Source: a virus
Lineage: Duplodnaviria > Caudoviricetes
IMG/VR virus record: IMGVR_UViG_3300017784_002919
Span: 1-30,383 of that record
Direction: 5' to 3' (one strand)
Length of the DNA: 30,383 bases
Shown in pieces: positions 1 to 30,383 of the stretch. Position numbers and translations under genes: made by a program. How positions within the stretch are numbered: the first letter of the stretch is position 1; the number at the start of each line of letters is the position of its first letter. The notes under the pieces were generated by a model that saw nothing but the letters and a program-made list of their open reading frames with translations, did not search any database and was not told the DNA's origin.

Positions 1-1
1 C

Positions 2-193
2 GGACTTTCAGTGTTACCATATAACGGAGGAACCTATACTCAAGCTCCTTTTGAAGATTGTACAAAAGAAGAATTTGAAAGATTGGTTAAAACATTATCA
101 GATGTTGATCTTACAAAAGTGGTCGAGTTACAAGATAATACAGACCTTAGAGGTGAAGCCGCTTGTGCTGGTGGAGCATGTGAAATAGTATAA
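2..193 (+). CDS. nrdJ: Class II (B12-dependent) ribonucleoside-triphosphate reductase, C-terminal fragment (gene starts upstream of the window)
   Basis: The frame is open from base 2 (GLSVLPYNGGTYTQAPFEDC...EAACAGGACEIV*). The S+LP..YxQAPxE motif and terminal CxGGxC redox tail are typical of monomeric NrdJ/RTPR. Confidence 0.88.
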   Translation, partial: GLSVLPYNGGTYTQAPFEDCTKEEFERLVKTLSDVDLTKVVELQDNTDLRGEAACAGGACEIV

Positions 194-198
194 TAAAA

Positions 199-414
199 AT
201 GACAGTAAGTGCATCTAAAGATTGGATACAAGAGTTGTACGTGAAGGAGTTTATTAGACCTAAACTCCTTCCTACTGACTTTTATTATAATAACGATGGT
301 ATAATGGTTATGACAGAAGAACACCATAAAGGTAGAGGGAGTTGTTGTGGAAATAGATGTTTACACTGCCCATACGAACCAAGATACGAAAAAGGTAATA
401 CTAAATTACAATAA
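199..414 (+). CDS. Small Cys-rich protein, DUF5522-like
   Basis: DFYY...MVMTEEHH.GRGSCCGNRCLHCPY matches the DUF5522 signature (RGxCCGxxCxHCPY). Confidence 0.8.
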   Translation: MTVSASKDWIQELYVKEFIRPKLLPTDFYYNNDGIMVMTEEHHKGRGSCCGNRCLHCPYEPRYEKGNTKLQ

Positions 415-424
415 TAAAGATATG

Positions 425-452
425 AATCGCAATTAAGTATTGCGATTTTTTT
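425..452 (+). terminator. Rho-independent terminator
   Basis: Perfect 9-bp stem AATCGCAAT (425-433) / ATTGCGATT (439-447) with a 5-nt loop and a following T-run. It lies between the nucleotide-metabolism genes and the baseplate genes. Confidence 0.85.
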
Positions 453-488
453 ATTTTATATGTATTTATTCAAAAAATTGCAAGTTTA

Positions 489-495
489 TATTTAT
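489..495 (+). promoter_or_regulatory. TATTTAT putative late-promoter motif (a second copy at 463-469)
   Basis: The motif lies 5 nt before the gp25 ATG, and the same motif recurs upstream of six other genes. Confidence 0.55.
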
Positions 496-500
496 GTAAT

Positions 501-962
501 ATGGCGAATGGTATAACATACGGAATAAATTTCCCTTTTAGACAAAGTATTAAAGGTCAGTACCTTTCTTTGTCTGAAAAAACGGATGAAGAAATTCGTT
601 CAAATCTAATACATTTACTACTTACTAGAAAAGGTAGTAGGTATTATTTACCTGATTTTGGTACTAGACTATACGAATTTATATTTGAACCTTTAGATGG
701 TGAAACCTTTGGTGTTCTTAGAGGGGAAATTGAGTCGGCTATTAACACCTTCATACCGAATTTAACAATACAAAGTATTAAAATAGAACCATATGTTAAT
801 AGTGAGCCTTCTTTAGGTGAATTAGTTGTACCTGAACAAGACATACCAACCTATGCGGTGCCCGGAGCTAACACAGAAGAATATACGGCAAAAATAAAAA
901 TTGAATATATTGATGAAAGTAATGCTTTTGGAAGTAGACAATTTGTAATAATTAATTTATAA
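501..962 (+). CDS. Baseplate wedge protein, GPW/gp25 family
   Basis: GINFPF...IRSNLIHLLLTRKGSRYYLPDFGTRLYEFIFEP matches the gp25 consensus (L.T.xGER...P.FG..L...+FEP). Confidence 0.92.
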   Translation: MANGITYGINFPFRQSIKGQYLSLSEKTDEEIRSNLIHLLLTRKGSRYYLPDFGTRLYEFIFEPLDGETFGVLRGEIESAINTFIPNLTIQSIKIEPYVNSEPSLGELVVPEQDIPTYAVPGANTEEYTAKIKIEYIDESNAFGSRQFVIINL

Positions 963-964
963 CG

Positions 965-2806
965 ATGGCAAATAGAAAAATATCTTACACTGAAAGAGAT
1001 TTTGAAGGACTAAGACAGGACCTGATAGACTATACTCAACAATATTATCCCGATTTAATTCAAAATTTTAATGATGCTTCTGTATTTTCGGTATTAATGG
1101 ATTTAAACGCGGCTATTGGTGATAACTTAAATTATCATATAGATAGAAGCGTACAGGAAACTGTTTTACAATATGCCCAACAAAGGTCTTCTATTTTTAA
1201 TATTGCAAGAACTTATGGATTAAAAATACCTGGATATCGACCTTCAGTTGCCGTTATTGACATATCGATTACCGTACCCGCTTATGGTGATTCTGAAGAT
1301 ATACGTTATTTAGGTATTCTAAGATCTGCAGCACAATTTAATGGTGGGGGTACATCATTTGAAACTGTTTATGATATTGATTTTGCCTCCCAATTCAATA
1401 GAGAGGGTTATATTAATAGAACGAAAATACCACAATTTAGTGAAAATAATTCTGCACCTACAAGTTATATTATAACTAAAAGGGAGATAGTGGTTAATGG
1501 TACTACTCAAGTATTTAAAAAAGTTGTAACATCGGCAGATGTATCACCATTTTTTAATTTCTTTTTACCTGAAAAAAATATCTTAGGGGTTACTTCTATT
1601 ATCCAAAAAGATGGAACTAATTATCAAGCGACACCGTCTTTCACTGAATTTGAAACATCGCCGGATAGGTGGTATGAAGTGGATGCGTTAGTTGAAGATA
1701 CCGTATTTATTGAAGACCCAACTAAACCTGTTGATAAGGCAGGTGTAAAAGTTGGTAGGTATTTAAAAACTGAGAATAGATTTATAACTGAATATACTCC
1801 TGAAGGGTTTTTAAAAATACAATTTGGTGCTGGTACAGTAACACCTGAAGAACAACTAAAACAATTTACAACGGTAGGGGTTCCTTTAAAATTACAAAAT
1901 TATCAAAACAATATTGGACTTGGTTTAACGGTTAAACCAAATACCACTTTATTTGTTCAATATAGAACGGGAGGTGGATTAGGGAGTAATGTCGGAGTTG
2001 GGTCTATTAATCAAGTTGGAATTATTGATTTTGCAGTTAATGGACCATCTGATGTAATTAATAGTAATGTAACACAATCTATAAAAGTTAATAATGTGAC
2101 TGCCGCGATTGGAGGGGCCAATCAACCATCAGTTGATGAGGTTAGAAATATGGTTACATATAACTTTGCGGCACAAAAAAGAGCGGTAACAATTAATGAT
2201 TATAAATCTTTAATAGATAATATGCCGGGTAGATTTGGTGCCCCTGCTAAAGTTTCAATAACAGAATACAATAATAAAATATTAGTTAAGATATTATCAT
2301 TCGATACTGAAGGGGCATTAACTCAGACAATATCGAATAATTTAAAAACTAATTTGGCTACTTATCTTTCTAAATATAGAATGATTAATGATTATATTTC
2401 TATTGAGGTGGCTAAAGTGATTGACCTTGAGTTTGAATTTTTTATTGTGTTAAATTCTACCGGATCACAAAGTCAAGTTATAACTGAAGTTATTAATAAT
2501 GTTACGAATTACATGTTACCTTCAACAAGAGAATTAGGTGAAAATGTAAATGTATCTGAAATTAGACAACTAATCCAAAATATTGATGGAGTAAATACCC
2601 TTTCTGAAGTTAGAGTTTATAATAAAGTCGGTGGTATTTATTCTTCATCTGAAACGTCACAAAGGTATGTTGATACAACAACAAAACAAATAGAACTTAT
2701 AGATAACACAATATTTGCTGAACCTGACCAAATATATCAAATAAGGTACGCAGCAAAAAACATAAAGGTTAGGGTTAAAAACTTAACAACCGTAGACTTT
2801 TCATAA
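965..2806 (+). CDS. Baseplate wedge subunit, T4 gp6 / P2 gpJ-like
   Basis: N-terminal RDFEGLRQDL...LNYHIDR...AQQRSS...ARTYG, central IQFGAG and VQYRTGGG..SNV, and GGAN...AQKRAVTINDY. It follows gp25. Confidence 0.9.
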   Translation: MANRKISYTERDFEGLRQDLIDYTQQYYPDLIQNFNDASVFSVLMDLNAAIGDNLNYHIDRSVQETVLQYAQQRSSIFNIARTYGLKIPGYRPSVAVIDISITVPAYGDSEDIRYLGILRSAAQFNGGGTSFETVYDIDFASQFNREGYINRTKIPQFSENNSAPTSYIITKREIVVNGTTQVFKKVVTSADVSPFFNFFLPEKNILGVTSIIQKDGTNYQATPSFTEFETSPDRWYEVDALVEDTVFIEDPTKPVDKAGVKVGRYLKTENRFITEYTPEGFLKIQFGAGTVTPEEQLKQFTTVGVPLKLQNYQNNIGLGLTVKPNTTLFVQYRTGGGLGSNVGVGSINQVGIIDFAVNGPSDVINSNVTQSIKVNNVTAAIGGANQPSVDEVRNMVTYNFAAQKRAVTINDYKSLIDNMPGRFGAPAKVSITEYNNKILVKILSFDTEGALTQTISNNLKTNLATYLSKYRMINDYISIEVAKVIDLEFEFFIVLNSTGSQSQVITEVINNVTNYMLPSTRELGENVNVSEIRQLIQNIDGVNTLSEVRVYNKVGGIYSSSETSQRYVDTTTKQIELIDNTIFAEPDQIYQIRYAAKNIKVRVKNLTTVDFS

Positions 2807-2858
2807 GATTATTTATTTTGGTCCATTTGGTGTTATCTTTTAAAAGTACCAACTTAAC

Positions 2859-2865
2859 TATTTAT
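2859..2865 (+). promoter_or_regulatory. TATTTAT putative late-promoter motif (another copy at 2810-2816)
   Basis: Intergenic, 14 nt before ATG 2880. Confidence 0.5.
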
Positions 2866-2879
2866 CAACAAAGAGAATA

Positions 2880-5800
2880 ATGACCAAAAGTTATAGAATA
2901 AGAACAACACCAGGAATAGATAAAAATATTAGAATCAATGTTGAACAAGATTTTGATTTAATAGAAATTTTATCTTTAAAACTTAAACAAGAAGACGTTT
3001 ATACTCGTTTCTGTGCGGACTACGGAGTAGTTGCTGGAAGAGTTATTGCAAATGGTGGATTTGGTGTTCCAAATGTACCTATATCTGTATTCGTACCATT
3101 GACAACTCAAGATTCCTCAGACCCCGTAATATCAACGTTATATCCATATAAAGCGTTAACAGATAAGAATGAAGACGGTTATAGGTATAATCTATTACCT
3201 TATATACAAGAAAATCAAGGACACACACCAACAGGTACATTTCCTGACGTTAATGATTTATTAACCAGAACGGAGGTACTTGAGGTATATGAAAAATATT
3301 ATAAGTATACCGTAAGAACAAACGATAGCGGTGACTTTATGATTGTGGGGGTTCCTTTAGGTATGCAAAGTGTGGTTATGGATATGGACCTTTCTAATAT
3401 TGGGTGTTTTTCTCAAAGACCGTCGGATTTAGTTAGACAAGGTTTAGGTGTTGAGTCACAATTTGCTGGATCTAATTTTAAATCGTCTGAAAATTTAGAT
3501 TCATTGCCTCAAGTCGTTAATCAGGCTAAAGACGTAGAAGTGGCCTCTTTTTGGGGTGAGACTGACATTTGTAATGTTGGTATTACTAGAGTTGATTTTG
3601 ACCTTAGAGATATTGGAGTAGAAATACAACCACAAGCAATATTTATGGGGTCCATGTTCTCCACAAGTGAGGATGACCCGTTAGGGGTTTATTGTAAACC
3701 AACATTTGATTCTGGTAACCTATGTGATTTAGTCTCTTCCCAAGGGAAGATTTTGGCATTAAGACAAACAATATATAATGATAACGAAGGGTTTCCGGTT
3801 ATAGAGGAACATAAGTTTGAACAAGGAGGTAATATTATCGATGAAAATGGTACGTGGTTAGTTGAAGTACCTATGAATTTAGATTATGTCTCCACTAATG
3901 AATTTGGTGAAGATATATTTTCAAACGACCCCTCAATTGGTATACCAACAAAAGGTAAATATCGATTTAGAATACAGTACCAAAATGAGGATGGTAATGA
4001 AAATAGTATACTGCGTGCAGATTATTTAGTGCCAAATATTAAAGAATATGGGTGGAATAGTGGTAGTATAAATGGTCCGTATAGTCCTGAGTTACAACAA
4101 AAATCATATGCGTTTAGTCTAGAATGGAAAGATTATGGTGAATATTTAACAAACGCCAACTTTACTGGATTTACACAATTAGGTTATCAAATGGTCCAAG
4201 AGGCAATTAATTGTGAGGATAGATTTTTTGAATTTAATTACAATAGAGTTTATACCGTTGCTTCACACATTGATAGATGGAAATGGGGGTATAATAGGTC
4301 TAGACATTTAGGGATAAAAGAAATTACAAATAGGGAATGCTCAACAACCACTAATAGGTTCCCTGTTAATGACGGTGTTAGGAATTTTGATTTTATATTT
4401 TTCTTATTTAATTTACTTATTACTGTTTTATCTCCTGTTTTTATAATTGTTATTATTATTTTACATGTTTTAGCATTTATATACCCTATCGTTGTTAGAT
4501 TTATTAATAGAATTATTGCATATATAAATGGTATTATTTATTCCATTTGTAACTTTGTATCCAATTTAGGTTTTAATGTTACGTGTAATAAAGAAACTTT
4601 GGAACCTTTGTCTGAAAACAATCCGTTTAAAAGGATATCACTACCAATGATATCTTATCCTGATTGTGAGGCTTGTAATTGTGAAGATACTAATATGGTT
4701 ACTAATGCCGAATTTGACCCATTTGCCTATCTTTTAGTGTCAAATGGTAATTTTGGTCAATTAATAAACTCAAACTCATTAAATGAATTTGTCCCTACCC
4801 TTAGTGGGAGTAGTTTAAATAATGGAATTAAACAAGGGTTATCGGGATATCAATATCTTTTAAACGCCGCGGCGGCTGGTTATATCGACTTAGACCCTAA
4901 ATTGGTCAAGTTGCCGATTATTGAAACCCCTAATCAAGGAGGTGGTTATAAATATTTAGGTGATGACGTTACGTTATCACAGTCATTAAATATGGCAAAT
5001 TTTAGGAGGAGATATTTTGATAATGAGAATATTATCAAAACGACTGTAAATAACTCACCTCCTGGTTCAAATATACCACAACCGTCTAATAGTTTTACCG
5101 ATTCTATATTGATGATAGTTTGTGATACAGGTACATTACAAATATTAAAAACCGGTGACTTAGTTTCATTTCATAATATTAGTAAACTTAATGACCCAAA
5201 TTTAACTGGAGGGACACTAAATCAATTCAATAATAAAAAAATAACAGGTAGTACTAACCCTAACCAAACGTCGTTAATTACTAAAACGGTGACCTTTATT
5301 ACTACTGGTGGTACAAGCTCTACCGCCACTTTAAAATTAAGAATTACTGGAGGAACAAAGACTTATGATTTTCCAGCCGGAAATGAATATTTTCAAGTAA
5401 TTACGGGAGGAACCGCTCAACAATTTTCGGGATTAACAAATTTTAATAACCCGAACGGATTGTTAAACAAATATTTGTTTAACAAATCACAAAGGGTTAA
5501 GTATAATGAAGTTTCACCTATTCCTCCCGGACAGTTAGCTTTTTATCAAAAACCATTTAGTTATTATAGTAATTACCAAAATCAAGAAATTATTTTCTTA
5601 AGTCGAGGGGTTGACCCGTATACTGAGAAACAAAACATACGATATGATTTATCTATGCTTTTTGGATATACCTTTAACCAAGGTCCTATTGTTGAGGGTA
5701 GTTACCATTTAAATATCCCAATACAGCCAACGGCTAATACTGTTATAAATAACTCCATTTGGAGATCAGGGTATGTTTCGCCTCAATCACATAGTGTTAC

Positions 5801-8270
5801 AAACTCACAAAACGCACCATACCATCAACCATTTTCATTTACTGTATCGCCCACGTCGTTTACTGCTTTTACAAATAACGTTGCTAAATATTATAACTCG
5901 ACCGATAAGTCTAGATCAACATATAAGGCATTTTCAAGTGACACCACATCTTTACAGTCGTACACGTCACCTGCCGGAGTTTATAGTGATATTGCGTACA
6001 ATACTCCTCAGTTCGGTAAAAGTACGATAGGGTTTCAATACGGTAGTACAATTGTTAATGCTTCTAATCCAGGTGCCTCAACATATACTTGGTTATCTAG
6101 TACCGCAACTTGGGCATTTAAAAATAACACCGAGGGCCAAAGTATTATTGGTGCTTATGTTCCTGGAAGTTGTCAAAACGTACCAGCAGGGATTCCTTGT
6201 TCAAATGGTAATGTCGGGGCCTGTGAAAACATTACAACAGGGGGTCCTAATTTTTACACAAACGTACAAAGCATACAAACAGGTCAAGTTTTTTATACGG
6301 ATCCGGCTTTGACAATACCTGTAGTTGGACAAATTAATAGTCTTACAGGGGTGTATATGTGGAGAATATTACAATACCAAGCAGTGGATCCACAAACAGG
6401 TGCACCAACTTGGTTAGTTGCAATAGCTGTAAGCATAAATAATATTGGGGTTGTTACAGATTTAGTAATATGTATAGGGAACTGGCAAGGAGTTGGTGGT
6501 AATGGATCGCAGCCACCTAACTTAACGTCACCACAAGGTAATATTGAAGGTGGGTCCTTTTTTGCTGGTGCTGAAATACAAGGAACTGCGATGCCTTCAC
6601 AGCCAACATCAAGAAAAAGTAGAGTCTTTTCTCCGGCGTATCATTTAGATACTCTACCTAACATTACAATGAACTCGTCGACTAAACTTTTATTAAGGTC
6701 CGATAGATTACCAACCTCAGACATTACGGAAGTGTCTGGGAATACTTCATATAGCCTACATTTAAATAATAATTTTTTAATTTATAAGTTAACTGAAGGT
6801 GGGTTGGTTATTGATATACCTGTTGTGAGTTTACAAGCTACCGACACAACAAATAATCTACAGGATTTAGAAGATAGTGATATTGGTATTAGTAATGATG
6901 TCCTTGGAAGTTTAGCTTGTGAAAATATGACTTTACTATCTTGTTATTCGGGTAGCGGTGAAAATTTTGGTGTTGACGACCCATGTCCTGAGAATAATCC
7001 AGGAAACCCACAAAAACAAAGGGTTATGGGTGGATGTTATTATTTTGTTCAAGACGAACTAATAAAAACTATACCTGACGACATTAAATATTTTATCGAA
7101 TGGAAGGCTAGATTTAGGTTTGTATTTGGTGCTTGTCGGGGAGTTATAAGTCACGTGTTCCAAAACAATTGGGTTAATGGTACATTATATGCGTTTTCGT
7201 TTAGAAAAAAAACCATTTATGATTCTGTTGGTAATGTTAAAAAATATAAATTTTGTGGGGCTAATGATAGTCTTTTATTACCAATAACACAAAACCAAGG
7301 ACCAATATATTATGATAAAAGTCGATTTTCTTTTTTTTATAGGTCGACACCTTATGATGCGACTATTGGTGGGTTTGTCGGTCAACAACCAAGAAAGAAA
7401 AACGTATTTGGAACATGGATTGATACTGATTATGGTGGAATGAACGATAAAAATTTATTTTTCCCAACCACAATAATGGATTTAGGACCTAGAGACCAAT
7501 TTGCTAAAGAGATTTGTTTTAACCCACAACTCGAAGGATATTTAGTTGATACAATAAAAAGTACAAGTTATAATGAAACTAGTGATATCTTATTATTCTT
7601 TATATTATCAAGGTTATTATCCACTTCTTTTGGTCAACAACTTACAAATTCTGGAGACGCATCAATCAACACGTTGTTTAGTCGTACTCAAGATAGGATT
7701 GATGGTGACATTGCTCAAATGTTTAGTATTAATTCAGAATATGGTGTTTTACCATTTACGAGTGAGTTTTATGATAATAATGACATTTATTTGGCGCCAA
7801 ATACTAATGATGGTCCATTGATTGGAGCCTTATTCTCAGCAATAACTGAAAATAGAATACTATTAACTCCTGGTACTGTAACATTTGGATCTACAACCCA
7901 AACAGTCGGGTACCCAAAAACACAAATAGTACCAATGTATAAGTGGAAAAAGGACAATAATAATATACCGCAAACAATATTGGGGAGTCAAGATAATGAT
8001 TGGTGGACAACTTATGATTCCAATAATAAATACTACTCGGCACCATACCAACAAATGTCATTTTCAAATACTGATTATTTTCAAGCGACCAACGGACCAC
8101 AAAAGGGATATATCTACAACTACACAAATACGGGTATACCTACATTTAATCCGTCAAATAACCAAACAAGTGATAGGTTTGTTGTTGGGGCCCCTTACCA
8201 TTTTTATTTTGGGTTAGGAAAAGGTAAAACCTCACTTAATCGATACATAACCAAATATATTATTCCTTAA
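2880..8270 (+). CDS. Very large (1796 aa) putative baseplate/tail structural protein with an N-terminal carboxypeptidase-regulatory-like beta-sandwich and an internal hydrophobic segment
   Basis: Uninterrupted ORF in the baseplate cluster. GVVAGRV...GVPNVPISVF...TNDSGDFMIVGVPLG resembles the carboxypeptidase-regulatory-like fold. A long hydrophobic run lies at about aa 505-560. Function is inferred from context. Confidence 0.6.
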   Translation: MTKSYRIRTTPGIDKNIRINVEQDFDLIEILSLKLKQEDVYTRFCADYGVVAGRVIANGGFGVPNVPISVFVPLTTQDSSDPVISTLYPYKALTDKNEDGYRYNLLPYIQENQGHTPTGTFPDVNDLLTRTEVLEVYEKYYKYTVRTNDSGDFMIVGVPLGMQSVVMDMDLSNIGCFSQRPSDLVRQGLGVESQFAGSNFKSSENLDSLPQVVNQAKDVEVASFWGETDICNVGITRVDFDLRDIGVEIQPQAIFMGSMFSTSEDDPLGVYCKPTFDSGNLCDLVSSQGKILALRQTIYNDNEGFPVIEEHKFEQGGNIIDENGTWLVEVPMNLDYVSTNEFGEDIFSNDPSIGIPTKGKYRFRIQYQNEDGNENSILRADYLVPNIKEYGWNSGSINGPYSPELQQKSYAFSLEWKDYGEYLTNANFTGFTQLGYQMVQEAINCEDRFFEFNYNRVYTVASHIDRWKWGYNRSRHLGIKEITNRECSTTTNRFPVNDGVRNFDFIFFLFNLLITVLSPVFIIVIIILHVLAFIYPIVVRFINRIIAYINGIIYSICNFVSNLGFNVTCNKETLEPLSENNPFKRISLPMISYPDCEACNCEDTNMVTNAEFDPFAYLLVSNGNFGQLINSNSLNEFVPTLSGSSLNNGIKQGLSGYQYLLNAAAAGYIDLDPKLVKLPIIETPNQGGGYKYLGDDVTLSQSLNMANFRRRYFDNENIIKTTVNNSPPGSNIPQPSNSFTDSILMIVCDTGTLQILKTGDLVSFHNISKLNDPNLTGGTLNQFNNKKITGSTNPNQTSLITKTVTFITTGGTSSTATLKLRITGGTKTYDFPAGNEYFQVITGGTAQQFSGLTNFNNPNGLLNKYLFNKSQRVKYNEVSPIPPGQLAFYQKPFSYYSNYQNQEIIFLSRGVDPYTEKQNIRYDLSMLFGYTFNQGPIVEGSYHLNIPIQPTANTVINNSIWRSGYVSPQSHSVTNSQNAPYHQPFSFTVSPTSFTAFTNNVAKYYNSTDKSRSTYKAFSSDTTSLQSYTSPAGVYSDIAYNTPQFGKSTIGFQYGSTIVNASNPGASTYTWLSSTATWAFKNNTEGQSIIGAYVPGSCQNVPAGIPCSNGNVGACENITTGGPNFYTNVQSIQTGQVFYTDPALTIPVVGQINSLTGVYMWRILQYQAVDPQTGAPTWLVAIAVSINNIGVVTDLVICIGNWQGVGGNGSQPPNLTSPQGNIEGGSFFAGAEIQGTAMPSQPTSRKSRVFSPAYHLDTLPNITMNSSTKLLLRSDRLPTSDITEVSGNTSYSLHLNNNFLIYKLTEGGLVIDIPVVSLQATDTTNNLQDLEDSDIGISNDVLGSLACENMTLLSCYSGSGENFGVDDPCPENNPGNPQKQRVMGGCYYFVQDELIKTIPDDIKYFIEWKARFRFVFGACRGVISHVFQNNWVNGTLYAFSFRKKTIYDSVGNVKKYKFCGANDSLLLPITQNQGPIYYDKSRFSFFYRSTPYDATIGGFVGQQPRKKNVFGTWIDTDYGGMNDKNLFFPTTIMDLGPRDQFAKEICFNPQLEGYLVDTIKSTSYNETSDILLFFILSRLLSTSFGQQLTNSGDASINTLFSRTQDRIDGDIAQMFSINSEYGVLPFTSEFYDNNDIYLAPNTNDGPLIGALFSAITENRILLTPGTVTFGSTTQTVGYPKTQIVPMYKWKKDNNNIPQTILGSQDNDWWTTYDSNNKYYSAPYQQMSFSNTDYFQATNGPQKGYIYNYTNTGIPTFNPSNNQTSDRFVVGAPYHFYFGLGKGKTSLNRYITKYIIP

Positions 8271-8272
8271 CG

Positions 8273-9985
8273 ATGAGAAAACAAGATGAGATAAGAATAG
8301 TTTTAGGGTCCAAAAGATTTGCTGCCTCCACAACGGTGGATGAGCAAATTCAGTTACCTTTATTTGGTCAACAAAGGAATTTAGTTCAGGGTGATAGGTC
8401 TTCTATTGTTAGTTTGAATAATATTTTTGATAGTGAAAGACAGGCGTCAAATACGTTTAGATTAAATGGAAAAATTGTAAATATTTTTAAAAACGACATA
8501 TCAGGTAAAACTAATTATAATCCATTTAAAAATAGTTTATATTATTTAAATCCTGAAACATCCATAAATACGAATGTTTGGTCTGGGTTTCCTCAGTATA
8601 GTGAGTTTAGTTTAATTAGGTCTAGTGGAATCACCGGTCATATTAATTTTACACCAAAAAGTGCATCAACATATAATTGGTCTTTCTATACGTCGTATGC
8701 GTATAGTAGTTCTACTGCTCAAACCATGTCATACACTAGTGAAAAGTTTAATGTGACTAATCAGTCTTTTAACGTTACAAGCGGTATCCCCTTTGTTATG
8801 GAGACTGGAACAACAAACGGTAAATCTGTTGTGTATTTTTATTGCCCAACTAATCATAATTTACAAAATGGTCAGTGGGTTGAGTTAACTACAAGTATTA
8901 ACAATAAGTACGTTTTCCAAGTGTTTAGTTTAGGTGACGGAAATTATCGTTCAGAAGAGAGAGTATTCACTATTTTTAATTTATCTTTTAGTGGTAACGA
9001 TGTTTATGACGGAAGGTACGGTAATTTTAAAAGAATCGCTAATATCACTAATAGTGGTGAAACTAAATCAAGATATTATGTCAGACTACATAAAATAATA
9101 ACAAATAATGATGAGACTTTTATTACTAAATTAGGATTTGAAAATAACCCATTTCCGATAAAAAGAAAATTGGAGTTTTCTTCAATAACACCTAATCAAG
9201 TACAAAGAGTTTCCGTTAAGAATGGAACTCAATCATATGGATTTTCTGTAAATAAAGATATTGATATTCAAAATTTGATAGATAATAATGGTAAACCGAT
9301 TAGCGAATTATTTTTTACTATTATTAATAAAGGGTATATGGGGTTTTTTAACAAACCAGGCACTAATCAAACCACCGCATTAGAGATTGGTTGGGAGTTT
9401 AACTTTTTAAAAAACACAATAGATAATTGGTGGAATAAACAATCAACCGACAATAAAGACAACATCCCATATGGATTTTATACCAAACAAAATATTAATT
9501 TTTATTATAACGAAAATTTAAAAAACGGTGATTTAATTAAAGGTGATTTCTGTGAATACAATGATATTGAACAAAAAGAATATGTTTTATCCCCGTTATT
9601 TCATAAGTATTCTATTAATCCTGTAGTTTTTTTAGACACCCAAACTTCGGGTAACACGAATTTACCTTCGGGGTATTCATATAAACCACATTATTCTATA
9701 CCTATTAGGGTTTATAGTGATTATATAGAATCTGCAAGATTAACTGAAATTGACCAAGCACCATTCTATTCTTATTTTTCTAACAACACTCAGACATTTA
9801 TTTGGAGAGACGTATATAGTTATGGTTATATAGATAGTAATAATTTAGGTCTTAACATACCGTTTATTAATGACGCACATTATCCATTTAAGGGTATTGT
9901 TTTTATACAATATCCGATGAGACGTAATGTAAGTGATGTTGAAACCACAATAATAAACGGACCAACTACTGACGATTGTGAATAA
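8273..9985 (+). CDS. Hypothetical structural protein (570 aa)
   Basis: Long ORF 2 nt after the previous stop, N/T/S/Y-rich, in the structural operon. No family recognised. Confidence 0.6.
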   Translation: MRKQDEIRIVLGSKRFAASTTVDEQIQLPLFGQQRNLVQGDRSSIVSLNNIFDSERQASNTFRLNGKIVNIFKNDISGKTNYNPFKNSLYYLNPETSINTNVWSGFPQYSEFSLIRSSGITGHINFTPKSASTYNWSFYTSYAYSSSTAQTMSYTSEKFNVTNQSFNVTSGIPFVMETGTTNGKSVVYFYCPTNHNLQNGQWVELTTSINNKYVFQVFSLGDGNYRSEERVFTIFNLSFSGNDVYDGRYGNFKRIANITNSGETKSRYYVRLHKIITNNDETFITKLGFENNPFPIKRKLEFSSITPNQVQRVSVKNGTQSYGFSVNKDIDIQNLIDNNGKPISELFFTIINKGYMGFFNKPGTNQTTALEIGWEFNFLKNTIDNWWNKQSTDNKDNIPYGFYTKQNINFYYNENLKNGDLIKGDFCEYNDIEQKEYVLSPLFHKYSINPVVFLDTQTSGNTNLPSGYSYKPHYSIPIRVYSDYIESARLTEIDQAPFYSYFSNNTQTFIWRDVYSYGYIDSNNLGLNIPFINDAHYPFKGIVFIQYPMRRNVSDVETTIINGPTTDDCE

Positions 9986-10886
9986 TAAATTTTTAGGCAT
10001 AGTAAAAACGGAAGATGGGTTTCTTAATATACCATTAGAAATTGATTTCGATTTTGAGGGTAGAACTCAGGGTATTGAGTTATATGAGAGTGAGGTTTTA
10101 GAACAAATCATCAACCCACCACAAGATTTTGAAAGTACAAAATTTGCTCACGCCGAGTGGAATTATTTAACTACGGGTACAACTCAAATAACAATTGCTA
10201 GTTTATTTGGACTCCCGACAATATCTAATGTTATTACGACAACCACAACTAAGGTTACTAATATTAATTATGAATTTAATTTGTTTGATTACTTGTCAAC
10301 TATTAGTGGTGCGACATTAAGTAATTGGGCAGTTGATTATGAAAACGCGTCTTTTACCGATTCAGAAATATATTATTTTGCCAATTCATTTAAGGGTAGT
10401 TTCTTTAAGTTAGATTTTTATGATACTAACGAATCTGAAAGCCAAAAGATTCTTTTAACCATTATATTACCAACACAACAAGGGTTAAAAGAATCGGGAA
10501 CTATTGGTAGTGTTAATGCACCAATAAATGTGATGGTTAAGAAACCTAAATTTAAGTTGGATTATACCGGAGCCGACAAAGAAGGGTTTTTTATATATTT
10601 CTTAAAGGATAAAAGTTATCTTAACCTTGATGAGTTCTATGTTAGTGCTAAATTCTTTAACGCTAAAAAAGGACAATTTGTTAGATTAATGAATGTTCCT
10701 CAATCTAATTTTGTAGGGGCGTCAAGATTTAATGTAGATAAACAAAAAACATTCTATTACAAATATAAGTTAAATTATCAAACCTTTGAGTATGAGGTTT
10801 TTTATGAAGCTCAAGTTGGTAATATTACAAGAGTGGGAACAATTAATTCCCCGATAAAGTGGTATGAATATGTTAACCCTATATGA
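9978..10886 (+). CDS. Hypothetical structural protein (302 aa)
   Basis: GTG start overlapping the upstream stop and ATGA coupling to the next gene. No family recognised. Confidence 0.55.
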   Translation: MNNKFLGIVKTEDGFLNIPLEIDFDFEGRTQGIELYESEVLEQIINPPQDFESTKFAHAEWNYLTTGTTQITIASLFGLPTISNVITTTTTKVTNINYEFNLFDYLSTISGATLSNWAVDYENASFTDSEIYYFANSFKGSFFKLDFYDTNESESQKILLTIILPTQQGLKESGTIGSVNAPINVMVKKPKFKLDYTGADKEGFFIYFLKDKSYLNLDEFYVSAKFFNAKKGQFVRLMNVPQSNFVGASRFNVDKQKTFYYKYKLNYQTFEYEVFYEAQVGNITRVGTINSPIKWYEYVNPI

Positions 10887-11965
10887 CACCTGAAAATATA
10901 AATATAGTGATTTCACCCGAAGTTTTAAGGGATGACTTGTTTTTAGAAACATATCAAACAAATACGTTTGGTGTGTATTCAGGATTAAGTTACGTTCTTA
11001 GTGGTGGTACAAACGGTAGTTCGTTATTAACGGGTTTAACGATACCTATTATGATTACGCAAAACATTAACGACATTGGTTATTACTCAACCTTTGATGG
11101 GTACATAGACCAAATTGATGTTGTAACTAACTTTGTAATATCAGGAGACCCGATTAGTCAATATACTGTATATGTGTATAATACTGCTAGTTATAATTTC
11201 CAAAATTACCTACAACAATCGGAATATGTAATTAATTGGGGTGATGGGTCAATAGGTCCTAGTTTAACTTTAGGTAATACAATTCAAAGTCATGTCTACG
11301 CGTCTAATCCACAAAATTACATAATAACTTTATCACAAACAAACATTTGGGGAACGACTACGGTACAAAAACCGGTTTCTGTACCATTTACTGGTATTAC
11401 AATAACCAATCCATTAGGTGGTATTACTTTTACACCACAAGGAGGTAGTTGGTCAGGTACACAATTAAGTTTAGATTTTATATTTACGGGTGACTCTGAA
11501 AATAATGTACAATCACAGATATCAAGTACATATACTAATATTCCTTTTCCTGTTTCTGGATATACTAACTCACAATTAGAATTATTAAGGAGATGGGGAC
11601 CACAACCATTCACAGTTGGGTACATTATGTCATTATCAAACGGATCGATAGGGTATGTTAGTCAAATAACAAACGAATATACCGCATATACAATTAACAG
11701 TGTTGAGTATTTTGACACACTTAATGGTAGGACATATTTTGTGGTTGGTTCTTCAGGTATCACAGAAAATAATATCGTAGTTTCGGCATTAACTAAAAAT
11801 GAATATCTGTTGGATTTTGTAATGGATCCAGAAGTACAATCAGACATTATTGTTGAAAGAGGTCAGTATTCGGCTTTCGAGCCTTTACAAAGACTTAATG
11901 AAGTGGATAATATAGGTGACCTTACTAAGTATGGTTATGGGTATTATAAAATTAACACTGCTTAA
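10883..11965 (+). CDS. Hypothetical structural protein with a PKD-like Ig domain
   Basis: YVINWGDGS...SHVYASNPQNYIITLSQTNIWG matches the PKD pattern W+FGDG...H.Y...G.Y.V.L...N..G. Confidence 0.6.
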   Translation: MTPENINIVISPEVLRDDLFLETYQTNTFGVYSGLSYVLSGGTNGSSLLTGLTIPIMITQNINDIGYYSTFDGYIDQIDVVTNFVISGDPISQYTVYVYNTASYNFQNYLQQSEYVINWGDGSIGPSLTLGNTIQSHVYASNPQNYIITLSQTNIWGTTTVQKPVSVPFTGITITNPLGGITFTPQGGSWSGTQLSLDFIFTGDSENNVQSQISSTYTNIPFPVSGYTNSQLELLRRWGPQPFTVGYIMSLSNGSIGYVSQITNEYTAYTINSVEYFDTLNGRTYFVVGSSGITENNIVVSALTKNEYLLDFVMDPEVQSDIIVERGQYSAFEPLQRLNEVDNIGDLTKYGYGYYKINTA

Positions 11966-11980
11966 AAAAGTGTCATAAAC

Positions 11981-11992
11981 TATTTATAAATA
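11981..11992 (+). promoter_or_regulatory. Palindromic TATTTATAAATA: putative late promoter that also contains the T4 late consensus TATAAATA (11985-11992)
   Basis: Intergenic, ending 7 nt before ATG 12000. Confidence 0.55.
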
Positions 11993-11999
11993 AAAACAA

Positions 12000-12908
12000 A
12001 TGGCTTTAGGAGCATACGGGACAGTAAGACCAGCGGACGTTTCACCACAGGATGTGGAGATTATATTACATTATACTCCTTCCAGAGACGTGACCACTAA
12101 TTTTACACTAAAAAAATTAAATGCGGCAACAATACTTACCCCATATTATCATAATGATTCTACCGGTGGTAAAAAAAATGTTGAAATATTAGGTGGGTTA
12201 TATAACCTTAAATTACCCGCAACTGAGTTTAATGCTGTTGGTATTTACACACTATATGTAAGACCTGCTGAGATTAGAACTAAAATTACTGATTGTGGGG
12301 TTTTATCCGCATTACCAAACGTTAAAGGAATTGTTATTGATGTTAACAATGTCCCACAACAATATAGAAATAAATTTGTTAATCAGGGTCTTGTTGGGTT
12401 TAGAATTGAATATTTAAATTCAGACGGTACAAAAGTACCTAATTTTTTTAGAATAGTTACCTCCGCGTTTTTCTGTGAACCAGTCGTAACTAATCAAACA
12501 AATACGTCACAAAAGAGTATTCGTTATCGGTACACTGAAGGGTCGAGCAATTTAATATTTTGTACGTTATCACCTTCATCCTCACCCACTAATAAACCAA
12601 ACGCAACTCCATTTATAGGGCAACCAAATCAAAATATCATTATCACTAACACATTCTTTAATCCTGTGACTTTGGATATTCAAATTTCTAATTACGATAT
12701 TGATACCTTAGCAATTGCACTTTACGGAAATCAAACTAAAAGTATTGATGATGGTGTTTATACATTATATGACACCGCCGGAAACATATATAAACAATAT
12801 AACTTATTTGAGGTTAGAGATAACTTTAATGAATTATTGTACGAGGTTAGACAAGATAGAGGAACTAATATCGACTTCAGTAAAAACTTTACAAACATAA
12901 TTAGTTAA
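12000..12908 (+). CDS. Hypothetical (probably baseplate) structural protein (302 aa)
   Basis: Preceded by the TATTTAT motif and TAATG-coupled to the gpI-like gene. Confidence 0.55.
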   Translation: MALGAYGTVRPADVSPQDVEIILHYTPSRDVTTNFTLKKLNAATILTPYYHNDSTGGKKNVEILGGLYNLKLPATEFNAVGIYTLYVRPAEIRTKITDCGVLSALPNVKGIVIDVNNVPQQYRNKFVNQGLVGFRIEYLNSDGTKVPNFFRIVTSAFFCEPVVTNQTNTSQKSIRYRYTEGSSNLIFCTLSPSSSPTNKPNATPFIGQPNQNIIITNTFFNPVTLDIQISNYDIDTLAIALYGNQTKSIDDGVYTLYDTAGNIYKQYNLFEVRDNFNELLYEVRQDRGTNIDFSKNFTNIIS

Positions 12909-15901
12909 TGGCTGTTACTAAATACATATGTCCATCCCCAGCACCTGTAGGATCAGGTACGTTTTCCGATAATTTGGTGGGATTCCAAATTGTTAATGGA
13001 GGGGGGTTGACACAAGGTAATTTCCAATTCACAAGTGCGATTTATGAAAAAATAGATAGAACTTTTAATACTGGTGTATTTTCAGACCCATATACGTTAG
13101 AGACTTTAAACATCACTGATGTTGCTGAGGCTAAAAAGATTATTGAAAAAAACTTTAAAGTTGTCCCTAATTTTGATTTAGCTCAAATAACGAGTTTTTC
13201 TCTTTATGGTTCACTACAAAAAAGACTATCCTCATCAATAACTAAAGTAATTAATAATTTTCCAGCGGCAATTCAAATAGACCAACAGAACTATAGTTTA
13301 AACACGGGATATACCGCATTTAATATTGTTTATGATCCAATTGAGAATGAAACTTCTTTTGATGTTGATGTTCAATTTTTTAAGAATCCTTTTGATATTG
13401 ACTATACAAATAATGCGACACTAAACATTCAGGTAAGGCCGTATAAAGTTAACAAATATCGAAATCTAACGGTTAATTTTAAAAGTTACGCATTGTATAC
13501 TGATAATTTAACTACGGAATATAAAATCACTGACTTTGAACCAACAACTACTTTAACTGCAGGAACTATTAATATTATTGTAGAAGGTAAACCGTTTACC
13601 TCAACAAATACTGTACAATCTATTTTGTTTAAGCCAAATAATTTGGTGACCGAACAGATATTCCAAGATTCGTTTGATGAGGTTGAGGATTATCTATTAA
13701 ATAGAAAGTCCTACCCTAAATATACCTCTAAGTTTCAATATCCTGATTACGATAGTAACGGTAACTATATTATGATATCCAAACTATTAACTTGGCAAAC
13801 TGATGGTTTTTGGAATTTAGACATAACAACGTCTAATTTTGATAAGTATTTAACAAATATACAAACAATTGCTGAGAAGCTTGACGAATATAAAACAAAT
13901 TTATTAAGTAGATTTTTAACTTCTGGAAGTTTAAAAGAGTTTGATACCCCTGACCAAAAAATTGAAAAAGTTCTACAGATATATGGAAGAAGTTTTGATG
14001 AGACTAAAAAATATATAGACGCTTTAGCAAATATGAATTCGGTTAACTATGTTGTGGGTAATGATATACCATCAGGACTACTTTCAAATTTAGCGGAAAC
14101 TTTAGGGTGGAAAACCGCAATTTCGCCAATCACTAACGACACGTTATTAAATACCGTATATACAACAACTAATGATGTAATATATCCTGGGCAATCTAAA
14201 GAACAAACACCTGCGGAGATTAATTTTCAGTATTTTAGAAATTTAATTTTAAATTCTGCAATTCTTTATAAATCAAAAGGAACTAGACAATCCATTGAAT
14301 ATATATTAAGATTAGTCGGTGCTCCGGAACAAATAATAGAATTCAATGAGTATATCTATATTGCTGACCAAAAAATATCAGTAGAGGATTTTACCACACA
14401 GTTTGCTGAAATCTCTGGAGGTACAAAAATAGATAAGATAACCTCTTATGATAGTGCAAACCTATTTTCAATACAGGGTGTCGCTTACACCGGATTCACC
14501 GCTAACTCTAAGTTAATATCGGTTGGGACAACACTTGGGGATTACGCAATTTCATTGATTGATGGTTATCCTGAAAGTCCTGTATTTACCGAAGATTATT
14601 TTTTTCAAAAAGGTGCTGGTTGGTTTGAGTCAACAACAGACCACCGGTCACCTGAGGTTATAAAATTCTCAACATCGGAACTTAATTCACAAATACCCGT
14701 ATTTAGTTCACAACTAACTCCATTTACATATGGACAAGAGTATTTGGATAGGTATATTAAGTTTCCTTTTTTGGATTTAGGATATGGATTAACAAGGACT
14801 ATAGATAATGTTAAATCTTGGAAAGTTGAGGATGTAGGTAAAAGAAAAAGTACTGAAAGTTTATCTGAAACAAATTATATAATAGAGAATGATAGTTTAG
14901 CTATTAACGTTAAAAACATGGAGTTATATCTTAACATGGGTCAAGGTATAACATATGATATATGGGAAATGTCCTCTAAATATGGGTATCCTATAGCAAA
15001 TACAGGACTAACATCACCATATCCATCACCTGGTAATGTTGATTGGACTTATATTGATCCTAAACCTAATCAAAAAACGTTCTTAGAGTTTGCCCAAACA
15101 TTCTATAATAACTTAATTAATGTAAGAAATCGACAATATATTTTTGATGGTAAAACGGGTGGGTATCCGACCTTACAATATATTTTTTGGAAATATTTAG
15201 AAACACCACAAAATACCACATTACCATTCAATGATTTTACCTATCAAAAAATGGTAGATTATACATTGGGTCTTGGTGATTATTGGGTTAGATTAGCCGA
15301 ACAATTTGTTCCTGCCACTACAATATGGAATACAGGTCAAAAAATGGATAATTCCATATTCCATAGACAAAAAGTTGCGTGGAAAAGACAAAGAGGGTGT
15401 ACCGAAATTGGTCCTAATCCTGTAATTACTTCTTTGTTTGAAGGATCATCGGGAGCTTTAGATTGTAACGACCAAACAATAAGTAGTGTATTACCTTTCT
15501 TTGACCCTATAAGTATTTTGGGATCTGAGATTTATAATACTATTGTTGAACAGAACAATAACCCTAACAATTGTAACAACAATACTGCCGTTTCAATTTG
15601 GTATGTTGAATTGTCTATAACGAATACGATTACTGGTGTTGAACAAACGTTAATAAACCAACAATTCTTTATTGGTAATGGACCTAACGCTATGAGTCAG
15701 TTAGATGGCACACCTTTAACGTATGCGGTGATAATTAACGCTATAGATTCGTCATTATCCACTTTATATCAGCAAGGTTTAGATTATTCGTTTGTGGGTG
15801 GTGTTCTGACTATTTACAACACTACATGTTATAATGATTTTATGAATAACACATTAAATTTAGACATCTCTATTGACGTTAGTGTAGAATGTCTTGGATA
15901 A
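12908..15901 (+). CDS. Large baseplate wedge protein containing a P2 gpI / T4 gp7-like domain
   Basis: IPSGLLSNLAETLGW...FRNLILNSAILYKSKGTRQSIEYILRLVG (about 14060-14325) is the characteristic KGT motif of tail protein I, with a later EQFVPAT motif. Confidence 0.7.
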   Translation: MAVTKYICPSPAPVGSGTFSDNLVGFQIVNGGGLTQGNFQFTSAIYEKIDRTFNTGVFSDPYTLETLNITDVAEAKKIIEKNFKVVPNFDLAQITSFSLYGSLQKRLSSSITKVINNFPAAIQIDQQNYSLNTGYTAFNIVYDPIENETSFDVDVQFFKNPFDIDYTNNATLNIQVRPYKVNKYRNLTVNFKSYALYTDNLTTEYKITDFEPTTTLTAGTINIIVEGKPFTSTNTVQSILFKPNNLVTEQIFQDSFDEVEDYLLNRKSYPKYTSKFQYPDYDSNGNYIMISKLLTWQTDGFWNLDITTSNFDKYLTNIQTIAEKLDEYKTNLLSRFLTSGSLKEFDTPDQKIEKVLQIYGRSFDETKKYIDALANMNSVNYVVGNDIPSGLLSNLAETLGWKTAISPITNDTLLNTVYTTTNDVIYPGQSKEQTPAEINFQYFRNLILNSAILYKSKGTRQSIEYILRLVGAPEQIIEFNEYIYIADQKISVEDFTTQFAEISGGTKIDKITSYDSANLFSIQGVAYTGFTANSKLISVGTTLGDYAISLIDGYPESPVFTEDYFFQKGAGWFESTTDHRSPEVIKFSTSELNSQIPVFSSQLTPFTYGQEYLDRYIKFPFLDLGYGLTRTIDNVKSWKVEDVGKRKSTESLSETNYIIENDSLAINVKNMELYLNMGQGITYDIWEMSSKYGYPIANTGLTSPYPSPGNVDWTYIDPKPNQKTFLEFAQTFYNNLINVRNRQYIFDGKTGGYPTLQYIFWKYLETPQNTTLPFNDFTYQKMVDYTLGLGDYWVRLAEQFVPATTIWNTGQKMDNSIFHRQKVAWKRQRGCTEIGPNPVITSLFEGSSGALDCNDQTISSVLPFFDPISILGSEIYNTIVEQNNNPNNCNNNTAVSIWYVELSITNTITGVEQTLINQQFFIGNGPNAMSQLDGTPLTYAVIINAIDSSLSTLYQQGLDYSFVGGVLTIYNTTCYNDFMNNTLNLDISIDVSVECLG

Positions 15902-15916
15902 AAAAATTAAAAAATT

Positions 15917-18586
15917 ATGAATTGTATTACTGGATATACTAATGGTGTTTACTCTTATGTTGATTGTTGTGGACTCACAAGAGTTGGGGTATCTTCAGGT
16001 GAGACCGTATGTCTTAACCAAGAATATTCCGGTAGTGTTGTAAACATTGTAATCAACACTGGAAGTACATGTACGACTAATTGTACTGATTTACCGGTTA
16101 TTGGGTATTATTTTACCGTGACAGGTACTTGCGATTCACCAACAGGTACTATAGTCATAAATCCAATAGGGGGGACTCCGCCGTATACTGTTGACCCTAT
16201 ATACCCAACGGGTCATGGGTTAAATACACAAACAGGCACAACTCAAATCGTATATACAGGTCTTAGCGCCACAACTTACGTATTTAGATTAAACGATAGT
16301 TTAGGGTATCAAAACGCTGAAACCTACATTAATATAGCTGTTGGCGGTTGTTATGAGGGTAATATTATAGATGTTAACGGAACTAATTGTGGATTAACTA
16401 ACGGTTATCTAGCGGTAAGTGGATCATCACTTTTTCCACCATATGATTTATTATTATATAAAAATGGATTATTATCATTAATTGAGACTGCGCAGGCATT
16501 TCCATACACTTTTACAGAGTTAAATGCTGGGGTTTATTATGTTTTAATTTCGGATAATAGTGTAACTACCGCTAAGACTGAAAATGTTGTAATATCTGCA
16601 AGTACTGAAATTAATTTTGGTCTATGGAAAGTTGACACCTCAAAATGTTTATTAGATACCGGTAAGTTAGCGGTAACTGGAATTACAGGTGTTGGACCAT
16701 ATACGTATTTATGGTCTAATGGGCAAACCGGTCAAACAATCACTGGGTTAACTATTGGAGAGTATTCGGTGACGGTAACCGGCATAAATGGGTGTGAGCT
16801 TACAAAATCAAGTAATGTTGGGTCTGCCGAACAATTAGGTGTTGGATTAATAAATAACACAACCCCAAGTTGTTTTAATAGTAACGGTAAAATTGAGATA
16901 ACATTAACGGGAGGTACTGCGCCTTTTTACTATTCTGCGTCGTCTGGTAATTTTGGGGTTACATTATCAGATACTTTCACAATGAGTGGGTTACCAAGTG
17001 GTGACTATTCTATTTTAGTAAAAGATGCTAATTTCTGTACTTTAAGTATTTTAACAACACTTAACACGGTTAATGGGTTTAGGGACGTTAAAAATGTAAT
17101 AACAAATTCTGTTTGTAATAAAAATAATGGGTCTTTAAAAACAACCATTAATGGGTTATATGGGTTTTATTTATATTCTTTATCCGGTCAAAATACAAAT
17201 GTTGTTTATGAGGAGTATAGTCAAAACCAAAATGTAACTTTCAGTGATTTAGTTTCTGATACTTATTTATTAAAAATTTCAGGACAATCTAGTAGTTGTC
17301 TTTATACGGAAATAATAGAAATAAGTGCTATAAACAAATTTAATTTAACTGCAACAACAACTCCGTCTTCTTGTGGGTCACCAAACGGGTCGATATCCGT
17401 TAAAGTTGGTACTGGATATACGGAACCTTTAGATTATATATTGAGTGATGGTCAAAACCTAATTGATGTTTCGTTTAGTTCTTACACGTTTAATTATTTA
17501 ACCCCTGGTGGATATGTATTACAAGTTATTGATTCGGAAAATTGTATGGTATCTTTGGATTTGAATATACCTTTAAGCGGTAATTTATCGTCAACACTTA
17601 CTAAGAGTGAATGTAAAAACAGTAATGATGGTATTGCTACTGTAACCATTTTTGAAGGTACCCCACCATTTACTTATAATTGGTCAGATAATGTGCCGTC
17701 AGGAGGTACGGGAAGTACTGTGACAGGACTTTCAGGTGGAACATATGACGTAACCGTAACCGACAAAAGTGGGTGTACTAATTATTGGCCTTTTACAATA
17801 ACTTGTAATCAAGTAATTGTGTCTGGTAGGTCAAGATATAATATTTTTAATAAACCTTTTATTAATACTTCAGGTACTAAGAGGTCGATATCTAAAATGT
17901 TGAATGAAGGGTTTATTGATTTAACTACGGGATATACTAATTGTATTTTAAATAGTGCCGTTTTAGAGGCGGAGTTTACAATAAATGGTTCGGCACATAC
18001 ACAAACCTTTATATATAGTGATGACGGAGCATGGCAAAGAGCAATTGAAACCATATTAGAGAGTATTCCACAAATCACTTCATACACCGTTAATGTTTTA
18101 AACAATGTGTTAATAATCGTTTGTAATTGTGACCAAATGGGTAATAGCTTCTTTAAGTTAGAATTATCAATTACATATGACATTAGTTGTGACCAAGTAA
18201 AAACGCCAACGCCAACTCCGACAATGACAATGACGCCTACACCAACACCAACAGTTAGTCCGACACCTACTAGAACACCAACACCTACACCAACCCCTGC
18301 TGGTTTTGTTTGGTATAGTAATGGTGAATATTACAATACTGCCGATGAGGATGTTTGTACGGATAACTTATGTAATGTTAACCTCTATACTACAGGGTCT
18401 TCTATATCAATAGGTAATATAGTTTACACTAACCCTGCATTAACGACTAAATATATAGGAACTAACTTAGACCCTAAAAATGGTGGATGGGCAAGAATTT
18501 ATTTATCAAACAGTTGCCCAATAACAACAAGAAATGTTGTACAAGTTGATGGAGATGGTATTATAATTACAAAGTATACTTGTTAA
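15917..18586 (+). CDS. Cys-rich SprB-repeat adhesin-like structural protein with a Thr-Pro linker and a C-terminal beta domain
   Basis: Repeated units such as C...G.I.+...GGTxP(Y/F).Y.WS...GLxxGxYxVxVxDxxGC (e.g. GVGPYTYLWSNGQTGQTITGLTIGEYSVTVTGINGC). PT tract at 18203-18298. Confidence 0.8.
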   Translation: MNCITGYTNGVYSYVDCCGLTRVGVSSGETVCLNQEYSGSVVNIVINTGSTCTTNCTDLPVIGYYFTVTGTCDSPTGTIVINPIGGTPPYTVDPIYPTGHGLNTQTGTTQIVYTGLSATTYVFRLNDSLGYQNAETYINIAVGGCYEGNIIDVNGTNCGLTNGYLAVSGSSLFPPYDLLLYKNGLLSLIETAQAFPYTFTELNAGVYYVLISDNSVTTAKTENVVISASTEINFGLWKVDTSKCLLDTGKLAVTGITGVGPYTYLWSNGQTGQTITGLTIGEYSVTVTGINGCELTKSSNVGSAEQLGVGLINNTTPSCFNSNGKIEITLTGGTAPFYYSASSGNFGVTLSDTFTMSGLPSGDYSILVKDANFCTLSILTTLNTVNGFRDVKNVITNSVCNKNNGSLKTTINGLYGFYLYSLSGQNTNVVYEEYSQNQNVTFSDLVSDTYLLKISGQSSSCLYTEIIEISAINKFNLTATTTPSSCGSPNGSISVKVGTGYTEPLDYILSDGQNLIDVSFSSYTFNYLTPGGYVLQVIDSENCMVSLDLNIPLSGNLSSTLTKSECKNSNDGIATVTIFEGTPPFTYNWSDNVPSGGTGSTVTGLSGGTYDVTVTDKSGCTNYWPFTITCNQVIVSGRSRYNIFNKPFINTSGTKRSISKMLNEGFIDLTTGYTNCILNSAVLEAEFTINGSAHTQTFIYSDDGAWQRAIETILESIPQITSYTVNVLNNVLIIVCNCDQMGNSFFKLELSITYDISCDQVKTPTPTPTMTMTPTPTPTVSPTPTRTPTPTPTPAGFVWYSNGEYYNTADEDVCTDNLCNVNLYTTGSSISIGNIVYTNPALTTKYIGTNLDPKNGGWARIYLSNSCPITTRNVVQVDGDGIIITKYTC
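18203..18298 (+). repeat. (Thr-Pro)n coding repeat, mucin-like linker
   Basis: TPTPTPTMTMTPTPTPTVSPTPTRTPTPTPTP, encoded with varied codons. Confidence 0.95.
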
Positions 18587-18587
18587 T

Positions 18588-18878
18588 ATGTCTAGTTACT
18601 TAATAATCTCAGGCCAAACAGGAGGAACAATACCATATACGTTTTATGTTTGTGATGAATATGGTAATAATTGCCAAAACGTTGGAACAACTGGTGGTAC
18701 TATAACACTCACCCCATTTTTTCAAACCGCTGGAACGTTGATGGTAAAAACTATTGATAGTGTTGGTTGTGAATTTTTTGAAATTGTAAGTTGCCCTAAG
18801 CAGACACCTACACCGACATTTACACCGACACCAACACCGACATTTACACCGACACCTACTCCTACACCAACGATATAA
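18588..18878 (+). CDS. Small Cys-containing protein (single SprB-like beta module) with a C-terminal Thr-Pro tail
   Basis: GGTIPY.FYVC...C...MVKTIDSVGC...CP followed by TPTPTFTPTP... It is a paralog of the 18908 and 25034 ORFs. Confidence 0.75.
   Translation: MSSYLIISGQTGGTIPYTFYVCDEYGNNCQNVGTTGGTITLTPFFQTAGTLMVKTIDSVGCEFFEIVSCPKQTPTPTFTPTPTPTFTPTPTPTPTI
18810..18857 (+). repeat. 24-bp tandem duplication inside the PT tail
   Basis: ACACCGACATTTACACCGACACCA / ACACCGACATTTACACCGACACCT (23 of 24 identical). Confidence 0.9.
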
Positions 18879-18896
18879 AAAAAGGATATTCATCCA

Positions 18897-18903
18897 TATT
18901 TAT
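18897..18903 (+). promoter_or_regulatory. TATTTAT putative late-promoter motif
   Basis: Intergenic, 4 nt before ATG 18908. Confidence 0.5.
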
Positions 18904-18907
18904 TAGT

Positions 18908-19129
18908 ATGATAATATATGTAACAGGAGTAACAAGCGGGACAAGTCCATATGACGTATTTTTATGTAATACTGGGTATACGTCTTGTTTTTTAATATCT
19001 GGTAGTTGTCAAATACCACCTACGGTTGTTATTAATACCAATTATTTTTTTCCTAATTATAATTACCTTGGTTTAAAAATAGTAGACACAAATGGGTGTA
19101 TTTTTACAAAGAATCAGATTTGTCCATAA
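18908..19129 (+). CDS. Small Cys-containing protein, paralog of the 18588 ORF
   Basis: SGTSPYDVFLC...SC...LKIVDTNGC...ICP. Confidence 0.75.
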   Translation: MIIYVTGVTSGTSPYDVFLCNTGYTSCFLISGSCQIPPTVVINTNYFFPNYNYLGLKIVDTNGCIFTKNQICP

Positions 19130-19194
19130 CCAATACCTTGTTAGGTTTACTATTGTTTTTTTATTCTTAAAACTTATCATGAAGAAAAGCCTTT

Positions 19195-20442
19195 ATGAAA
19201 ATTTTTATTCAAATTGCATCATACCGTGATCCAGAATTAAAACCAACAATTATTAGTTGTGTTGAAAACGCAAAACATCCTGAAAATTTAGTTTTTGCTA
19301 TTGCAAAACAATATCATACCGATGATACTTTTGATGATTTATCAGAATATGATGAAGATGAAAGGTTTAAAATCCTTAATATCCCTCACCAAGAATCTAA
19401 AGGTGCGTGTTGGGCTAGACACCAAATTCAACAACTATACAATAATGAAGAGTACACTCTTCAAATAGATTCCCATATGAGATTTGAAAAAAATTGGGAC
19501 GAGACATTAATTGGTATGTTAAATCAATTAAAAGATATTGGAATTCCAAAACCATTATTAACGTCTTACGTACCATCATATAACCCACAAAATGATCCTG
19601 AAGATAGGGTACAAGTACCTTGGAGAATGGCTTTTGATAAATTTATTCCTGAAGGTGCGGTATTCTTTTTACCTGAGACCATACCTAATTGGGAAGAAAT
19701 AAATATGCCGGTAACATCAAGATTTTATTCTGCACATTTTTGTTTTACTTTAGGACAATTTGCAAAAGAAGTCCAACATAATCCTGAATTTTATTTTCAT
19801 GGTGAAGAAATCTCAATTGCCGTTAGAGCGTTTACTCATGGTTATGATTTATTCCACCCACATAGAATTGTTGCTTGGCATGAGTATACTAGAAATGGTA
19901 GAACAAAACAATGGGATGACGATAAAGAATGGCATTTAAAAAATGATTCATCACACCTATTAAATAGACAGTTATTTGGTATGGACGGATTAACTCAAGA
20001 AGGTCATGACGGAAAATATGGGTTTGGTACCGAAAGAACACTTAGAGATTATGAAATATACTCTGGGTTATTATTTGAAAAACGTTCCGTACAAGATTAT
20101 ACTTTACAGAAAAAATACCCACCAAACCCTTACGACTATCAAAATGAAGAAGAATGGATTAATAGTTTTACTAAAAAAGTGACTAAGTGTTTTACTATTG
20201 ATAAAGAAATGGTTCCCGAGAATGATTATGAATTTTGGGTTGTTGCGTTTAATAGAGAAGGTGGTGAGACTATATTTAGACAAGATGAGGATGTCAATGA
20301 AGTAAGAAAATTATTACAAGGTGACAGTCAAAAAATTAAAATATGTAGAACATTCCAAACTGCTGAGACACCACATACGTGGGTATTATGGCCATACTCA
20401 ACATCTAAAGGGTGGTGTACAAAAATAGAGAGAGTATTATGA
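19195..20442 (+). CDS. GlcNAc-family (GT60, Skp1/polypeptide alpha-GlcNAc transferase-like) glycosyltransferase
   Basis: IFIQIASYRDPEL, SKGACWAR, LYNNEEYTLQIDSHMRF..WDE and FHGEEI..AVRAFTHGYDLFHP are hallmark motifs of the GlcNAc/GT60 family, with DSH in place of DxD. Confidence 0.9.
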   Translation: MKIFIQIASYRDPELKPTIISCVENAKHPENLVFAIAKQYHTDDTFDDLSEYDEDERFKILNIPHQESKGACWARHQIQQLYNNEEYTLQIDSHMRFEKNWDETLIGMLNQLKDIGIPKPLLTSYVPSYNPQNDPEDRVQVPWRMAFDKFIPEGAVFFLPETIPNWEEINMPVTSRFYSAHFCFTLGQFAKEVQHNPEFYFHGEEISIAVRAFTHGYDLFHPHRIVAWHEYTRNGRTKQWDDDKEWHLKNDSSHLLNRQLFGMDGLTQEGHDGKYGFGTERTLRDYEIYSGLLFEKRSVQDYTLQKKYPPNPYDYQNEEEWINSFTKKVTKCFTIDKEMVPENDYEFWVVAFNREGGETIFRQDEDVNEVRKLLQGDSQKIKICRTFQTAETPHTWVLWPYSTSKGWCTKIERVL

Positions 20443-21044
20443 CGGTAGAAGTAGTGGTTGCTAAATACAATGAAGATGTATCTTGGACAAAAAAACTTAA
20501 GTATAAAGTAACTATTTACAATAAAAACGAAGCGGATAATCATTTATTTGAAAGAAATCTGTTAAATTACGGTAAAGATGCACATACTCACTTACACCAT
20601 ATTGTAACAAATTGGTACAATTTAGATGATTACACAATATTCTTACAAGGAAATCCATTTGAACATGATTGTGAAACTTGTGTAGAATTTATCAATGATT
20701 GTGATTTTACCAAACCATTTTATCCAATTGGACCAACTTACATTAGAGATAATGATGGCTGTATTAAGCAAGCTATAGATTATTGTGAAAAAATGGAAAT
20801 TGAATACAAATTGCCATTTATGTTTATAGGTGGTATGCAATGTATTGTAAAGAAAGAACAAATTAAGAAAAGATCATTAGATTTTTATGTAAAACTAATG
20901 GAAAGTATAGCAAAAAACATTTCGACTTCTTCGTTTTCTGGAGGAGCACATGGAAACGATCCACAAATATGGGCACTAGAATATAGTTGGCCTACAATAT
21001 TTGGTGTAAATGAAATGTTAACACATAAATTACATAATTGTTAA
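20439..21044 (+). CDS. DUF3431 family protein (putative glycosyltransferase-like)
   Basis: VVVAKYNEDVSW...NYGKDAHTHLHHIVTNWYNLDDYTIFLQGNPFEH...LEYSW..IFG. The ATG at 20439 overlaps the GT60 stop (ATGA). Confidence 0.85.
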   Translation: MTVEVVVAKYNEDVSWTKKLKYKVTIYNKNEADNHLFERNLLNYGKDAHTHLHHIVTNWYNLDDYTIFLQGNPFEHDCETCVEFINDCDFTKPFYPIGPTYIRDNDGCIKQAIDYCEKMEIEYKLPFMFIGGMQCIVKKEQIKKRSLDFYVKLMESIAKNISTSSFSGGAHGNDPQIWALEYSWPTIFGVNEMLTHKLHNC

Positions 21045-21046
21045 AA

Positions 21047-21865
21047 ATGAAAAAAGTTTTAGTGGGGTTATCAAACAATATTTCCCAAAACATAACAAAA
21101 ATAAAAGTATGGTCCCATAGTTTTAAAGCGCATACTAATGGGGATGTTGTTTTACTTTGTGCCAACACCAGTGACGATGAGATACAAATGTGTCACGAAT
21201 TGGGTATTATACCTATCCCTGTGATTGTTGAAGATACTTGGTATATTAATAATAAAAGACTTAAACATACATTAGATTTTATTAATGAATCCGATTACGA
21301 TTTATTTATGGTTACAGATGTGTTTGACGTTGCATTTCAAGGAGACCCATTTATTAAAATGAATGATGAATATGATGTATTTGTTGGTTCTGAGGGGTTA
21401 AGAATTAATGAAGAACCATGGAATGGTGATGTTATTTCTAAAGTTTTCCCTGAAGATTTGAATATTTGTATAACTCACGACATCATATGTTCAGGAGTTA
21501 TTGGTGGTAGAAAAGACGCATTAATTAAGGTATATAGTAAATTAAATGGTATGTGTGAGAATAGTAATAACTCCCACAACATAAAAGACCAAGCTGCATT
21601 AATAATAATGATTGCAAAAAATGAGATTGATAGATTGAAAATATTCTCTTTTGATGATAGTTGGACATTACATTGTGCCGTTGGAGGACCTACACAATTT
21701 TTTGAATCGTGGGGATTTAAAAACACTTTAATTAATAGATATGGAGGTATACCATATCTTAAAGATAATAAACTTTACAACCATAAAGGGGATAAGTATG
21801 ATATTGTACACCAATTTAATAGAATCCCTGAATGGAATGAAATTATAACAAAAGAATATGAATAG
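21047..21865 (+). CDS. Putative GT-A nucleotide-diphospho-sugar transferase
   Basis: TDVFDVAFQGDPF, ICSGVIGG, DQAAL and IVHQFNR follow the D..D+.FQ..PF / (N/C)SG...G / DQ / H pattern of GT-A enzymes. Confidence 0.7.
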   Translation: MKKVLVGLSNNISQNITKIKVWSHSFKAHTNGDVVLLCANTSDDEIQMCHELGIIPIPVIVEDTWYINNKRLKHTLDFINESDYDLFMVTDVFDVAFQGDPFIKMNDEYDVFVGSEGLRINEEPWNGDVISKVFPEDLNICITHDIICSGVIGGRKDALIKVYSKLNGMCENSNNSHNIKDQAALIIMIAKNEIDRLKIFSFDDSWTLHCAVGGPTQFFESWGFKNTLINRYGGIPYLKDNKLYNHKGDKYDIVHQFNRIPEWNEIITKEYE

Positions 21866-22604
21866 TGTTTATTGTGTTTGTACAACACCTGATGTATACC
21901 CTGCGTATGCAAACCATTGGATAAATTTTCCAAAAGAAATGACTTGGGTTTCGGACATTAGTAAAGATTCAACATTTAATCTTGGTTTCACATATACCGA
22001 AAAAGAATTAAGAGATAGATTAAAATTTTATGGTGACGTTAGTAAAAAACACTATTGGAACTCTTATGGTAATAGAAATATTATATGGTTTTATGCTCAT
22101 CTTAGGATGTTAAATTTTTATATTGACCACCCTAATCACGATTATTATTGGTTTTTTGATGATGACGTAAAAATGAAAGATTGGAATTTATTTTTTGAAG
22201 GTACCGATAAGGACGACTCAGATTTTTTAGGGTACTTTATTTTTAAAGATGAAAATGTTAGTTCACAAGAAAATATACCAAAATTAGACAACAGAACAAC
22301 ATCACAACATATGTGGTTTGAAAGATTTCCTGGTGATGGCGATTTATTACCTGAAGATGTAAATGAAAAATTTGGTTCATTTTTTCCGACTAATAGATTC
22401 TCAAATCGAGCAATGAAAAAACTATTAGAAATACACGAACAAGGTTTACACGGGTATTCGGAAGGTTTTGTACCAACAATGTTAAATAAGTACGGATTTA
22501 AACTTAATACGCTAATTAAATCTGATAATACATCTGATTTATTTGACGTTAATCAAGTGGATATACAACATAAACATATGAAAATAAATTGGGAATGGAT
22601 ATAA
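21858..22604 (+). CDS. Putative GT-A glycosyltransferase
   Basis: HDYYWFFDDDV (DxD after a hydrophobic strand), then RFS..A+..L and EGFVPT. It lies within the GT cassette. Confidence 0.6.
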   Translation: MNSVYCVCTTPDVYPAYANHWINFPKEMTWVSDISKDSTFNLGFTYTEKELRDRLKFYGDVSKKHYWNSYGNRNIIWFYAHLRMLNFYIDHPNHDYYWFFDDDVKMKDWNLFFEGTDKDDSDFLGYFIFKDENVSSQENIPKLDNRTTSQHMWFERFPGDGDLLPEDVNEKFGSFFPTNRFSNRAMKKLLEIHEQGLHGYSEGFVPTMLNKYGFKLNTLIKSDNTSDLFDVNQVDIQHKHMKINWEWI

Positions 22605-23386
22605 AAAAAACGGCAATCGTAACCGCACTATTTGATATAGGTAGAGATAAATGGGACAATTACACCATGTCTTATCACACATATTTATGGTGGATGAGAA
22701 ACATTCTTTATTTAGATACAAATATGATAATTTACACTGAAGAAAAATTTAAAGACGAAATTTTAGGTTACAGAAAAGAAGTTGACCCTGATTTAGAAAA
22801 AACAATTATGATAATACAACCTTTAGAGGAAATAGAGGGTTATAAAACGTTTTTTGAACCATTAGATAATTTAATGACAAGTGACGAATTTAAAAAGAAA
22901 ATAGATTTTGACGTACCTGAAATGATTAAACCATTATATAATGTTGTAATGTTTAGTAAGTTATTTTATATTTTGGATTCATTTAAAAAGGGGTTATTTG
23001 ATGCTGATTTATATGTTTGGGCAGATGCAGGAGTGATTAGAGATGACCACCCTAAAAAAAATGTGAAATGGCCAAATTTAAATAAGATTAATTCGTTAGA
23101 TAATGATAAGGTTACGTTTTTTTCTCATCATGATTATGTGATGTTTGAGGATGCGGAATTCCATGCATTATCACAGACACGATTTATACAAGGTGGGGCA
23201 TTATTTGTTCCAAAACATAGAGTTATTGATGTGTGTGAAACATTTAAAAATGTAACCCTTGATGCGATTTCAAATGGGTATGTTGGAAGTGATGAAAAGA
23301 TGTTTGATTTTACATATGTTAAACAACCTGAGTTATATAATCTAATAAAGTGTGATTGGAGAGAATATATTGAGTTATTCTTATGA
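22595..23386 (+). CDS. HtrL/YibB (WlaTC-like) family glycosyltransferase
   Basis: TAIVTALFDIGR..W, P+YN++MFSK, YVWADAG, FIQGGALF and GSDE+ motifs. Confidence 0.8.
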   Translation: MDIKKTAIVTALFDIGRDKWDNYTMSYHTYLWWMRNILYLDTNMIIYTEEKFKDEILGYRKEVDPDLEKTIMIIQPLEEIEGYKTFFEPLDNLMTSDEFKKKIDFDVPEMIKPLYNVVMFSKLFYILDSFKKGLFDADLYVWADAGVIRDDHPKKNVKWPNLNKINSLDNDKVTFFSHHDYVMFEDAEFHALSQTRFIQGGALFVPKHRVIDVCETFKNVTLDAISNGYVGSDEKMFDFTYVKQPELYNLIKCDWREYIELFL

Positions 23387-23415
23387 TAAATCATTTAATA
23401 AAATAAACTTTCGAT

Positions 23416-23422
23416 TATTTAT
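23416..23422 (+). promoter_or_regulatory. TATTTAT putative late-promoter motif
   Basis: Intergenic, 20 nt before ATG 23443, where the structural genes resume after the GT cassette. Confidence 0.5.
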
Positions 23423-23442
23423 ATAATAAAGTTAAATTCTAA

Positions 23443-25029
23443 ATGGCAGATGTAGTTTTAAGTAGTTGTTGTTATAACTATGTGTATAGCGCAACGGGGT
23501 GGTCAGGTGATACAACCGTAGGGGTGGGATTTGAGATTTCTAATGACCCTAATATTATGGATGGTTGTTATACTATTGTTAGTGGTGTGACAGGTACTAC
23601 GGTGACTTTTTACGGTATTGCGACTTCAAATGCCGGATGCGGAGCAGACTGTTTACCTTTTTGTTGTTCAAATACTTTATGTTTAAATATTCAAAATAAT
23701 ACGTATTCAGGTTATAGTGGTAACTATGGATTTTTAGGTTCATATAATGGGTACCCTTATTGGACTGGCGGTTCTCCATCTTTTGGTTACGTTTATTTTA
23801 ATAATATTAATTGGTGTTTAAGTAACGCATTAGGAGGAACTTGTTATTTCTTTGGGTCTAACCCAACATCCTCAACATGTCCGGATTTAAGTGAATCTAT
23901 ACTATATGAGGGACCTTGTGAAACGCCGACGCCAACATCGGATCCGTGTAGTAGTTTGGATTTTAATGTTATTTTGGATTGTAATTTTTATACCCCGACT
24001 CCGACACCTACATCTACCTCAACACCAACACCTACACCAACGCCAACACCCACACCAACTCCTTGTGTATTTACTGCGACAATAACCTTTAGTGCTTACA
24101 CCACACCGACTCCTACACCAACACCAACTCCTACACCAACACCAGCTTATGAATATTCGATTACTGGAGAAACTGTGACGTTTGTGATTGAAAGTGGTAA
24201 TTTTAATTGTCCAACAATTAAAATATTGAGGGATTGTGGTAATGGTGATTTATATTATGTTGGAGAACCAATAATTAGTGGAACAACCCCTTTAAATACT
24301 GGAACAACATTCCAAGCGGTGATAAATAATACACCAAGATGTGTGACATATATAAGTCAAATTACTGGAAGTGCTAGTGAGTATTTAAATTCAGTTGTGC
24401 AGGTTTATTCAGGATGTAATGTATGTATTACACCAACACCAACACCAACACCAAGTCCGACACCAACACCAATTCCGAAACCAAGTCCAACACCTACCCC
24501 GACTGTATTCTATTCCCCTAACACTCAATTTGTATTCACATCTTGTGATTCTAATTTAATGATAATACAAGATGAGTATCCGCCACGTAATATTGTTGTT
24601 GGTGATGTAATAAAAGACCAAATAATCGGATGTTATACGTATATAGGTAATTTTGTAAATTATTACCCGCCTTCCGACTATAGATCGTCCAACCAACCAA
24701 TCTTTACCGCAACTACCGCGACGACTTATAGTAGTTGTTTAAGTTGTTTAATACCAACACCAACTCCAACACCATCATATAATGTATGGAATGGACAAGG
24801 GAGTTTTAGTGTTTCTTGTCCTATTTGTCAATTAACTGATGGTGGAGCTGACTTAACGTTCTACACGTCTGTTAGTGATGTGAGTTTGATTGATGGCGTC
24901 TTTATTTATCAAGACACCGCACTTTCTAATCCAATTGTTGAGGATTATATTAAATATGGTGGATATGTATACACTGTCGACACTAATGGTGAAATAAAAC
25001 AATTATGTAGAGTAAACGGTAACTGTTAA
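23443..25029 (+). CDS. Cys-rich modular protein with five Thr-Pro tracts (mucin-like virion appendage or decoration protein)
   Basis: PT tracts at about 23923-23940, 23992-24063, 24100-24144, 24430-24504 and 24754-24777 separate Cys-bounded modules. Confidence 0.75.
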   Translation: MADVVLSSCCYNYVYSATGWSGDTTVGVGFEISNDPNIMDGCYTIVSGVTGTTVTFYGIATSNAGCGADCLPFCCSNTLCLNIQNNTYSGYSGNYGFLGSYNGYPYWTGGSPSFGYVYFNNINWCLSNALGGTCYFFGSNPTSSTCPDLSESILYEGPCETPTPTSDPCSSLDFNVILDCNFYTPTPTPTSTSTPTPTPTPTPTPTPCVFTATITFSAYTTPTPTPTPTPTPTPAYEYSITGETVTFVIESGNFNCPTIKILRDCGNGDLYYVGEPIISGTTPLNTGTTFQAVINNTPRCVTYISQITGSASEYLNSVVQVYSGCNVCITPTPTPTPSPTPTPIPKPSPTPTPTVFYSPNTQFVFTSCDSNLMIIQDEYPPRNIVVGDVIKDQIIGCYTYIGNFVNYYPPSDYRSSNQPIFTATTATTYSSCLSCLIPTPTPTPSYNVWNGQGSFSVSCPICQLTDGGADLTFYTSVSDVSLIDGVFIYQDTALSNPIVEDYIKYGGYVYTVDTNGEIKQLCRVNGNC

Positions 25030-25033
25030 AAAT

Positions 25034-25252
25034 ATGAGTACACAAGTAAGAATACAATCAATAACCGGAGCGACTATACCACTTAATCTATGGATATGTG
25101 ATAGTTGTGAAGACACGGCATCTTGTCAATATATTGAAACAATTAGCACATTACCTCATACTTTTATATTACCTTCTATATATGAGGTGGCGACACAATA
25201 CGCAATAAAATTATATGGCTCAAGTGGTTGCACTTTTTGTCAAGTATATTAA
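25034..25252 (+). CDS. Small Cys-containing protein, paralog of the 18588 and 18908 ORFs
   Basis: ITGATIPLNLWIC...SC...AIKLYGSSGCTF. Confidence 0.7.
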   Translation: MSTQVRIQSITGATIPLNLWICDSCEDTASCQYIETISTLPHTFILPSIYEVATQYAIKLYGSSGCTFCQVY

Positions 25253-25264
25253 AAATTAATAAAA

Positions 25265-26887
25265 ATGCCTGCATACAGTGGTAATACATGTGAAATTATA
25301 ACCTTATTCCCAATGGGGGTTGAGTGTTCGGTAATTGATGCTTATACCCCATTTACAAATGATGGTGGAATAAGTTTAATAATAACTGGAGGAACTCCAC
25401 CATACTCAATTAATTGGAGTAACGGGTCAAATAGTCAGAATATAACCAATCTACAGGTTGGTGATTATACCGCAACGGTAGTTGACTATTATGGTGATTT
25501 TACTGCTGTGACTACTTGTACGGTTGGTAGTGTTACTTTTTATCTTGAAGAATTTGAAAGTTGTACTTCTCTCGGATCATATATTTATTATTTGGCAAAT
25601 ATGAATAATCAGTTTTCTGCCAATACCATATACTCTTTAAACTTACAAAATGGATGTTGGATAACTAATGGTGTTTTACTATATACTGCTCAAACATATT
25701 ATAACTATAGTGCGGTTACGTCTACAGGTCCTTTTGAAACTTGTGTTGAATGTATACCAACGGTACCTCAATTATTAAATGTTTCAGGTATGTGTTTAAC
25801 TGCAAATTATTCAAATACTCAAACACAATATCAGTTTTATTCTGGAGGTACGATAAACGGATATCCTTCTTGGAGTGCATCAACACCAAATCAAACAATA
25901 TATTATAACACTGGAACTACAATGTGGTTAGTTTCAGGGTGGACATTGAATGGTACTACAAGCCTACAAAGCCCATATAGTCCACCGATTGGACTATGGT
26001 CGGTAGCGGGAGCCAATGGGTCGGTTTCTTTAAGTCAAGGGGACTGCGGAGATTCAATATCTACTATAATAACTAGTAATTTACCTAGTTGTATTTTGGC
26101 TCAAAATGGGACTATACAAGTTACTAATGTGATTGGTGGTACGCCACCATATCAATATGCTTTAAATAACAATCAAGCCTCTTATCAAATTTCTAATACC
26201 TTTACAAATCTGTATTCAGGTTTATACACTGTTTATGTACAAGATATAATTGGTAATGTTTCTGCTAATGTTGTGAATTTACAATCACTTACACCCATAA
26301 CTCAGTATAATATTAGTTTAAATTTAGTTCCGGCTAATGGTACCGTACTAACCATGACCCCTACAACATTAAGTAAATCTTTTGTTTGGGAAGTATCCGT
26401 ATCTCCATCGTTACCTGTTGGAAAAACTTTGACGTTTGATATAACACACGTAACCAACACAATTAAAGGTAATGGTAGTGTTCAGTCGAATGTGACTAGC
26501 ACATCTACCACGGGGGTAACTGGAGGTGGAGTTTACATTAGTGGTACTACTTCATCAACAACCTCAGCGTCTACAACAACCGCTTGTAGTGCAACATTTA
26601 ATTACGCTAATTATGTGACAAGTGCCATAACTAGAACATATAATTCTAAAATTGTTGGAGTTGGTACGGTTAACGGGACTGTGATTGCGACTATAGTGGT
26701 ACCTAATGGGTCTACGACTTGTGCACCAACAGGAACAGTAAATAATAATATTTCAATCACTAATCTCACATTAAGTAATCAGACGATTTGTGAGTTAATA
26801 AATACAAACGTTACTCCGTTATCGTTTGGTATAACTAAAACCGGTACTTTAACTCCAGTAGGACCAAATACCGTAGTAGGTCAATAA
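25265..26887 (+). CDS. SprB-repeat, Thr/Ser/Gly-rich structural protein
   Basis: DGGISLIITGGTPPYSINWSNG...NLQVGDYTATVVD and PSC...NGTIQV..IGGTPPYQYAL...NTFTNLYSGLYTVYVQD, plus a very Thr-rich C-terminal half. Confidence 0.78.
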   Translation: MPAYSGNTCEIITLFPMGVECSVIDAYTPFTNDGGISLIITGGTPPYSINWSNGSNSQNITNLQVGDYTATVVDYYGDFTAVTTCTVGSVTFYLEEFESCTSLGSYIYYLANMNNQFSANTIYSLNLQNGCWITNGVLLYTAQTYYNYSAVTSTGPFETCVECIPTVPQLLNVSGMCLTANYSNTQTQYQFYSGGTINGYPSWSASTPNQTIYYNTGTTMWLVSGWTLNGTTSLQSPYSPPIGLWSVAGANGSVSLSQGDCGDSISTIITSNLPSCILAQNGTIQVTNVIGGTPPYQYALNNNQASYQISNTFTNLYSGLYTVYVQDIIGNVSANVVNLQSLTPITQYNISLNLVPANGTVLTMTPTTLSKSFVWEVSVSPSLPVGKTLTFDITHVTNTIKGNGSVQSNVTSTSTTGVTGGGVYISGTTSSTTSASTTTACSATFNYANYVTSAITRTYNSKIVGVGTVNGTVIATIVVPNGSTTCAPTGTVNNNISITNLTLSNQTICELINTNVTPLSFGITKTGTLTPVGPNTVVGQ

Positions 26888-26900
26888 ACTAATAAAATGA

Positions 26901-26907
26901 TATTTAT
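26901..26907 (+). promoter_or_regulatory. TATTTAT putative late-promoter motif
   Basis: Intergenic, 5 nt before ATG 26913. Confidence 0.5.
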
Positions 26908-26912
26908 ATATT

Positions 26913-29123
26913 ATGTCATACATAAATAAAACAACAGGACCATTAATAAGCACTATACTTACAGATGCTGCAAGAAAAAAAATGTCGCAAGGAAAATTTA
27001 ACATTGCATATTTCCAAGTAGGTGATAGTGAAGTTTGTTATGGTTGTATTAACAATATGGTACCATCACAATTAAATGTGTTGTCACCACAATACAATGC
27101 TCAGAATATAACTCCGGCACCTGAAAAAAATAGACAACATGTTAAATACCCATTATTTTTAGACTCAACTTCAGGTACAACTTATGGTATACCTTATGAT
27201 GCATCTTTTGTTGATAATATTTTTAATTCTGCGGCTCCAAGAGGGTTTTTTACCGGATCAACAGCAAACACGTTTAACTTCAGTGCTTATACTTCGTCTT
27301 CATACACTATTAATCCTAATTTTAATGTTGCAAATAGCGGGTTAAGTTCAGGTACAACATTTGTAATTAGTGGTAATTCAGTCAACCCTTCAGTGTCAGG
27401 AACTGTAACTCCAGGTATGATATTAAATCTATTTACTACAAATTCTATATCACCTGTAAGTGGTAATTCCCCTATGTTTACTTATGTTGTTGTTGGTGTT
27501 ACTGGAAATACGTCAAGTGCGTCTACAGTAACAATACAAGTAGATAGGCAATTACCTAACTTCCAAGCTATGGGTTATTCAGGATATTCAAATATCCTAT
27601 TTTATCCTTCAGGTATGACCGCATTGTATGATTCGGTGACACCACAATTATATTGGGCAACAAACGTATTTAATTATGAGACAAATTGTGACGTTTCTCA
27701 ATCCGATGTTAAAGTATGGAATATGAACATTCCTTGGACGGAATCTCCGGCCGGAGTTTTCTCAAACCAAGTTTTAGATTATAACAATTATAAATCTACC
27801 GGATATACAGGGTCAAAAGAGTATTTTGGGTATGAGTCTAATGATGGTCAAGTTGATACGGGGTCAGTTTATTTTACAAACTCAATGGACCAAAATATAG
27901 TATTGAGACCGATTGACCAAAAATCGATAGCAATAATCCATTACACCAACCAAGCAATTGATAATTTCTATGGTGAAAAATTTGCACAACAGGAATATGA
28001 TTCGACTGAACCTGGAGCGACTGGGCAGGCAAGAAACTTTAAATTAAGTGTTCCTTGGTTAATGTGGCATAAAAATACCAATAAAACTATTGGTGAAAAT
28101 TTTTACACTGACCCAAGTGGTTTCGACTCATTAGATTTATTCCGACCTCATTATATCCAATCTAAAAAGGATGTTAAATTTAATAGTCCTGGTTTAAGGT
28201 ATTATTACTTATGGGACACTCACGTTAATGGTAATGGGTACCCTAGTAGAGTTGGTAAAGTGTTTCCTGATTATAAAATGGTTATATTTGATGATGATGA
28301 AATTATTGCGTCATTGAATTATAAATCAAATCGTTCATGGACCTTACCAGCACCTAAAGTTGGTACAATTATACCAAATGCTTGTTATGGTGTTATGGGT
28401 GAAGATGAGGGGTTGTTAAGTGCAAATACTGAATCCGTTTTTGTAACATATAGATTCAATAATAGTGCATTTACTAATTCGTTACATTGTAATTATTACA
28501 CTAAAGTCACACCAACCCTTTTAGACCCAAACCAACCAACATATAACATATTTTTAAAATTTGGTAGCGAGTTTCCTTTTTTAATTTCAGATATTGCAAC
28601 AATTCCTACAGGATATACTGCAAATGAAATGAAGGTATTAGTTCAAAAAGTCTCAAGTGGAACCACAAGACCTAGTCCTACGTTATGGAAAGAAATTGAC
28701 GTTATGGACCAATTGTCGGCATCAACATTAAATGGTAAATTAACCGTAACAGGATTAACGGGAAATACGATACAAATTACTAAGGATATGTATACTAATG
28801 CTCCGATATATAATTTGAATAGTTACATCACGTTACCTACAGCCGCAAATACTGGTGTCACATTAAATTTTGGTGGAGAATATTATTTCTACGGAGCAAT
28901 ACAAACTGACATACAAGCAACTATATATGTAATGAATTATCTATGTAATTTAGGACAAACTCAATTTTTAAGTTCAACTAATCCTACTTGGAATGCATCC
29001 GCTCCTTATGTGTCAGAAGTGGCTCTTTACAACGATGAAAAAGAACTTATGGTTGTATCTAAGATACAGTCGCCTGAAAAAAGACAAGGTATTCAGCAGT
29101 ATCCTGTTAAATTAGATTTTTAA
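26913..29123 (+). CDS. Baseplate / tail-fibre-attachment-like structural protein (736 aa)
   Basis: N-terminal ILTDAARKKM...IAYFQVGD and C-terminal YVSEVALYNDEKELMVVSK..P.K resemble the two halves of the P2 gpH / tail-collar-fibre N-terminal domain. Confidence 0.6.
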   Translation: MSYINKTTGPLISTILTDAARKKMSQGKFNIAYFQVGDSEVCYGCINNMVPSQLNVLSPQYNAQNITPAPEKNRQHVKYPLFLDSTSGTTYGIPYDASFVDNIFNSAAPRGFFTGSTANTFNFSAYTSSSYTINPNFNVANSGLSSGTTFVISGNSVNPSVSGTVTPGMILNLFTTNSISPVSGNSPMFTYVVVGVTGNTSSASTVTIQVDRQLPNFQAMGYSGYSNILFYPSGMTALYDSVTPQLYWATNVFNYETNCDVSQSDVKVWNMNIPWTESPAGVFSNQVLDYNNYKSTGYTGSKEYFGYESNDGQVDTGSVYFTNSMDQNIVLRPIDQKSIAIIHYTNQAIDNFYGEKFAQQEYDSTEPGATGQARNFKLSVPWLMWHKNTNKTIGENFYTDPSGFDSLDLFRPHYIQSKKDVKFNSPGLRYYYLWDTHVNGNGYPSRVGKVFPDYKMVIFDDDEIIASLNYKSNRSWTLPAPKVGTIIPNACYGVMGEDEGLLSANTESVFVTYRFNNSAFTNSLHCNYYTKVTPTLLDPNQPTYNIFLKFGSEFPFLISDIATIPTGYTANEMKVLVQKVSSGTTRPSPTLWKEIDVMDQLSASTLNGKLTVTGLTGNTIQITKDMYTNAPIYNLNSYITLPTAANTGVTLNFGGEYYFYGAIQTDIQATIYVMNYLCNLGQTQFLSSTNPTWNASAPYVSEVALYNDEKELMVVSKIQSPEKRQGIQQYPVKLDF

Positions 29124-29129
29124 TTAATT

Positions 29130-29735
29130 ATGTCAGAAAAACAAGATTTTAAAAACACACCAAAAGTGTTGGGATTAGACATTTCAACTAAAACAATTGG
29201 ATGGAGTTTGTTTGATATTCAAACAAAAGAATTATTAGAATTAACTCATTTCTCCCCGATAATTAAACCAAAACCTGAAGATAAGGTTGAAGAATTATTA
29301 TTAAAGGTGGTATCATTTGAAGAAAAACTAAGAGGGTATGTTAATTTGGGTATTACAAAGGTTATCATTGAAGAACCACTTTTAAACTCAAATAATGTTT
29401 GGACAGTCGGAATATTATTAAGATATAATTCAATGATAACTAAATCTATTTATGATATTTTGGAAATTATACCGACATACATATCAACATACAACTCAAG
29501 AAAGTATGCTTGGCCGGAATTAGTTCAAAAAAACGATAAGGACAAATATGTTTTATTTGGTGGGTTACCAAGAGATGTTGACAAAAAAGAACTTATTTGG
29601 AAAAGAGTTTCAGCTAAAGAACCTCAGATAAATTGGTTATACACCAAAAATAATACCCTTAAAAAAGAGTGTTTTGATATGTCCGATTCTTATACTTGCG
29701 TTCTTGGTTATATGAAAGAACAAAAAATTTGGTAA
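29130..29735 (+). CDS. RuvC-like Holliday junction resolvase
   Basis: VLGLDISTKTIGWS (first catalytic D), VIIEEP (E) and FDMSDS (DxxD) give the RNase H fold RuvC acidic tetrad. Confidence 0.85.
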   Translation: MSEKQDFKNTPKVLGLDISTKTIGWSLFDIQTKELLELTHFSPIIKPKPEDKVEELLLKVVSFEEKLRGYVNLGITKVIIEEPLLNSNNVWTVGILLRYNSMITKSIYDILEIIPTYISTYNSRKYAWPELVQKNDKDKYVLFGGLPRDVDKKELIWKRVSAKEPQINWLYTKNNTLKKECFDMSDSYTCVLGYMKEQKIW

Positions 29736-29750
29736 TTTTTGTTTTTTTTT
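29719..29750 (+). terminator. Possible weak AT-rich terminator
   Basis: Imperfect stem AACAAAAAATT-TGGT-AATTTTTGTT spanning the stop codon, followed by a T-run. Confidence 0.3.
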
Positions 29751-29761
29751 GATTATTAAAG

Positions 29762-29768
29762 TATTTAT
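29762..29768 (+). promoter_or_regulatory. TATTTAT putative late-promoter motif
   Basis: Intergenic, 34 nt before ATG 29803. Confidence 0.5.
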
Positions 29769-29802
29769 AATAAAAATAATAAATTAATTTAAAACTTATA
29801 AA

Positions 29803-30237
29803 ATGAAAAGAATAGTAAGGTTAACTGAATCTGATTTAACAAGAATTGTTAGACGAGTTATTAGTGAACAAACAACTAAATTAACCCCTGAAAATAGTAT
29901 GGTTGGTAAAACATATGTTTTTGAGAAAAAAACATGTAAAGTAGAAAAAGCATTTAAATTACCTGTTAATCTGGCAGCGGATCCCAAAGGGAATGATATC
30001 GGCGGCTACCTTGTTTACCCATCTCAAGGATGTAGAATAAATACTGGTATTGTTGATGGTGTACCTGGATATATTTACATGCCAGAAACTAATGGAGGTG
30101 CTTCGTTTAGTAGGTTTGAGTGGTCAGGTAACGATTGGTTTACTTTTGATGATGGTACAAAAGCTGAACCTAGATATGCGTTAGGTCGTATTGAATTTGT
30201 AACTACGGAATCTTATAGAAGAAACTATTATAGATAA
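29803..30237 (+). CDS. Hypothetical protein with the leader MKRIVRLTESDLTRIVRRVISEQ
   Basis: 144-aa ORF with an A-rich initiation region and an amphipathic leader containing LTE and ISE. Confidence 0.75.
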   Translation: MKRIVRLTESDLTRIVRRVISEQTTKLTPENSMVGKTYVFEKKTCKVEKAFKLPVNLAADPKGNDIGGYLVYPSQGCRINTGIVDGVPGYIYMPETNGGASFSRFEWSGNDWFTFDDGTKAEPRYALGRIEFVTTESYRRNYYR

Positions 30238-30266
30238 GTAACAAATTAAACTAAAGAAAGATTACT

Positions 30267-30383
30267 ATGAAAAATATACTATTTGAAATATCCCAACAAG
30301 AAAAAAACAGAATATTAGAGATGCATAAAAAAGCAACATCTAATAATTATTTAACGGAGGCTGCGGTAAAAACAGAGTGTTTA
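30267..30383 (+). CDS. Hypothetical protein, N-terminal fragment (not in the ORF track): MKNILFEISQQEKNRILEMHKKATSNNYLTEAAVKTECL...
   Basis: ATG at 30267, open to the window end (39 codons). The leader contains LFE, ILE and LTE. Confidence 0.7.
   Translation, partial: MKNILFEISQQEKNRILEMHKKATSNNYLTEAAVKTECL

Follow-up and report, generated by a model that had tools for sequence, protein, structure and literature searches.

A cassette of five phage genes is likely to encode a cytosolic, mucin-type O-glycosylation pathway, in which threonine residues of Thr-Pro (TP) tracts would be primed with O-linked N-acetylhexosamine (O-HexNAc) and the glycan then extended in a variable manner. The cassette lies in an uncultured large phage (IMGVR_UViG_3300017784_002919; Caudoviricetes), of which the whole stretch of 30,383 nt that was analysed is referred to as the window. 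The features on which the argument draws are as follows.

501..2806, + strand: baseplate wedge genes (gp25-like and gp6/J-like), first in the run of co-oriented structural genes within which the cassette lies
15917..18586, + strand: 889-aa SprB-repeat, Cys/Thr-rich protein, candidate acceptor (Pfam SprB, 1.9e-21; TP tract at aa 763-794, nt 18203-18298)
18588..18878, + strand: 96-aa protein ending in a TP tract, candidate acceptor (tract at aa 73-94, nt 18804-18869)
19195..20442, + strand: GT60-like (PF11397) soluble GT-A enzyme, 415 aa (Pfam, motif, fold model)
20439..21044, + strand: DUF3431 protein, about 201 aa, optional cassette member (Pfam, 9.4e-13)
21047..21865, + strand: G3, probable GT-A glycosyltransferase, about 272 aa (invariant D94-V-F-D97 and HQFNR)
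21858..22604, + strand: G4, GT-A fold glycosyltransferase, 248 aa (invariant D101-D102-D103)
22589..23386, + strand: HtrL/YibB-family protein, short form, 263-265 aa (Pfam PF09612 HtrL_YibB, 3.2e-28)
23443..25029, + strand: 528-aa Cys-rich protein, candidate acceptor (eight TP runs, nt 23923-24774)

As the sequence-only reading had proposed, positions 19195-23386 hold five coupled genes, that is, co-oriented ORFs on the + strand whose ends overlap or abut. The likely start of the DUF3431 gene is ATG 20439, which forms an ATGA overlap with the stop codon of the GT60-like gene; G3 likely starts at ATG 21047, giving 272 aa as in its homologues, and HtrL at ATG 22595 or TTG 22589. The family call for the first gene was upheld by both an HMM search and a structure search. 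Its product matches PF11397 GlcNAc, which we take to be GT60, at 1.6e-67 (228.9 bits against a Pfam cut-off of 21), and D92-S93-H94 (the DxH metal motif), H202-G-E204-E205 (the acidic xE motif) and H229 are invariant across 30 sequences. The available text of PMC7185993 gives DxH as a mark of GT27/GT60. H229 may correspond to the C-terminal His of the family. The first 28 structural matches of the model are all ppGalNAc-transferases; the lowest Foldseek E-values belong to the teichoic-acid GTs TarS and RmlT, which counts against the mucin-type reading of the cassette. At its C-terminus the protein has a further, separate beta domain (about aa 327-414), which the fold search hardly covered. GT27 enzymes carry a ricin-type lectin domain; Pfam matched no lectin domain in the phage protein. 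The protein is predicted to be an initiating polypeptide HexNAc-transferase.

None of the five cassette proteins shows a TM helix, their highest Kyte-Doolittle values over 19 residues being only 0.32-0.99, in agreement with the anchor-free cassette first described; for the GT60-like enzyme the value is 0.79 and strand 1 begins at residue 3. Golgi mucin-type initiators (GT27 and Golgi GT60), in contrast, possess a type II TM anchor. The absence of gtrAB, flippase and DNA-modification neighbours was also borne out, since these families gave no Pfam or PHROG match among the 22 proteins scanned in the window, a 30-kb contig that is all of the phage genome covered by the analysis. The cassette differs from GtrABC-type serotype conversion cassettes, whose flippase, bactoprenol GT and membrane GT have no Pfam/PHROG match in the window. 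A role of the cassette in sugar hypermodification of phage DNA is hardly credible: DNA is often the target of phage GTs (PMC12619734), but base-modifying neighbours are absent both from the window and from the middle genes, the GT60 model has a peptide-transferase fold, and the DNA of the Xanthomonas jumbo phage XacN1 was mapped through BssHII, NaeI and SpeI digests according to the available text of PMC5852040. Because an anchor-free, mucin-initiator-like enzyme sits between genes for TP proteins, the cassette likely sugar-coats these proteins. The GT60-like enzyme would add the first N-acetylhexosamine, probably alpha-GlcNAc, to Thr of the neighbouring TP proteins in the cytoplasm, G3, G4 and HtrL would probably lengthen or cap the glycan, and the phage would gain stalks that are stiff and resist proteases, together with a surface coat that varies. 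We infer the donor sugar, the Thr acceptor, the order of the later steps, the placement of the TP proteins on the virion and the gain to the phage.

The cassette had been placed among tail and adhesin genes and between TP proteins. The TP flanks are present on both sides, whereas the sole recognisable tail genes in the window, the gp25-like and gp6/J-like baseplate wedge genes, lie 16 kb upstream of the cassette and the TP proteins carry no virion annotation; capsid and terminase genes were not found in the window. The TP proteins are likely baseplate or appendage proteins. Third codon positions are mixed in the TP tracts of the 889-, 96- and 528-aa proteins. Among orthologues of the 889-aa protein the tract ranges from absent to 21 units, and it is missing from most orthologues of the 96-aa protein, whose gene is separated from GT60 by a 73-aa ORF without TP. 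The 528-aa protein, an orthologue of which lies directly behind GT60 or HtrL in many relatives, is the strongest local candidate acceptor.

The association of the cassette with TP proteins extends to relatives, as the sequence-only reading would require. Of 34 non-redundant viral GT60 loci, 30 have (Thr-Pro)3 no more than 10 kb from GT60, whereas six control dipeptides score 0 in the same test. Three isolated jumbo phages with GT60, all of one clade, carry 19-29 TP tracts each, compared to none in ten hand-chosen large phages lacking GT60. GT60 and TP tracts are again found together in crAss-like phages and in several bacterial phyla, on separate GT60 branches and with unrelated carrier proteins; in Jiulongibacter sediminis, for example, a TP protein adjoins GT60. 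Several counts run against it: PF11397 is found in only 9 of 44 (TP)5-bearing viral records and in 1 of the 6 near-complete ones; three relatives (L254, L262 and L266) retain TP tracts but have no GT60 at the locus or elsewhere on their contigs of 30-32 kb; and among prokaryote assemblies, 32 of 52 GT60 loci have no (TP)3 nearby and 15 of 44 GT60 genomes have no (TP)4 anywhere. The claim that GT60 primes Thr of TP proteins is nevertheless well supported by the fold, the controlled co-occurrence, the recurrence with unrelated carriers and the Schiff staining of XacN1 described below.

Phage proteins might instead be glycosylated elsewhere (on the capsid, the tail tube or non-repeat Ser/Thr), or GT60 alone might act on TP and the four downstream genes contribute to a different glycan, which we judge unlikely. 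Mycobacteriophage glycans are placed on the capsid and tail tube in the available text of PMC12619734, many neighbour orthologues lack TP tracts, and a solitary GT60 adjoins the orthologue of the 528-aa protein in six loci (L026, L028, L239, L241, L251 and L252). However, G3, G4 and HtrL directly follow GT60 in most of 59 G4-anchored loci, and the TP tract is the one feature common to the unrelated neighbours. Hydroxyproline as the acceptor, which had also been suggested, is disfavoured because a P4H-like family occurs in just one of five near-complete genomes. Such a Skp1-like route, in which a prolyl hydroxylase first acts on the TP tracts and GT60 then modifies the hydroxyproline, appears very improbable. 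Soluble Gnt1-type GT60s need hydroxyproline according to the available part of PMC6939170, and one near-complete GT60 phage genome has two PF13640 genes. Against this, PF13640 is found in 1/5 and PF13759 in 0/5 near-complete GT60 phages and neither in XacN1, and no prolyl hydroxylase family was found among 58 middle-gene representatives, although a host or divergent hydroxylase may act. In the Skp1 pathway a dedicated prolyl 4-hydroxylase precedes Gnt1; by these two families, a counterpart is matched in no more than one of the five near-complete relatives.

All four downstream genes may extend one glycan. The DUF3431 and HtrL-like family calls were confirmed by Pfam at the E-values listed above. 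DUF3431, present in 26 of the 59 G4-anchored loci, may be a transferase, but the lack of a conserved DxD among 22 sequences counts against this. The two middle genes had been read as GT-A-like, and the window's own G3 and G4 have no Pfam match at E<=0.1. A GT-A fold is supported for G4 by its model (pLDDT 96), which is best matched in Foldseek by human B3GNT2, B3GalT6 and B3GalT5 (E 1.8e-5 to 2.8e-5, TMq 0.45-0.51). G3 is probably a GT-A glycosyltransferase judging from the profiles of its homologues: 18 of 51 aligned members match PF03407 Nucleotid_trans (best 1.8e-5) and 4 match GT_PLOD, the window's own G3 matching neither. HtrL is a member of PF09612 only, since its 105.6 bits against TIGR02192 (HtrL/YibB equivalog) fall under the cut-off of 264.9; W144-x-D146-x-G148 and G233-x-x-E236 are invariant in 27 sequences, and the protein is a probable glycosyltransferase.

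The cassette is highly variable in its middle, and the order GT60-(DUF3431)-G3-G4-HtrL represents one form that is conserved. GT60 is present in 54, G3 in 57 and HtrL in 58 of the 59 G4-anchored loci, and 31 of 34 non-redundant loci have HtrL, the usual last cassette gene, downstream of GT60. There are 19 layouts in 31 non-redundant loci, with glycosyl-, methyl-, carbamoyl- and sulfotransferases in the middle. GT60 can stand alone or be separated from HtrL by up to 12 other genes, so the five genes are no fixed pathway. GT60 is constant and HtrL near-constant while the intervening genes turn over as in an O-antigen locus, and the glycan would therefore differ among related phages.

XacN1 resembles the window phage in having a GT60 homologue (46% identity), an HtrL-domain gene four genes downstream and many TP-rich proteins, whereas a carbamoyltransferase and a long HtrL replace DUF3431-G3-G4. 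The available text of PMC5852040 (2018) reports Schiff-positive glycoproteins in XacN1 virions, as bands without protein assignment, proposes phage GTs for them, gives ORF328 (GT9) as a second GT and tail fibres as not seen by EM; it does not assign ORF334 to a GT family and mentions neither an acceptor nor TP tracts. The unassigned bands, the second GT and the unseen tail fibres weigh against the TP reading. Glycosylation of TP tracts would account for these unexplained virion glycoproteins. The stain on virion proteins speaks against the view that the cassette remodels the host surface (LPS/LOS, capsule, surface proteins) against rival phages and lies among structural genes only as a variable island, a view that seems quite unlikely to us. 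GT25, GT10, GT11 and methyltransferases are commonly found in LPS pathways and agree with it, and HtrL occurs in sugar-modification clusters of cyanophages without GT60 and TP tracts. In their available parts, PMC7824862 interprets such cyanophage clusters as host-surface modifiers and Acinetobacter LOS outer-core papers mention HtrL. Host-surface remodelling, however, leaves unexplained the ppGalNAc-T-like initiator and the TP linkage in phages and bacteria, and the cassette has neither TM helix nor flippase.

Protist GT60 polypeptide alpha-GlcNAc-transferases comprise the Dictyostelium and T. cruzi mucin initiators and Skp1 Gnt1 (PMC8724618, PMC6939170 and PMC7185993, available text). They share with the phage enzyme PF11397, DxH, a ppGalNAc-T-like fold and GTs that extend the glycan, and Gnt1 is also soluble. 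The phage enzyme differs in being phage-encoded, in its bacterial cytoplasmic setting, in lacking a TM anchor, in its extra C-terminal beta domain, in having (Thr-Pro)n as candidate acceptors with no consistent prolyl hydroxylase, and in its partners HtrL, DUF3431 and variable genes. Virus GTs also decorate the virus's own structural proteins, as is proposed here from genes, in mycobacteriophages (capsid and tail tube; Freeman et al. 2023, PMC12619734, available text) and chloroviruses (capsid; as cited in the available text of PMC5852040), but on those subunits rather than on mucin-like repeats. No description of a GT60-primed route on mucin-like repeats was found in the literature consulted on virion glycosylation. 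Gram-positive serine-rich repeat adhesins resemble the proposed phage system in that a low-complexity repeat is glycosylated inside the cell, on a surface protein whose gene adjoins those of its transferases, and is then decorated further (PMC5578698, available text). Their repeats are Ser-rich, their export uses accessory Sec and their initiator, GtfA/B, is a GT-B; none of these is present in the window phage.

We found no acceptor for prokaryotic or phage GT60s in the literature consulted, and TP tracts are a specific, cheaply testable candidate. If TP glycosylation is true, mucin-type O-glycosylation extends to the bacterial cytoplasm, HtrL/YibB and two unnamed families gain suggested activities, and a surface glycan varies within a phage group that is abundant (7,619 protein clusters among 7,998 scored candidates); a soluble single-chain O-HexNAc initiator functional in bacteria would serve glycoengineering. 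It is conceivable, though we lean somewhat against it, that GT60 and HtrL together form a portable mucin-type O-glycosylation system of prokaryotes, for which (Thr-Pro)n serves as a glycosylation tag transferable between proteins of unrelated kinds (jumbo-phage baseplate proteins, crAss-like muzzles, T6SS spikes, type IX cargo), that jumbo phages use the GT60-HtrL middle as a virion O-antigen locus with its own glycan type per phage, and that HtrL/YibB, G3 and G4 are new glycosyltransferase families. Moraphages, with predicted Bacteroidota hosts, have four unnamed core GT orthogroups (PMC12619734), and the baseplate of the window is nearer to Flavobacterium immuto phages than to XacN1.

The window, a virus contig of 30,383 bases with roughly 32% GC, carries every one of its long ORFs on the + strand, in this order:

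Gene order of the window
First in the co-oriented block, +, baseplate wedge genes (Pfam/PHROG matches)
After the wedge genes, +, large proteins without annotation
15917..18586, +, 889-aa SprB-repeat protein, followed by two small ORFs directly before the cassette
19195..20442, +, GT60
20439..21044, +, DUF3431
21047..21865, +, G3
21858..22604, +, G4
22589..23386, +, HtrL
23443..25029, +, 528-aa Cys-rich protein
After the 528-aa protein, +, second SprB protein, 736-aa protein and RuvC-like gene

Neighbouring ends of all five cassette genes abut or overlap. Pfam bore out the earlier family calls for GT60 (PF11397, 1.6e-67), DUF3431 (9.4e-13) and HtrL (HtrL_YibB, 3.2e-28); G3 and G4 had no direct Pfam match. 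The absence of a TM anchor also stood, none of the five proteins having a hydrophobic stretch suited to a TM helix. Thr-Pro (TP) tracts are located in the 889-, 96- and 528-aa neighbours of the cassette, and their mixed codons suggest protein-level repeats, not simple DNA slippage. The TP proteins of the window carry no virion annotation. Small Cys-containing ORFs (96, 73 and 72 aa) at 18588-19129 and 25034-25252 border a slot in which relatives insert variable 200-1000-aa genes, and are possibly adaptors for exchangeable appendage proteins. A 144-aa ORF at 29803-30237, beginning MKRIVRLTESDLTRIVRRV, has no family match in Pfam or PHROGs.

The sequence-only reading expected the cassette to accompany TP proteins across relatives, and for GT60 this is so in most viral relatives. 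Among the best 80 of 325 IMG/VR stretches encoding a close GT60, forming 34 groups at 90% identity, three consecutive units, (TP)3, lie within 10 kb of GT60 in 30 groups; six control dipeptides do so in none, several of them being GC-richer than TP, which the TV control is not. (TP)4 was present in 41 of 50 whole records with GT60 (50 of 83 loci, after removing redundant and short ones), the reversed pattern in none. GT60 occurs in only 4 of 50,697 annotated phage records (XacN1, Xoo-sp13, CM1 and RAS14). The three isolated phages examined, which represent one clade, have GT60, a carbamoyltransferase and a long HtrL close to baseplate genes and contain 29, 26 and 19 (TP)3 matches, against none in ten large GT60-less phages that were hand-chosen (eight from 95 baseplate matches and two HtrL-carrying cyanophages). 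The baseplate-derived controls include Atu_ph07 and Rak2-like phages, the nearest group to XacN1 (PMC5852040).

Beyond what was observed (the genes present, the modelled folds of GT60 and G4, and the TP linkage), we consider one scheme likely, for which we infer the donor, site, step order, virion location and benefit. A GT60-like enzyme in the host cytoplasm would add HexNAc, probably alpha-GlcNAc, to Thr of the TP tracts, and G3, G4 and HtrL would then extend or cap the sugar, so that baseplate or appendage proteins would carry glycosylated stalks. Hydroxyproline, the other acceptor proposed earlier, is unlikely because prolyl 4-hydroxylase-like families were found in only one (PF13640) and none (PF13759) of five near-complete genomes.

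Several results count against the pairing. TP is not confined to GT60 carriers: PF11397 was found in 9 of 44 (TP)5-bearing viral records and in one of the six near-complete ones, the 44 coming from the 50 longest records in 2 of 64 collection parts. Three relatives (L254, L262, L266) keep TP tracts with GT60 absent from their 30-32 kb contigs, and one 162-kb record has no GT60. In prokaryotes, 32 of 52 GT60 loci have no (TP)3 nearby, and (TP)4 is absent from 15 of 44 GT60 genomes; some of these tract-poor cases (L306 and L342, for example) have looser TP-rich neighbours. Tracts are gained and lost among orthologues of the cassette neighbours. That the enzymes act on other proteins, or that their roles are divided, we regard as improbable.

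HtrL lies downstream of GT60 in 31 of the 34 groups, with 19 different sets of genes between them and an empty middle in nine. The middle genes, 276 in all, fall into 60 clusters, of which 58 representatives were scanned (G3 and G4 clusters omitted). Matches comprised glycosyltransferases (GT25, GT10, GT11, GT61, GT7-like, Galactosyl_T, GT_PLOD, RXYLT1) and seven FkbM methyltransferases, CmcI, a carbamoyltransferase, a sulfotransferase, DegT aminotransferases, acetyltransferases and a nucleotidyltransferase; 20 of the 58 had no match at E<=0.01. The layout in the window is a stable subtype: in 59 loci picked by G4 (not dereplicated), HtrL was present in 58, G3 in 57, GT60 in 54 and the optional DUF3431 in 26, and in 31 some protein has a run of three or more TP/SP units. 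At the opposite extreme, GT60 without partners adjoins the 528-aa orthologue in L026, L028, L239, L241, L251 and L252. An independent structural marker picked 80 records, and PF11397 was present in 25 of the 40 longer ones examined, most of them 10-50% complete. In L249:19934-20731 and its close relatives L259, L263, L265 and L277, HtrL is replaced after GT60 by an unrelated-looking gene of 265 aa, in which a HYEDDVW motif seems invariant. L005:12252-13931 and most relatives have a long HtrL whose extra C-terminal region of roughly 290 aa has no Pfam or HHalign match; fusions of this form to FkbM or TylF methyltransferases also occur. In the phage contigs L379:1-16750 and L395, the GT60-G3-G4-HtrL cassette is flanked by very long TP/SP tracts (85, 44 and 46 units).

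G4 is predicted to have a GT-A fold (model pLDDT 96), its closest structures, matched with modest scores (E about 2e-5, TMq 0.45-0.51), being human B3GNT2, B3GalT6 and B3GalT5; it has an invariant D101-D102-D103. G3 has invariant DVFD and HQFNR, and 18 of 51 aligned members match PF03407 (nucleotide-diphospho-sugar transferase family) and four GT_PLOD. The invariant W-x-D-x-G and G-x-x-E of HtrL look like GT-A motifs; DUF3431 has no conserved DxD.

Prokaryote assemblies yielded 55 GT60 loci, of which 52 were analysed and three short contigs excluded. (TP)3 was present in 20, and in 12 of them no more than 2.5 kb separates it from the start of GT60; the control dipeptides gave 0-3. Some of the contigs belong to phages that were binned with bacteria, as the crAss muzzle domain on L321 indicates, with L330 and L354 similar. 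In these crAss-like contigs (L321:307-13864), muzzle and other TP-tract proteins surround GT60 and a Gly_transf_sug enzyme, and HtrL is absent. Bacterial TP carriers have twin-arginine-like leaders and a Por secretion tail in Saprospiraceae, PqqD domains in Gemmatimonadota, VgrG in Burkholderiales, and little besides the tract in Verrucomicrobiota and Jiulongibacter. In G139, G143 and G145, two of which are incomplete MAGs, the genome has just one (TP)4 match, and it falls in the gene adjoining GT60. In a quick tree of 47 GT60s, the TP-paired cases are spread over separate branches. The phage group of the window is placed as sister to Saprospiraceae/Lewinellaceae enzymes (SH-aLRT 99), a position consistent with a Bacteroidota host but no proof of one. 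In L319:6944-13142 (Jiulongibacter sediminis), L342, L306, L307, L309 and L337, GT60 and HtrL, with or without a carbamoyltransferase, adjoin a TP-rich protein whose leader is twin-arginine-like and which in some carries a Por secretion tail; L319 has a second GT60 downstream of the TP gene. These loci are candidates for cytoplasmic glycosylation before export. In Gemmatimonadota (L318:7215-7937; L320, L323, L325, L327, L356), a PqqD-domain gene with an RR motif and TP-rich tail, resembling a modified-peptide precursor, lies directly 5' of GT60-HtrL. In L334, L343 and L352 (Burkholderiales, Dyella), one or sometimes two GT60 genes lie within type VI secretion clusters near long-TP-tailed VgrG proteins.

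For XacN1 virions two or more Schiff-positive bands are reported, whose proteins the text does not name, and ORF328 and ORF334 were suggested as glycosylating enzymes (PMC5852040). ORF334 is the homologue of the window's GT60 (46%), and XacN1 has many TP-rich proteins (ORF325, 350, 232-237, 372, 384). Tail fibres were not visible by EM (PMC5852040), and host enzymes might have added the sugar. Modification of DNA by the cassette is very improbable: three restriction enzymes were used to map the DNA of XacN1 (PMC5852040), which argues against heavy glycosylation at the cut sites. Our literature search turned up no publication that connects a phage GT60 with Thr-Pro tracts, though subscription papers and supplements may hold more. 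Aquatic jumbo phages have four unassigned core glycosyltransferases (PMC12619734). In the proposed scheme the cassette would act in the manner of mucin-type initiation in protists, whose GT60s have been described (PMC6939170, PMC8724618). The window's enzyme agrees with GT60 in sequence and modelled fold. The cassette does not match Golgi initiators, the Skp1 pathway or Gtr cassettes: no TM helix is evident, hydroxylase-like families are rare in near-complete relatives, and no flippase family was hit in the window. Cyanophage glycosyltransferase clusters have been read as host-surface modifiers (PMC7824862), a role that we consider quite unlikely for the window's cassette. In cyanophages Bellamy and B23 (L221:3001-6328; L222), the sugar-modification clusters include HtrL and have neither GT60 nor TP tracts.
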